64,000 bases of DNA, taken from contig DQFO01000014.1 in the NCBI GenBank assembly GCA_003525075.1, positions 64,032 through 128,031 of the forward strand, in the 5' to 3' direction. This document shows positions 1-64,000 of the stretch, one piece after another (within the stretch, counting starts at the first letter, position 1; each line of letters opens with the position of its first letter). The stretch is from Clostridiales bacterium (GTDB taxonomy: Bacteria; Bacillota; Clostridia; TANB77; CAG-508). The notes beneath the pieces are model-generated. The model saw only the letters and a program-made list of their open reading frames with translations. It did not search any database and was not told the DNA's origin. The translations under genes and the position numbers were made by a program.

Positions 1-68
1 TTTATTTTTTCTTTATATTTATTAATTATGAAATAACCAAAATATAATATTTCTATTCCATATAACAT
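1..68 (-). CDS. Partial CDS (N-terminus only, runs off the window) of a hydrophobic membrane protein; may belong to the glycan cluster
   Basis: Minus-strand ATG at 68 opens a frame (MLYGIEILYFGYFIINKYKEKI...) that stays open to the window edge and is hydrophobic. Confidence 0.3.
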   Translation of the reverse strand, partial: MLYGIEILYFGYFIINKYKEKI

Positions 69-205
69 AGCAAGTCTTATTAATGTACTTTTTTCTAGTA
101 TTACTTTTTTTGAAAATAATAGTTCTATTATTATTGGTATAATTAAGTATATAACTCCTTTTAATATATTTTTTCCTACTTTTTTCAATTGTTTTTTCTC
201 CATTC

Positions 206-1891
206 TTAATAACTTATTTTATTATAATTTATCTTTGGCAAATCTGTATCTAATCTATAATTTTTATTATAATAAGGATCTCCTTTTGCAATTACTTTAG
301 ACCATCTTTTTACAAAAAGCTCATATTCTTTAGCAAATCTTTTTTGTTTTTCTGTATTTTCTGTGTCTTCTCCTCTTGATTTTGATTCATAATGATATGC
401 TTCAACAAATGGATTGTATACAATTAGATATTTTGCAGTTCTTATTTTCATGCAAAAATCGACATCATTAAATGCTACTGCCAATTTTTCATCAAAACCT
501 AACATATCTATATATAATTGTTTTCTTACCATAAAACATGCTGCTGTAACTGCACTTAAATCTTGAACTATATTTATATAATCATCTTTTTTGAAGTCTT
601 TTTCTTGTACTTCTCTACATCGATGTCCTGCAAGACCTCTAGTTCCTAATGTAACTCCTGCATGTTGAATACTTCTATCAGGGAAATATAATTTTGCCCC
701 ACATATTCCTACATCTGGTCTTTGTGCATACATAAGTAATTGTTCTATCCAGTCTTCTGTTATAAATTCTATATCATTATTTAACATTACTATGTATTCA
801 CCATTTGAACATTCAACACCATAATTTACAATTGCAGAATAGTTAAAGTAATTTATATCAAATTTGCAGACCTTTATTCTATTATCTTGTTTTGAAATCT
901 TTTCATAATATTCAAATGTTTCTTTATTTTTGCTATTATTTTCTACTATTATAACTTCATAATTTGAATATGTTGATTTTTCTAAAGATTTTAGCAATTT
1001 ACTTAAATCTTGTATATGATCCATATTTGGTACAACTAGTGATACTAATGGATTTCCTTTTATTTTATAATTAATTTTATATTGTCCTTCAAATCTTCCA
1101 TCTTTTATATTATCATATTCTAAGTTCATTCTTTTTAAATGTTTTGCTATTATTTGTTTTTCATCTTCAACATCTATTTTTCTGTTTTCAATTGTTTCAT
1201 GATATAGTATTTTTTGAATGTGTTCAATTTTTCTTGTTTTTTCACTAATTTGTAATAGTATGTCATAAATTATATTCTTATTTAAATTATTTAAAATATC
1301 TTGATGTATTTTTATAAAATCTGTTTTTACTGCAATAAATTGTCCAATATAATTTTGAGATAAAATTGTATCTCTTGCAAATCCTGGTTTAAAATGTGGT
1401 TCAGTTCTTTTTTCATCTATTAATTTGTCATTATCAGAATAAATTAATATACTATCTCTATATTCTATTGATTTTACTATTTCATATAATGCAAATTGGG
1501 CAAGTTCTATATTATTACCTAAAAAGATTAAATAATCACTTTTTGAGTTTAATATTCTTTCTTTCTCAAATTTATAAACATTATATTTTTTATATGTTTG
1601 ATTTTCTATACTTTTTATTAGTTTCTCATCATTTGGGCATATTATATCAAATTTCAAATTTTGACAAGATTCGTACTTTTTTTCATTTTCAAGTTCAGAA
1701 GTATTAGGCTCATTATTAGCAATCCATGTTGCATATTCGTCTAACACTACCTTTCCAAATCTTATTTTGTTAATTATTGTTGTTCCTAAACCTTTAAAAC
1801 CATTATTCTTTATATATCTAAGAACTGATTTCATATTTTGTAAATTAATTGCATTTAAAACTTTTTTTACTTTCCTTATTAGAGATTTCAT
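206..1891 (-). CDS. Two-domain glycosyltransferase; C-terminal half is GT2 family
   Basis: 561-aa ORF. GT2-like motifs (VVPNMDHIQDL...EVIIVENNS; DVDFCMKIR). Confidence 0.7.
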   Translation of the reverse strand: MKSLIRKVKKVLNAINLQNMKSVLRYIKNNGFKGLGTTIINKIRFGKVVLDEYATWIANNEPNTSELENEKKYESCQNLKFDIICPNDEKLIKSIENQTYKKYNVYKFEKERILNSKSDYLIFLGNNIELAQFALYEIVKSIEYRDSILIYSDNDKLIDEKRTEPHFKPGFARDTILSQNYIGQFIAVKTDFIKIHQDILNNLNKNIIYDILLQISEKTRKIEHIQKILYHETIENRKIDVEDEKQIIAKHLKRMNLEYDNIKDGRFEGQYKINYKIKGNPLVSLVVPNMDHIQDLSKLLKSLEKSTYSNYEVIIVENNSKNKETFEYYEKISKQDNRIKVCKFDINYFNYSAIVNYGVECSNGEYIVMLNNDIEFITEDWIEQLLMYAQRPDVGICGAKLYFPDRSIQHAGVTLGTRGLAGHRCREVQEKDFKKDDYINIVQDLSAVTAACFMVRKQLYIDMLGFDEKLAVAFNDVDFCMKIRTAKYLIVYNPFVEAYHYESKSRGEDTENTEKQKRFAKEYELFVKRWSKVIAKGDPYYNKNYRLDTDLPKINYNKISY

Positions 1892-1907
1892 TCACAATCC
1901 TCTTTCT

Positions 1908-4037
1908 TTATTGTTTTTTTATCCCCATTTTTATTAAAATATTTTTCAACACTCTTTTACATCTTCTTAAAAATCTATATGTTTTTCCATGATTGTCTAC
2001 ATATATTGGTTGTGCTTTTTGTAACTCTTCTGAGCATTTCATTGCTTCTTCTGTAGCTAAAAAAGCTGATTTTTTATAAAGTGGTTTTATCTCTGGTATA
2101 TCTTTATAATCTGTTTCTAACATGTCTTTTACTGCTTTTAAATATTCTTCAAATCCTTTTTCAAGTGGATAATTTTTCATATATTGTACACCAAATTTTG
2201 ACATCTTCTCAGCCACTTGTGGATTATCTAATATATATGCAATAGCACTAGCAATAGCCTCTGGTATTGGTTGTGCAAGCAATACTCCTTCATCTGGCAA
2301 GTCATATATGTTATTTTCTTTATATAATTCTACTACTGGTAACCCTGCTGACATCATTTCAAATGGTATTCTTGATGGATTTGATGCACTCATACATATT
2401 CCAACTTTACATTTATTATATAATTCATTACATTCTTTTATTGGTATTATATTTAAGTTTTTACATTCAAATTCAAATGTTGCTGGCATACTTGAACCAT
2501 ATAAATATATTTGTACATCTGGTTTCATTGCTTTTAATATTTTTAAAGCTTTTAATCCTATATAATCACATCTTCTTGGCTTTTCTGGTTGATATACAAA
2601 ACATATTGCATTTTCCTTTTTTACTTTTGGTAATGGTTTATATACATTTAAATCTGCACCAAAACTAAAATATTCTGCTGGCGTATTAAATTCTGCCTGC
2701 ATTTTATGCGCTAACCATTTTCCTATTGTTACTGGTAAAAATCCATATCTATATGAATTTTCTGTAATTAAATATTGATCTCCCATTGGGAAGAACCATG
2801 GTTCAAAATCTTGTATAAAATATGCTTTTTTCTTTGCTGGTAGTTTTCTTACAAATTCTACTGTTTGCCAACCTGTTGCAAACATCAAATCATATTCTTG
2901 TTTTAAATCAAATCCAACATATACTCCTGCATCACATTTTTCATACCAATCATTTATTTTTTGTCTTACTATTTCAGATGTTGAAACACCATCTTCTTCA
3001 AAATATAAATCACAATCATATCCTGCTCTTATTAAAGCATTTACATTTTGAATTATTGTTCTATGCCCACCAGATCCTTTTCCAGGATGTGGTATTACCC
3101 ATGCAATTTTCTTTTTTCCATTATCTTTTTTTGGTAATAATGGATACATAAAACTTCTTCTTAATTCTTGTTTGTCTTTGATTTCTTTTGTTAATTCATA
3201 TGTTTTAGATATCTCGTCTTGAATTCTACAAATCTCATTAAATTCGATTTCTGCTTTTACATCTGTACATACTGATGAACCATGTTTTCTATAATAGTTA
3301 AGTGGCTTATTACACCAACTAATCTTTCCATTTTTTAATATATTAAAATAAATATACCAGTCTCCTGCAACCTTAAATTCTCCTGCTTTTTCTAAAATTT
3401 CTGTGTAATCTTGTTTTTTCCACATTACACTAGAAACATTTAATATTGTGTTTGTTACACTTAAATGTTCTTTTATTTCTTTTTCTCCTGGCCATATATA
3501 TGATTTATTCCATTCTCCTGTTCTGCACATATCATATAAATCATCTGATTTTTCTCTTATTAAATTATTTTCTCCATCAATTCTAGCAGATTCACAATAT
3601 GATAATACAACTTCTGGATCATCAAATGGTTTTATTAAATTTTCAACAAAATCATTTTCAGCAGAATCATCTGCTTCTGCAATCCATATATAATCTCCTG
3701 TCGAAGCATTAAATCCCTTTTTCCATTGTTTAAATACACAACCACCACTATTTTTTTCATTAATGATAAATTGAACTTTTATTTCTGGATGTTCTTTTTT
3801 TATCTCATCTATTTTTTTATTTATTACTTTAACACTATTGTCTGGTGAACAATCATCTAATATAACAATTTCATATATTGGATATGTTTGCATTAATACA
3901 GAGTCTATTCTCTCTATTATATATTTTTCGTAATTATAATTTGGAATTATTACACTTACTTTTTTTGGATTTTCTATTTTTAATTTTTTCTTTTGATGTT
4001 TATAAATATCTATTTTTTTCTCCATAAAAACCTCCAT
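1908..4037 (-). CDS. Bifunctional glycosyltransferase (N-terminal GT2 domain plus C-terminal GT4/GT1-like domain)
   Basis: 709-aa ORF. N-terminus VSVIIPNYNYEKYIIERIDSVLMQTYPIYEIVILDDCSPDNS is typical GT2; C-terminal half is GT-B-like (AWVIPHPGKGSGGHRT). Confidence 0.7.
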   Translation of the reverse strand: MEVFMEKKIDIYKHQKKKLKIENPKKVSVIIPNYNYEKYIIERIDSVLMQTYPIYEIVILDDCSPDNSVKVINKKIDEIKKEHPEIKVQFIINEKNSGGCVFKQWKKGFNASTGDYIWIAEADDSAENDFVENLIKPFDDPEVVLSYCESARIDGENNLIREKSDDLYDMCRTGEWNKSYIWPGEKEIKEHLSVTNTILNVSSVMWKKQDYTEILEKAGEFKVAGDWYIYFNILKNGKISWCNKPLNYYRKHGSSVCTDVKAEIEFNEICRIQDEISKTYELTKEIKDKQELRRSFMYPLLPKKDNGKKKIAWVIPHPGKGSGGHRTIIQNVNALIRAGYDCDLYFEEDGVSTSEIVRQKINDWYEKCDAGVYVGFDLKQEYDLMFATGWQTVEFVRKLPAKKKAYFIQDFEPWFFPMGDQYLITENSYRYGFLPVTIGKWLAHKMQAEFNTPAEYFSFGADLNVYKPLPKVKKENAICFVYQPEKPRRCDYIGLKALKILKAMKPDVQIYLYGSSMPATFEFECKNLNIIPIKECNELYNKCKVGICMSASNPSRIPFEMMSAGLPVVELYKENNIYDLPDEGVLLAQPIPEAIASAIAYILDNPQVAEKMSKFGVQYMKNYPLEKGFEEYLKAVKDMLETDYKDIPEIKPLYKKSAFLATEEAMKCSEELQKAQPIYVDNHGKTYRFLRRCKRVLKNILIKMGIKKQ

Positions 4038-5542
4038 TTTGGTATTTTTACATATTGCTCTCTTAATCTTTTATTTTCTTCTGTTAAATTAAAAATTTGT
4101 TCTTTCAAATTATCTGCTTCTGCTTTTTGTGCATTACTTCTAATATTCAAGTTTTCTATTTCTTGTTCTTGTGCCTTATTTCTTATATTTTGATTTATTA
4201 ATTCTTGTTTTGTCGCATCTATATCTATAATATTATTTTGCTTATATGATTTCCATGTTTCATCATCTCTTACCATTTCTTGCATTTTATCATCTAGTTT
4301 TTTAAATAGTTCTAAATATTTTGTTAAATTGTATTTTTCTAATAAATCTTCAATTTTTATAAATCTTCTTAATGATATTGTATATAAAATAGATCTATAT
4401 AAAATGTATTCAACTGGTAAATTAGGCTCGTCCCATTCTTGATCAAAGAAATAGAAATCATTATCTATATAAAAACAATTTTTAAATGTCATATCCCATA
4501 ATCCTTTAGGAGTAAAATGCAAATCATTTATTATAGTTTTATCTTGTATTTCTAGATTATATTTTCCAAATGCTGTTTTTTCATAATTTTCTTCATGATA
4601 TATATCAATACTAATTTTTTCTATAAATTTATCTAATATTTCATAAAATTCATCATTTCTCTGTTCTTCAAGTAGCTCTGTTAATCTATTATTTAATAAA
4701 TTTTTCTGTTCTATATATTTACTTCTTATTATTTGATTTTCTATATAATCAACAGTTTTTATACCATTTTCATTTAAATATCTTATATTACTTTTTATAT
4801 TTTCATAATGTTTATGTGCTTTTTCATTTACTTCTTGTTTTTCCACATATTCATCTGCAATTTTTGTAATTAATCTATATTTTTCTTTTCTTATATTATT
4901 AAAAGATATATATTTATATGTTTTATCACATTCACCTTTTGTTATTTCAATTAAAAATGAATTTGCAAAAAATGTAAACATATTTTTATCTGTTTTTAAT
5001 ATTTCTCTAAATACATCAATTTCATTAAATGTAATATCATTATTTTCTATATAATATGGATGATATTTATCTATACTATTATATTCTGGCAATTGTTCAT
5101 CTGTAAAAATTACATTAGGCTTTTTATAATCTGGTAATGGATAATAAAATCTCATATTATATCCTAATTTTCTTATTTCATTTTCTATACTTGATTTTGT
5201 ATATGTTTCTCTTTTATTTTGTTCATTATTATATCCTGTTAAACTAGCAAATTTCTTTTTATATATTTTATCTGGCGTTCCATTAAATGCTTCTAGCCCA
5301 AATTTATTATCAATTGTTATTAGTATTTTTCCTTTTTCTTCTAAAATTTTTTCTACCTTTTTTATAAGTTCTTTTAATTTGATATTTTGATTTTCAAAGA
5401 TTCCTACAAGTATAATTACATCAAATTTTTCATTACATAAATCAATTTCTTCTATATTTTTTATTTCTTTTATTTTTTGGTTTTCTTTAAAAGGATACCA
5501 ATTTAATATATTAGGACTTTGAACTTCACCCACTATTTCCAC
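4010..5542 (-). CDS. Hypothetical protein with a C-terminal coiled coil; possible WbdD-like chain terminator or length regulator
   Basis: 510-aa ORF. Long heptad-like, charged C-terminal tail (NIRNKAQEQEIENLNIRSNAQKAEADNLKEQIFNLTEENKRLREQ). Lies next to the Wzt-type ABC ATPase. Confidence 0.45.
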   Translation of the reverse strand: MEIVGEVQSPNILNWYPFKENQKIKEIKNIEEIDLCNEKFDVIILVGIFENQNIKLKELIKKVEKILEEKGKILITIDNKFGLEAFNGTPDKIYKKKFASLTGYNNEQNKRETYTKSSIENEIRKLGYNMRFYYPLPDYKKPNVIFTDEQLPEYNSIDKYHPYYIENNDITFNEIDVFREILKTDKNMFTFFANSFLIEITKGECDKTYKYISFNNIRKEKYRLITKIADEYVEKQEVNEKAHKHYENIKSNIRYLNENGIKTVDYIENQIIRSKYIEQKNLLNNRLTELLEEQRNDEFYEILDKFIEKISIDIYHEENYEKTAFGKYNLEIQDKTIINDLHFTPKGLWDMTFKNCFYIDNDFYFFDQEWDEPNLPVEYILYRSILYTISLRRFIKIEDLLEKYNLTKYLELFKKLDDKMQEMVRDDETWKSYKQNNIIDIDATKQELINQNIRNKAQEQEIENLNIRSNAQKAEADNLKEQIFNLTEENKRLREQYVKIPKWRFLWRKK

Positions 5543-5546
5543 CTCT

Positions 5547-6437
5547 TTATATTGAAATTTTTATATTTCCATCTTTCTCTATAATATTTTTATTTACATT
5601 TAATTCTTCAATCCATTTTCTAGTTTCTTTAGTTTTCCAAGGTCCTGAATCTTCACCATTTCCTGAATCATTAATCCATAGCCAATCTGGTGTTGGCCAT
5701 AAACATATTTTAGGTTTTATGTATTCATATATTTCTTTACTAACTCCTTGTTGACCATGATGTGCCATTTGCAATATATTTACTTTTAATTTTTCCTTTT
5801 GATTATCTAATAATTTATTTCCACTTTCTACTCCAGTATCTCCTAAAAATAAAATTGAGTTTTTCTTTGTCTCCATTTTTATTACCATACTAGAATTGTT
5901 TATTGCATTTTTTGTTATTTCTGGATTTTTTATTCCTAAAATTTCACATTTTATATTATCAATTTGTATTTGTTCATTTAATGTTACTTCTTCAACTTTT
6001 GAAGATATTTTTTCAGATTTTATAGTGTCTAAAAATCTTATACACTCATCTGCTCTACCATCTCCATAATTATTATACCATTCTTCATCTTCTGTTGTTA
6101 CATATACTTTACCAATATCTATATTATAATTATTTACTATCTCAATAAATGCTGTTGCATGGTCTTGATGTGGATGTGTTATAAACCAATAATCTACTTT
6201 TCCTGTGTATTCGTTTATTTTCTGTAAAAGATTTTCTGTATCATCAGATGTCCCACCATCAATAACAATTATTTTATCATTATCTGTTTTTATGATATAT
6301 CCCATCATTTGACTATGTCCACTATTTTTTAATTGTTCTAGTGTAGTCGTCTTTAAATTTAATTTCCAAACTTCCAAAATTCCTACAAGTATTATTAATA
6401 TTATTACTGTTAAAAATATTTTCTTTTTATTTTTCAT
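5547..6437 (-). CDS. Membrane-anchored MBL-fold metallo-hydrolase
   Basis: N-terminal transmembrane segment. HxHxDH motif (ITHPHQDHATAF) and a later HH motif. Confidence 0.7.
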   Translation of the reverse strand: MKNKKKIFLTVIILIILVGILEVWKLNLKTTTLEQLKNSGHSQMMGYIIKTDNDKIIVIDGGTSDDTENLLQKINEYTGKVDYWFITHPHQDHATAFIEIVNNYNIDIGKVYVTTEDEEWYNNYGDGRADECIRFLDTIKSEKISSKVEEVTLNEQIQIDNIKCEILGIKNPEITKNAINNSSMVIKMETKKNSILFLGDTGVESGNKLLDNQKEKLKVNILQMAHHGQQGVSKEIYEYIKPKICLWPTPDWLWINDSGNGEDSGPWKTKETRKWIEELNVNKNIIEKDGNIKISI

Positions 6438-7749
6438 TATTTCCTCTTATTTTTTCAATTTTGATTTTTGAATCTAATCTCATCAATCCAACAGTATCTT
6501 TTGTAGATAAAACTTCAATCAATAATGCATCATATTTTCTGTTTAATACTTCTAATTCACCTTTACTATTAAAATGTGTACAACTAAATGATAATGTATA
6601 TTTTCCTGGTGCTACATTTATTACCTGTCTGAATTCTGCAACTACTACATCACCTTTTTTATAATTTCCTGTTGCAATTTTTTCTATTAATGTATTTGTT
6701 CCTGCCATCTCAAGACCTTTAAAATCTTTTACAGTCATTGTAAATATAGGATCTTTTACATCTTTATGAAAAACTATTTTAGATTTTAATACTACTTCTT
6801 TATCATTTTCTAATACTGATATATAATTTTCATTTTCATCAAACATTCCATAATCTACTACTTCTGCACTTCCATCTCCATATGTAATTAAATTTGGATT
6901 TTCATTAAAGTGTGATTTCCATGTTTCTCCATTTTTCTCTTTTAATGCTTGATAATTAGGATTTTTTTCTAATATTTGCTTATCTGTAAGTATTCCTTCT
7001 TTACTTGTTTTATCATCTAGTCCAACTATAATTTTCTTATATTTTTCTACTCCTTCTTTTACATCTCCATCAAATATTTTTCTGCCTGCATCAATTATAA
7101 TCGTTCTTGTACAGTTTCTTAAAATATCAGTTATACTATGTGTTACAAATAAAATTGTTTTTCCACTTTCTTTAAATTGTTCAAATTTTTTGAAACATTT
7201 TAATTGGAATGACATATCTCCAACAGATAATACTTCATCTACAATTAATATATCTGGATTAACATTTATTGCACATGCAAATGCTAGTCTTGCAAACATT
7301 CCTGATGAATATGTTTTTACTGGTTGATATAAGTGATCCCCTATATCTGCAAAGTCTATTATTTCCTGTTCTCTAGCTTTTATTTCTTCATTTGTTAATC
7401 CCATAACTTGTCCATGTTGATATATATTCTCATATCCAGTTAATTCTTGATTAAATGCTGTTCCTAACTCTAAAAGTGAACTTATTTTTCCTTTAGCTTC
7501 TATTGTTCCTTTTGTTGGTGTTACAACACCTGTTATCATTTTTAATAATGTTGATTTTCCTGCACCATTTTTTCCTAAGACACCAAGTACTTCACCTTTT
7601 TTTACTTCTAAATTAAAATCATGCATTGCTTCAAATACTCCATGTCTTTCAACTCCTGGAAATAATGTTTCTATTATCCTATCTTTTTTCCTTGCAAACA
7701 TTTTGTAATCTTTTGAAAGCCCTTCTATTTTTAAAACTGTTTCACTCAT
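6427..7749 (-). CDS. ABC transporter ATP-binding protein, Wzt/TagH type, with an extra C-terminal (carbohydrate-binding-like) domain
   Basis: Walker A (GKNGAGKST), ABC signature (YSSGM) and Walker B (ILIVDE), followed by a C-terminal extension of about 190 aa. Confidence 0.8.
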   Translation of the reverse strand: MSETVLKIEGLSKDYKMFARKKDRIIETLFPGVERHGVFEAMHDFNLEVKKGEVLGVLGKNGAGKSTLLKMITGVVTPTKGTIEAKGKISSLLELGTAFNQELTGYENIYQHGQVMGLTNEEIKAREQEIIDFADIGDHLYQPVKTYSSGMFARLAFACAINVNPDILIVDEVLSVGDMSFQLKCFKKFEQFKESGKTILFVTHSITDILRNCTRTIIIDAGRKIFDGDVKEGVEKYKKIIVGLDDKTSKEGILTDKQILEKNPNYQALKEKNGETWKSHFNENPNLITYGDGSAEVVDYGMFDENENYISVLENDKEVVLKSKIVFHKDVKDPIFTMTVKDFKGLEMAGTNTLIEKIATGNYKKGDVVVAEFRQVINVAPGKYTLSFSCTHFNSKGELEVLNRKYDALLIEVLSTKDTVGLMRLDSKIKIEKIRGNNEK

Positions 7750-7769
7750 ATTGTATAACTCCTTTTCGC

Positions 7770-8756
7770 CTATCTTTTTAATTTTTTAAATCCTCTTCTA
7801 ATTTTAAACAATCCTCTTCCTATTGCAGGCATATTCATTATTATAAAGTTTTCTATATAATAAATTAATGTTTCTGTTTTATATAATTCATGAAATATTC
7901 CCCATCCTTTAAAATTAAAGTTTTTCTTTTTTTGAATATCTTGAAAATATTTATATGCTTTTTCATTTTGTTTTTGAAGTTTTTCTGGAAATATTTCTTT
8001 ATGTTTTACATATGTACCAAATACACCTAATTTTACATTTATGAATAATTCTCTTACTTGTTCTAATTCTTGAAAATTATGTGATATCTTATTTGTTCCA
8101 ACTTGATTATTTCCATGTTGCCTATATTTTATATACTTTTCTGGCATATATGCCAATTTTCCATTTAATGCAATAACAATTCCAATCCAATGGTCATGTA
8201 TTAAATATTTAGAATCTGTTGGAAATGGTAATATTTTTTCTATAAATTCTTTTGTAGATAATATTGTACAACCTGTAACTACATTATATAAATAATTTAC
8301 TTTATAACTTCCAATGTATTTATTTATTTTTCTATTCAATAACATGAAATCTCCAAAAGAAGGATATATTGTTTCTAATTTTTCATTTACTACTTCTAAG
8401 TCTCCAAAAACTAAATCTGCTCCTGTTTCTTTTTGTTTTTGAATAGTTTTTTCTATTTTTTCTGGAAGCCATACATCATCTTGATCTGATAACATATAAA
8501 ATTTGCTTTCTACTTGTCTTAGTAAAAATTCAAAATTTTTATTTGAACCTAAGTTCCTGTCGTGTAAAAATATTTTTATTCTATCATCTTTTTTCTCATA
8601 TTCTTGCAATATTTCTTGTGTTCTATCTTTTGAACAATCATCTGAAATTAAAATTCTTATATTTTTATATGTTTGTTTTATTATACTATCTAATTGTTCT
8701 CTTAAATATTTTTCTCCATTATATGTTGCTACAAGAACATCTACTTTTTCTTTCAT
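7770..8756 (-). CDS. GT2 glycosyltransferase, rhamnosyltransferase-like
   Basis: VLVATYNGEKYLREQLDSIIKQTYKNIRILISDDCS. Paralog of 10158-11138. Confidence 0.7.
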   Translation of the reverse strand: MKEKVDVLVATYNGEKYLREQLDSIIKQTYKNIRILISDDCSKDRTQEILQEYEKKDDRIKIFLHDRNLGSNKNFEFLLRQVESKFYMLSDQDDVWLPEKIEKTIQKQKETGADLVFGDLEVVNEKLETIYPSFGDFMLLNRKINKYIGSYKVNYLYNVVTGCTILSTKEFIEKILPFPTDSKYLIHDHWIGIVIALNGKLAYMPEKYIKYRQHGNNQVGTNKISHNFQELEQVRELFINVKLGVFGTYVKHKEIFPEKLQKQNEKAYKYFQDIQKKKNFNFKGWGIFHELYKTETLIYYIENFIIMNMPAIGRGLFKIRRGFKKLKR

Positions 8757-8776
8757 TTTTGCTTCCCTTCTATTGT

Positions 8777-9571
8777 TTATAATACATCTGCAAAATCTTT
8801 TTTACTCTTTTTAAATATATAATTTCCCCATGCAAAAATTAATATTGTTATTACCCAAAATGCAATTGTAAACATTCCATGGTTTGCTGTTACTATATTT
8901 GTATTTCCCATAAAACAATCTCTAAATCCTGTTACTAAATATGTAAATGGTAAGAATTTCATAATCATTGAAATTTTATGATGTTCTGCAATCATTGATA
9001 AGTCCCAAACAACTGGTGTAAGCCACATACATATTTGCATTACAATTCCTAATAAATTTGAAAAGTCTGGAACTAATGTTGCAACAGCTGATGTAAATCT
9101 TGTTATTGCTATTAAGAATATATATACTGAAATTATCATATATATCATTTGAAATACATTTGGTACAAATTTGAATATTACACATACTGCTGTTGCTATA
9201 ACAATTAAAAATAATGATACAAATGCATTAGCTATTAATGATATTAATGGTATTATATCTACTGGAAATACTACTTTTTTTACTAAATAACTATATCCTC
9301 TTATTGAATTACTTGCTCCTATAATTCCATCATTTATTGTCATCCACATTGCCATTCCAGGCATAAACCATACTACATATGGTGCTCCTCCAGGTCCTGT
9401 TTGCTTAAATATATATTGAAATACTATTACATACATCATCATAAATACAAATGGTTGTAAAAATCCCCATATACTTCCTAAGCTTGTATTAGCAAATCTA
9501 TTTTTAAAGTCATTTTTTCCTAATTGCCATGCTAATCTTTTGTTTTTCAAAAATACTTTTAAAAATTCCAT
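8777..9571 (-). CDS. ABC-2 type polysaccharide or teichoic acid export permease (Wzm/TagG-like)
   Basis: 264 aa with six predicted transmembrane helices. Sits directly next to the Wzt-like ATPase. Confidence 0.8.
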   Translation of the reverse strand: MEFLKVFLKNKRLAWQLGKNDFKNRFANTSLGSIWGFLQPFVFMMMYVIVFQYIFKQTGPGGAPYVVWFMPGMAMWMTINDGIIGASNSIRGYSYLVKKVVFPVDIIPLISLIANAFVSLFLIVIATAVCVIFKFVPNVFQMIYMIISVYIFLIAITRFTSAVATLVPDFSNLLGIVMQICMWLTPVVWDLSMIAEHHKISMIMKFLPFTYLVTGFRDCFMGNTNIVTANHGMFTIAFWVITILIFAWGNYIFKKSKKDFADVL

Positions 9572-9660
9572 TTCTTCCTTTTCCTTTCGCCATTCATCCC
9601 TCTGTTTTTTATCTTCTACATTCTATCTTTAAATTGCTTATTTGTCAATAAATGGGCTTC

Positions 9661-9708
9661 AAAAAAAAGAATTACATAGAAAATAATTCTCTATGTAATT
9701 CTTTTATT
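9661..9708. terminator. Bidirectional intrinsic terminator
   Basis: Perfect 12-bp stem GAATTACATAGA / TCTATGTAATTC (9669-9680 and 9690-9701) with a 9-nt loop, flanked by an A8 run and TTTTATT. Confidence 0.65.
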
Positions 9709-10111
9709 AATTCATACTATTATCAACTGAAAAAGACCCATTTGATAATTCTATATATCCAGCTCCAGAACCAATTCCTTGTGATTCCATATTTATATTT
9801 TTTAATACTTCATTCATTGTAATTATTTTATCTGTTGTTTTGGCAGTTTCATATGCTGGATTCTTATATGATAACTTTTCCTTTATTTTTTAATGAATAT
9901 AGATAGTCTGTAGTCCATCTTCTGTTTCTTGCAAATAATTACTAGAATTATAGTCATCTAATAAAAAATTCAAATACTCTTTTGCTTTTCCTTCTTCATT
10001 TGCTTCTTTTGATCTTGCTACAATTCCATTCTTTCAAGTCAATGCATTTATTGTAGTTCCAGCAAAAACCAACATAATAACTATTGTTACTGCAAGAGTT
10101 ATTAGTGTCAT
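9707..10111 (-). pseudogene. Decayed gene for a small membrane-anchored (pilin-like N-terminus) protein, interrupted by in-frame TGA and TAA codons
   Basis: A single minus-strand frame reads MTLITLAVTIVIMLVFAGTTINALT*KNGIVARSKEANEEGKAKEYLNFLLDDYNSSNYLQETEDGLQTIYIH*KIKEKLSYKNPAYETAKTTDKIITMNEVLKNINMESQGIGSGAGYIELSNGSFSVDNSMN*. The reading stays coherent across two stop codons. Confidence 0.4.
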
Positions 10112-10157
10112 CCCATCTTTTGTTATTATCCCATTTTCTCCTATTCTAATACCACTT

Positions 10158-11138
10158 TTAGTATCTGTATTTTAAATATGAAATTATTGGAAAGTGAAAC
10201 AATGCAATTTCTCTTATCATTTTCTTTCCTTGATTTTTTCCTGACAAAATTTTGAAATAGTCTCCTATATTTTTAATATTTATTTTCTTTGTTTTATATA
10301 TTTCATTATAATAATTTATTGCTTTTTGGCAAAATTCTAAATCTATTTTTTTATTTGCATATTGTTCACACATCTTTATTCCACCATCATATGCCCTTTT
10401 TATAGCATCTTCTCTGTATTTTAAGAATGCATCATAACTATTACCATTCTTCTCTTTCCATCTATTCAAATTTTGATTTAAACTTCGTCCTCCAAAAACA
10501 TTTGAATTATGTAATCTATAATCAAATAATTCTTCTTTTATATAGTCTATTCCCTTTCCTTCATTTGCAATAAAAGCTGCTAACCAATCATGTGCAATTA
10601 CTTTAGATTTAAATGGTATCATCTTTTCTTTAACTGATTTAGTTATTATTTGAGAACATCCAATCCCAACACATCTTGATATTGCCAATTTGTCATTCCC
10701 TTTTACTAATGGTACATTTTTATATTTGAAATAGTTGTCTCTTAGCACAATTCCATCTTCATCTATTTGCCTACAATTGCAATAAACCATATCAACATCT
10801 TTGTCTTTTAATAATTTTAGGCTTTTTTCTACTTTATCTTTATGCCAAACATCGTCATGATCTGAAAACATTATATAATTTGCTGTAGATTGTTGTAACA
10901 AAAATTCAAAATTTTTATTATATCCTAAATTTTGAGGTTGCAAAAATAATCTTATTCGATTATCATTTTTTTCATACTCTTCTAGTAATTCCTTTATTTC
11001 ATTTTTATTTGAATTGTCATCACTTATATATATTTTTATATTTTTATATGTTTGTCTTAATATACTTTCAATTTGTTTTTTTAGATATTTTTCATTTGTA
11101 TTATATGTTGTAACTAATATATCTACTACTTCGTCCAT
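10158..11138 (-). CDS. GT2 glycosyltransferase, rhamnosyltransferase-like
   Basis: ILVTTYNTNEKYLKKQIESILRQTYKNIKIYISDDNS. Paralog of 7770-8756. Confidence 0.7.
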   Translation of the reverse strand: MDEVVDILVTTYNTNEKYLKKQIESILRQTYKNIKIYISDDNSNKNEIKELLEEYEKNDNRIRLFLQPQNLGYNKNFEFLLQQSTANYIMFSDHDDVWHKDKVEKSLKLLKDKDVDMVYCNCRQIDEDGIVLRDNYFKYKNVPLVKGNDKLAISRCVGIGCSQIITKSVKEKMIPFKSKVIAHDWLAAFIANEGKGIDYIKEELFDYRLHNSNVFGGRSLNQNLNRWKEKNGNSYDAFLKYREDAIKRAYDGGIKMCEQYANKKIDLEFCQKAINYYNEIYKTKKINIKNIGDYFKILSGKNQGKKMIREIALFHFPIISYLKYRY

Positions 11139-11213
11139 TTTCCGCTCCCTTTTTTTATTTAATTGAATTTTAGCATATCTATTTTATAAAGTCAAATTCA
11201 TTTTACATAAACA

Positions 11214-11242
11214 TTGACATTTTTTTCTAATTATACTATAAT
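11214..11242 (+). promoter_or_regulatory. Consensus sigma-70/sigma-A promoter (TTGACA, 17-nt spacer, TATAAT) driving the GC-rich ORF
   Basis: TTGACA at 11214-11219 and TATAAT at 11237-11242 with exactly 17 nt between. AGGAGG lies 7 nt before the ATG at 11299. Confidence 0.6.
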
Positions 11243-11298
11243 AATAATATAGGCTGATTTGCCTATTATAATTTTGTGGCCTACAAGGAGGGCTAATT

Positions 11299-11607
11299 AT
11301 GAGCATTTTTGAGAATGACGGAAACTACTACGCCAACTATTCTGTCCCTGCAATTTCTTTTTGCAACAGAAAAGCATCATCTGCCGAGTTCCGCAAATAC
11401 CTGGCCGAACATCCTTCTGTACAGGAAGATGTTCCGTCCTCTATTATGGAAGAACTCCAGAAGATGCCCAGCGCCAAACCCGCTGGTGCTGCCTACTATG
11501 CAACCCTGAACACTCAGCTGTTCACCAAGTTCTGCAAAGATGTGGCAACGGCGATGGTAGAGAAGTCTCGCGATCCTCAGTGTGTTATGGTCTTCTCTGG
11601 AAACTAA
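11299..11607 (+). CDS. Hypothetical 102-aa protein encoded in a GC-rich (about 50% GC) cassette of foreign composition
   Basis: Strong ribosome-binding site. Codon usage (ctg, gcc, ccc, cgc) is unlike the 27% GC host. No motif recognised. The product ends ...VMVFSGN and may be a fragment. Confidence 0.55.
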   Translation: MSIFENDGNYYANYSVPAISFCNRKASSAEFRKYLAEHPSVQEDVPSSIMEELQKMPSAKPAGAAYYATLNTQLFTKFCKDVATAMVEKSRDPQCVMVFSGN

Positions 11608-11635
11608 AATAGATTTTATATTTTAGTTTTTCACA

Positions 11636-11675
11636 AAAGCCCGCAGATGAAAAAAATCATCTGCGGGCTTTTTAT
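11636..11675. terminator. Strong GC-rich intrinsic terminator (15-bp perfect stem), bidirectional; also closes convergent recO
   Basis: AAAGCCCGCAGATGA-aaaaaa-TCATCTGCGGGCTTT followed by TTT. Confidence 0.8.
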
Positions 11676-11676
11676 A

Positions 11677-12381
11677 TTATCTTTCTAATTTATCATCAAA
11701 ATATAATTTTGAAACAAGTTTTAATTCATTTAAAGATTCATCTTTTAAAGAAAATGAAAATAATTTTTTTGCTGGAGCCATAACAATATATCTAATCGCT
11801 GATACTGTACTTTCAGATATTGAAATTGCCCCTTTATCTAATCTTCCACAATTTTCACATTTAAAGCCATCATTTTTTAGACTAAAATACTTCAAATTAT
11901 TTTTTTCTTTACAATTTACACATTCCATAATTCTTGGTGTAAAACCAAGAAAGCATAATAATTTTAACTTAAATGTACTTATAACTAAATCTATATTTTT
12001 ATCTGTCTCTGATAAAGTATATAACGTATTTAATAACATTTGTAATATTTTATAACAATTTTCATTTTCATCAGTTACATCTCTTACAATTTTTGTAATC
12101 TCTATTGCATAATTAAGTTTATCTAAATCTGTTCTCAAATTATAAAAAACTTCAATAGTATCACAAGAATTTATATTATATGTATTTGACCCTTTATACA
12201 TCATATACTCTCCAAAACAAAATAACTGTGTTCCAGCTAGCAAGGCGCTTCTCGGACGCCTCGCCCCTTTAGCAACACACGATATCTTGCCTAATCCTGG
12301 AGTTAACATTGTAAGCATTTTGTCATAATCTCCTAAATTGCTTTCAGAGATTATTATCCCACTTGTTTTTATTGTCCCCAT
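11677..12381 (-). CDS. recO: DNA repair protein RecO
   Basis: 234 aa with an N-terminal OB fold. Conserved VAKGARR motif. C-terminal zinc motif (CVNC...CENC). Confidence 0.85.
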   Translation of the reverse strand: MGTIKTSGIIISESNLGDYDKMLTMLTPGLGKISCVAKGARRPRSALLAGTQLFCFGEYMMYKGSNTYNINSCDTIEVFYNLRTDLDKLNYAIEITKIVRDVTDENENCYKILQMLLNTLYTLSETDKNIDLVISTFKLKLLCFLGFTPRIMECVNCKEKNNLKYFSLKNDGFKCENCGRLDKGAISISESTVSAIRYIVMAPAKKLFSFSLKDESLNELKLVSKLYFDDKLER

Positions 12382-12511
12382 ATTTTTCCGCCTTTTGTTC
12401 CATATTATTATTTTGCAATTGTTCTTCTATTCCTTGAAATTGTTTTAATTCTAAAAATGTATTAACATCTCCTGTATTTTTAAATGTGTCCCATGCAATT
12501 TTTTTAATCAT
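12344..12511 (-). CDS. Small YqzL-like protein (55 aa), between era and recO; not present in the supplied ORF track
   Basis: MIKKIAWDTFKNTGDVNTFLELKQFQGIEEQLQNNN... resembles the conserved YqzL small-protein family found at this position in Bacillus. Overlaps the recO start by 38 nt. Confidence 0.4.
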   Translation of the reverse strand: MIKKIAWDTFKNTGDVNTFLELKQFQGIEEQLQNNNMEQKAEKYGDNKNKWDNNL

Positions 12512-12576
12512 AAGCTCACTTCCTTTAACATTATCTTTTGCATTTTATTATTTTTTATTCATATTTGTGACTATTA

Positions 12577-13476
12577 TTATAACTTGAATTTTTTTACAAC
12601 TGATGTATCATCAAGCCAATTTTCTTTAACTTTTACCCATGTTCTTAAATTAACTTTTGTTCCAAAGTTTCTTTCCATGTCAATTCTTGCTGATTGTCCA
12701 ATTCTTTTTAACATCGTTCCATCTTTTCCAATTATTATCCCTTTATGTGATTCTCTTAAACAATATATTGTTGCTTCAATATCATAAAATTCTTCTTTAT
12801 TCTTAGTTTTCTTTAATTTCATTTTTGTTACTTCTACATATATCCCATGTGGAACTTCGTCTTGTAAATACATTAATGCTTTTTCTCTTATTGTCTCTTC
12901 AGCAAGTTGCCTCATTGTCTGATCTGTATATTCTTCAACATCATAATATGCTGGCCCAGGCTTTAATACTTTTTCTATTTCATCTAATATAATATCTCTA
13001 TATTTTGATTTTATTGATGATACAGGAATTACAGCTTCAAAGTTATATTCTTTTTGATATAAATCAATTAATTTTAATAAACTCTCTTTTTTTACTAAAT
13101 CTATTTTATTAATAATTAATATTGCCTTTTTCTTAGATTCTTTAATCTTCTCTAAGATTCTCATATCTCCTCTTCCAATTTCATCACTTGTAGCTTCTAT
13201 AACAAATAATATTAAATCAATATCTTTTATTACTCCAAATGATGTTTCAATCATTGTTTCATTTAATTTTGTCTTTGGTTTATGAATTCCAGGAGTATCT
13301 ATAAATATGATTTGAGAATTTTCTCTATTTACAATACCTCTTATTGCAGTTCTTGTTGTTTGAACTTTATTTGCTGTTGCAGCTACTTTTTCTCCAACTA
13401 AGAGATTTACTAAAGTTGACTTTCCTACATTCGTTCTTCCTAGCATTGCTACAAATCCTGATTTAAATTCTGACAT
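12577..13476 (-). CDS. era: GTPase Era
   Basis: G1 motif GRTNVGKST, G3 motif DTPG, NKID, and a C-terminal KH domain. Confidence 0.9.
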   Translation of the reverse strand: MSEFKSGFVAMLGRTNVGKSTLVNLLVGEKVAATANKVQTTRTAIRGIVNRENSQIIFIDTPGIHKPKTKLNETMIETSFGVIKDIDLILFVIEATSDEIGRGDMRILEKIKESKKKAILIINKIDLVKKESLLKLIDLYQKEYNFEAVIPVSSIKSKYRDIILDEIEKVLKPGPAYYDVEEYTDQTMRQLAEETIREKALMYLQDEVPHGIYVEVTKMKLKKTKNKEEFYDIEATIYCLRESHKGIIIGKDGTMLKRIGQSARIDMERNFGTKVNLRTWVKVKENWLDDTSVVKKFKL

Positions 13477-15773
13477 TATTCTTCCTCCATTTGTTTAACT
13501 GAATACTCTAAAACATTAATATTTTTTACAATTAATTTTGCTCCAATTTCCTCATCGTCTAATTTTCCTATTCTTATAACTTTTTTTGATTCTAATTTTA
13601 TGTCCATATCACTTAACTTAGCTATAATTCTAGTATCATTATCCATTCCAATTGGTAATGTTTTATTTTGGTTATCATAATATATACAATTAGAAAATGC
13701 TATAACATTTGAACCTTTTTCTAATTTTATTTTATATAAATTAATCTTACTATTTTCTGATTTTTCTGTTGCTTTTTTTACTTCATCTTCAGCATTTAAA
13801 TTAAATACATTTATTTTATTTGCATCAATACTTTCTCCATCTTCAGTCCACATATATGCAATAATGTCTTGACTTGTAGTTACTTTAGTAATTGCTTCAT
13901 TTATTCTCCAAATAACTTGACTAAGATTTACTTTATAATCAACAACTTTATATTGTTTTGCTAAACCTAATATTAGAAATTTATTTTTTGGATTTTCTCT
14001 ATGGGATTTATTATCTAATTTTTTTATTTTTCTCGTATCTTCTTCCAATCCTCCAAAAATATCAACTTCATCATCTAATCTTCCTTTTTGTTCCTTATAT
14101 TCAGCTTTCAATATTTTTAAATACTTATCCAATTCTTTAGGTTCTAATGAATTTGTCTTTAATTTATTTATTGGCTCTATTTGTTCTGTTGCTACCAAAA
14201 ATATAGAATCTAACTCTTCTTTATTTAATTTATTTCTTTGAACTTTATCCATCATAATGCCAAATTCTTCAAAATCTTCTTCAAACTCAAAAGTTTTGGT
14301 ATGTGGTTTTACATTTACAACTTCTTCTTCACCTTCTGCTAAAGACTTTACTTCATCTTTATTACTGTATTTCCAAAATTCAAATATACTCTTTTTATGA
14401 CTATCTATTTCAGCTATAAAAGCTGATGCATTTTCTATCTTTTTTGTTAAATTAACTTTCTTTAATTTTATTGCATTTATATCCATTTTTGTATTGTTAA
14501 ATTCTTTTTCTTTTTCTGCAGTCTCTTTTCCTTTTTCTAACAAATCGTCTAATGTATATTGTTTTTTTATTTTTTCTTCTTCATCTACTTCAGCTACTTC
14601 TTGTATTGTGTTATTTTCTTTTACTTCTGCTTCTTTTTTTGCTTCTTTCTTTTTCTTCTTTCCACTATATTTAAAGAAATATTTAACTTTTCCAAAAAAT
14701 GTTTTTTTACATTCTAAAAATGTTGAAATTTGTTTTTCTTTTTCTATATAATCTGCTTCAAGTTTTTCTGTTTCTTTTTTTAAAATTTCTAATTTATTTT
14801 TATATTCTATATTATTTTTTATATTTTCTTCTTCTATATCAATTAATTTTTTATATTGACTATTAATAAAGTCTGGTAGATCATCATATTTTAAAATTTC
14901 ATCTTGATAATAAAATTCTAGTTCTCCCTGTTTGTCTATTTGAACTTCAAATTTATAATACTCCGGAATTTCTGTTTGGAGTATATATAATGCTTTTACA
15001 AGTTTAAAAAATTTACTTGCATCTATTTTTCCGGTAAGTTTTACTTTGTATTCTGATTTTATTGTTCCTAAAACTTGAGTTTGTCCAATTATTTGTAATG
15101 ACACTTTCCCTGTTTTATCATAAACTTCATATATTGATGGCCAATCATTTGTAAATGTCCATAAATAATTTTCCAAGCTTTCAATTTCTGTTTTATTTAA
15201 TATTTCCTTTGAATAATCTATATTACTTATAGGAACAAATATCTTTCCAGCTTTCTTTTTTTCTAATTGTTTTTTTAATACATAAAAAAATGTTGAATAG
15301 TCTTTATCTTCAGTTGTTACTATCATAAAATATTTTTCATCATTTTCTGAATAATATATTTGCCATAAATAATTTTTTGGATATCTTATTTTGAAAGGAA
15401 TTTTTTTATTTAAATTTTGTTGTTGTTCTTCAATTTCTTTTATCTCATCTATATCAACTTCACTTAACATTCTTAAAAATTCTTCATGTAGTTGCTTTTC
15501 TTCTTCTGTTTTGGGATCTAAATATGAAACTAATGGTTTGGCCATAGAATATTTTGTTTTAGTATCTTCTAATCTATTACATGGTGATACCAATATTTCT
15601 AATTCTTTTGGTGATACAAATCTATATTGTTTATACTTATTTTCTTCAATTCCTGTATTAGGTCTAAAATTTATATTTTCAACATATTTTAATGTTTCAG
15701 GTATTTGTTCTAAATCTAAGCATATATATTCTAATTTTTCTGCTATTTCTTGTGCTATTTTTTTCTTTTCCAA
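13476..15773 (-). CDS. Large (765 aa) Lys/Glu-rich hypothetical protein
   Basis: Long ORF in the same orientation as era and abutting it. Low-complexity charged stretches (KKKKKEAKKEAEVKENN). No recognisable catalytic motif. Confidence 0.55.
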   Translation of the reverse strand: MEKKKIAQEIAEKLEYICLDLEQIPETLKYVENINFRPNTGIEENKYKQYRFVSPKELEILVSPCNRLEDTKTKYSMAKPLVSYLDPKTEEEKQLHEEFLRMLSEVDIDEIKEIEEQQQNLNKKIPFKIRYPKNYLWQIYYSENDEKYFMIVTTEDKDYSTFFYVLKKQLEKKKAGKIFVPISNIDYSKEILNKTEIESLENYLWTFTNDWPSIYEVYDKTGKVSLQIIGQTQVLGTIKSEYKVKLTGKIDASKFFKLVKALYILQTEIPEYYKFEVQIDKQGELEFYYQDEILKYDDLPDFINSQYKKLIDIEEENIKNNIEYKNKLEILKKETEKLEADYIEKEKQISTFLECKKTFFGKVKYFFKYSGKKKKKEAKKEAEVKENNTIQEVAEVDEEEKIKKQYTLDDLLEKGKETAEKEKEFNNTKMDINAIKLKKVNLTKKIENASAFIAEIDSHKKSIFEFWKYSNKDEVKSLAEGEEEVVNVKPHTKTFEFEEDFEEFGIMMDKVQRNKLNKEELDSIFLVATEQIEPINKLKTNSLEPKELDKYLKILKAEYKEQKGRLDDEVDIFGGLEEDTRKIKKLDNKSHRENPKNKFLILGLAKQYKVVDYKVNLSQVIWRINEAITKVTTSQDIIAYMWTEDGESIDANKINVFNLNAEDEVKKATEKSENSKINLYKIKLEKGSNVIAFSNCIYYDNQNKTLPIGMDNDTRIIAKLSDMDIKLESKKVIRIGKLDDEEIGAKLIVKNINVLEYSVKQMEEE

Positions 15774-15839
15774 AACTAGATTTTCCTTTCTCTTTATTTC
15801 TTTTTTATTTTACTATTATTTACTGAAAATATCAATATT

Positions 15840-16820
15840 TTAATTTTTATTTTCCATAAAAAATTTTTTTACTTTATCTATAAGTTCATCTGCATTTGTT
15901 ATATGATTTACTTCATCTCTAAATTTTGAAGCTTCTGGCATATTTTTTGTGTATGCTGATATGTTTTTTCTCATTTCATTAATTCCAACAATCTCTCCCT
16001 TTTCTTTTATATTTAATTCTATATGTTGTTTAATAATTTCATATTTTTCTTTATTATCAGGTCTGGGCATTTTATTATTATTTTCTATAAAGTATTTTAT
16101 TTGTTCAAATATCCAAGGATTTCCCATTGCTCCTCTTCCTATCATTATCCCATCAACACCTGTATATTCAAACATTTTTAATGCTGATTCTTCATCAACT
16201 ATGTCTCCATTTCCTATTACTGGTATTTTTACTGATTCTTTAACTTTCTTTATAATATCTAAATCTGCTTTTCCGGAATAATATTCTTCTCTTGTTCTTC
16301 CATGTATTGTTATTGCTGAAACCCCACATTTTTCAGCAATTTTAGCTAATTCACATGCAACAATATTTTCATTATTCCATCCTTTTCTAAATTTTAAAGT
16401 CACTGGTTTGGTTGAATTTTTTACTACTGATCTTATTATTTCTTCAGCTTTGTCTATATCTAATAATAATTTACTACCATCACCATTTTTTACAACTTTT
16501 GGGGCTGGACATCCCATATTTATATCTACTATATCTGCTATTTTACTTACATATTGTGCTGCAAATCCCATAGTTTCAGGATCACTTCCAAATATTTGCA
16601 TGCTTACTGGAACATTTTCTCCTGTTCTATTTAATAATTGTTTTGTTTTTTCGTCTCCAAAAAACAAGGCTTTTGAACTTACCATTTCTGTACAAACTAA
16701 ACCAGGTTTGAATTTTTCTGTAATTATTCTAAAAGGCAGGTCTGTTACACCTGCCATTGGAGCTAATATTAAGTTATTTTCTAATTCTAAATTTCCAATC
16801 TTTAATTTTTTTAAATACAT
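15840..16820 (-). CDS. dus: tRNA-dihydrouridine synthase
   Basis: LAPMAGVTDLPFR motif; TIM-barrel FMN-binding (GNGDI). Confidence 0.85.
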   Translation of the reverse strand: MYLKKLKIGNLELENNLILAPMAGVTDLPFRIITEKFKPGLVCTEMVSSKALFFGDEKTKQLLNRTGENVPVSMQIFGSDPETMGFAAQYVSKIADIVDINMGCPAPKVVKNGDGSKLLLDIDKAEEIIRSVVKNSTKPVTLKFRKGWNNENIVACELAKIAEKCGVSAITIHGRTREEYYSGKADLDIIKKVKESVKIPVIGNGDIVDEESALKMFEYTGVDGIMIGRGAMGNPWIFEQIKYFIENNNKMPRPDNKEKYEIIKQHIELNIKEKGEIVGINEMRKNISAYTKNMPEASKFRDEVNHITNADELIDKVKKFFMENKN

Positions 16821-16829
16821 CTTTTACTC

Positions 16830-17945
16830 CTATTTGTTAAACAATCCATTTCGTCTTTGACTACTAATATTTAATAAAATTCCAATTGCAACAAAACTTG
16901 TCATCATAGAACTTCCACCATAACTTACAAATAATAATGGAACTCCTGTTATTGGTAATACTCCCATTGTCATACCAATATTTTCTAAAGTATGAAATAA
17001 AAATATTCCAGCAATTCCAATTGCAACATATGCTCCTGCTTCATCTTTTATCCCTTTTGCAATCTGAACTGCTTTTACAATAATCAATATATTCAGTAAT
17101 ATTACTGAGCATGCAATTATAAAGCCCATTTCTTCTCCGACTACTGCAAAAATAAAATCTGTTGTTTTAGGATATAAATATCCTAATTGTGTTTGATTTC
17201 CTTTTAATACTCCCATTCCAGTAATTTGTCCAGAGCCTATTGCTAATTTAGATTGTAAAATATTATATCCAGATCCTGTTGGATCTGATTCTGGATTTAA
17301 AAATGTGTCAATTCTATCTTTTGCATGTTTTGGTAAAATAAAATTATATGTTATAGGTGTTGCTATAGCTATTATCAAAATTGATACAATAATGTATTTT
17401 TTATCAATTCCAGCTACAAAAATCATTAGTAAAAATGACACAATATATGCTGCTGCTGTTCCATAATCTGGTTCTACAATTATAAGTACTAAAGGAATTG
17501 CTATTGCTAATAATATTAATGCTAACTTGCTAATTCTATTTATTTCATCTCTTCCATTTCTTATCTGAATAAAAGAAATAACGTATGACATAAATAAAAT
17601 TATAAATATTTTTGATATTTCAGCTGGTTGAAATGAAAATAAATCATCTCCTATTACAAACCAACTCCTTGCACCATTTATTGGTTTGGTAAATAGTACT
17701 GCAATTAACATTATTATTGAAATTCCATAAAAAATCGGTGACACTTTAACTAAAATTTTATAATCTATTAACATAACAATTAGCATAAGTACAAAACTTA
17801 TGCCAATCCAAATTGCTTGTTTCTTAAATTCTTCTAAATTTGTATCATATGAAGCTGAATATAATGCAACTAGTCCAATTACACATAATATTATTGCCGC
17901 TATTGGAATCAGCCATTCTATCTTTCTTAATCTTCTTATATCCAT
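16830..17945 (-). CDS. rodA: SEDS-family peptidoglycan polymerase (RodA/FtsW); downstream of minDE as in Clostridia
   Basis: 371 aa with about 10 transmembrane helices and typical SEDS motifs. Position after minE. Confidence 0.7.
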   Translation of the reverse strand: MDIRRLRKIEWLIPIAAIILCVIGLVALYSASYDTNLEEFKKQAIWIGISFVLMLIVMLIDYKILVKVSPIFYGISIIMLIAVLFTKPINGARSWFVIGDDLFSFQPAEISKIFIILFMSYVISFIQIRNGRDEINRISKLALILLAIAIPLVLIIVEPDYGTAAAYIVSFLLMIFVAGIDKKYIIVSILIIAIATPITYNFILPKHAKDRIDTFLNPESDPTGSGYNILQSKLAIGSGQITGMGVLKGNQTQLGYLYPKTTDFIFAVVGEEMGFIIACSVILLNILIIVKAVQIAKGIKDEAGAYVAIGIAGIFLFHTLENIGMTMGVLPITGVPLLFVSYGGSSMMTSFVAIGILLNISSQRRNGLFNK

Positions 17946-17962
17946 TAAATCACTCTTTATTC

Positions 17963-18499
17963 TTAATTTTTATGTTTTTTTTGTTTTTTCTTAAAATTAT
18001 TATTTGATTTATAATTGTTTGAATTGTTATTTTGTTCGTTTTCGTTCTTTTCCTCTATTGTTTTTGTATTTTCTTCTATTATTGTGATTTCTTCTTTTTC
18101 TTGATTATCTTCTAATAAAGTTTCTTTTTTTTCTTCATTATCATTTATAAAGTTTTCTTTTTTTTCTTCGTCTTTTGTTTTTACTTTTGCTGTTTGTCTT
18201 ACTTCATCTTTTATATTTAAAATTGGTATATTAGCATATAATGCTGGTGCACCATTTGTTCCATCCCCATTATCTTTATTGGTTAGTTTTACATCTATTG
18301 CGCTTTCATCTATCTCTATGTATTTTTTTATTACGTCTATTATTTCTTGTTTCATCAAATCTAAAAAGTCTGCGGATACATTTGCTCTATCTTGCATTAA
18401 TACTAGATGTAGTCTTTCTTTTGCTGCATCTTTAGATTTTAATGTTTGATCTTCTTTTTTTGTTACTTTTCTTACTAATTTCATTATGCTTTCAAACAT
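17963..18499 (-). CDS. minE: Cell division topological specificity factor MinE, with an unusually long Lys/Glu/Asn-rich C-terminal extension
   Basis: N-terminus AKERLHLVLMQDRANVS matches the MinE consensus. Total length is 178 aa against about 90 aa for a typical MinE. Confidence 0.7.
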   Translation of the reverse strand: MFESIMKLVRKVTKKEDQTLKSKDAAKERLHLVLMQDRANVSADFLDLMKQEIIDVIKKYIEIDESAIDVKLTNKDNGDGTNGAPALYANIPILNIKDEVRQTAKVKTKDEEKKENFINDNEEKKETLLEDNQEKEEITIIEENTKTIEEKNENEQNNNSNNYKSNNNFKKKQKKHKN

Positions 18500-18520
18500 T
18501 ATCCTTTCTCCTTTATTGTT

Positions 18521-19312
18521 TTATTTTTTAAATATGCTTTTTATTCTTGAAAAGAAACCTTTTTCTCTTCCAGGTATTGTTACTTCTATGTTTTCCCCAA
18601 GAACTCTTTTTGCAATTTCTAAATATGCTTTTCCTGATGGTGCTTTTCTGTTCTGAATTACTGGCTCACCTTTATTTGTTTGTGTTATTATATATTCATC
18701 ATCTGGAACTACACCTATTAAATCAATAGACAATAAATCAACAATATCATCGACATCCATCATTTCACCTTTTCTTACCATATTAGGTCTAATTCTATTT
18801 ATTACTAGTTCTGGATTTTTTATTTCTGCTGATTCTAATAATCCTATGATTCTATCAGCATCTCTTATTGATGATATTTCTGCCGTTGTTACTACTATTG
18901 CTCTATTTGCTCCTGCAATTGCATTTTTAAAACCTTGTTCAATTCCTGCAGGACAATCTACAAGTATATAATCAAATTCTTCTTTTAATTTATTTGTTAA
19001 TTCTATCATTTGTTCTTCATTTACTGCACTTTTATCTCTTGTTTGTGCTGCAGGCAATAAATATAATTCTTTAAATCTTTTATCTTTTATTAATGCTTGT
19101 CTTAGTTTACATTTTCCTTCAACAACATCTACTATATCATATACTATTCTATTTTCTAGCCCCATTACAACATCTAAGTTTCTTAAACCAATATCTGTAT
19201 CTATTAATGCTACTTTTTTTCCTTCTAATGCTAAACTTGATCCTAGATTTGCTGTTGTTGTTGTTTTACCTACTCCACCTTTTCCTGATGTTATTACTAT
19301 AACTTCTCCCAT
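18521..19312 (-). CDS. minD: Septum site-determining ATPase MinD
   Basis: Deviant Walker A (SGKGGVGKTT). 263 aa. Confidence 0.9.
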   Translation of the reverse strand: MGEVIVITSGKGGVGKTTTTANLGSSLALEGKKVALIDTDIGLRNLDVVMGLENRIVYDIVDVVEGKCKLRQALIKDKRFKELYLLPAAQTRDKSAVNEEQMIELTNKLKEEFDYILVDCPAGIEQGFKNAIAGANRAIVVTTAEISSIRDADRIIGLLESAEIKNPELVINRIRPNMVRKGEMMDVDDIVDLLSIDLIGVVPDDEYIITQTNKGEPVIQNRKAPSGKAYLEIAKRVLGENIEVTIPGREKGFFSRIKSIFKK

Positions 19313-19397
19313 ATTTTTCCTCCTTAGGATTTTTGTTTATAGGTTTTCTTCTTTTTTACTTGTCCTAAATTTATGCTTATATCATACACTCAAATCG

Positions 19398-19423
19398 TAA
19401 AAAAGTCAATAATAATATTGACT
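19398..19423 (-). terminator. Intrinsic terminator after the amidase gene
   Basis: Stem AGTCAATA / TATTGACT with a 4-nt loop, followed on the minus strand by TTTTTT. Flanked by direct repeats AATCGTAAAAA. Confidence 0.5.
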
Positions 19424-28469: not shown

Positions 28470-29396
28470 TTATTCATGTCTTCTATCAACTGCATAACTA
28501 CTTCCAATAATAGATTTTGCAACATGTTTTACTTGTGCTCCTATTTCACCTATTTCCAATATATTGGCAAATCTATCCTTATCTGCAATTACAGCTCCTA
28601 TAGAAATTGATGTTAAAGAAAATTGTTCTATAATTCCTTTTCTATTTGCAACCTCTATATATCCTTTTTCTAGATCCTCTTCAGTAAAGAATTTTGTTAC
28701 CCCTTCATCAAAGTTAGCAATTATTAATTGGCATATATTATCAACATCTAATGTTGGAACGATTGCTATAAAATCATCTCCACCTATATGCCCTATAAAA
28801 TAATTTTCCTTAAAACTTTGATGAATACATTTTAAAATTGTATCTGCTGTATATTCAATTATTTGATCTCCTTTTAAAAATCCATATACATCATTATATG
28901 CTTTAAAATTATCCAAATCTAAATATAAAACTGAAAATTCCTCTTTATTTGTAATTCTTTTCTTCAATTCTGCATGAATTTGTACATTTCCTGGTAAACC
29001 TGTTAATGGACTTATTCTTCTATTCATTTTCAATAATCTATCTAAGTTTTTTATTGTATAATACAAATATTCTGTATCAACTGGTTTTTTTATATAATAT
29101 TCAACTGATTGTTCTAAAACTTCTAATTTATGATATTTATCAGTATTTGATGACACAACAATTATTGGTGTTATTTGATTATCTTCATCTGTTCTTATCT
29201 GTTTACATAGGCCTGTAATATCTCTATCTATTGAATCTTCATTTATAATTATCAAAAAAGGTATATTTTTTAATGTTATATCTATTTGTTCAGTTTTTAC
29301 TCCAATAAATTTGAACTCTTTATCATTTCTAAATAATTCTTTAAAAATCGGAATAGATGATTCATCATCATCTATTACATATATATCTTGTGCCAT
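28470..29396 (-). CDS. Response-regulator-like diguanylate cyclase (REC-like N-domain plus GGDEF domain with a GGDDF variant motif)
   Basis: N-terminal receiver-like fold (YVIDDDES...IIINEDS). GGDEF domain (RISPLTGLPGN...HIGGDDFIAIV). Confidence 0.75.
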   Translation of the reverse strand: MAQDIYVIDDDESSIPIFKELFRNDKEFKFIGVKTEQIDITLKNIPFLIIINEDSIDRDITGLCKQIRTDEDNQITPIIVVSSNTDKYHKLEVLEQSVEYYIKKPVDTEYLYYTIKNLDRLLKMNRRISPLTGLPGNVQIHAELKKRITNKEEFSVLYLDLDNFKAYNDVYGFLKGDQIIEYTADTILKCIHQSFKENYFIGHIGGDDFIAIVPTLDVDNICQLIIANFDEGVTKFFTEEDLEKGYIEVANRKGIIEQFSLTSISIGAVIADKDRFANILEIGEIGAQVKHVAKSIIGSSYAVDRRHE

Positions 29397-29421
29397 ATTT
29401 TCCCTCGTTTCTTATTTTATT

Positions 29422-30393
29422 CTATGGTAAACTACATTGTGCCTTCTTTGAAGTTGTCAAATTCTCATTTGATGCCTCTATTATTAATTTATTATCAAAT
29501 CCTTTTTGTAGTACAATTTCTGTTGTATATTCACTTGAATTTACATCTATATTTACTTTTTCTTCATCATTTAAAGTTATTTTTACATTTTTTAGTATAA
29601 CTTCGTCTTTTATTGATATTGAATAATAAACATTTCCATCAAGCTTCTTTATCGCTTGAACTTTTATTTCTGGTACTTTTGCTCCAATTACTACTTGTGT
29701 TTTTTCTGTTTTTATTCCTTTATCATCTATTACTTCTATTTTTAGCGTATGTTTTCCAACTGGTGCTATAATTCTTTCTGAATATTGTGTTGAATTAACT
29801 TCTATTACTTTCTCTTGTTCATCATCCCATTTATATGATACTTTCTTTATTTTTTCAACTGATGTAACTGTTAATTTTACAGCATTATCCACATTATTTA
29901 AATCTATTTGTGCTAAATTACCTACAGTATATTCTTGTTCATATTCTACAAGATGATTCATTTCATCTGTTGCTTTTACAACTATCTTGTTTTTTCCTCC
30001 ATCCAATTTTACTGTAGTTTTTATATCTTGTTGATTATTTCCTTCAATAACTTTTTCATCTTGATTGTTTAGTGTATATATAACTTGTGTTATTCCTTTT
30101 GGATGGTGAACTGAAATGTCAACAGAACTTTCATCTTCATTAAAACTAAAATTAACTACTGGTGTTGCATTTTCTTCAATATTTTTATTTATTTTGTCTT
30201 TTGCATATATACTTCCAGCAATAATACATATCCCTAAAATTAATATACTTATTGCAAAAAAGATTACTATTTTATTTATTTCAATAACTGATTTTTCTTT
30301 ATATACTTTTTGTTTTTTATTTTGATTATAATTTCCATAGTTTATATTATTATTTTTGAATTGTTCTTCACCTGTATCTAATATTTGATTCAT
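29422..30393 (-). CDS. Single-pass membrane protein with three tandem beta-sandwich (Ig-like) repeats; co-operonic with the GGDEF gene
   Basis: N-terminal transmembrane segment (IVIFFAISILILGICIIAGSIYA), then three repeats of about 75 aa. Confidence 0.5.
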   Translation of the reverse strand: MNQILDTGEEQFKNNNINYGNYNQNKKQKVYKEKSVIEINKIVIFFAISILILGICIIAGSIYAKDKINKNIEENATPVVNFSFNEDESSVDISVHHPKGITQVIYTLNNQDEKVIEGNNQQDIKTTVKLDGGKNKIVVKATDEMNHLVEYEQEYTVGNLAQIDLNNVDNAVKLTVTSVEKIKKVSYKWDDEQEKVIEVNSTQYSERIIAPVGKHTLKIEVIDDKGIKTEKTQVVIGAKVPEIKVQAIKKLDGNVYYSISIKDEVILKNVKITLNDEEKVNIDVNSSEYTTEIVLQKGFDNKLIIEASNENLTTSKKAQCSLP

Positions 30394-30504
30394 TTTTTCA
30401 CCTCATGTTTTTTTATTTCTATGTTGAATTATAACATATTGATTTTTAGTTGTAAATAGTAAGATTTAATAAAATTTTTTCCTATTTTATTATTATTACA
30501 CAAA

Positions 30505-30547
30505 TCAAAAGACTAGATTATTGTAAATCTAGTCTTTTGATTTTATT
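30505..30547. terminator. Intrinsic terminator downstream of ldh
   Basis: Perfect 14-bp stem TCAAAAGACTAGAT / ATCTAGTCTTTTGA with an 8-nt loop, then TTTTATT. Confidence 0.6.
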
Positions 30548-31499
30548 GTTTTAACATTGGATCAATTTCATTTTTTATATTTTCTTTCATTATATCACAA
30601 CTATGATCAAATTTTGCTTGATCTTCATTGCTAAGTTTTAATTTCAATATTTCTTTTACACCATTTTTATTTATTATTGCTGGAACTCCTATATATAAAC
30701 CTTCTTGTTCATATTCTCCATTTTGATATGTTGAAACTGTTAATATTGCATTTTCGTCATTTAAAACTGCTTTCACTAATCTATTTAATGCCATACCAAT
30801 TCCATAATATGTTGCTCTCTTTTTATCAATTATTTCATATGCTGCTTTCCATACTCCATCATGAATTTTCTTTAAATCTTCCATTGGATAATTATTGTCT
30901 TCCATAATATCAACCATTTTTTTACATCCAACATAGCAATGCTCCCATGGAACAAATGATGAATCACCATGTTCTCCTAATATATATGCATGTACATTTT
31001 TACTTGAAACATCTAAGTATTCTGCAATTAAATATCTTAAACGTGCTGTATCTAATACTGTTCCAGATCCTATTACCTTTGATGTTGGTAAACCTGACAC
31101 TTTTGAAACAACATATGACATTAAGTCTACTGGGTTACTTGCAATTATAAATACTCCATTAAATCCACTCGCCATTACTTGTTCTGTTATTTCTTTTACT
31201 ATTTTTGTATTAGCTACTGCTAATTCTAATCTAGATTGTCCTGGTTTTTGTGGTAATCCAGCTGTTATAACAACTACATTAGCATCTTTACATTCAGAAT
31301 AATCTCCTGCTTTTATTGTCATTTTTTGTGGGGCATATGGTAATCCATGTGATAAATCCATTTCCTCACCTTTTGCTTTATCTTTTAATACATCTATTAG
31401 TACAAGTTCATCTACTCCTCCTTGGTTTAGCATTGCATATGCCATACTCATTCCAACAAAACCTGTTCCTACTAATACTACTTTTTTATTTGTATCCAT
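30543..31499 (-). CDS. ldh: L-lactate dehydrogenase
   Basis: VVLVGTGFVGMSMAY dinucleotide fold, catalytic region, LDH-specific motifs. Start chosen at MDTNKK (31499). Confidence 0.9.
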   Translation of the reverse strand: MDTNKKVVLVGTGFVGMSMAYAMLNQGGVDELVLIDVLKDKAKGEEMDLSHGLPYAPQKMTIKAGDYSECKDANVVVITAGLPQKPGQSRLELAVANTKIVKEITEQVMASGFNGVFIIASNPVDLMSYVVSKVSGLPTSKVIGSGTVLDTARLRYLIAEYLDVSSKNVHAYILGEHGDSSFVPWEHCYVGCKKMVDIMEDNNYPMEDLKKIHDGVWKAAYEIIDKKRATYYGIGMALNRLVKAVLNDENAILTVSTYQNGEYEQEGLYIGVPAIINKNGVKEILKLKLSNEDQAKFDHSCDIMKENIKNEIDPMLKQ

Positions 31500-31562
31500 A
31501 AAAATCACATTCCTTTCCCATTTGTTTTTGAACATTATAATTATAGCACATATCACTAATTT

Positions 31563-33266
31563 TTAAACTATTTTTTTATTAAATTCTTTTAATTTTTCTT
31601 CAACTTCACTTGTAGTTCCTAACTTTAATATTTCTTCTGCTAATTTTTCACATTCTTTTTTATCTAACATATTAACAATTTTTCTTGAATTTAATATTTT
31701 ATTAGGATTCATTGAAAATTCATCTAATCCTAACCCCACTAATAATGGTATTAATAATTCATCACTAGCTGCTTCTCCACACATTCCGCAAAATATTCCA
31801 GCCTTATGTGCCCCATCTATTGATGATTTTATTAATCTTATAACTGCTGGATGATATTTTGAATATAAATTTGATATTTTTTCATTTCCTCTTTCTACTG
31901 CAACGGTGTATTGAATTAAATCGTTTGTTCCTATACTAAAGAAATCACATTCTTTTGCAATTTCTTCTGCAATAATTGCTACAGATGGTATTTCTACCAT
32001 TATTCCTGTTTTTATATCTTTTTTATATTCTTTTCCTTCATTATCTAATTCTTTCTTACATTCTTCTACAACTGCTTTTGCTCTTCTTAATTCTTCTATT
32101 GAAGAAATCATTGGAAACATTATTGCAATATTTCCATATGCACTTGCTCTTAATAATGCTCTTATTTGTGGCTTAAATATTTCAGGATTATCTAGGCATA
32201 ATCTAATTGCTCTATATCCTAAAAATGGATTTGCTTCTTTTTCCATTTTTAAATATTTAATTTCTTTATCTCCTCCAACATCTAGTGTTCTTATTATTAC
32301 TTGTTTTCCTTGCATTTTTTCAGCAACTTCTTTATATGAATTAAATTGTTCTTCTTCTGTTGGCATTTCTTCACTATCCATATATAAAAATTCACTTCTT
32401 AATAATCCAATTCCTTCTGCTGTATTTTTTAAAACTAATTCCACATCTGCTGGTGTTCCTATGTTTGATACAAGTTCAACTTTAAATCCATCTTTTGTCT
32501 TACTTTCTGAATTTTTATATTTTTCTAATTCAACTTTACTTTCAATAAAATCTTTTTGGATTTTTATTAAATTTTGTTGTTGTTCTTCTGTTGGATTTTC
32601 AAAGATTTCTCCACTTCCTCCATTTATGGCTACATATTCTCCATTTTTTAATATTGTTGTTGCATTTTCTACTTTTGTTACTGCTGGAAGCAAATGAGTT
32701 CTTGCCATAATTGATGTATGAGAATTTTCTCCACCAACTTCTGTAATTATTCCTGATATATTCTTAAAATCTAATTTTGCTGTATCTGATGTTGTAAGTT
32801 CTTTTGCAACTATTATTGTATTATTTTTTAATTTACTCAAATCTATCTTTTCTTCATTATATAATTTTGATATTATTCTATCTTTTATATCTGCAATATC
32901 TCTAGCTCTTCCAGACATATATTCATCATCCATATTTTCAAATATTTGTATTACAGAATTAAATCCCATTTCTGTGGCATATTCTGCATTTATTTTTGAA
33001 TTTTTAATTTGACTTTCTGTTTCTAAAATTAATGATGGATCTTGCATAATCATCAAATATGCTGTCATAATTTCTTTTTCTGTTCCTCTTGCCTTTTCTA
33101 CAATTTGATTAGTTTCATTTATTACCTCTTCTAGAGCTTTATGAAATCGTTCTAATTCTTTATCTGAATCTTCTACAATATTTTTTTCTATTTTTCTTAT
33201 TTCATTTTTCAAAATAACAATATTTCCAAAACCAATACCTACAGAAACTCCTTTTCCTTTTATCAT
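31563..33266 (-). CDS. ptsI: Phosphoenolpyruvate-protein phosphotransferase (PTS enzyme I)
   Basis: GGENSHTSIMAR active-site His region and a C-terminal PEP-utilising domain. Start chosen at the second ATG (33266), which is preceded by AGGAAGGA. Confidence 0.9.
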   Translation of the reverse strand: MIKGKGVSVGIGFGNIVILKNEIRKIEKNIVEDSDKELERFHKALEEVINETNQIVEKARGTEKEIMTAYLMIMQDPSLILETESQIKNSKINAEYATEMGFNSVIQIFENMDDEYMSGRARDIADIKDRIISKLYNEEKIDLSKLKNNTIIVAKELTTSDTAKLDFKNISGIITEVGGENSHTSIMARTHLLPAVTKVENATTILKNGEYVAINGGSGEIFENPTEEQQQNLIKIQKDFIESKVELEKYKNSESKTKDGFKVELVSNIGTPADVELVLKNTAEGIGLLRSEFLYMDSEEMPTEEEQFNSYKEVAEKMQGKQVIIRTLDVGGDKEIKYLKMEKEANPFLGYRAIRLCLDNPEIFKPQIRALLRASAYGNIAIMFPMISSIEELRRAKAVVEECKKELDNEGKEYKKDIKTGIMVEIPSVAIIAEEIAKECDFFSIGTNDLIQYTVAVERGNEKISNLYSKYHPAVIRLIKSSIDGAHKAGIFCGMCGEAASDELLIPLLVGLGLDEFSMNPNKILNSRKIVNMLDKKECEKLAEEILKLGTTSEVEEKLKEFNKKIV

Positions 33267-33293
33267 TTTTATCACATTCCTTCCTAACATATT

Positions 33294-33325
33294 AAATGCC
33301 TATAATAAAATTATTATAGGCATTT
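33294..33325. promoter_or_regulatory. Perfect 15-bp hairpin in the ptsH-ptsI spacer (possible attenuator or processing stem)
   Basis: AAATGCCTATAATAA-aa-TTATTATAGGCATTT. Confidence 0.4.
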
Positions 33326-33329
33326 TTTA

Positions 33330-33593
33330 TTATTCTCCAAAGTTATTTTCAAAAGCTTGTAAAAGCTCTTTCATTGCAGATTCTTCGTCTGCTCCATCAC
33401 ATTGAATTTCAATTTCTGTACTTGATTTAATTCCAGCTGCCATAATATTTAAGATTGATTTTGCATTAATTGTTTTTCCATTTGCAATTAAGCTTATTGT
33501 ACTTTGATATTTTGATGCGATTTTTACTATTTCTGATGCAGGTCTTGCATGTAAACCTGTTTCATTTTTTAATGTAATTTTTTCTGTTTTCAT
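33330..33593 (-). CDS. ptsH: Phosphocarrier protein HPr
   Basis: 87 aa. GLHARPAS around His15; Ser46 region KSIL. Confidence 0.9.
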   Translation of the reverse strand: MKTEKITLKNETGLHARPASEIVKIASKYQSTISLIANGKTINAKSILNIMAAGIKSSTEIEIQCDGADEESAMKELLQAFENNFGE

Positions 33594-33613
33594 ATTTTAT
33601 CTCATTCCTTCCA

Positions 33614-35536
33614 TTATTTTTTATCATATTCAGGTAAGTTTTTCTTTAATTTTGCCATAATCATAGTTGATACAACTGTTCCTACAGCAATTGCTAATAA
33701 ATATAATAAAGGATGTCCTATTGTTGCTACAACAAATATTCCTCCGTGTGGTGCCATCAATGTACAATTAAATATCATTGATAATGCCCCTGTTACTGCT
33801 GAACCAACAACAAATGCTGGTAATGTTCTTAATGGATCTGCAGATGCAAATGGTATTGCACCTTCTGATATAAATGAAAGTCCCATTATATAATTAACAT
33901 ATGCTGCTTGTTTATCTTTTTTAGATATTTTCTTTGGAAATGCTGTTGCTAAAAATGCGATTGCAAGTGGTGGTACCATTCCTCCAGCCATTACTGCTGC
34001 CATTATTTCATATTGACCTGATGCTAACATTCCTGTTCCAAATGTATATGCTGCTTTATTAATAGGTCCTCCTAGGTCTATTGCCATCATTCCACCTAAG
34101 ATTGCGCCTAAAACAACTTTATTTGCAGTTCCCATTGATGATAAGTAATTATTTATTGCTGTATTTATTGCTCCAACATATGGGTTAATTAATAACATAA
34201 ATGCTCCAATAAGTAAAATTCCAAATACTGGATATAATAAGATTGTTTTTATTCCCTCTATACTGTCTGGTAAATAACTGCAAATTTTCTTTAATAATAT
34301 TACAATATATCCACCAACAAAACCTGCTATTAAAGCTCCTAAAAATCCTGAACTTACAAGTACAACTGAACTATCTGTTAATGATGCAAATGTTGTTCCT
34401 TGAACTGCTAAAATTCCTCCAACAAATCCAACTGCTAAACCTGGTCTATCTGCAATACTCATTGCTATATACCCAGCCAATATATATAACATTACATTAA
34501 ATGCTGCTCCTCCGACTGTTTTAAAGAATGCAGCTACTGGTGTATTCATACCAAAATTAGATGGATTTATTGAATAATCATCTAATAAAAATGCTATTGC
34601 AATTAAAATACCTCCACCTACAACAAATGGTAACATATGTGTAACACCATTCATTAAATGTTTGTATATTTTTGTTCCAAATCCTTCTTTTTCATCTGAA
34701 TCACTATTTTGAGATTTATTGCTTGAATGATATATTTTTGCATCACTTGATAATACACGTTCTATTAACTCTTGTGGTCTATTAATTCCATCTGCAACTT
34801 TTGCCTTTATTAATTTTTTGCCATCAAATCTTGACAAATCAATCTTTGTGTCTGCAGCAATTATTACTGCTTTTGCATTTTTTATTTCTTCTTTTGTAAA
34901 TTTATTTTTCACACCTGAAGAACCATGTGTTTCTACTTTTACTTTATGTCCTAATTGTTCTCCCATTTTTTCTAATGCTTCTGCTGCCATATATGTATGA
35001 GCAATTCCTGTAGGACATGATGTAATAGCTAATATTTCATATTCATCATTTTTCTTTGTTTGTGATAATTTTGCATTTTCTGCAATATCTATATATCTTA
35101 GAAATTCTTCTGGAGTTTTTGCTTCCATTAGAGACTTCCTAAATTCTGTATCCATCAATAATGTTGATAATCTACTTAATACATCTAAATGTACATTATC
35201 TTTTGTATTTGGTGCGGCAATTAAAAATAATAATTTTGCAGGCTGTCCATCTAATGAATCAAATTCTACTCCATCATTTATTACCATTGCTGATAATCCT
35301 GGTTTTGAAACTGCATCTGTTTTTCCATGTGGTATTGCAATTCCTTCTCCAATTCCTGTTGACCCTTCTTCTTCTCTTTTTAATACAACTTGTGTGTATT
35401 TTTCTTTGTCTGTTAAGTTTCCATTTTTCGCCATTAAATCTACTAATTTATTAATAGCATCTTGTTTACTATTTGCTATGCCATTTAATTTTATAGCATC
35501 TTTGCTAAGTAAATCTGTAATTTTCATAACATTCAT
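33614..35536 (-). CDS. fruA: PTS fructose-specific EIIABC component
   Basis: 640 aa. N-terminal IIA(Fru) domain (GIAIPHG), IIB domain (ITSCPTGIAHTYMAAE), and a polytopic IIC domain. Confidence 0.85.
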   Translation of the reverse strand: MNVMKITDLLSKDAIKLNGIANSKQDAINKLVDLMAKNGNLTDKEKYTQVVLKREEEGSTGIGEGIAIPHGKTDAVSKPGLSAMVINDGVEFDSLDGQPAKLLFLIAAPNTKDNVHLDVLSRLSTLLMDTEFRKSLMEAKTPEEFLRYIDIAENAKLSQTKKNDEYEILAITSCPTGIAHTYMAAEALEKMGEQLGHKVKVETHGSSGVKNKFTKEEIKNAKAVIIAADTKIDLSRFDGKKLIKAKVADGINRPQELIERVLSSDAKIYHSSNKSQNSDSDEKEGFGTKIYKHLMNGVTHMLPFVVGGGILIAIAFLLDDYSINPSNFGMNTPVAAFFKTVGGAAFNVMLYILAGYIAMSIADRPGLAVGFVGGILAVQGTTFASLTDSSVVLVSSGFLGALIAGFVGGYIVILLKKICSYLPDSIEGIKTILLYPVFGILLIGAFMLLINPYVGAINTAINNYLSSMGTANKVVLGAILGGMMAIDLGGPINKAAYTFGTGMLASGQYEIMAAVMAGGMVPPLAIAFLATAFPKKISKKDKQAAYVNYIMGLSFISEGAIPFASADPLRTLPAFVVGSAVTGALSMIFNCTLMAPHGGIFVVATIGHPLLYLLAIAVGTVVSTMIMAKLKKNLPEYDKK

Positions 35537-35600
35537 CCTTTCTTTAGTTTTTCTATATAAAGACCTTTAAGCTATATCTTAAAGAATTTTATAAACTTAT

Positions 35601-36542
35601 TTATATTTTTTCTATAGTAATTTGTTTTAATAATCCATTAATTTCTTCATTCATTGCCAATCCTGCTGAAAAAGCTGTTGCACTTCCTGATGCAATTCCT
35701 AATTTTAGAGCTTCTTTGTAATCTTTTTTTTTCAAATATCCTGCTACAAAACCAGCAACCATTGAGTCTCCTGCACCCACTGTATTTATAACTTGTCCTT
35801 TTGGTGTATTTGAATAATATACTTCGTTTTTTTCTGTAAGTAATATTGCTCCATCTCCACCAAGTGATATAAGTACATTTTGAGCACCTTTTTCTTGAAG
35901 CTTTTTAGCATAAATTATTATTTCTTCTTTTGTTTCTATTTTTGTATTAAATGTTTCTTCTAATTCTTCTTTATTTGGTTTTATAAAAAATGGTTTATAT
36001 TTTAAGCAATTCATTAATAATTTTTGCGATGCATCTACTACAAATTTTACATTCTTTCCATCTAATTCTTTACATATTATTTCATATATATTTTCATTTA
36101 TACATTTTGGAATATTTCCAGATAATATTACTATATCATTTGAATTAATATTTTGTATTTTCTGTAACAATTTTTCAATATCATTTTCTGTAATTTCTGG
36201 TCCATTACCATTTAATGCTGTCTCACTTTCTTGTATTAATGAATTTTTTTCTAATGAGCTAATCTTTACATTTATTCTAGTATATCCTCTGTTCGTTTCA
36301 ATAAATTCCGTTTCTATATTATATTGTCGTATTTTTCTTTCTAATTCTTTTCCAGTAAATCCTGCTATAAAAGAAAGTGCCGTATTTTCTATTCCTAATC
36401 TTTTTAAAATTATTGACACATTTAACCCTTTTCCTCCGGCTAATATATTTTCTGATTTTGTTCTATTTATTTTTCCTATTTCAAATTTTTCAACTTGTAC
36501 TGTATAGTCTAAAGCAGGATTAAATGTTATTGTATATATCAT
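35601..36542 (-). CDS. fruK: 1-phosphofructokinase (PfkB family)
   Basis: Ribokinase-fold motifs (GGKGLN; VGAGDSMVAG). Adjacent to fruA. Confidence 0.85.
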   Translation of the reverse strand: MIYTITFNPALDYTVQVEKFEIGKINRTKSENILAGGKGLNVSIILKRLGIENTALSFIAGFTGKELERKIRQYNIETEFIETNRGYTRINVKISSLEKNSLIQESETALNGNGPEITENDIEKLLQKIQNINSNDIVILSGNIPKCINENIYEIICKELDGKNVKFVVDASQKLLMNCLKYKPFFIKPNKEELEETFNTKIETKEEIIIYAKKLQEKGAQNVLISLGGDGAILLTEKNEVYYSNTPKGQVINTVGAGDSMVAGFVAGYLKKKDYKEALKLGIASGSATAFSAGLAMNEEINGLLKQITIEKI

Positions 36543-36633
36543 ATTTTCACATTCCTTTCCTCTTTTGTTCTCATTTCCAATTTGATAATATCATAATCTT
36601 ATTTTTTTTACAATAGATTTTTTCATTTTAGAC

Positions 36634-36674
36634 CTAAAAAAAGAACCACAATTTTTCAATATAATTGTGATTCC
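36634..36674 (-). terminator. Intrinsic terminator after the carD-like gene
   Basis: Stem GAATCACAATT / AATTGTGGTTC with one mismatch, followed on the minus strand by TTTTTTT. Confidence 0.55.
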
Positions 36675-36688
36675 GACTTTTTTCTTTT

Positions 36689-37252
36689 TTATCCGTTAAA
36701 TGGTATAAATTTATTTACTATACTTCCTGCTGATGCTTTTCCAATTTCTCCATCATCTGTTCTAAACATTGCATATGAAGAATTTATTTTACTATCTATT
36801 AATTCTTCTACTTCATTTTGTGTTGAATTTTCTGCAAAAACAAGTTCGCTTACAAGTATTTGTTTTGCATTATATAACATTTTCTTTTCACCTGTTGATA
36901 AACCTTTTTCTTTTTGTTTAAAACTTAAATTTCTGACAACATCTGCGATTTCATAAATGTTTCCACTTTTCATTTTGTCCATATTTTCTCTATAACGTTT
37001 ATTCCAATTCTTTTCCATTTCTGTTTCATCTTGTTCTAATACTGACATAACTTTTTGTGCTTCTTCTTTATTTATTACACTTCTTATACCATGTTCTTCA
37101 GCTGTTGCTGTTGGTATCATTACCTTAACTTCTCCAGGCATTTCTAATATATAATATGATTGTTTTTCCTCCATTACTTCTCTTTCTTCTATTGCTACAA
37201 TTCTTCCTGCTCCATGCATTGGGTATACAACTTCGTCTCCTACATTATACAT
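36689..37252 (-). CDS. CarD/CdnL-family RNA polymerase-binding transcription factor
   Basis: MYNVGDEVVYPMHGAGRIVAIEE matches the CarD_CdnL_TRCF N-domain. Start moved to the internal ATG preceded by AGGAGAG. Confidence 0.7.
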   Translation of the reverse strand: MYNVGDEVVYPMHGAGRIVAIEEREVMEEKQSYYILEMPGEVKVMIPTATAEEHGIRSVINKEEAQKVMSVLEQDETEMEKNWNKRYRENMDKMKSGNIYEIADVVRNLSFKQKEKGLSTGEKKMLYNAKQILVSELVFAENSTQNEVEELIDSKINSSYAMFRTDDGEIGKASAGSIVNKFIPFNG

Positions 37253-37341
37253 GTCTTTCTCTCCTCTCAGTAAATTTATTTGGCATATTTCAATCATAAA
37301 ATTTTTTTTTTAGATTTTTTTAACCTTCTTTATTATACCAC

Positions 37342-37377
37342 AAAAAATGGCAAAAGTCAAAGCATTTGCCATTTTTT
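37342..37377. terminator. Bidirectional intrinsic terminator after dut
   Basis: AAATGGCAAA-agtcaaagca-TTTGCCATTT, flanked by an A6 run and a T6 run. Confidence 0.65.
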
Positions 37378-37403
37378 CTAATTTTTTTATTGCTAATTTT
37401 AAA

Positions 37404-37865
37404 CTAATTGGTAGATCCAAATCCACCATTTCTTTCACCATTTGCAGTATCATTATCTGCCACAAGATATGGTGTAAATATTGCCTGACCTATTCTGTCA
37501 CCTTTTTTTATTTCTATATCTTCATCTTTTATATTATAAAAAGCAAACATTATATGTCCATCATTATCTTCATTTCCATAATAATCTTTATCTACAATTC
37601 CAATACTATTTGCTAATATTAATCCTTTTTTTCCTGGATTAGAACTTCTATTTACTAACATTAAATATTCATTATCTTGCATATATGCTTTTATACCTGT
37701 TTTTACTAATGTAGGTTTCATACCTTTCTTAAAGCTTGGAATTATAACATCTTCTGCTGATTCTACATCATATCCAGCTGAATATTTTGTCTTTCTTTCT
37801 GGTAAATTTATTCCATTATTTTCAAATCCTTTTGCTATCTCAAATCCTCTAATTCTTTTCATCAT
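37404..37865 (-). CDS. dut: dUTP diphosphatase
   Basis: dUTPase motifs (SAGYDV; IGIVDKDYYGNEDNDGHIMF). Confidence 0.85.
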   Translation of the reverse strand: MMKRIRGFEIAKGFENNGINLPERKTKYSAGYDVESAEDVIIPSFKKGMKPTLVKTGIKAYMQDNEYLMLVNRSSNPGKKGLILANSIGIVDKDYYGNEDNDGHIMFAFYNIKDEDIEIKKGDRIGQAIFTPYLVADNDTANGERNGGFGSTN

Positions 37866-37884
37866 TTTTTCCTTTCATTTGTTT

Positions 37885-38412
37885 TTATTTTCCATTTACT
37901 TTTATCATTCCAGTACTACTTGCTGCTATTGTATATTGACCTGCATTTGTAAAGCTTAAAAGAGAACCTTTTAATGTTTGTGCTTGTGTTGTATTTGTAT
38001 TTTTTACATTTACTACAATTCTATCTCCTTCTTTTAAACTTATCTCACCAGTTGTTGAACTTTCTAATTGTTCTAATACTTGTGTTGTATATTCTGAATA
38101 ATAAACATTTTCACCAATTTTGGTATAATTTGCTTGTGTTGTTTTCTTCCCAGGGTTTTCATCTAAATGTTGTACTTCCATTTCAACATTATATGTATTT
38201 CCTGTTGCTGCTAGAGAATTTTCTAATGATTGGTATTTTGCTTGTGATATTATTCCTGTATTTTGTACATCTGTTACAAATTCATTTACTAATAATTCTA
38301 CATTTTCTTGAACCACATTATCATTTCTTTCTGTTAATGAAACTAGTGGTGCTACGAATAGTAATGTTGCTGCTAAACATATTGCTATTACTGTTGTTGT
38401 TGTATTTTGCAT
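37885..38412 (-). CDS. Hypothetical exported or membrane-anchored protein (175 aa)
   Basis: N-terminal hydrophobic segment TTVIAICLAATLLFVAPLV, then a Thr/Asn/Gln-rich domain. Immediately downstream of the KAP NTPase. Confidence 0.5.
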   Translation of the reverse strand: MQNTTTTVIAICLAATLLFVAPLVSLTERNDNVVQENVELLVNEFVTDVQNTGIISQAKYQSLENSLAATGNTYNVEMEVQHLDENPGKKTTQANYTKIGENVYYSEYTTQVLEQLESSTTGEISLKEGDRIVVNVKNTNTTQAQTLKGSLLSFTNAGQYTIAASSTGMIKVNGK

Positions 38413-38443
38413 AAAATCACATCCTTTCTTATTTTATTAAACA

Positions 38444-40408
38444 TTATTTTTCATTTTTTGTCAAATTTTGATCATATTTTTCTAATATATAATCTAAACT
38501 TTTTGCAAATTCTTCTAGCATAACAATTTTTATTGATGCTGTTTTGTCTTTTATATATTCTCTTATAACTTCTCTTAATTTTATTAAGTTATCTTTTTCT
38601 TCAAGTAATAATTCTGAATATAATTCAGCTCTTTTTATCATCTTGTCTTTTATAGTAACTAAGTCTTCATTACTAGAATACATTAATCGTTGTAAAACAT
38701 TTCTTGGCTCATAATATCTAAAGATTGGTATTTCCATACATTCTTTATCAAATCTATCATAGAATTGTTCCATTTTCATAGGAATACATTTGAATATTTC
38801 TTCTGCCTTTTTTCCAAAGGCTTTTTCTTTTAAACTTTCATTTATTTCATAAAATTTATTTAGTATTTTTTGCATATCTTTTTGATTTTGAACTAATGCA
38901 AATTCAGTAAATTCATCTTTTTTTATTTCATAGTATTCTGATTTTTGAGCAACTAAATCCATACTATCTTCAAATATCTTTTTTATTGTTTCAGATTCAT
39001 ATGGGATTAATTTTTTACTTGAAAAATAACTAAAATATGAATATAGTTTTACTAATTCAATTAATTCTACTTTTCCAGATTTTATTTCTTTTATTATATC
39101 ATTTATTACTTTCAAAAATTCCTCATCAGGTATTTTCCAATATTCTTCTGTTAATAATCTTTTATATGCAGGAACATTTCTATTTTCTCCTGTATTTTGT
39201 ATTTCTGCCATGTCATTTTTTAATAGTTTCATATCAAAGATTCTTGTTCTCACATAATATTCAATAAATTTAAAAAATCTATATTCTGCTTTAAAATTAT
39301 AATAATAATTATTATCAAATTCTTTAATATAAAATTGTCTATTATCCATTAATACTCTTGATGATACTAATATTGCTTTATATTCTTCATTATTTTTTAT
39401 ATCTATAAATTTATCTTTAGTTACTTTTCCTGCTTTTATCTCAAAGGATATTGCTATAGTAAATATTAGCATTGTTTGAATTACTCTATTACTAATATCA
39501 GGATATTTTTGTGTTACAACTTGATATATTTTTTGAAAATCTTTTAATGCATGTTTTAAAATTCTTAAGTTTCTAGTTCCACTTTTTTTAAATGTTGAAA
39601 TTATAAGGTTTATATTTGTTCTATAAAATCTTTCTAAATCAGGATCATCTTCATATCTAATTAATATTCCATTTATTATATAATCAAATTTTGGAGCATA
39701 TTCAAATGTTTCGCCTATAAGTTTTTCTTTTATTCTTTCATAATCATTTGCTTTATCAAATACATTTTCTATTTGGTCTTTTATTTTTTCGACCATAGGC
39801 TTATTATTATCTTGTAACTCACCTTCTTTATCAAGTATATATGTAGCTATAAATGTTTTCATTTCCAAATTGCTACTTTTTATTTTTGTTGATAATTCTT
39901 TTTCATTACATATTATTATTGTTTTTATATGATCATGCTCAACAAAATTATTTATATATCCTAAAATGTCTATAACATCTACATTTGCTCTTTCTAGGTC
40001 ATCGAAACATAATACTTTATCATCTGTAGAGAAAAATTCTTCATAATCTATTTTTCCTTCATTTGCTGATACTCCAAATAGATTTGCCATATCTAACCCT
40101 GTTTTAGCATATTCTGGTATTGTCATTTCTTCATGTTGATTCATATATTTTTTTAAGTTTTTGTCCATAAGTTGTGTTGTTTCTATAAAAATCTTTTTAC
40201 TTATATCTTCAAGATTAGAAATTCCATATAATGACATATATATTGTTTTATATTGTTTTCCATTAAATTTCATGGAATCTATTTTCTTTCTAATTTTGTT
40301 ATTCCAAAAATGTGTTTTTCCTGAGCCCCATTCTCCATTAATCATTATTGCATAATCTGTATAATCTGCTCTTACATAATCTAATATACTTTCAACTAAG
40401 TCTTCCAT
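38444..40408 (-). CDS. KAP-family P-loop NTPase
   Basis: N-terminal P-loop INGEWGSGKTHFW, typical of the KAP family. 654 aa. Confidence 0.7.
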   Translation of the reverse strand: MEDLVESILDYVRADYTDYAIMINGEWGSGKTHFWNNKIRKKIDSMKFNGKQYKTIYMSLYGISNLEDISKKIFIETTQLMDKNLKKYMNQHEEMTIPEYAKTGLDMANLFGVSANEGKIDYEEFFSTDDKVLCFDDLERANVDVIDILGYINNFVEHDHIKTIIICNEKELSTKIKSSNLEMKTFIATYILDKEGELQDNNKPMVEKIKDQIENVFDKANDYERIKEKLIGETFEYAPKFDYIINGILIRYEDDPDLERFYRTNINLIISTFKKSGTRNLRILKHALKDFQKIYQVVTQKYPDISNRVIQTMLIFTIAISFEIKAGKVTKDKFIDIKNNEEYKAILVSSRVLMDNRQFYIKEFDNNYYYNFKAEYRFFKFIEYYVRTRIFDMKLLKNDMAEIQNTGENRNVPAYKRLLTEEYWKIPDEEFLKVINDIIKEIKSGKVELIELVKLYSYFSYFSSKKLIPYESETIKKIFEDSMDLVAQKSEYYEIKKDEFTEFALVQNQKDMQKILNKFYEINESLKEKAFGKKAEEIFKCIPMKMEQFYDRFDKECMEIPIFRYYEPRNVLQRLMYSSNEDLVTIKDKMIKRAELYSELLLEEKDNLIKLREVIREYIKDKTASIKIVMLEEFAKSLDYILEKYDQNLTKNEK

Positions 40409-40451
40409 AAATCTATAGCAAATGCTTTTATTAGCATTTTCTCCTTTCTAT

Positions 40452-41063
40452 TTAATCTTTTGCAAGAGTTAGTACACCTATGTTTTCTTTTTTTATTCCA
40501 TTTTTTCTTAAGAGATTTGAACATTCATTTAATGTACTTCCAGTTGTATAAATGTCATCTATTATAAGAATTTTATTGTTCATTATTTTTTCTATATTTT
40601 TTATCTTAAATGCTCCTTTTATATTTTCTTTTCTTTCTTTTTTATTTAGTGTACTTTGCGGTACAATATTTTTAGTTTTATATAATATTCTACTTTCTAT
40701 TTTTATTTGTAAAATACTTGAAATTATTTCTGCTATTAATTGACTTTGGTTATAGCCTCTTTGTAGCCTTCTTTTCCAACTTAATGGTACCACAATAATT
40801 ATATCATATTTTTTTAATTTTTCCAAATATTTTTTATTATTTTGTAAAAAATATTCAATTGTTTTGTAGATATATGGTTTTTTTTGAAATTTCATTTCCA
40901 AAATCATATTTCTTATTAAATCTTTGTATTGAAATAAATAATATTGTTCTAAAAAATTTTTGTCTTTAGTATGAATTTTTGTAAATTTGAATTCTTTTTG
41001 TATTTTTTTCTTACATTTATAGCAAAGTGAATTTCTACTTTCATTTTTACATATTCCACACAT
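40452..41063 (-). CDS. comFC: ComF family protein (ComFC-like phosphoribosyltransferase with an N-terminal zinc finger)
   Basis: CGICKN...CYKCKKK zinc finger. C-terminal PRTase motif IIDDIYTTGSTL. Confidence 0.75.
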   Translation of the reverse strand: MCGICKNESRNSLCYKCKKKIQKEFKFTKIHTKDKNFLEQYYLFQYKDLIRNMILEMKFQKKPYIYKTIEYFLQNNKKYLEKLKKYDIIIVVPLSWKRRLQRGYNQSQLIAEIISSILQIKIESRILYKTKNIVPQSTLNKKERKENIKGAFKIKNIEKIMNNKILIIDDIYTTGSTLNECSNLLRKNGIKKENIGVLTLAKD

Positions 41064-41182
41064 TTGCGGATAAAAAATGTCTAGTATTTTTTGAATTTTT
41101 TTATTATTGATTATATCTTTATTTCATCTCTCCTTCATAAAACAATAAAAAGAGCTTATCTTTAATAAGCCCCTCTATTTTA

Positions 41183-43054
41183 TTATACTTCCATGATTAT
41201 TGGTATAATCATTGGATTTCTTTTTGTTTTTATAAATAAGTAATCTCTTAGGTTTTCTTTAATTGTTGATTTTATTGTTGTCCAATCACGTATTCCTCTT
41301 TCTTCGCATTTTGCCACTTCATGTCTTACAACACTTTTTACATCATCCATTAAATTTTCTGATTCTCTTACATATACGAATCCTCTTGAAATTACATCTG
41401 GACCAGCTACAACTTCCCCTGTTTGTGAATCCATTGTTAATACTATTACTATTAGTCCATCTTGTGCTAAATGTTGTCTATCTCTTAATACAATATTTCC
41501 AACATCTCCAACACCTAATCCGTCAACCAATACTCTTCCACTTGGTACACTTCCATTAAATTTGCATTCATCTTCATTCATTTCTAATACTCTACCATTT
41601 GTAAGCATAAAAATGTTTGATTCACTTATTCCCATTAATTTCGCTGTATCTGCATGTGCTCTTAATTGTCTATATTCACCATGTACTGGTATAAAATATT
41701 TTGGTTTTGCTAATGCCATTATTAATTTTTGTTCTTCTTGGCATGCATGTCCTGAAACATGTACATTTGCTAATGCACTATATACAACTTCTGCACCTAA
41801 TTGCATTAAATCATCTATTACTTTTGATACATATTTTTCATTTCCTGGAATTGGTGTTGCTGATATTATTATTAAATCATTTGGTGTTATTGTTATTTTT
41901 CTATGATCACCTGCTGCCATTCTTGTTAATGCTGACATTGGTTCTCCTTGACTTCCTGTTGTTATAATAACTAATTGTTCATCTGTATATGTTCCTATCA
42001 TATCAATATCAATAAATATGTTGTCTGGACATTTGATATATCCTAATTCTATTGATGTATTTATAATATTTATCATACTTCTTCCACATACAGCTATTTT
42101 TCTGTTATATTTAATAGCCGAATTTACTATTTGTTGTATTCTGTGTACATTTGACGCAAATGTTGCTACAACTATTCTTTTTGAACAATTTTGAAATACT
42201 GTATCAAATAGTTCTCCTACAGAACTTTCTGACATTGTAAAGCCTTTTCTTTCTGCATTTGTACTATCTGACATTAATGCTAATATTCCTTTATTTCCTA
42301 ATTCTGCAATTCTTCCAAAATCCATAAGTTGTCCATCTATTGGTGTGTAATCTACTTTAAAGTCTCCTGTATGTAATATTGTTCCTGCTGGTGTTGTAAT
42401 TGCTAACATTACAGAATCTGGTATGCTGTGTGAACTTCTTATAAATTCTACTTTAAAGTTCTTTCCTAATTGAATTGTTTCACCTTGTGTTACTATATGC
42501 ATTTCTGTACTTCTTAATAATTTATGTTCTTCTAATTTATTGCTTATTAGTCCTGCTGCTAATCTTGTTGCATATATTGGTGTATTTATTTGTTTTAAGA
42601 AATATGGTATTCCTCCTATATGATCTTCATGACCATGTGTTATAACCATTCCTTTTAATTTTTCTTGATTTTTTACTAAATATGTTATATCTGGAATTAC
42701 TAAGTCAACTCCTAACATATCATCTTCTGGAAATGATAAACCACAATCTACAACAATCATTTCATCTTCATATTCAAATACTGTAATATTTTTTCCGATT
42801 TCATGTAATCCTCCTAATGGGATTATTTTTAAACTTGATTTTTTGAATACCTCTTTTGCAATGCTTGTTTCTACTACTTCTCCATCTTTTACTTCTTGCA
42901 TTATTTTTGGTGTTCTTGTTTTATAATTTCTCTTTGTTTTTGTTCCTTCTTCTTGTTTATAATTTTCTTTTTTATGATAATTTCTTCTTGTCTTTCTTAC
43001 TTTTTCTGCAACAGTACTTGCTGTTTCTTCCAATATATTTTTTTCTTCTGACAT
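41183..43054 (-). CDS. rnj: Ribonuclease J
   Basis: MBL/beta-CASP motif HGHEDHIGG and an RNase J C-terminal domain. Lys-rich N-terminal extension. Confidence 0.9.
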   Translation of the reverse strand: MSEEKNILEETASTVAEKVRKTRRNYHKKENYKQEEGTKTKRNYKTRTPKIMQEVKDGEVVETSIAKEVFKKSSLKIIPLGGLHEIGKNITVFEYEDEMIVVDCGLSFPEDDMLGVDLVIPDITYLVKNQEKLKGMVITHGHEDHIGGIPYFLKQINTPIYATRLAAGLISNKLEEHKLLRSTEMHIVTQGETIQLGKNFKVEFIRSSHSIPDSVMLAITTPAGTILHTGDFKVDYTPIDGQLMDFGRIAELGNKGILALMSDSTNAERKGFTMSESSVGELFDTVFQNCSKRIVVATFASNVHRIQQIVNSAIKYNRKIAVCGRSMINIINTSIELGYIKCPDNIFIDIDMIGTYTDEQLVIITTGSQGEPMSALTRMAAGDHRKITITPNDLIIISATPIPGNEKYVSKVIDDLMQLGAEVVYSALANVHVSGHACQEEQKLIMALAKPKYFIPVHGEYRQLRAHADTAKLMGISESNIFMLTNGRVLEMNEDECKFNGSVPSGRVLVDGLGVGDVGNIVLRDRQHLAQDGLIVIVLTMDSQTGEVVAGPDVISRGFVYVRESENLMDDVKSVVRHEVAKCEERGIRDWTTIKSTIKENLRDYLFIKTKRNPMIIPIIMEV

Positions 43055-43331
43055 TTATTTATCTATTCTCCTTTCTCTTTTAATTTTATCTGTATCAAAT
43101 AGAACAAATAAGAAAAATTTAAAATTTTTCTTTGATTTGTTCTTGAATATTTTTTATTTAATTATCTCTCATAATTATTTACTACTTTTATCATTTCATA
43201 CGATAAAATCAAATCAATCTCTTGACAACACATTTGATATTTTAGCATATTTTTATATAATTGTCAATTGTATAAATTCCATTTTCTTGTAAATAATAGC
43301 ATTATAATATTTTTTACAAGAAAGGATCATT

Positions 43332-44426
43332 ATGGAAAATACTAAAATTGGAAATAAAGAAGCAATTGCCCTTTTAACAACAATCTCATTTAATCAAATA
43401 ATTATATTTGGAGTAAAATCTATAATAAACAATACTTCATCTGCTTCTTTACTTAATCTACTATATTTAAGTATTATTATATTAATTTTCACAATTTTAA
43501 TATGTTATTTATTAAATAAATTTCCATCATTTGATTTACTTGATATATCTGATTATCTTGGTGGAAAAATATTAAAATGGATTATTGGAATTTTATTTTT
43601 TATATATTTTATTATTTTTGCAGGGAATTCACTTCATCTGTTTTCTTCATGTTTAGAAATAATATATTTTCCTTTAACTCTACTGATTTTTATAAGATCA
43701 TTTTTAATAATAGGTGCTACTATTACTTGCTTATTCAAAAATAATGCGTTATATAGAAGCAATTTTATTGTTTTTCCTTTAATTATAATTACTACTATTT
43801 TTATGTTTTTCTCTGATATGAAATATTTTAACATTGAAAATGTATACCCTATATTTGGAGATAGTCTCTTTTACACTTTTATTGTTGGATTAAATAATAT
43901 GATTGTATTTCAAAGTTTAGCATATATTTTTTTCTTGCCACCATTATTAAAAAATACTCAAAACATAAAAAAAATTGCAATAACATCTATTGTAATATCT
44001 TGTATTTTAAACTTATTATGTGTTGCAACAGTTCTTTTTACATTTGATGGTTTTACAGAAATAGATGAATTACTACCTTTATATTCAGCAGTAAAGCATA
44101 TAGAATATGGTGAATTTTTTAGAAAAATGGATTCTATATTTTTTCTAATTTGGATTATTAGTTTTGTAAGTTACTTAAGTTTAACACTAAAATTTTCAGC
44201 AAATATTTTAAAAAAATTAACATATTCAAAATCCAACTTTTTCTTTATATTTATTTCTGCATTTCTATTATTTATAACATCTGGATGGCAGAAAAATTAT
44301 AATACATCTTTGATGTTTACTGAAAATTTTTTAAGTTATTTCTTTTTTATATTAGTATTCGTAATTGCTATTTTAGTTTTACTATTAGCATTTATAAAAA
44401 AGAAAATTAAAAGGTGGTCAAAATGA
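43332..44426 (+). CDS. Spore germination protein, GerAB/GerKB family (amino-acid-permease-like)
   Basis: 364 aa with about 10 transmembrane helices. Overlaps the downstream Ger(x)C gene, as in ger operons. Confidence 0.65.
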   Translation: MENTKIGNKEAIALLTTISFNQIIIFGVKSIINNTSSASLLNLLYLSIIILIFTILICYLLNKFPSFDLLDISDYLGGKILKWIIGILFFIYFIIFAGNSLHLFSSCLEIIYFPLTLLIFIRSFLIIGATITCLFKNNALYRSNFIVFPLIIITTIFMFFSDMKYFNIENVYPIFGDSLFYTFIVGLNNMIVFQSLAYIFFLPPLLKNTQNIKKIAITSIVISCILNLLCVATVLFTFDGFTEIDELLPLYSAVKHIEYGEFFRKMDSIFFLIWIISFVSYLSLTLKFSANILKKLTYSKSNFFFIFISAFLLFITSGWQKNYNTSLMFTENFLSYFFFILVFVIAILVLLLAFIKKKIKRWSK

Positions 44427-45802
44427 AGAAAAAATTTATAATTATTTTAATATTATTTGTTGTCTTTATTACATTTATTGCAGGATTTTCCAATTCATAC
44501 ATCTCTCGTCGTATAGAACATCTTGCATATGTTCTTGTGCTTGGAATTGATAAAGGTGAAAAAGCAAGATTAAAAATTTCTATTCAATTTATAAATGTTT
44601 CTTCTTCATCAAGTGGTGCATCTTCTGATTCTTCGCAAATTGTATTAACATCTTGCGAAGCTAATTCTATGTTTAGTGGATTAAACCTTTTAAATAGTTA
44701 TATAGGTAAAGAAATTAATCTTGCACATTGTAGTGTTGTCGTTTTTTCAGAAGAAATTGCCAAAGAAGGAATTTCATCAGAGATATATAGTTTAATAAAT
44801 AATGAAGAAATTCGTTCTTCTGCTAATATTGTTGTTGCAAATTGTAAAGCATATGATTATATTAATAATAGTAAACCTAATTTAGAAAATCTAACAAGTA
44901 AATATTTCGATACATTTGATATTACAAGTAAACTAACTGGATATTTTTCAAATATAACACTTGGTGATTTTTTTAATAATCTATCTGAAAGCAATTCAGA
45001 CCCAATAGCAGTTTTAGGCGGATTAAATTCAACAGCACGTTCTGAAGAAGATAAATCATCTTCAAATTCTTCTGAAGAAAGTTCTTCATCTTCAAATTCT
45101 TCTGAAGAAAGTTCTTCATCTTCAAATAGTGGCAATTCAGACAATATAAATGGTGAAACCTCAAATTCTAATTCATCATCACAAGATATTGAAGATCAAG
45201 AGAAACAAGAAATTGAAACTACTCAAAATAATTTAGTTGCTGGAAAAAGTTCAATTGTTGGTGGAAGAGGTACAGAAAACCTTGGTCTTGCTATTTTTTC
45301 TGGTGATAAATATATTGGAGAATTAACTGTTTGGGAATCAATTTGTCATTCTCTTATCACAAATTCTATTGATACCTGTATAATATCTGTTGAAGATCCT
45401 TTAGTTGAAAATAAACAATTAGAAATTCAACTTTCTCCTAATAAAAAATCAAAAATAACATCTAATATCGAAAATGGAGCTATAAATATAAATATTGAAC
45501 TAAATTTAATTGCTAATATAATTTCATTAAATTCAAATATAAACTATGAAGATACAGATACTATAAATAAGATATCCACAGCTACTCAAAATCGTTTAAA
45601 TGACGAATTAAATAAATATTTTGATAAAACAGCAAGAAAGTATAATGTTGATATTGATAAATATTATTTAAGTATTCTAAAATATTTTCCTTATCAAAAA
45701 AACTTTGATAATTTTAATTATAAAGAAAAATTAAAAAATGCCAACTTTAATTGTAATACACATGTGAACATCATTTCTTCATTACTTATAACCAAAACAT
45801 AA
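44414..45802 (+). CDS. Spore germination protein, Ger(x)C family; the usual lipobox Cys is replaced (IAGFS) and there is a Ser-rich repeat linker
   Basis: N-terminus RRIEHLAYVLVLGIDKGE matches the GerAC N-domain. 462 aa. Confidence 0.65.
   Translation: MVKMKKKFIIILILFVVFITFIAGFSNSYISRRIEHLAYVLVLGIDKGEKARLKISIQFINVSSSSSGASSDSSQIVLTSCEANSMFSGLNLLNSYIGKEINLAHCSVVVFSEEIAKEGISSEIYSLINNEEIRSSANIVVANCKAYDYINNSKPNLENLTSKYFDTFDITSKLTGYFSNITLGDFFNNLSESNSDPIAVLGGLNSTARSEEDKSSSNSSEESSSSSNSSEESSSSSNSGNSDNINGETSNSNSSSQDIEDQEKQEIETTQNNLVAGKSSIVGGRGTENLGLAIFSGDKYIGELTVWESICHSLITNSIDTCIISVEDPLVENKQLEIQLSPNKKSKITSNIENGAININIELNLIANIISLNSNINYEDTDTINKISTATQNRLNDELNKYFDKTARKYNVDIDKYYLSILKYFPYQKNFDNFNYKEKLKNANFNCNTHVNIISSLLITKT
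45056..45128 (+). repeat. 30-nt tandem repeat (about 2.4 copies) encoding SSSNSSEESS inside the gerC-like gene
   Basis: TCATCTTCAAATTCTTCTGAAGAAAGTTCT occurs twice exactly, followed by a partial third copy. Confidence 0.8.
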
Positions 45803-45836
45803 GTGCAAATGTATTTTAACATTTGCACTTTTAATT
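45802..45836 (+). terminator. Intrinsic terminator after the gerC-like gene
   Basis: AGTGCAAATGT-atttta-ACATTTGCACT then TTTAATTT. Confidence 0.7.
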
Positions 45837-46688
45837 TGATTCTTTAAATCCTTTTCCTAATACTTCTCTTGCATTTGCAACTACAATAAAACATTTTTCA
45901 TCAATATTTTGAGCAATACTTTTTATTCTTGGTATATCTCCTATATTTGCTGCACATATTAATACTAATTTGTCATTTCCACTATACATTCCTTTTCCAT
46001 AAAGTCCTGTTACTCCTCTTTTTACATTTTCTTCTATCTGTTTTGAAATTTTCTCACTTTTATCTGAAATTATAAACATTATCTTAGTATAATAAACTCC
46101 TTCAAATATAGTGTCAATTAATTTTTCATATAAATATATTGCAATTGCAGAATATAATCCTATTTCAATATGTTTAAATACAAATACATTTGCAATGACA
46201 ATTATAATATCTATTATTGCTAAATATCTACTTATAGTAATATTAGGTTTATATGATTTTATTAAATTTGCAATTAATTCTGTTCCACCAGTAGATGCTC
46301 CTACTTTTAAAATTATTGCTGTTCCTATTCCAATTATTGTTCCCCCATATACTGATGCTAAAAATCTGTCTGTTGTTATTGGTTCAATTTTATCAAATAT
46401 ATCTATAAAAACTGACAAACTTGCCGTTCCTACTATAGATTTTATTAAAAACTTTTTTCCTATTCTATAATTTGAAAAAATAAACATTGGAATATTTAAT
46501 ATTAAATTCATTAATCCCATAGGAATATTAAATAAATAATATGTTATTGTTGCTATTCCAGAAAATCCTCCTGTTGATAATTGATTTGGTAATAAAAATA
46601 ATGATATTCCAAATGCCATTATCATTGCACCTATTACTGTTCCACTTCCATCTAAAATAGCTTGTTTTACTCCACTTTTCACAAACAT
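45831..46688 (-). CDS. YitT-family membrane protein (DUF161/DUF2179)
   Basis: Five to six transmembrane helices, then a C-terminal soluble domain (YGKGMYSGNDKLVLICA), as in YitT/YqfU. Confidence 0.7.
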   Translation of the reverse strand: MFVKSGVKQAILDGSGTVIGAMIMAFGISLFLLPNQLSTGGFSGIATITYYLFNIPMGLMNLILNIPMFIFSNYRIGKKFLIKSIVGTASLSVFIDIFDKIEPITTDRFLASVYGGTIIGIGTAIILKVGASTGGTELIANLIKSYKPNITISRYLAIIDIIIVIANVFVFKHIEIGLYSAIAIYLYEKLIDTIFEGVYYTKIMFIISDKSEKISKQIEENVKRGVTGLYGKGMYSGNDKLVLICAANIGDIPRIKSIAQNIDEKCFIVVANAREVLGKGFKESN

Positions 46689-46696
46689 CTCCTTTA

Positions 46697-46742
46697 CAAA
46701 AAAAACTATATATTACAATTATTTGTAATATATAGTTTTTTA
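46697..46742. terminator. Bidirectional AT-rich intrinsic terminator
   Basis: Perfect 18-bp stem AAAAACTATATATTACAA / TTGTAATATATAGTTTTT with a 4-nt loop. Confidence 0.55.
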
Positions 46743-46753
46743 TACATATTATA

Positions 46754-48127
46754 TTAGACAACCACTTTTTCACCTGTTTCAATATTATAATATTCTGTTA
46801 ATCTTTGTGGTTCAATTTTTAAGACATCTGTAAAGTTATATACATATTCTGGAATTCCGCCACCTTCATTTGCACTTCTATCATATTTTATTATTATAGG
46901 TTCAATTGTTGTCTCAAAATCATGTATTGTCATATCATAATAATTTCCCCACTCTGTTACAGATACTAAATTTTCATCAAGTGATTGTTCAAAAAATCCA
47001 TTTATTTCAATATAATAATTTAAAATATAAAAATTATTTGTATCTTGATTTGCTTTTACTTTTAAATCTGAAACTTCTCTTTCTATATCTTTTATTTTAT
47101 TTGATACTAATTGTTTTTCGAAATCACTACTATTATCCTCATCCCATAAAACTGAAATCTCTATAAAATAATTTTTCTCATTTTGATAATTTGTATAATA
47201 ATAAAAATCGTTTAATGTCCTATCTGTTAATGTATATAAATTTTTATATCCTATGTTATTTGATTTATATAATGATTCACTTGATAAATACTTATTATAA
47301 ATATTTATGTAGTCAGCCCATTCTTCAAATGAAACTGGTATATATATTTCATCATATACTATCATAATTGCTGATGGAGTACAATAAAAGTCTGTTATTT
47401 TTCCATTTTTATATTGTTCTATAAAATCTGCAACATCTTCTTCTATATTTCCATAATCATTAACTTGTAAATCTCCACTTAAATTCATCTCAGCTCTATT
47501 TGACACAAATCCATAATATGCTGATTTTCTTAATATTTCAGTTATTGGAGCATTCGTTGTAAATAAATCTTCTAACTTTATTAAATTTCCTGTATTTAGG
47601 TCATATGTAAATCCTTTTTGAACATTTATCAAATCATCACTATCATCATTTATTTTTCCCCAAGAAAATGAAGAAAAAGAAAGTATGTTACTAAAATTAG
47701 CTGTCTCATATAAACTTATTGAAGCATTTACAACTTTATCTAAATCAATGTTTTCTTTATATCCATTTAGAGCTTCAATTTCAATTTCTTTATTTATCTT
47801 ATCTTGAATTTTTTGATCTTTTAAACCATCTATCTGAAAGTATGTTATTTCAACTCTTTCTTTTGTTACTCTTTTTTCTACAATTTTTAAATCATTTTGA
47901 TTATATTTTCCTTTTAAATCAATTCCTTTTTCATTTGTTGACTCATTGGCTTTTGTTTCTTCTGTTTTGGATGTTTCTTCTGAATTATCATATTTTATAT
48001 CAATTCTTTTATACATAACTAATATTGATGTTATTATTATACAAATAACAGAAAATATAACAACAAAGATCAATTTTCCTTTAATAGTTTTGAACATATC
48101 CTGCCTCCTTAGCAACTTTTTGACCAT
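46754..48127 (-). CDS. Membrane-anchored hypothetical protein (possibly DUF3298/DUF4163, RsiV-like)
   Basis: N-terminal transmembrane segment, then a 400-aa extracytoplasmic domain. Family call is tentative. Confidence 0.45.
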   Translation of the reverse strand: MVKKLLRRQDMFKTIKGKLIFVVIFSVICIIITSILVMYKRIDIKYDNSEETSKTEETKANESTNEKGIDLKGKYNQNDLKIVEKRVTKERVEITYFQIDGLKDQKIQDKINKEIEIEALNGYKENIDLDKVVNASISLYETANFSNILSFSSFSWGKINDDSDDLINVQKGFTYDLNTGNLIKLEDLFTTNAPITEILRKSAYYGFVSNRAEMNLSGDLQVNDYGNIEEDVADFIEQYKNGKITDFYCTPSAIMIVYDEIYIPVSFEEWADYINIYNKYLSSESLYKSNNIGYKNLYTLTDRTLNDFYYYTNYQNEKNYFIEISVLWDEDNSSDFEKQLVSNKIKDIEREVSDLKVKANQDTNNFYILNYYIEINGFFEQSLDENLVSVTEWGNYYDMTIHDFETTIEPIIIKYDRSANEGGGIPEYVYNFTDVLKIEPQRLTEYYNIETGEKVVV

Positions 48128-48998
48128 ATGTTGATATCATCGCATTTAATAATTTTCTAGCATTACTATTTTCTGGCTCGTCTTTTCTTATTACAGCATA
48201 ATATGCTGTTTGGATATTATATAAACCTGTTTTTATATTATCATAAGTTGGTTCTATTCCATTTACAGATAAAAGTTTTATTTTGTCTTTTGAATACATT
48301 GTTGTAATATAATAATAATATGAATATCCTATAGCATTCTCTTTATTTTGATAATCTGAAACTACATCAACTATATCTACCATAGATTGTGCAACTGTTT
48401 CTTTTTCAGGTTCTTTCATTTTTATTCCTTGCATTACAAGTGATAACATTCCAGACTGACTTCCAGAATTTTGTGGTCTTTGATATGCTAATATTTGAGC
48501 ATCTGTTCCTCCAACTTCTTTCCAATTAGTTACTTTTCCTGAATATATATCTTGAATTTGATTTAATGTTAAATTATCTATTGAATTTTCCTTATTAACA
48601 AAAAATACAAAGGCTTCTTTTACAACTGGTACAATTTCTAATTCTACCCCTGCATCTTTTGCAAGTTGTTGTTCTTCTTCAGATGGATATGTTACTAATA
48701 TTAAATCTGATTTTTTATTTATTAAATTAACATATGCATTATGTGTTTTAGAATGTGTAACATCAACATTTTCAATATCTGTTCCTGTAAATGCTGATTT
48801 ATATGCTTGTGCTAAAGGTAATGTAGCTGTTGAACCATCTATTTTAGGATAATTTTCCATTGTAAAAATTGGATCTTGATTTTTATCTTTCTTTTCCCAT
48901 GCATGTGTAAAATATAAATATGCAACAATACATCCCACAACAACTAATATCATTATAACAATCAATAATATATTTATAGTTTTATTTTCTTTTTCCAT
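48081..48998 (-). CDS. Membrane-anchored PstS-like periplasmic-binding-fold protein (orphan; no ABC partners adjacent)
   Basis: N-terminal transmembrane segment. PBP-like motifs (IDGSTATLPL; QNSGSQSG). Confidence 0.55.
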   Translation of the reverse strand: MEKENKTINILLIVIMILVVVGCIVAYLYFTHAWEKKDKNQDPIFTMENYPKIDGSTATLPLAQAYKSAFTGTDIENVDVTHSKTHNAYVNLINKKSDLILVTYPSEEEQQLAKDAGVELEIVPVVKEAFVFFVNKENSIDNLTLNQIQDIYSGKVTNWKEVGGTDAQILAYQRPQNSGSQSGMLSLVMQGIKMKEPEKETVAQSMVDIVDVVSDYQNKENAIGYSYYYYITTMYSKDKIKLLSVNGIEPTYDNIKTGLYNIQTAYYAVIRKDEPENSNARKLLNAMISTYGQKVAKEAGYVQNY

Positions 48999-49006
48999 AG
49001 TTTCTT

Positions 49007-50068
49007 TTATTCCTTTTCATCTAAAAATTCTGGATATTTTTCTAATATTTCTAGTTTGAATTTTCCTTCTTTCATTTTTTCATCTTGTTCAATTATTAAA
49101 TCTAATTCATATACATCTTTCAATTTTTGAATATTTTCCCTTTTATGTCCAACAACATTATTTACATCTTTAGGATTAATTATAATTTTTACCCTTTTTA
49201 CCTTAGTATTCATTTCTTTTATTCTTTTTAATATATCATCATACCATAAATTTGCTTCTACTAATTGTCTAAATGCTGGATGATATGGACCTGCAACTAC
49301 TTCACTTCCTTTTACAGATGGATCTGTTATTTCATCTGTATTTTGAAGTCCTATTCTAATTATATCTATTCCTTTTTCTCTAAATATTGGTACAATCTCT
49401 TTACATGTTTCTACAGCTTGTACAACTGTTAATGGCTTATATTTTCCTTCTAAATAATCTTTTTCAAGTTTTGTATTATGTATTACTAACACAGGATAAA
49501 TTCTTACCATTTTTGGTTTTAATTTAATTAATTCTTTTGCTGTATTTATTTCATCTAATCTAGTACTTTCTGGCAAACCTACCATCATTTGATGTCCTAG
49601 ATAAAATCCATACCATCTGATTAATTTTGATGCTTTTTTTACATCTTCAAATGTATGCCCTCTGTGACTTTGTTTTAATATATAATCATTTGCAGATTGA
49701 ACTCCTAATTCTATTGTTCTTACTTTATATTTCTTCAATCTTTTTAATATATCTTTATTTATATAATCAGGTCTTGTTGAAACTCTTATACTATCTATTC
49801 TTCCATCTTTTATAAATTTATATGCTGTTTGTAGAAATTCTTCTTGTTTGTCTACATCAATTCCAGTAAAACTTCCACCAAAAAATGCAACTTCTTTTTT
49901 TGCTTCTTTATCTTTTATGTTCTCTAAATAAAAATTAATTGTTTTTATTATATCTTCTTTTGTTATCATTTTTTGTTGACCACTTATTGATTTCTGATTA
50001 CAAAATACACAATCATTTGGACATCCTAAATGTGGTACAAATATTGGAATTATATAACGTTTTTTCAT
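49007..50068 (-). CDS. Radical SAM protein (TIGR01212/ELP3-like)
   Basis: CPNDCVFC (CxxxCxxC) at the N-terminus. 353 aa. Confidence 0.75.
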   Translation of the reverse strand: MKKRYIIPIFVPHLGCPNDCVFCNQKSISGQQKMITKEDIIKTINFYLENIKDKEAKKEVAFFGGSFTGIDVDKQEEFLQTAYKFIKDGRIDSIRVSTRPDYINKDILKRLKKYKVRTIELGVQSANDYILKQSHRGHTFEDVKKASKLIRWYGFYLGHQMMVGLPESTRLDEINTAKELIKLKPKMVRIYPVLVIHNTKLEKDYLEGKYKPLTVVQAVETCKEIVPIFREKGIDIIRIGLQNTDEITDPSVKGSEVVAGPYHPAFRQLVEANLWYDDILKRIKEMNTKVKRVKIIINPKDVNNVVGHKRENIQKLKDVYELDLIIEQDEKMKEGKFKLEILEKYPEFLDEKE

Positions 50069-50102
50069 ATTTTTAATTCCTTTCTTACATTATATATTTA
50101 TT

Positions 50103-50771
50103 TTATTTTAAGATTTCAAGAGCTTTTCTTGCAGCTTCCATTTCTGCAATTTTTTTAGATTTTCCTTCACCTATTGCAAGTTTTTTTCCATTCCATTCTA
50201 CTTGTGATACAAATATTTTTGCATGGTCTGGTCCTTTTTCATCTATTATTTCATATTTTATGCTTGTTGTTCCATGTGCTTGTAGTTTTTCTTGAAGTAC
50301 TGTTTTATAATCTTTTTGTCCAACATGTTTTGTTGCAACTTCAATTTCGTTTTTTAAATTATCTATAATAAATCTTTGAGCTTCTTCTAAATTACTATCT
50401 AAGTACATTGCTGCAATTACTGCTTCAACACTGTCTGCTAAAATGGCCTTTCTAATTTGCTCTTTTCCTTTTATTTCTGAATTTCCTAAATATAAAAATT
50501 CATTAAATTTTAGTCTTGTTGCTATTTTATACAAACTATCTTCACATACTACTGTTGCTCTTACTTTTGTCATCTCCCCTTCTTTTAATGTTGGATAATT
50601 TTGATATATATATATACTTGATATGAATTCTAATATGCTATCACCTAAAAATTCTAGTTTTTCATTACTTTGAACTCCTTTTTCATAAGCATATGATGTA
50701 TGTGTTAATGCTCTTTTTAGTAATTCTTTATTTTTAAATGTATATCCTATATTTTCTTCTAAACTCTTCAT
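50103..50771 (-). CDS. rnc: Ribonuclease III
   Basis: RNase III signature ERLEFLGDS and a C-terminal dsRBD. Confidence 0.9.
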   Translation of the reverse strand: MKSLEENIGYTFKNKELLKRALTHTSYAYEKGVQSNEKLEFLGDSILEFISSIYIYQNYPTLKEGEMTKVRATVVCEDSLYKIATRLKFNEFLYLGNSEIKGKEQIRKAILADSVEAVIAAMYLDSNLEEAQRFIIDNLKNEIEVATKHVGQKDYKTVLQEKLQAHGTTSIKYEIIDEKGPDHAKIFVSQVEWNGKKLAIGEGKSKKIAEMEAARKALEILK

Positions 50772-50935
50772 GATTTATTTAACTTACCTCTTTTTTCCAT
50801 TATTATATGTTTCTATTTTACTATATCAAATAAAAAAATGCAATAAGAAAAGTGACTTTGTCAACTTTTCTTAACACGATTTGAGTTTTCTACTTGTAGT
50901 AGAAAATCTCAAAGGGAATAGCGATTGGAGCATCA

Positions 50936-50974
50936 TTTTATTATGCAAAAATTATAAATTTTTGCATAATAAAA
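50936..50974. promoter_or_regulatory. Perfect 18-bp inverted repeat with a 3-nt centre in the acpP-rnc spacer (candidate operator or structured RNA)
   Basis: TTTTATTATGCAAAAATT-ata-AATTTTTGCATAATAAAA. Confidence 0.5.
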
Positions 50975-50998
50975 AGGACATGTTTTTTAACATGCCTA
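50973..50998 (-). terminator. Intrinsic terminator after acpP
   Basis: On the minus strand: GGCATG-TTAAAAAA-CATG(T)CC followed by TTTTTTATT. Confidence 0.5.
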
Positions 50999-51011
50999 TC
51001 TTTTGTTTTTA

Positions 51012-51251
51012 TTATACATTTTCTTTTATGTAATCTACTACATCTCCAACTGTAACAACTTTTTCTGCATCAGCGTCTGGAATTTCTATATCAAATTCTT
51101 CTTCTAATGCCATAACTAATTCTACTATATCTAAAGAATCAGCACCTAAGTCATCAATGAAAGATGCTTCTAATGTAACTGCTGTATCAGCTACACCTAA
51201 TTGTTCAACAATTATTCCTTTTACTTTTTCAAATACTTCTTCTGAACTCAC
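51012..51251 (-). CDS. acpP: Acyl carrier protein
   Basis: DLGADSLD phosphopantetheine site. Likely a GTG start ([11 protein letters not shown]) preceded by GAGGGGGTG; the ORF track's upstream ATG would add 7 aa. Confidence 0.9.
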
Positions 51252-51317
51252 TACAAGTTCACCCCCTCTCAATTTTAAATGATATATTTCATTTAATTTT
51301 CAAATGTTTCTTTAACA

Positions 51318-51346
51318 TTTATATTATATGTTTATTATTTTGTCAA
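51318..51346 (-). promoter_or_regulatory. Putative sigma-A promoter for acpP (TTGACA, 17-nt spacer, TATAAA)
   Basis: Read on the minus strand: TTGACA at 51346-51341, a 17-nt spacer, then TATAAA. Confidence 0.4.
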
Positions 51347-51390
51347 GCATATTTGGATTTTTTTTATTTTTTATACTAACCATTCAATAT

Positions 51391-52416
51391 TTAAGCTTTA
51401 TTAATTTGTTCAAAGTGCTCTATCATCTTATCTACAGCTTTATTTTCAACAAATTTTTCAGCTTGTTTTATTGTAAATTCAAATAGTTTTTCATCACTAC
51501 TTCCATGTGCTTTTACAACTGGCTTTTTTACTCCTAAGAATAATGCTCCTCCATATGATTTATAATCCATTGTCTTTTTAAATCTATTAATTGCTGGCAA
51601 ACATGGTATTGTTCCAATTTTAGCAAATATATTTTGTGTTAGACTTTCTGATAAAGTTCTTTTTACAAATTTTCCAAGTCCTTCTGTTGTTTTCAAAAAT
51701 ACATTTCCTGTAAATCCATCTGTTACTATTGCATCAACTTTTCCTGAAAATGCATCTCTTCCTTCAACATTTCCTATAAAGTTTATTCCTAATTCCTTTG
51801 ATTTTTCTTTTAATAACTGATAACTTTCTTTTACTAACTCATTTCCTTTTGTTTCTTCTGTTCCTATATTTAATAAACCTACTGCTGGTTTTTCAATTCC
51901 AAATGTGTTTCTTAAATATATTGTTGACATTTGAGCAAATTGTAATAAGTTAATTGGTTTACAATTTGTATTTGATCCTGAGTCTATTAATAATAATTGG
52001 CTTTTATATGCTGGTAATATTCCTGCTAATGCTGGTCTATCTATTCCTTTTATTCTTCCAACAATTAATGTTGCTCCTGCAAGCAATGCTCCTGAATTTC
52101 CAGCAGATATGAATACATCACCTTCGTTTTCTTTTAGCATTTTAAATCCAACTACCATTGATGAATCTTTTTTGTGTCTGATTGCATCTGTTGGTCCATC
52201 TTCCATTTCAATTGTTTCTGTTGCATTTTTTATTTTTAGTCTATCTGATACTTCTTCAATTTCTTTTCCTGTAAATTCTTTTACTTTGTTTCTTATTACT
52301 TCTTCTTTTCCTACTAATGTTATTGTTGCTTTTATTTGATTAACTGCTTTTAATGCTCCTTTTATATTGGCATCTGGTGCATTGTCTCCTCCCATTGCGT
52401 CTAGTAATATATTCAT
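51391..52416 (-). CDS. plsX: Phosphate acyltransferase PlsX
   Basis: 341 aa, PlsX family (MGGDNAP; GNVEGRD). Confidence 0.9.
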   Translation of the reverse strand: MNILLDAMGGDNAPDANIKGALKAVNQIKATITLVGKEEVIRNKVKEFTGKEIEEVSDRLKIKNATETIEMEDGPTDAIRHKKDSSMVVGFKMLKENEGDVFISAGNSGALLAGATLIVGRIKGIDRPALAGILPAYKSQLLLIDSGSNTNCKPINLLQFAQMSTIYLRNTFGIEKPAVGLLNIGTEETKGNELVKESYQLLKEKSKELGINFIGNVEGRDAFSGKVDAIVTDGFTGNVFLKTTEGLGKFVKRTLSESLTQNIFAKIGTIPCLPAINRFKKTMDYKSYGGALFLGVKKPVVKAHGSSDEKLFEFTIKQAEKFVENKAVDKMIEHFEQINKA

Positions 52417-52520
52417 TGTTTCATTTCCTTTCTTATTATGTTTGTTATATTTTGCTATTATTCTTATTCATGATGTTTCTATTTTATTATTGTTTTATTA
52501 AAATTGCAATAGTAATCAAT

Positions 52521-52556
52521 AAAAAACCATAGAAATTTATATTTCTATGGTTTTTT
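52521..52556. terminator. Bidirectional intrinsic terminator
   Basis: AAAAAACCATAGAAAT-ttat-ATTTCTATGGTTTTTT. Confidence 0.7.
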
Positions 52557-52559
52557 GTT

Positions 52560-53693
52560 TTATCTTTCTTCGTCTTGTTCTTCATCCGTTTTAAAAGTTA
52601 ATTCAAAGTCTTCTTGTTCCTTATCCTGTATTAGCTGTTCTTGTTGATGTTGTTCCCCTTCTTTTGCTTGTTCATTATCTTCTTGACACTCTTTCTTTAC
52701 TTTTTCTCTATATTCCTTTGATTTATCAATAACTTCTGAATTTTCTTCTACTTTTTCATCTTTTTTATTTTTAGAAAAAATATTAGAAATTTTACTTCCT
52801 AAATTTTTAAATACTTCTGCTAATTTAGAATTTTTTATTTTTGTAACAATATTTTCTTTTTTTATTATTGCTGGTAAATTATTTCCCTGGTCTTTTACAG
52901 TTTTATCATTTTCTTCAATTTCTTTAACAGATATCATTCTTTCTTTTAATTGTCTTTTTAATTCATCTTGCTTTTTTACTGCATCTTTCCCACCAATTAT
53001 TCCTGATACCATCAAAGATTGCTGTGTTTCGATAAGTTCCTTTAACTTACCTATTTCTTTATCATCTTTTTCAACATCTTCTATTACTTTTTCCCATTTA
53101 TCTATATCAGTTTTAGAAACTCTTTTTAATTCAGAAATTTTATTTTCATTATTAACTAATTGTTCTCCATACTTTTCACCAACAATTCTTCCAGAAGCAA
53201 ACATTGCTCTATGATTTTCAACCATTTCCTTAGTTTCATCATATCTTTTATTTATCTCTGGTGCAGATTTTATTTTCTCTTTATATGCTATTGCCAATTC
53301 TCTCTTATAAGCCATAATTTTATTATGAGGAATTTCCCTCATACTAGCTAATTCTTTTTTATATTCTTCTATTTGTTTGAAATATCCCTCTGATACTTGT
53401 CTTCCAGATATAACCATTGCATTATGTGATTCAATTAATTCTGACAATTCATTTATTCTATTATTATTTTTTTCATATTCATCTAGTTTTTTCTCGTATT
53501 CATTTACTTTATCATCTATCTGTTTTTCACTTATAACAGACATACTAGAATATTTCTCTTTCATAGATTTCAATTGTTCAAAATACATCTCTCCTACTTT
53601 TTTTCCTGAAGCAATTACAGCATTATGATTTGCAATTTCCTCTTCTAAATCTTTTACGTTTTTATTATTTTCATACATTTCTGATATTGTCAT
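52560..53693 (-). CDS. Hypothetical protein with four tandem repeats of about 57 aa
   Basis: Repeats HNAVIASGKKVGEMYFEQL / HNAMVISGRQVSEGYFKQI / HRAMFASGRIVGEKYGEQL / QQSLMVSGIIGGKDAVKKQ embedded in charged helical sequence. Acidic C-terminal tail. Confidence 0.55.
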   Translation of the reverse strand: MTISEMYENNKNVKDLEEEIANHNAVIASGKKVGEMYFEQLKSMKEKYSSMSVISEKQIDDKVNEYEKKLDEYEKNNNRINELSELIESHNAMVISGRQVSEGYFKQIEEYKKELASMREIPHNKIMAYKRELAIAYKEKIKSAPEINKRYDETKEMVENHRAMFASGRIVGEKYGEQLVNNENKISELKRVSKTDIDKWEKVIEDVEKDDKEIGKLKELIETQQSLMVSGIIGGKDAVKKQDELKRQLKERMISVKEIEENDKTVKDQGNNLPAIIKKENIVTKIKNSKLAEVFKNLGSKISNIFSKNKKDEKVEENSEVIDKSKEYREKVKKECQEDNEQAKEGEQHQQEQLIQDKEQEDFELTFKTDEEQDEER

Positions 53694-53929
53694 ATAAAAT
53701 CATCCTTTCTTTACATAAAATTACAGCAACTAGTTTTATTTTAGCACAATTTAGCATAATTGTCAACTTTATGTAAATTAAACTAGTATCATCTAAACTA
53801 CCATAATTATAACTTATACAATAAAAAAAGTATATTTCAATATCATTAAATTTTCATTACAATTTTATTACAATTTTCATGCTTTTTTGATATATGACAA
53901 TTTTGTCTATATTAGGTACTTGTTTCCGA

Positions 53930-53975
53930 ATACAAAAAGAACTATGAAAAATTCATAGTTCTTTTTGTATTTATT
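53930..53975. terminator. Intrinsic terminator downstream of tuf
   Basis: Perfect 17-bp stem ACAAAAAGAACTATGAA / TTCATAGTTCTTTTTGT with a 3-nt loop. Confidence 0.6.
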
Positions 53976-53981
53976 CAAATA

Positions 53982-55184
53982 TTATTCAATTATATCAGCA
54001 ACAACACCTGAACCAACTGTTCTACCACCTTCACGAATAGCGAATCTTAATCCCTTTTCGATAGCGATAGGTGTAATTAATTCAATTGTCATTGATACGT
54101 TATCACCTGGCATAACCATTTCTGTTCCAGCAGGTAATTCAATAACACCTGTTACGTCTGTTGTTCTGAAATAGAATTGTGGTCTGTATCCGTTGAAGAA
54201 TGGTGTATGACGTCCACCTTCTTCTTTTGTTAGAACGTATACTTCTGATGTGAATTTTGTATGTGGATGTATTGTTCCTGGTTTACATAGTACTTGACCT
54301 CTTTCGATGTCTTTTCTATCAATACCTCTTAATAATGTTCCGATATTATCTCCAGCTTCAGCTTGGTCTAATAATTTTCTGAACATTTCAACACCTGTTA
54401 CAACTGTTTTCTTTCTTTCTTGTGATAATCCTATGATTTCAACTTCGTCAGAAACTTTAACTTCTCCTCTTTCTACTCTACCTGTAGCAACTGTACCACG
54501 TCCTGTGATTGTGAATACATCTTCAACTGGCATTAAGAATGGTTGGTCAATTGGTCTTTGTGGTGTTGGGATATAGCTATCAACTGCATCCATTAATTCT
54601 TTCATTGGAGCATAAACTGGATCGTTAGGATCTGTTGATGTGCTCTCTAATACTTTTAATGATGATCCTTTTACAACTGGAATTTCGTCTCCTGGGAAAC
54701 CATATTCTGTTAATAAGTCTCTAACTTCCATTTCAACTAATTCTAATAATTCTGGATCGTCAACCATATCACATTTATTTAAGTAAACAACGATGTATTT
54801 TACACCTACTTGTCTAGCTAATAAGATGTGTTCTCTTGTTTGTGGCATTGGTCCATCAGCTGCAGAAACAACTAATATTGCACCATCCATTTGTGCAGCA
54901 CCTGTGATCATGTTCTTTACATAGTCAGCATGTCCTGGGCAGTCAACGTGAGCATAGTGTCTTGTATCTGTTTCATATTCAACGTGAGCTGTATTAATTG
55001 TGATTCCTCTTGCTTTTTCTTCTGGTGCTCCATCGATTTGATCATAAGCTTCGAATTTAGCTTGACCTTTTAATGATAAATATTTTGTAATAGCAGCTGT
55101 TGTTGTTGTTTTTCCATGGTCTACGTGTCCGATAGTACCGATGTTAACGTGTGGCTTTGTTCTTTCAAATTTTGCTTTTGCCAT
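53982..55184 (-). CDS. tuf: Elongation factor Tu
   Basis: [18 protein letters not shown]. 400 aa. Confidence 0.95.
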
Positions 55185-55328
55185 TTTTTATTCCTCCTTA
55201 TTTTTTTGAGATTTCTCTCTATATTTTAAATTTAATAACGTATTTTATTTTGCACTTGCATTTTATAACATTTCAGCCTAAAATGCAAGCGTTTTTACAA
55301 AATTCACATATTTCTTTATTTTAGTGTA

Positions 55329-57413
55329 TTAGTTTTCTTTCTTAGCTCTTGAAGCTACGATTGCTTCTAATACTGATTTTGGAACTTCTTCATAATGAGA
55401 TGGTTCCATAGAGTATGTTCCTCTACCTTGTGTTTTTGAACGTAAGTCTGTAGCATAACCAAACATTTCTGATAATGGTATGAATGCTTTTATTTCTTGC
55501 ATTCCATCATTTGCTTCCATTCCTTCCATTCTACCACGTCTTGAGTTTACATCTCCAATAACATCTCCCATGTATTCTTCTGGAACTGTTATTTCTACTT
55601 TCATTATTGGCTCTAATAGAACTGACTTAGCTTGTTTACATCCTTCTTTGAATGCCATTGATGCAGCTATTTTGAATGCCATTTCTGAAGAGTCAACTTC
55701 ATGGTATGATCCATCTACTAATGATGCTTTGAAATCGATTACTGGATATCCAGCTAAAATTCCTGTTTCAGCAGCTTCTCTTAAACCTTGTTCAATTGGT
55801 TTAATATATTCTTTTGGAACTGCTCCACCAACAATTTTACTTTCGAATTCAACACCTTTACCTGGCTCTAATGGTTCCATTTCAAACCATACGTCTCCGT
55901 ATTGTCCTTTACCACCAGATTGACGGATAAATTTACCTTGAACTTTAACTTTATTTCTTATTGTTTCTTTGTAAGCAACTTGTGGTTTACCTACATTACA
56001 TTCTACTTTGAATTCTCTCTTTAATCTATCAACAATGATATCTAGGTGTAATTCACCCATACCAGCAATGATTGTTTGACCTGTTTCTTGATTTGTATAA
56101 GCTTTGAATGTTGGGTCTTCTTCAGCTAATTTTGCTAAAGCTATTCCCATTTTTTCTTGAGCAGCTTTATCTTTTGGTTCAATAGCTATATCAATAACTG
56201 GTTCTGGGAATTCCATTGATTCTAGAATTATTGGATGTTCAGGATCACATAATGTATTTCCTGTTGTAACATCTTTTAATCCAACTGCAGCAGCAATATC
56301 ACCAGCATATACTTTTTCAATATCTTCTCTGTGATTTGAGTGCATTTGTAGAATTCTTCCAATTCTTTCTTTTTTATCTTTACTTGAATTTAAAACTGTA
56401 GATCCTGTTTCTAATGTTCCTGAATATACTCTAAAGAAACATAATTTTCCTACAAATGGATCTGTTGCAATTTTAAATGCTAATGCAGCAAATGGTTCTG
56501 AATCAGATGTTTTAGCTTCTGTTTCAACACCATCTAATGTTGTTCCTTTGATATGTGGTATATCTAATGGAGATGGCATATAGTCAACTATTGCATTTAA
56601 TAATTCTTGTACACCTTTGTTTTTATATGAAGAACCACATGTTACTGGAACGATTTGATTTGCTATTGTTCCTTTTCTTAATGCTTTTTTGATTTCTTCT
56701 TCAGATGGTTCTTTTCCATCTAAATAATTCATCATTAATTCTTCATCTTGTTCACATGCAGCTTCAATCATTGTAGTTCTCCATTTTTTAGCTTCTTCTA
56801 ACATATCTTCTGGAATATCTGTTTCTTCAATTTCTTTTCCTAAATCATCTTTATGAATGAATGCTCTCATTTTAATTAAATCAACAATTCCTCTAAAGTG
56901 ATCTTCTGCTCCGATTGGTAATTGAACTGGTACTGGATTTGCATGTAATCTATTTTTTAATTGGTCAACGCAAAGCATAAAGTTTGCTCCAACGATGTCC
57001 ATTTTATTTACATATACCATTCTTGGAACTTGGTATTTATCAGCTTGTCTCCAAACTGTTTCTGTTTGTGGTTGAACTCCACCTTTTGCTGCTAATACTG
57101 TAACCGCACCATCAAGTACTCTTAGAGATCTTTGTACTTCTACTGTAAAGTCAACGTGACCTGGAGTATCAATTATATTGATTCTGTTATTTTTCCAGAA
57201 ACATGTTGTTGCAGCAGATGTTATTGTTATACCTCTTTCTTGTTCTTGTTCCATCCAGTCCATTGTTGCAGCACCCTCGTGAACTTCTCCTATTTTATGT
57301 GTTTTCCCTGTATAGAATAATATTCTCTCTGTTGTTGTTGTTTTACCAGCATCAATATGAGCCATTATTCCTATATTTCTAGTTCTTTCTAGTGGGTATG
57401 CTCTTCCTGCCAT
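55329..57413 (-). CDS. fusA: Elongation factor G
   Basis: [17 protein letters not shown]. 694 aa. Confidence 0.95.
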
Positions 57414-57483
57414 GTAATTATTCCCTCCTTTTTTTCATTTTATGATTGAAATAATTGTTACACTTTTTTTCTCAATCTAAATT

Positions 57484-57954
57484 TTACCATTTATAATGTG
57501 CAAATGCTTTATTAGCTTCTGCCATTCTATGTGTATCTTCTTTCTTCTTAAATGCTCCACCGTTTCCATTAACAGCGTCCATGATTTCACCAGCTAATTT
57601 CTCAGCCATTGTTTTTTCATGTCTTGTTCTAGCATATGTTACTAACCATCTTAAACCTAATGTTTGTCTTCTTTCAGGTCTAATTTCTAATGGTACTTGG
57701 TATGTTGCTCCACCAACTCTTCTTGCTTTTACTTCAAGAACTGGCATGATGTTTTCTAATGCTGCTTCAAATACTTCTAATGGATTTTTTCCTTCTTTTT
57801 CTTTTATTATATCAAAAGCATCATAAACTATTCCTTGAGCAACTGATTTTTTACCATCTAACATTATGTTGTTAATTAATTTTGTAACAACTTTGCTATT
57901 GTATATTGGATCTGGTAATACATCTCTTTTTGCTATAAATCCTCTTCTTGGCAC
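57484..57954 (-). CDS. rpsG: 30S ribosomal protein S7
   Basis: 156 aa with a canonical S7 sequence. Confidence 0.95.
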
Positions 57955-58130
57955 TATTCTTCACTCCTTTTCTTTCTGAGATTTGCTCTCTTATTGATGA
58001 TATCTATAAGATATCTAAGTTACTCTGAAAATCTATTGATTTTCCGTTTAGTGCTACATTATCTATTCTAAATTTAAGTACCTTAATTTAGTAAGATGTG
58101 CATGCACTATAAAATAAATCCTTTATCGAT

Positions 58131-58544
58131 TTATTTTTTTGGGCGTTTTGCTCCATATTTTGAACGTCCTTGCATTCTGTCTTTTACACCTGCAGTATCT
58201 AATGTTCCTCTGATAATATGGTATCTAACACCTGGAAGGTCTTTTACTCTTCCTCCTCTGATTAGAACAACACTATGTTCTTGTAAGTTATGTCCTATTC
58301 CTGGGATATATGATGTTACTTCATAACCATTTGAAAGTCTAACTCTGGCAACTTTTCTTAAAGCTGAGTTTGGCTTCTTTGGTGTTACTGTTTTTACAAC
58401 TGTACATACACCTCTTTTTTGTGGTGCTTTATTGTTTGTTAATGTTTTGTTTTTTGAATTCCATCCATGTTGTAAAGCTGGTGCTGTTGATTTTGCCTTT
58501 GTTGATTTTCTTCCTTTTCTTACTAATTGATTAATTGTTGGCAC
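58131..58544 (-). CDS. rpsL: 30S ribosomal protein S12
   Basis: [12 protein letters not shown]...PNSALRK. 137 aa. Confidence 0.95.
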
Positions 58545-58689
58545 TTAAATTTCACCTCTTTCCCTAATTTTACTTAATTTTAAAAATTAAATTAACCGCA
58601 AACAAATTATTAAAAATAATTCGTATTGCGGTTAATATTTTATCATTTTTTTCCTATTATGTCAATGTTTTTTATATTAAATTTATTAA

Positions 58690-59973
58690 TTATTCTTTAT
58701 TTCCTTCTGGTAATATATTTGCACTACTTATATTAAATATTTTCTTCATAAAACATTTTATTTTTTCTGATAGTGTTACATTTCCAATTATATCTACTAA
58801 TGCATTTTGTGTTGAATTTTTTACTATTTTTTGTAAAATTTTTATTTCTTTTTTACTTATTTTTGCTTCATTTATATATGATAAATTATATGTTATAGCT
58901 GGTAATATATCTGAATCGTAATCATCTATTGATGAAAATGACATTACATAGTTATATACTAAATTTTGAGAATCCATATCATATTGTACTGCATATCTAT
59001 CTAAAATTTCACAAACAATTGGATCCATTTTCTTTATTGCTATATTTCTTAAGTTTCTATAGTTCTTTGCTGAATATTCTATTAACTCTCTTTTCCATGT
59101 TTCTCTTTCAAATTTTTCTTTTTCTAATATTTTTTCTTTAATAGGATATATTTTTATTGTTGTTTCATTACTTAATTCTGCTTTATATATTAATTCACCA
59201 TTTTCTACTTTTACAACAATATTCTTTATCGTTGTTGGTTCTTCTGTATTTGTATTAACTAATTGATTTTCTTCAGTTTCTTCTAAAGTAATTATTTCTT
59301 TTTCTAAATTTTTAGTTATTTCATTTATATTATTATAATAATCTGTTAATACTGGATCAATAGCAATTTCTTCAATAGGTTTTAGCTCTTCATTTATTAA
59401 TTGAACTTGTTCGTTTTCTTCTTTATTTTCAATTTCTTGTTTTTCTATTATTTCATTTATTTGTTCAGATTGTTCTTGGCTTTCTTCTATTTCTGTAGTT
59501 GAAAATAAATTAATTACATCAACAATTTGATTATGTTTGATCAATCTTTTTGCAAACATAATTCTAGCCATACTTTGTCCTATTTCATTTATGTTATCTG
59601 TTAATTCATAAATTTCTTCTGGATCAAGATTGTCTCTATTTTCTTCTATTTGTTCACTAATAATTCTACTTTTTCTTACACTTTCAGCAATCAAATTATC
59701 TATTTCTATAAATGCTTGTTCTCTAACTCTTAAAAGTTTAGAATTTATTTGATTTTGAAACCATTGGCTTTGGTTTCCTAAATCTGATATTTGTTTTCCT
59801 AAGCAATTTACTTCTGACCAAACATCTTCATCATTATTTATTTTATTTTGTGCTTTTTTTGTATTTCTTTCTTTTGCTAATTCATTTCTTTTGCTTTCTA
59901 TATCTCTTATCTGAGCACTTAAAACTGCTTTTTCATTAACAAATATATCTAATTCATTAATTAATTCTTCCAT
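58690..59973 (-). CDS. Glu/Asn-rich hypothetical protein (427 aa)
   Basis: Long ORF. Coiled-coil-like, acidic N-terminal two-thirds, then a C-terminal globular region. No motif recognised. Confidence 0.5.
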   Translation of the reverse strand: MEELINELDIFVNEKAVLSAQIRDIESKRNELAKERNTKKAQNKINNDEDVWSEVNCLGKQISDLGNQSQWFQNQINSKLLRVREQAFIEIDNLIAESVRKSRIISEQIEENRDNLDPEEIYELTDNINEIGQSMARIMFAKRLIKHNQIVDVINLFSTTEIEESQEQSEQINEIIEKQEIENKEENEQVQLINEELKPIEEIAIDPVLTDYYNNINEITKNLEKEIITLEETEENQLVNTNTEEPTTIKNIVVKVENGELIYKAELSNETTIKIYPIKEKILEKEKFERETWKRELIEYSAKNYRNLRNIAIKKMDPIVCEILDRYAVQYDMDSQNLVYNYVMSFSSIDDYDSDILPAITYNLSYINEAKISKKEIKILQKIVKNSTQNALVDIIGNVTLSEKIKCFMKKIFNISSANILPEGNKE

Positions 59974-60125
59974 CTTTTTTTAACCTGTTATATTAAGTTG
60001 ATTGCTTCTTAATACATTCCTTTCTTTTGTTATTTCCGAATTTTATTCATTTGTTATTCTATCATATGACTTTATTTCTTGCAAGAGTTTTTTGTCAATT
60101 TTTTTAATATTTTATCATTTTTTGG

Positions 60126-64000: not shown

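What the first reader, a model, noticed from the sequence alone, without database searches (positions are those of the whole stretch)
11214..11675. GC-rich (about 50% GC) promoter-RBS-ORF-terminator cassette inserted in the recO / GT2 intergenic gap
Base composition jumps from about 27% to about 50% GC exactly over a self-contained plus-strand unit. The unit has a perfect TTGACA-17-TATAAT promoter, AGGAGG 7 nt from the ATG, a 102-aa ORF with E. coli-like codon usage and no recognisable domain, and a 15-bp perfect GC-rich terminator hairpin. All flanking genes are on the minus strand and AT-rich. This is the signature of a very recent horizontal acquisition or an engineered insertion, and the product is uncharacterised.
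Basis: seen in the sequence. Interest (0 to 1): 0.8.

Follow-up and report, generated by a model that had tools for sequence, protein, structure and literature searches.

The report
Old GC-rich orphan gene beside recO
The GC-rich cassette is real, but it is not a recent or engineered insertion: it is a naturally occurring, protein-coding small gene of unknown function that a clade of very AT-rich human-gut Clostridia has carried at this same spot for a long time, still GC-rich.

Summary
There is a perfect TTGACA-17-TATAAT promoter (11214-11242), AGGAGG 7 nt before the ATG, a 102-aa ORF (11299-11607; GC 0.48, GC3 0.53) in a 26% GC window, and a 16-bp terminator hairpin (11635-11672).

The identical protein is an NCBI 'hypothetical protein' seen on 338 public contigs. 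Relatives carry a homologue at the same GT2/recO site. Synonymous divergence matches the neighbouring genes.

The ORF is coding: dN/dS is 0.17-0.41 and polymorphism by codon position is 8/10/30. It belongs to a fast-evolving family of 70-132 aa with no Pfam, PDB, phage or plasmid relatives. The family shares a K-P-A-G-x-x-Y-Y-x-x-L core and is found only at this site. More distant relatives have an empty site, so it is an old insertion of about 0.5 kb.

Every lineage keeps a near-consensus promoter, a stem-loop at the predicted transcript start, a Shine-Dalgarno sequence, a GC-rich coding body and a terminator.

The codons used are ones EF-Tu avoids, so the bias is not translational optimisation. 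A second cassette of the same design (27679-28455, dTMP-kinase-like) shows this is a recurring class. Function, and the reason for the persistent GC-richness, remain unknown.

The parts
11139..11213 (-). Left part of the inserted segment. It is the intergenic DNA carrying a promoter-like site for the GT2 gene (TTGACT-17-TAAAAT with TG, 11195-11167 on the minus strand), back-to-back with the small gene's promoter.
   Evidence: Promoter scan. This DNA is absent from the empty-site relatives L014, L019 and L025.
11214..11242 (+). Perfect sigma-70/sigmaA-type promoter TTGACA-17 nt-TATAAT.
   Evidence: one of only 2 perfect matches in 64 kb, against 0.07 expected. An 11-12/12 match with a 17-nt spacer is kept in all 12 diverse family loci.
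11249..11266 (+). Stem-loop ATAGGC-TGATTT-GCCTAT (dG -7.4 kcal/mol). It starts 6 nt after the -10 box, which is at the predicted 5' end of the transcript.
   Evidence: A 6-8 bp hairpin of differing sequence starts 6-9 nt after the -10 box in all 12 lineages (Fisher combined p = 0.009 over 7 independent subfamilies). The start site itself was not mapped.
11286..11291 (+). Shine-Dalgarno sequence AGGAGG, 7 nt before the ATG.
   Evidence: Read directly from the sequence. It is invariant in window, L001 and L005.
11299..11607 (+). Protein-coding gene of 102 aa plus stop. GC 0.476 and GC3 0.53; 35 of 97 degenerate codons are host-rare (<10% relative usage).
   Evidence: Coding status rests on dN/dS 0.17-0.41, segregating sites by codon position 8/10/30 (binomial p = 3e-5), an in-frame 3-nt indel in L005, and protein-level homology to L007 (53% identity, E = 5e-31) where DNA similarity is mostly lost.
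11476..11508 (+). Codons 60-70, K-P-A-G-A-A-Y-Y-A-T-L. This is the only motif shared by all subfamilies (YY and L invariant). It sits at the start of the longest predicted helix.
   Evidence: Alignments A2 and A3. The AlphaFold2 model has helix 64-89 with pLDDT 60-77 and an overall pLDDT of 55.
11601..11629 (+). AT-rich 11-bp hairpin spanning the stop codon (AAACTAAAATA / TATTTTAGTTT).
   Evidence: I3. It is identical in window, L001 and L005. Its role is unknown.
11635..11672 (.). Bidirectional intrinsic terminator: 16-bp perfect stem with T-runs on both strands. It ends both the small gene (+) and the convergent recO (-; stop codon at 11677-11679).
   Evidence: L005 carries a compensatory G>A / C>T pair. 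The loop is inverted (A7 to T7) in 5 of 23 population contigs with the stem intact.
11677..12381 (-). recO, the right-hand anchor of the site (context only).
   Evidence: Pfam RecO_N and RecO_C.
10158..11138 (-). Family-2 glycosyltransferase, the left-hand anchor of the site (context only).
   Evidence: Pfam Glycos_transf_2, E = 7.8e-30.

Best explanation
Shown: this is a chromosomal gene unit restricted to one clade of uncultured, roughly 26% GC human and animal gut Clostridia. It lies between a GT2 gene and recO. The unit is about 0.5 kb and autonomous: near-consensus sigmaA promoter, a stem-loop at the predicted transcript start, a strong Shine-Dalgarno sequence, a GC-rich ORF, and a bidirectional terminator shared with recO. 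The ORF is translated into a fast-evolving protein of 70-132 aa with no signal peptide or transmembrane segment. It has no detectable relatives outside this site. Its one universally conserved element is K-P-A-G-x-x-Y-Y-x-x-L. The unit was inserted once or a few times in an ancestor, then inherited vertically in the window's clade, and has stayed GC-rich ever since. Its anomalous composition is therefore an old, persistent property and not a mark of recent arrival. Inferred (about 0.5): the perfect promoter, 5'-terminal hairpin, strong SD, GC-rich body and stable 3' hairpin together make an abundant, long-lived monocistronic mRNA, as in the aprE, hbs and gsiB type of stabilised Firmicute mRNAs. 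Speculative (about 0.3): the mostly helical or disordered protein acts by docking its conserved motif onto a conserved host partner. Because the GC excess is limited to the translated region and uses codons that EF-Tu avoids, I think a force acting on the coding region itself is more likely than leftover donor composition. That force could be mRNA durability or deliberate use of non-optimal codons. This point is not settled.
For: Same site and synteny appear in all contexts examined and in 21 further human-gut metagenome contigs at 96-100% identity. The exact protein is on 338 contigs, named 'hypothetical protein'. Coding evidence: dN/dS 0.17-0.41 with dS like the neighbours; polymorphism by codon position 8/10/30, p = 3e-5; an in-frame indel. 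Family limits: only 5 true relatives among 1.84 billion representatives, and 39 by profile among 5.8 billion, none with a Pfam domain. On the RecO+Era tree all members of the window's clade are carriers except the rearranged L009, and the subfamilies follow the host tree; deeper branches lack the gene. Persistence of GC: GC3 is 0.30-0.54 in all lineages while recO and era have GC3 0.09-0.17 and pS 0.32-0.57. The architecture is conserved in 12 lineages. The GC rise is restricted to the CDS body, with UTRs at 0.22-0.30. tuf uses no C/G in four-fold boxes, no CTG and no CGC, whereas the small ORF does. W>S synonymous changes per site are 3x those of the flanks (p = 0.014). Outgroup polarisation gives W>S 6 against S>W 2. 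A second, unrelated gene has the same design and persistent GC3 excess across relatives. The stabilising role of 5' stem-loops and strong SD sequences is documented in the references listed by review PMC3997798.
Against: There is no expression, start-site or protein evidence, so promoter strength and mRNA stability are inferred from sequence only. The mRNA-folding z-score (-2.2 against synonymous-codon shuffles) is no better than for control genes (recO -4.0, kinase -3.5), so there is no specific evidence of selected RNA structure. Individual 5' hairpins are not significant on their own (p 0.02-0.39). Majority-rule polarisation gives S>W 25 against W>S 7, a net drift towards AT. A two-state neutral model with lower-bound times leaves 47-70% of an initial GC3 excess. 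Slow amelioration from a very GC-rich donor (ancestral GC3 of about 0.85-0.97) is therefore not strictly excluded. The structure model is of low confidence (pLDDT 55) and no partner is known. In the sister clade the gene is patchy (L043, L016/L017/L087, L081), which needs several losses or transfers.
Confidence: 0.72

Rival explanations
1. Ancient horizontal transfer from a very high-GC donor, still ameliorating neutrally. On this view the GC-richness is leftover donor composition decaying in every lineage, and no selection on composition is involved.
For: Atypical composition is the classical sign of foreign origin. GC3 varies between lineages (0.30-0.54), and lower values go with shorter or more diverged copies such as L010. 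Majority-rule polarisation gives S>W 25 against W>S 7. The two-state model with lower-bound times leaves 47-70% of the excess. Relatives with an empty site exist.
Against: It requires an ancestral GC3 of about 0.85-1.0. The deep comparisons sit on a saturation plateau, so the true times are longer than the model assumes. The transcribed non-coding parts of the same unit are host-like (0.22-0.30) and do not match the GC3 excess. W>S changes are 3x more frequent per site than in the flanks. Outgroup polarisation favours gains. No donor homologue appears among 5.8 billion proteins. A second unrelated gene shows the same persistent excess.
Confidence: 0.17
2. One reading: a very recent horizontal acquisition or an engineered or synthetic insertion specific to this genome.
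For: A textbook-perfect promoter, SD and terminator, and a sharp compositional contrast.
Against: The gene is present at the same site in many independent natural metagenomes and MAGs. Its dS equals that of the neighbours. Diverged homologues occur at the same site in sister species. No match was found to E. coli, plasmid, phage or viral DNA.
Confidence: 0.01
3. The GC-rich segment is primarily a structured non-coding or dual-function regulatory RNA, and the ORF is incidental or secondary.
For: In very AT-rich genomes, GC-rich islands with their own promoter and terminator are usually structured RNAs. The whole transcript folds with z = -4.2 against dinucleotide shuffles. ORFs are open in other frames as well.
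Against: No Rfam family matches even at E <= 10 apart from terminator-like hits. Substitutions are codon-periodic and dN/dS < 1. Protein similarity survives where DNA similarity is lost. The SD and ATG are conserved. The z-score against synonymous shuffles is no better than that of ordinary genes. A purely non-coding role is therefore very unlikely; an additional RNA-level role is not excluded.
Confidence: 0.06
4. The GT2/recO junction is a hot spot that repeatedly captures cassettes from a hidden GC-rich mobile pool, so each subfamily is an independent recent import.
For: Subfamilies are less than 30% identical. Distribution in the sister clade is patchy, and L081 has two tandem copies. The layout is moron-like, with its own promoter and terminator and deviant GC (for the concept).
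Against: No family member was found in any other context, phage, plasmid or viral contig. There are no integrase, repeats or target duplications; only a 9-nt AT-rich repeat likely to be chance. Subfamilies follow the host tree within the window's clade. Promoter and UTR layout is shared by all.
Confidence: 0.04

Closest known systems
Phage 'morons' (HK97 gp15 type): independent promoter-ORF-terminator units of deviant GC content inserted between two adjacent genes (Cumby, Davidson and Maxwell 2012, PMC3594210)
   Same: Own sigma-70-type promoter, own intrinsic terminator, a single small ORF, GC content different from the neighbours, present as extra DNA relative to related genomes, product usually of unknown function.
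   Different: It is not in a prophage. It sits between housekeeping genes (GT2 and recO/era). It has no relatives in phage or viral collections, and within its clade it is inherited vertically over long times with no sign of exchange among phages.
Stabilised Firmicute mRNAs (B. subtilis aprE leader, hbs, gsiB): 5'-terminal stem-loop and/or a very strong SD that block RNase J1 (review PMC3997798; hbs: PMC5737220)
   Same: A stem-loop starting at the predicted +1, a strong SD close behind it, a small monocistronic transcript and a stable 3' hairpin.
   Different: The start site and half-life are not measured here. The GC-rich, rare-codon coding body has no counterpart in those examples.
Lineage-restricted orphan ('hypothetical') small proteins of gut MAGs
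   Same: No domain, narrow taxonomic range, fast evolution (dN about 10x that of the neighbours), annotated only as hypothetical protein.
   Different: Orphans normally have host-like or AT-shifted composition. This one keeps GC3 about 0.4 above the host across the clade, and has a perfect promoter.
Rare-codon-dependent expression control (bldA/TTA in Streptomyces; starvation-robust codons in E. coli). Recalled from general knowledge and not tested here.
   Same: A gene built largely from codons that the host's highly expressed genes avoid (35 of 97; all Leu as CTG/CTC, Arg as CGC).
   Different: No dedicated tRNA or regulatory link is known for this clade. Here the whole coding region is shifted and not just one codon. 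This is a functional analogy only.

Membership tests
Recently acquired genomic islet (horizontal transfer) | Atypical base composition and codon usage relative to the host | tested here: met
   GC 0.476 against 0.264; GC3 0.53 against 0.125; CAI-like index 0.17 against a host mean of 0.72.
Recently acquired genomic islet (horizontal transfer) | Absent from close relatives, with divergence lower than or unrelated to that of the flanking genes | tested here: not met
   Present at the same site in L001-L008, L010-L012 and others. Its dS is of the same order as the flanks. The protein is more diverged than the neighbours, not less.
Recently acquired genomic islet (horizontal transfer) | Identifiable donor relatives or mobility signatures (integrase, flanking repeats, tRNA site) | tested here: not met
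   No homologue outside this site among 5.8 billion and 1.84 billion proteins. No phage, plasmid or viral hits. No tRNA in the window. Only a 9-nt repeat likely to be chance.
Engineered / synthetic insertion | Sequence identity to vector, reporter or model-organism parts, and absence from natural samples | tested here: not met
   No blastn match in E. coli genomes or PLSDB plasmids. The exact protein is on 338 contigs from many independent gut metagenomes.
Phage moron | Own promoter and own factor-independent terminator around one ORF, with GC different from the neighbours | tested here: met
Phage moron | Located within a phage or prophage genome and spread among phages | tested here: not met
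   Neighbours are GT2, an ABC transporter, recO, yqzL and era. There are no PHROG, phage or IMG/VR matches.
Structured non-coding RNA | Match to a described RNA family, or structure conserved by covariation, without codon periodicity | tested here: not met
   No Rfam match. Substitutions are codon-periodic. The folding z-score is no better than that of control genes.
5'-stabilised mRNA (aprE / hbs type) | Stem-loop within a few nucleotides of the transcript's 5' end, plus a strong SD | tested here: inconclusive
   A hairpin starts 6-9 nt after the -10 box in 12 of 12 lineages with differing sequences (combined p = 0.009), and the SD is present. The start site is predicted and not mapped.
5'-stabilised mRNA (aprE / hbs type) | Measured long mRNA half-life that depends on the 5' element | not testable with these tools
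   The organism is uncultured and no transcript data are available here.
Ribbon-helix-helix (CopG/Arc) DNA-binding proteins | Profile similarity across strand, helix A and helix B | tested here: not met
   hhalign of family profile A2 against CopG (sequence recalled from memory) gave probability 1.8%. No RHH Pfam family matched any member at E <= 10.
Any curated protein family (Pfam, NCBIfam, PHROGs, PADLOC, PDB) | Score above the family threshold | tested here: not met
   The best hit is DUF5647 at 15.3 bits against a cut-off of 27. Nothing was found in NCBIfam, PHROGs, PADLOC, PDB sequences or PDB folds.

The most novel reading that the evidence does not exclude
These very AT-rich gut Clostridia maintain, by selection on the translated region, a small class of monocistronic genes. 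Here the class has two members: the small protein, and the dTMP-kinase-like gene at 27679-28455. Each has a perfect promoter, a structured 5' end and a terminator, and each coding region is written almost entirely in GC-rich codons that highly expressed host genes avoid. On this reading, composition is itself the regulatory device. It would make the mRNA resistant to AU-directed RNases, or tie its translation to rarely used tRNAs, for example to keep it translated when the common tRNAs are uncharged. That would be the reverse of the bldA/TTA logic of high-GC Streptomyces.
Probability: 0.2. Interest if true: 0.75.

Novelty: new variant of a known kind. Interest (0 to 1): 0.42.

Why it matters
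For genome scanning, this is a clean counter-example to the rule that a compositional island with perfect expression signals means recent transfer or engineering. The island here is old, syntenic and natural.

Biologically, it defines an unannotated small-protein family. The family is abundant in human-gut metagenomes (338 contigs for one allele) and, judging from its signals, is probably strongly expressed.

It also raises a testable question. How can a coding region stay about 40 percentage points above the host's synonymous GC level through long divergence, in two unrelated genes of the same design? If selection on composition explains this, it would be a new layer of gene regulation in reduced, AT-rich genomes. 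If slow amelioration explains it, the finding is ordinary.

Tried and rejected
1. Structured RNA. An Rfam E-value search of 10800-12100 and a gathering-threshold search of the whole window gave only terminator-like noise. ARAGORN found no tRNA or tmRNA.

2. Selected mRNA structure. The whole transcript gave z = -4.2 against dinucleotide shuffles. Against synonymous-codon shuffles the CDS gave -2.2, while control genes gave -1.6 to -4.0. The signal is therefore not specific. An earlier script timed out.

3. Translational optimisation. Rejected, because tuf avoids exactly the codons this ORF uses.

4. Phage, plasmid, viral or E. coli origin. No matches.

5. Defence-system or phage protein families. 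None.

6. Ribbon-helix-helix lead (L011 'YYDQLAREMGL' against CopG 'LEKMAREMGL'). hhalign probability was 1.8%.

7. Structure route. The AlphaFold2 model has pLDDT 55, and Foldseek against PDB gave 0 hits. The second structure job was not used because no deeper permitted alignment was available.

8. P0009 (566 aa, E = 5e-4) is a low-complexity repeat protein and not a relative.

9. Flanking direct repeats as an insertion scar. Only a 9-nt AT-rich repeat was found, it is not conserved in L007, and it is probably chance.

10. A rough neutral-decay estimate suggested amelioration was impossible. A proper two-state estimate is less decisive, so that claim was softened.

11. Locus scans with the broad alignment A3 failed for lack of conserved stretches. 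The narrower alignment A4 worked.

12. Two literature searches on GC-rich orphan genes gave nothing specific.

Full report
OBSERVATION.
- A 12/12 promoter, TTGACA-17-TATAAT, lies at 11214-11242.
- AGGAGG lies at 11286-11291, 7 nt before the ATG at 11299.
- A 102-aa ORF ends at 11607.
- A perfect 16-bp hairpin with a T-run lies at 11635-11672.
- GC in 200-nt windows climbs from 0.17-0.25 to 0.47-0.52 and drops back to 0.235.
- The ORF has GC 0.476 and GC3 0.53. The window has GC 0.264, and its 51 long ORFs have mean GC3 0.125.
- The perfect promoter pattern occurs only twice in 64 kb, against 0.07 expected.
- Neighbours are a GT2 glycosyltransferase, recO, a yqzL-like ORF, era and an ABC-2 permease, all on the minus strand.
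- One refinement: the GC rise is confined to the coding body and the terminator stem. The promoter and both UTRs are host-like.

NOT RECENT, NOT ENGINEERED.
- A word-seeded search of 5.8 billion proteins found the protein at 88-96% identity.
- The contigs that carry those proteins have the same order: GT2, small ORF (+), recO, yqzL, era.
- A metagenome scan found 21 further human-gut contigs at 96-100% identity.
- The exact sequence is deposited as 'hypothetical protein' in several NCBI MAGs and was seen on 338 contigs.
- Against L001 and L005, the small gene's dS (0.115 and 0.349) is of the same order as that of GT2, recO, era and the permease (0.06-0.27). Its dN is about ten times higher than theirs.
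- There is no similarity to phage, plasmid, IMG/VR or E. coli DNA.

IT IS A PROTEIN-CODING GENE.
- dN/dS is 0.17-0.41.
- In 24 population sequences, segregating sites fall 8/10/30 on codon positions 1/2/3 (binomial p = 3e-5).
- The only indel among close relatives is one codon.
- The species representative closest by RecO (95% identity) still gives a tblastn match of 53% identity (E = 5e-31) at the same site, while nucleotide similarity is reduced to a 107-nt stretch.
- Rfam gives nothing.
- The transcript folds better than dinucleotide shuffles (z = -4.2).
- With synonymous-codon shuffles the CDS scores -2.2, while recO, era and the other GC-rich gene score -1.6 to -4.0. There is therefore no specific sign of a selected RNA fold.

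THE FAMILY AND ITS HISTORY.
I anchored on RecO and fetched 80 species-representative loci from uncultured gut Clostridia (Clostridium sp. 26_21, CAG:389 and similar). From memory, these correspond to the small-genome CAG-508/TANB77-type lineages; I did not test that.
- A convergent, GC-rich small ORF lies directly downstream of recO in L007, L008, L010, L011, L012, L016, L017, L022, L029, L043 and L081.
- These ORFs form subfamilies of about 70, 82-88, 100 and 127-132 aa. Some are below 30% identity to each other.
- All share K-P-A-G-x-x-Y-Y-x-x-L, with YY and L invariant.
- Exhaustive phmmer over 1.84 billion representatives finds only 5 true relatives.
- A profile search finds 39 proteins, none annotated and none with a Pfam domain. 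Every context inspected is the same site.
- On a RecO+Era tree the whole clade containing the window carries the gene, except L009, whose junction is rearranged. The subfamilies follow the host branching.
- In the sister clade the gene is patchy, and deeper branches lack it.
- In non-carriers the GT2 start codon lies about 45 nt from the recO stop, with no terminator between them. Carriers therefore have an extra segment of about 0.5 kb, which also supplies GT2 with its own promoter-like site.
- The unit is thus an old insertion, inherited vertically in the window's clade.

CONSERVED EXPRESSION ARCHITECTURE.
In all 12 diverse lineages the layout is the same:
- -35 is TTGAC[A/T], the spacer is 17 nt, and -10 is TATAAT or one mismatch from it.
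- A 6-8 bp stem-loop begins 6-9 nt after the -10 box, at the predicted 5' end of the RNA. Its sequence differs between subfamilies.
- An SD and the ATG follow 22-36 nt later.
- Single hairpins are not significant on their own, but seven independent subfamilies combine to p = 0.009, and the position is constant.
- The terminator keeps pairing through a compensatory G>A / C>T change in L005 and through a loop inversion in 5 of 23 contigs.
- Stem-loops at the 5' end and strong SDs are established stabilisers against 5'-dependent decay in B. subtilis and E. coli (references collected in PMC3997798; hbs in PMC5737220).
- I therefore infer an abundant, long-lived monocistronic mRNA. That is an inference from sequence alone.

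THE COMPOSITIONAL PUZZLE.
GC3 is 0.30-0.54 in every lineage. Meanwhile recO and era stay at 0.09-0.17 and have diverged to pS 0.32-0.57.

This is not translational optimisation:
- EF-Tu in the same window (GC3 0.18) uses no C or G in four-fold boxes, TTA/CTA for Leu and AGA/CGT for Arg.
- The small ORF uses CTG/CTC for all Leu, CGC for Arg, 15 of 32 four-fold codons ending in C or G, and 10 of 18 NNR codons ending in G.
- Of its 97 degenerate codons, 35 are host-rare.

The excess is limited to the translated region. The UTRs are at 0.22-0.30, the first 30 nt of the CDS at 0.36, and the body at 0.44-0.52.

Evidence on the direction of synonymous change is mixed:
- Majority-rule polarisation gives S>W 25 against W>S 7. 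Even so, W>S per site is 3x the flank rate (p = 0.014).
- Outgroup polarisation, with only 8 informative sites, gives W>S 6 against S>W 2.
- A two-state neutral model using the flanks leaves 47-70% of an initial excess. The deep comparisons lie on a plateau, so those times are lower bounds.

Neutral amelioration would thus need an ancestor with GC3 of about 0.85-1.0. It would also leave unexplained why the non-coding parts of the same unit are AT-rich. I regard maintenance by a force acting on the coding region as more likely, and slow amelioration as a live rival (0.17).

A SECOND UNIT OF THE SAME DESIGN.
The other perfect promoter in the window (27679-27707) precedes the only other GC-rich ORF.
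- That ORF (27784-28416) is a dTMP-kinase-like P-loop protein (PF02223), with GC 0.46 and GC3 0.50.
- It has GGAGG upstream and a GC-rich terminator downstream.
- In relatives at 63-69% identity the gene lies at the same place after a PHP-domain gene.
- There it keeps a near-consensus promoter and terminator, and has GC3 0.35-0.46 against 0.14-0.17 for the PHP gene.
- In about 636 kb of relatives' DNA around recO, nearly all GC islands are the small-gene family.
- The third island in the window lies inside tuf.
- The finding is therefore one instance of a recurring class in these genomes.

FUNCTION.
- No curated family, solved structure or fold matches.
- The AlphaFold2 model is weak (pLDDT 55). 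It suggests a disordered first 26 residues and helices at 24-37, 47-55 and 64-89, the last starting at the conserved motif.
- A ribbon-helix-helix resemblance was tested and rejected.
- My best guess is a cytoplasmic, highly expressed small protein that acts through the conserved motif on a conserved partner. Nothing here tests that.
- Adjacency to recO and GT2 is explained by descent from one insertion and carries no functional weight.

COMPARISON AND VERDICT.
- In layout the unit is most like a phage moron (PMC3594210). It fails the defining requirement of lying in a phage genome.
- It resembles stabilised Firmicute mRNAs in its 5' end (not proven), and it is an orphan small protein by annotation.
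- It is not a recent islet, not engineered and not a known RNA.
- Novelty lies in the persistent, CDS-limited GC and rare-codon composition coupled to perfect expression signals, seen in two unrelated genes.
- Interest is moderate (0.42). The headline reading is refuted, and the residual puzzle is real but unresolved.

Noticed in passing
window 27679-28455 (+): A second GC-rich cassette of the same design. It has a perfect TTGACA-17-TATAAT promoter (27679-27707), GGAGG, and a 210-aa dTMP-kinase-like ORF at 27784-28416 (PF02223; GC 0.46, GC3 0.50). A GC-rich terminator follows (AAGCCCAAGTA...TACTTGGGCTT, about 28424-28452). The gene is syntenic after a PHP-domain gene and still GC3-elevated in relatives at 63-69% identity (L117, L120-L122).
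   Followed up: partly
window 11651-11656 (terminator loop): Population polymorphism in which the hairpin loop is inverted: GATGAAAAAAATCATC against GATGATTTTTTTCATC. It occurs in 5 of 23 metagenome contigs with the stem unchanged. This is a flip-flop inversion of a palindrome loop. L005 also carries a compensatory G>A / C>T stem pair.
   Followed up: partly
L081 about 4764-5400 (minus strand): Two family genes lie in tandem downstream of recO. The upstream copy ends '...VGKVGNLNYYTALCREMFNWK' and carries the motif. The downstream 71-aa copy stops just before where the motif would be.
   Followed up: no
window 9707-10123 (-): The 586-nt gap between the ABC-2 permease and GT2 holds only the N-terminal (80% identity over 91 aa) and C-terminal (95% identity over 61 aa) remnants of a 581-aa domain-less ORF. 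That ORF is intact in L001. The window therefore has an internal deletion or pseudogene in the polysaccharide cluster.
   Followed up: partly
window 13476-15773 (-): A 765-aa ORF directly upstream of era has no Pfam domain. It is conserved in position (769-775 aa) in all relatives examined. It is Lys/Glu-rich, and its function is unknown.
   Followed up: no
L084 4743-5004 and 5950-6389; L052 about 4700-4900: More distant relatives have GC-rich palindromic repeat elements downstream of recO in place of the small gene (for example GCCCCTTTA..AAGGGGGCTGTC..GACTGGGGGTTCTT copies). They look like REP or MITE-type repeats.
   Followed up: no
window 54828-55049, inside tuf at 53982-55184 (-): The third GC island of the window is the G-domain region of EF-Tu (gene GC 0.37, GC3 0.18). 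It served as the reference for the host's preferred codons: only A/T in four-fold boxes, TTA, AGA, and about half C in NNY boxes.
   Followed up: yes
window 12344-12511 (-): A 55-aa yqzL-like ORF (PF14006, below threshold at 22.7 bits) overlaps the start of recO by 38 nt. It gives the classical Firmicute era-yqzL-recO arrangement.
   Followed up: no

Follow-up and report, generated by a model that had tools for sequence, protein, structure and literature searches.

A conserved gene pair for an Ig-like membrane protein and a pseudo-receiver GGDDF protein in Clostridiales: a candidate signalling module of the cell surface

The A-B locus and its transcription signals

The 64-kb stretch of DNA analysed here (hereafter the window) carries on its minus strand two adjacent genes, A and B, whose open reading frames had been called earlier and were both recovered at the positions below, together with the signals that frame them:

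29422..30393, minus strand: gene A, 323 aa, a type-II single-pass membrane protein
28470..29396, minus strand: gene B, 308 aa, pseudo-receiver, linker helix and GGDEF-fold domain (GGDDF)
29397..29421, minus strand: A-B spacer of exactly 25 nt, with an RBS-like ACGAGGG inside
30399..30404, minus strand: RBS of gene A, GAGGTG
30428..30456, minus strand: promoter-like TTTACA-17 nt-TATAAT with TG extension, 11/12 consensus matches
30502..30543, no strand assigned: bidirectional terminator hairpin after ldh, an 18-bp stem followed by a T-run
about 28411..28460, minus strand: intrinsic terminator after B (-26.6 kcal/mol, z = -7.2), followed by a U-run

The original prediction had taken the two genes for an operon, and this is borne out by the 25-nt gap, the ribosome-binding sites, the promoter-like site and the terminators on both sides. 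An identical GAGGTG stands before the orthologues of A, and the promoter-like site, which is the best in the region and a consensus match only, lies 35 nt 5' of the A start codon. The hairpin after ldh cuts A and B off from transcription arriving from upstream; the terminator 3' of B is common to a convergent plus-strand gene.

No HisKA or HATPase gene occurs in the roughly 10 kb to the left or right of the pair, and motif and HMM scans of all open reading frames in the window recovered no other GGDEF, EAL, HD-GYP or PilZ-like genes. An Rfam scan of the window gave no matches at all, hence no c-di-GMP riboswitch, and the same scan of 11 related loci found one tRNA and no riboswitch. A reading of A and B as a defence system was dropped, as PADLOC had no match for either.

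Gene A codes for three extracellular-type repeats and an invariant N-terminal motif

The following segments can be delineated in A:

30364..30393, minus strand: cytoplasmic N-terminal motif MNQILDTGEE
30205..30273, minus strand: transmembrane segment, residues 41-63, following a Lys-rich stretch
29923..30159, minus strand: Ig/FN3-like beta-sandwich repeat 1, residues 79-157
29683..29910, minus strand: Ig/FN3-like repeat 2, residues 162-237
29434..29670, minus strand: Ig/FN3-like repeat 3, residues 242-320

The three tandem repeats that had been read from the sequence are recovered by AF2 structure prediction, a check proposed along with that claim, as three beta-sandwich domains of 76-79 aa each. 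The model (mean pLDDT 84, the repeats over 90) further displays a disordered N-terminus (residues 1-35) and one long transmembrane helix (residues 39-75), and the Lys-rich stretch before the membrane segment indicates that the N-terminus lies inside. Pairwise alignments of the repeats score z = 4.7-5.2 against shuffles, and Foldseek retrieved triple BIg/FN3 arrays, such as those of SiiE and fibronectin. Searches against Pfam gave no match above cut-off to the named Ig-like families (PKD, Big_13 and others), the best scores being those of DUF6097 (16.0 bits, cut-off 27.5) and PKD (15.5 bits, cut-off 23.5); NCBIfam has no match for A and a specific model for neither A nor B.

In the cytoplasmic N-terminus of A, MNQIL is unchanged in 39/39 A homologues, down to about 27% identity. 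Synonymous codon variation and the use of ATG, GTG and TTG starts at this motif show that it is the peptide that is under selection. The dN/dS of A is 0.32-0.41.

Gene B combines a pseudo-receiver with a GGDEF-fold domain

The architecture of B and its key residues are as follows:

29019..29396, minus strand: receiver-fold domain and alpha5/linker helix, residues 1-126
29235..29246, minus strand: I-N52-E-D, Asn at the phospho-acceptor position (PleD D53) in the phmmer alignment
28473..29015, minus strand: GGDEF-fold domain, residues 128-308
28866..28919, minus strand: D160-L-D-N-F-K165-A-Y-N168-D-V-Y-G-F-L-K-G-D177, the metal-, phosphate- and guanine-contacting segment
28800..28811, minus strand: K196-E-N-Y199 at the RxxD inhibitory position; I-site absent
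28770..28790, minus strand: H203-I-G-G-D207-D208-F signature, with His for PleD R366 and Asp for E371
28635..28643, minus strand: R252-K-G254, a family-specific beta-hairpin; R252 invariant, G254 nearly so
28479..28529, minus strand: K290...K294-S-I-I-G-S299...D304-R-R, with the family-specific DRR tail

The REC-GGDEF architecture proposed for B agrees with its AF2 model (pLDDT 96), which has a REC-helix-GGDEF fold and finds PleD, DgcR and WspR as top Foldseek matches (E about 1e-19), with SiaD and TpbB also among the matches. The score against Pfam Response_reg (PF00072; 28.3 bits) falls just under the cut-off of 30.2, the receiver fold being clear in the AF2 model, and a profile of the B family matches the PleD REC domain at 1e-33. 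The GGDEF profile (PF00990) is matched at 58.7 bits (cut-off 23.8) with its positions 5-99 of 161 aligned, and sequence matches of B to solved cyclases end near residues 220-243; the AF2 model has a complete GGDEF fold and scores TM about 0.75 against GGDEF domains taken singly.

The receiver retains the acidic pocket D9-D11, S82, Y101 and K104. At the phospho-acceptor site an Asn is found in 28/28 A-linked orthologues, and Asp is present there in 52/68 members of the wider B family. Lacking the phospho-acceptor Asp, the B receiver is not that of a conventional response regulator; it is a pseudo-receiver, in which the usual phosphorylation switch has been lost. In phmmer alignments the LIIINED segment of B pairs with LVIVNAA of PleD, and the D2 adaptor of PleD likewise has an Asn at the phospho-acceptor site and a receiver fold joined to GGDEF; PleD, however, also has the phosphate-taking true receiver D1, whereas the pseudo-receiver of B is its sole N-terminal domain. 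B is under strong purifying selection (dN/dS 0.05-0.08), with mean within-clade conservation of 0.80 for REC versus 0.82 for GGDEF, and its clade-specific residues cluster round the active site and in alpha4-beta5-alpha5.

The active site of B is altered and largely retained

The GGDDF motif that had been reported for B is present as GHIGGDDF (residues 202-209, window positions 28770-28793). With Asp in position 4, GGDDF (residues 205-209) falls outside the active signature [G/A/S]G[D/E]E[F/Y]. The PleD-type metal-, phosphate- and guanine-contacting residues are nevertheless all in B: D160, K165, N168 and D177 are the equivalents of PleD D327, K332, N335 and D344, D207 is that of E370, and K294 is, by motif position, taken to be that of K442; S299 is placed at the R446 site on the same basis. 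In all, six of nine key nucleotide- and metal-contacting residues of PleD are kept and three are replaced (R366 by His, E371 by Asp, R446 by Ser). H203, aligned to R366, and S299, where R446 would be, are both family-wide replacements.

Counted from the first Gly of GGDEF, an RxxD I-site would span positions -9 to -6, leaving five residues in between. The proposed inspection of I-site and catalytic residues finds no RxxD in B and three catalytic positions replaced; the RxxD is also not conserved across the B family. A role of B as a c-di-GMP receptor via the I-site was rejected for want of RxxD, and a Hypr (cGAMP synthase) reading because the Ser is absent and B keeps D177. Assignment to the Cas10 palm was likewise rejected, the match to Cas10-Cmr2 palm2 (14.7 bits, cut-off 27) being too weak. 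Of the two losses that would have pointed to a fully degenerate protein, that of the phospho-acceptor Asp is real, but the GGDEF domain keeps six of its nine key residues.

GHIGGDD[F/Y] marks a large and widespread subfamily

GGDDF is, by sequence comparison, a family signature and not a private mutation of B. The subfamily that keeps GHIGGDD[F/Y] comprises at least 140 sequence clusters and up to about 892, the latter being the number of representatives at 50% clustering with E<=1e-30 over the full length. Among 143 representatives with a detectable motif, 141 have GGDD[F/Y/L] and 140 have His at -2, and all 120 profile matches combine GGDD[F/Y] with His at -2. Invariant throughout the subfamily are D160, F164, K165, Y171, G202, G205, G206, D207, D208, R252 and K294; N168 is kept in 68/69 members, and position 177 is Asp in 61/69 and Asn in 8/69. 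The signature can be summarised as NPLTGLPGN...DLDNFKAYNDxYGFxxGD...GHIGGDDF...RxG...AKxxxGS...DRR. Hence the earlier description of B as a possibly altered cyclase fits the data, but the alteration belongs to the whole of this large subfamily and not to B alone.

The subfamily ranges over Clostridia, Elusimicrobia, Acidimicrobiia and others, and its members are annotated as plain diguanylate cyclases or response regulators. Most are stand-alone REC-GGDDF proteins; some are fused to EAL, HD-GYP-type HD_5 or canonical GGDEF domains, and these fusions tie the subfamily to the c-di-GMP network. Our search of the literature on GGDDF and pseudo-receiver GGDEF proteins found nothing on the subfamily of B, and the searchable literature holds one unrelated GGDDF enzyme that was tested, GSU1937 of Geobacter sulfurreducens. 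Its GGDDF domain is active in vivo, the products being c-di-GMP and cGAMP, and position 4 of the motif is the cross-dimer catalytic base, at which Asp keeps the chemistry; other GGDDF proteins, e.g. PA3258, were reported inactive (PMC8835794). GSU1937 shares with B the GGDDF motif and the lack of any other catalytic domain. It differs in being a Hypr enzyme anchored in the membrane, and its guanine-specifying residue is Ser, where B, of a different subfamily and with a receiver-fold N-terminus, has Asp177.

A and B remain linked while their neighbours change

A genome scan for A loci, with an 8-sequence A alignment as query, recovered a B orthologue downstream of A in 27/27 species-level genome loci, with A identity falling to 23%. 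The flanks of the pair are reshuffled among at least four contexts: PTS/ldh, giant adhesin, rpsF-ssb-rpsR, and nrdD downstream. A more distant A-like/B-like pair (locus L040; 28% identity for A, 43% for B) is without MNQIL and is adjoined by pilin and sortase genes, and in more divergent relatives a gene for a CmpB-like membrane protein stands between A and B. At about 16 related loci the gene directly upstream of A codes for one of a set of homologous giant wall-anchored adhesins of 1190-1930 aa (DUF11/Cna_B/TED proteins), whose C-terminal 400 aa are conserved (L001/L026 type); there is no giant adhesin gene in the 64-kb window. Loci L027-L030 have a frameshift, with ACN-CGG-N as its putative site.

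Some B-like pseudo-receiver relatives have no A-like neighbour and occur after ksgA or beside other membrane proteins. Three family members with an intact receiver lie in contexts without a conserved partner or kinase; the partnership with A is therefore specific to the lineage and no trait of the family.

Comparison with characterized systems

B has the same domain order and fold as PleD, WspR and DgcR, along with a long alpha5/linker helix, and conserves D327, K332, N335, D344, E370 and K442. It departs from them in the Asn phospho-acceptor, the GGDDF motif, the His and Ser at R366 and R446, the missing RxxD, the extra hairpin with its invariant Arg, and the DRR at the C-terminus. In concept only, the pair recalls YfiN/TpbB-YfiR and SiaD-SiaC, in which a cyclase is switched by a partner protein from the same operon and not by phosphorylation; those partners are, however, unrelated to A, and the contact between A and B is here a proposal. 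The giant adhesin gene beside genes for membrane and GGDEF-fold proteins at about 16 related loci is reminiscent of LapD-LapG-LapA, an analogy only, as there is no EAL domain, LapG-like protease or outer membrane and the window has no adhesin gene.

A model for the A-B pair and its alternatives

The model that we favour, to which we would give even chances, is that A and B constitute a phosphorylation-independent, partner-controlled, GTP-using cyclase module at the cell surface; the architecture, the operon signals, the states of the residues and their invariance across the family, the linkage and the strength of selection are shown, and its activity, its product, the A-B contact and the adhesin link are what we infer. 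Made from one transcription unit, the two proteins would act as a signalling module at the cell envelope with B as its soluble output. In the most likely case B binds GTP-Mg and its dimer makes c-di-GMP or a very close relative of it. The active site would be re-tooled, with His in place of Arg366, Ser in place of Arg446 and Asp acting as the base across the dimer; B has no product-inhibition site. Every A-linked orthologue has Asn at the phospho-acceptor site, and the receiver matches the catalytic domain in conservation; protein contact, and not a histidine kinase, is therefore the expected means of activation. As partner, A would be the most economical choice: its cytoplasmic tail, with the invariant MNQILxTG(D/E), would relay events at the three Ig-like domains outside the cell to B and bring about its dimerisation; the proposed contact of this tail with the B receiver is based on linkage and conservation only. 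Where, in more divergent relatives, a CmpB-like membrane protein is encoded between the two genes, that protein might be the partner instead. In many relatives the gene next to A on its upstream side is for a homologous giant wall-anchored adhesin, so the likely theme is surface or adhesin status. The surface-sensing c-di-GMP module of the original prediction accordingly stays a plausible candidate function, supported by the A-B linkage and the adhesin neighbours of the relatives.

Against this model stand the changes E371 to Asp, R366 to His and R446 to Ser, at residues important in canonical cyclases, and the fusions to a second GGDEF or a phosphodiesterase domain, which is the pattern of a GGDEF domain used as a regulatory nucleotide sensor. 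Also against it are the reported inactivity of PA3258, the absence of riboswitches and other c-di-GMP genes from the window, the missing MNQIL in the distant pair, the lack of a giant adhesin gene in the window and the lack of a conserved partner beside family members with an intact receiver. The replaced residues and the fusions raise the prospect that B is a pseudo-enzyme whose GGDDF domain binds GTP or another nucleotide without cyclising it and gives a nucleotide-sensing or protein-binding output, for which PdeA (CC3396) of Caulobacter, with its GTP-sensing GEDEF domain, and the c-di-GMP-independent GGDEF protein GdpS offer parallels. We regard this as unlikely, though a serious contender. 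The motif outside the active signature and the inactivity of PA3258-like GGDDF proteins agree with it, as does the lack of other c-di-GMP parts in the window, with none found in the related loci. However, in most family members, which are stand-alone, the domain is the sole output, the two metal-binding carboxylates are 100% invariant, as is D208, the putative catalytic base, GSU1937 sets a precedent for an active GGDDF, and a protein without an I-site is not a c-di-GMP receptor in that way.

It is quite improbable, in our estimate, that the subfamily is active with a product other than c-di-GMP; this could be pppGpG in linear form, a dinucleotide that is mixed or has a different linkage, or a larger oligonucleotide. 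New chemistry would then lie behind the family-wide fixation of His, Asp, Ser, R252 and DRR, with R252 and R305/R306 as extra invariant basic residues; proteins with both a B-type and a canonical GGDEF domain would make more sense if the products differ, and GGDD recalls the Cas10 palm. Yet that Cas10 match is far below cut-off, the guanine-specifying pair N168/D177 is conserved, the fold and linker resemble those of ordinary REC-GGDEF cyclases, and the GGDDF of GSU1937 made c-di-GMP and cGAMP, nothing new. A bolder form of this idea, which we hold to be a shade less probable again, is that the GHIGGDDF proteins form an enzymatic class apart among the GGDEF-fold cyclases, with a chemistry or product of their own. 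In this gut Clostridia lineage one of them would then have escaped control by phosphorylation and come to serve as the cytoplasmic output of an envelope sensor that is linked to adhesins and made up of the giant adhesin, A, the CmpB-like protein and B. Least probable of all is that A and B are merely syntenic, sharing a transcript with no direct functional coupling and with B regulated otherwise: B-like pseudo-receiver relatives without an A-like neighbour and the intervening CmpB-like gene would fit, but the linkage persists in 27/27 species loci despite reshuffled flanks and reaches the distant pair, with short spacers and common outer terminators.

Implications

GGDEF proteins are usually sorted by motif into 'active' and 'degenerate', and the proteins described here form a very large and phylogenetically broad subfamily in which GGDDF and two other catalytic substitutions are fixed. 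If the subfamily is active, motif-based c-di-GMP censuses miscount it; if it makes another product, it would be a new source of second messengers. The exact B protein occurs in about 8000 blocks of a public assembly index, and the organism that carries the module is therefore very common; it is uncultured and apparently lives in the gut, where control of adhesins or the cell surface would be biologically relevant. Should the separate class and the adhesin-linked sensor both prove true, they would amount to a so far undescribed kind of pathway, one for outside-in adhesion signalling in a Gram-positive bacterium.

Organization of the A-B gene pair

The original prediction placed the genes for an Ig-repeat single-pass membrane protein (A) and a receiver-GGDEF protein with the motif GGDDF (B) 25 nt apart; both ORFs are in place and the spacer, which contains ACGAGGG, indeed measures 25 nt. 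They lie on the minus strand, which holds most genes of this AT-rich window (GC ~26%):

29422..30393, minus strand: ORF A, 323 aa
28470..29396, minus strand: ORF B, 308 aa
30502-30543: ldh terminator, upstream of A
30456-30428, minus strand: promoter-like TTTACA-17-TATAAT plus TG, best match in the region

GAGGTG and then the start codon of A follow the promoter-like site. Downstream of B lies a strong hairpin with a U-run (-26.6 kcal/mol, z = -7.2), which B has in common with a convergent gene. Given these upstream and downstream signals, the pair looks like a self-contained bicistronic unit. Rfam searches of the 64-kb window recovered 0 families at gathering score (no tRNA, riboswitch or leader).

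The convergent ORF, which shares its terminator with B, encodes a thymidylate-kinase-like P-loop protein (Pfam PF02223, 1.5e-8; weak PADLOC PDC-M51B match, 4e-5) and sits on an island of 46% GC (27679-28416, plus strand, especially 27800-28400) against 26% for the window. Together with a PHP-domain ORF (26791-27675) it forms a plus-strand islet that was probably horizontally acquired. The index of the public assembly collection lists the exact 308-aa B sequence in ~8000 blocks, contigs >1 Mb among them, which makes its host an uncultured organism of very high prevalence.

B belongs to a large GGDDF subfamily

B matches the Pfam GGDEF profile with 58.7 bits over the first 99 of its 161 positions, and scores just under the cut-off for Response_reg. 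An AlphaFold2 model (pLDDT 96) bears out the proposed architecture, in the order receiver fold, long helix (108-126) and complete GGDEF fold; the best structural matches of the model are PleD, DgcR and WspR. No solved structure is closer to B than ordinary cyclases, the sequence alignments to which end at about residues 220-243.

Of 1.84 billion cluster representatives, all of which were scanned, 892 align with B over its full length at E<=1e-30. In an alignment of 69 of these (28-73% identity), D160, F164, K165, Y171, G202, G205, G206, D207, D208, R252 and K294 are invariant, and L131, L134, P135, G136, N168, D169, H203, F209, G254, K290, S299 and R306 nearly so. The motif was detectable in 143 of 150 representatives, with GGDD[F/Y/L] in 141 and a histidine at -2 in 140 of the 143; all 120 profile hits combine GGDD[F/Y] with this histidine. 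From these motif counts, GGDDF reads as the signature of a large, broad subfamily rather than a lesion in the B gene: the suggestion of an altered cyclase was right about the motif, which is not peculiar to B.

Databases name the subfamily, found in Clostridia, Elusimicrobia and Acidimicrobiia, only "diguanylate cyclase" or "response regulator". Stand-alone REC-GGDDF is its dominant architecture; other members (P0263, P0271, P0272, P0274, P0275, P0283, P0325, P0299 and P0366) fuse this unit to EAL, the HD-GYP-type HD_5, a second canonical GGDEF or hybrid histidine kinases. Elusimicrobia members include forms of ~570 aa. One short contig (L041) carries two tandem B-like genes (2-529 and 815-1726), the first a fragment ending ...GHIGGDDF...DRRKK and the second a full 303-aa paralogue.

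Catalytic residues

In the reference diguanylate cyclase PleD, D327 and E370 bind metals, K332 and K442/R446 the phosphates, and N335 and D344 the guanine, with R366 also important. We mapped B onto PleD using phmmer and profile alignments and established knowledge of PleD; K294 and S299 were presumptively placed against its C-terminus by motif position, not from a printed alignment. Six metal, phosphate and guanine residues are kept (D160, K165, N168, D177, D207, K294), and three catalytic positions are replaced, each family-wide (R366 by H203, E371 by D208, R446 by S299). The RxxD I-site is absent from B, with KENY in its place. R252, an invariant arginine of a beta-hairpin, and DRR at the C-terminus are specific to the family. 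E371 is the cross-dimer base of PleD (PMC8835794). The Geobacter sulfurreducens enzyme GSU1937, of the Hypr subfamily, which differs from that of B, is reported as the first active GGDDF enzyme (PMC8835794), and is the only one we found in the searchable literature.

A conserved pseudo-receiver

N52 of B aligns in phmmer with the phospho-acceptor D53 of PleD, and also with the asparagine of the PleD pseudo-receiver D2. The acidic pocket D9-D11, S82, Y101 and K104 are kept. In the wider family position 52 is Asp in 52 of 68 members, the Asn forms clustering among the closest relatives of B; all 28 orthologues encoded beside an A gene read I-N-E-D. In this A-linked clade mean conservation is 0.80 for the receiver against 0.82 for the catalytic domain, many clade-specific receiver residues surround the former active site and alpha4-beta5-alpha5, and whole-gene dN/dS of B is 0.05-0.08. 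These values point to a receiver that is repurposed rather than decaying. Of the two signs of a fully degenerate protein named in the original prediction, one, the loss of the acceptor Asp, holds. No histidine kinase gene was found near the pair.

Protein A

AlphaFold2, using 39 homologues, predicts disorder in residues 1-35 of A, one long TM helix, and the three tandem beta-sandwich repeats that had been proposed (79-157, 162-237 and 242-320; pLDDT >90). The repeats are mutually similar (z = 4.7-5.2 versus shuffles), and the nearest solved folds are triple BIg/FN3 arrays, e.g. SiiE and fibronectin. No Pfam or NCBIfam model matched A at cut-off. The family of A, with 138 proteins at E<=1e-3, is small and comes entirely from MAGs of uncultured gut-type Clostridia, the nearest named source being "Clostridium sp. 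26_21". What stands out most in A is its cytoplasmic N-terminus, MNQILxTG(D/E), in which MNQIL is invariant in 39/39 aligned sequences at overall identities down to ~27%. As its codons differ synonymously and the start is ATG, GTG or TTG, the peptide itself is under selection. The ectodomain evolves fast (dN/dS 0.32-0.41 versus the nearest species).

Conserved linkage and gene neighborhoods

With one genome per species, we recovered A homologues (23-69% identity) at 27 loci, and each of the 27 has a same-strand B orthologue (55-93%) downstream. The arrangement recurs at four additional metagenome or genome sites. The flanks vary: 1) PTS-HPr-PtsI-ldh upstream in the window and its closest relatives; 2) rpsF-ssb-rpsR upstream and nrdD downstream at L003; 3) a giant surface protein gene upstream of A at other loci. 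This protein, of 1190-1930 aa, occurs at about 16 loci, where 100-450 nt separate its end from A (~1.6-1.7 kb in the case of L011 and L031); none is encoded in the 64-kb window. The giant proteins are mutually homologous, with DUF11/CLIPPER, Cna_B and thioester domains. Their C-terminal 400 aa are conserved and terminate with xxTG, a hydrophobic (TM) segment and a basic tail. In more divergent lineages (L003, L025-L030, L039) A and B are separated by the gene for a multi-pass membrane protein resembling CmpB (PF06541, E ~1e-51 to 1e-53), which the window lacks.

Recurrent neighbors at related loci
Giant surface protein: L001 56-4630; L039 1-2895; C-terminal fragment L011 5-349; also L012-L014, L016, L017, L020, L023, L024, L026-L031
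CmpB-like gene (PF06541): L003 5979-6773; L025 3119-3937; L026 7123-7905; L027 6949-7770; L039 4132-4986
Amidase_3 (CwlD-like): window 19424-19990 (minus strand); L026 9120-9686; L035 2093-2806; L037 7263-7994; L041 1783-2334

A distant pair, of an A-like protein (28% identity) lacking MNQIL and a B-like one (43%), adjoins SpaA-type pilin and sortase genes. Other Asn-type relatives of B occur without A, following ksgA or adjoining other membrane proteins, and Amidase_3 often lies downstream of them; intact-receiver members have unrelated contexts. The more distant Asn52 genes at L037 and L038 sit directly after ksgA. Amidase_3 recurs downstream of B-like genes in distant Clostridia; that of the window lies ~8.5 kb downstream of B, past an apparent insertion (glycosyltransferase, MscL and plus-strand genes).

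Frame changes in B orthologues

In the B gene of four species a single extra C follows the Thr codon of SPLT and precedes the Gly codon of GLPGN (..TTA ACN C GGN..):

L027 ~8163-8200; L028 ~7992; L029 ~8028; L030 ~8032: extra-C site

In the zero frame this creates CGG, a codon used 0-1 times per ~3600 in these loci, and a stop 17 codons on, yielding a 149-aa receiver-only product; the +1 frame retains GLPGNIQIQAEMKKRL. Over the 11 codons after the extra C, synonymous/non-synonymous changes number 12/6 in the +1 frame versus 3/17 in the zero frame. The site resembles a conserved programmed +1 frameshift of the "hungry-codon" type; alternatively, the gene is split and restarts at an internal ATG. 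Separately, the B orthologue of L003/L004 (6851-7775) is split in two independent assemblies into 207-aa and 116-aa ORFs, with the frame change just before GHIGGDDF; a pseudogene, or an assembly error common to both, could explain this.

Functional implications

The reading of A-B with most support is that of a GGDEF-fold enzyme controlled by a partner, independently of phosphorylation, and expressed together with a membrane protein. A would expose three Ig-like domains outside the cell and a short, strictly conserved peptide inside; the contact of A with B and the adhesin theme we infer only from the conserved linkage. B is most likely a cyclase that uses GTP to make c-di-GMP or a closely related product, since the nucleotide/metal site and the base-position carboxylate are invariant, stand-alone REC-GGDDF dominates and one GGDDF enzyme has been shown to work. 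A pseudo-enzyme is a serious alternative, if a less likely one: three catalytic substitutions are fixed, a phosphodiesterase or canonical cyclase is fused to some family members, and no other c-di-GMP parts lie nearby. The EAL, HD_5 and second-GGDEF fusions tie the subfamily to c-di-GMP metabolism and are also typical of regulatory nucleotide-sensor GGDEF domains, and so cut both ways. That the subfamily makes a product other than c-di-GMP seems improbable.

The domain architecture of B is ordinary. Out of the ordinary are how large and uniform the GGDDF/His/Ser subfamily is, with no paper on it found in the searchable literature; the conservation of the pseudo-receiver; and the pairing of B, across the lineage, with an Ig-repeat membrane protein that lacks annotation and lies beside giant adhesins. 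The subfamily would be of real interest if its chemistry proves distinct.
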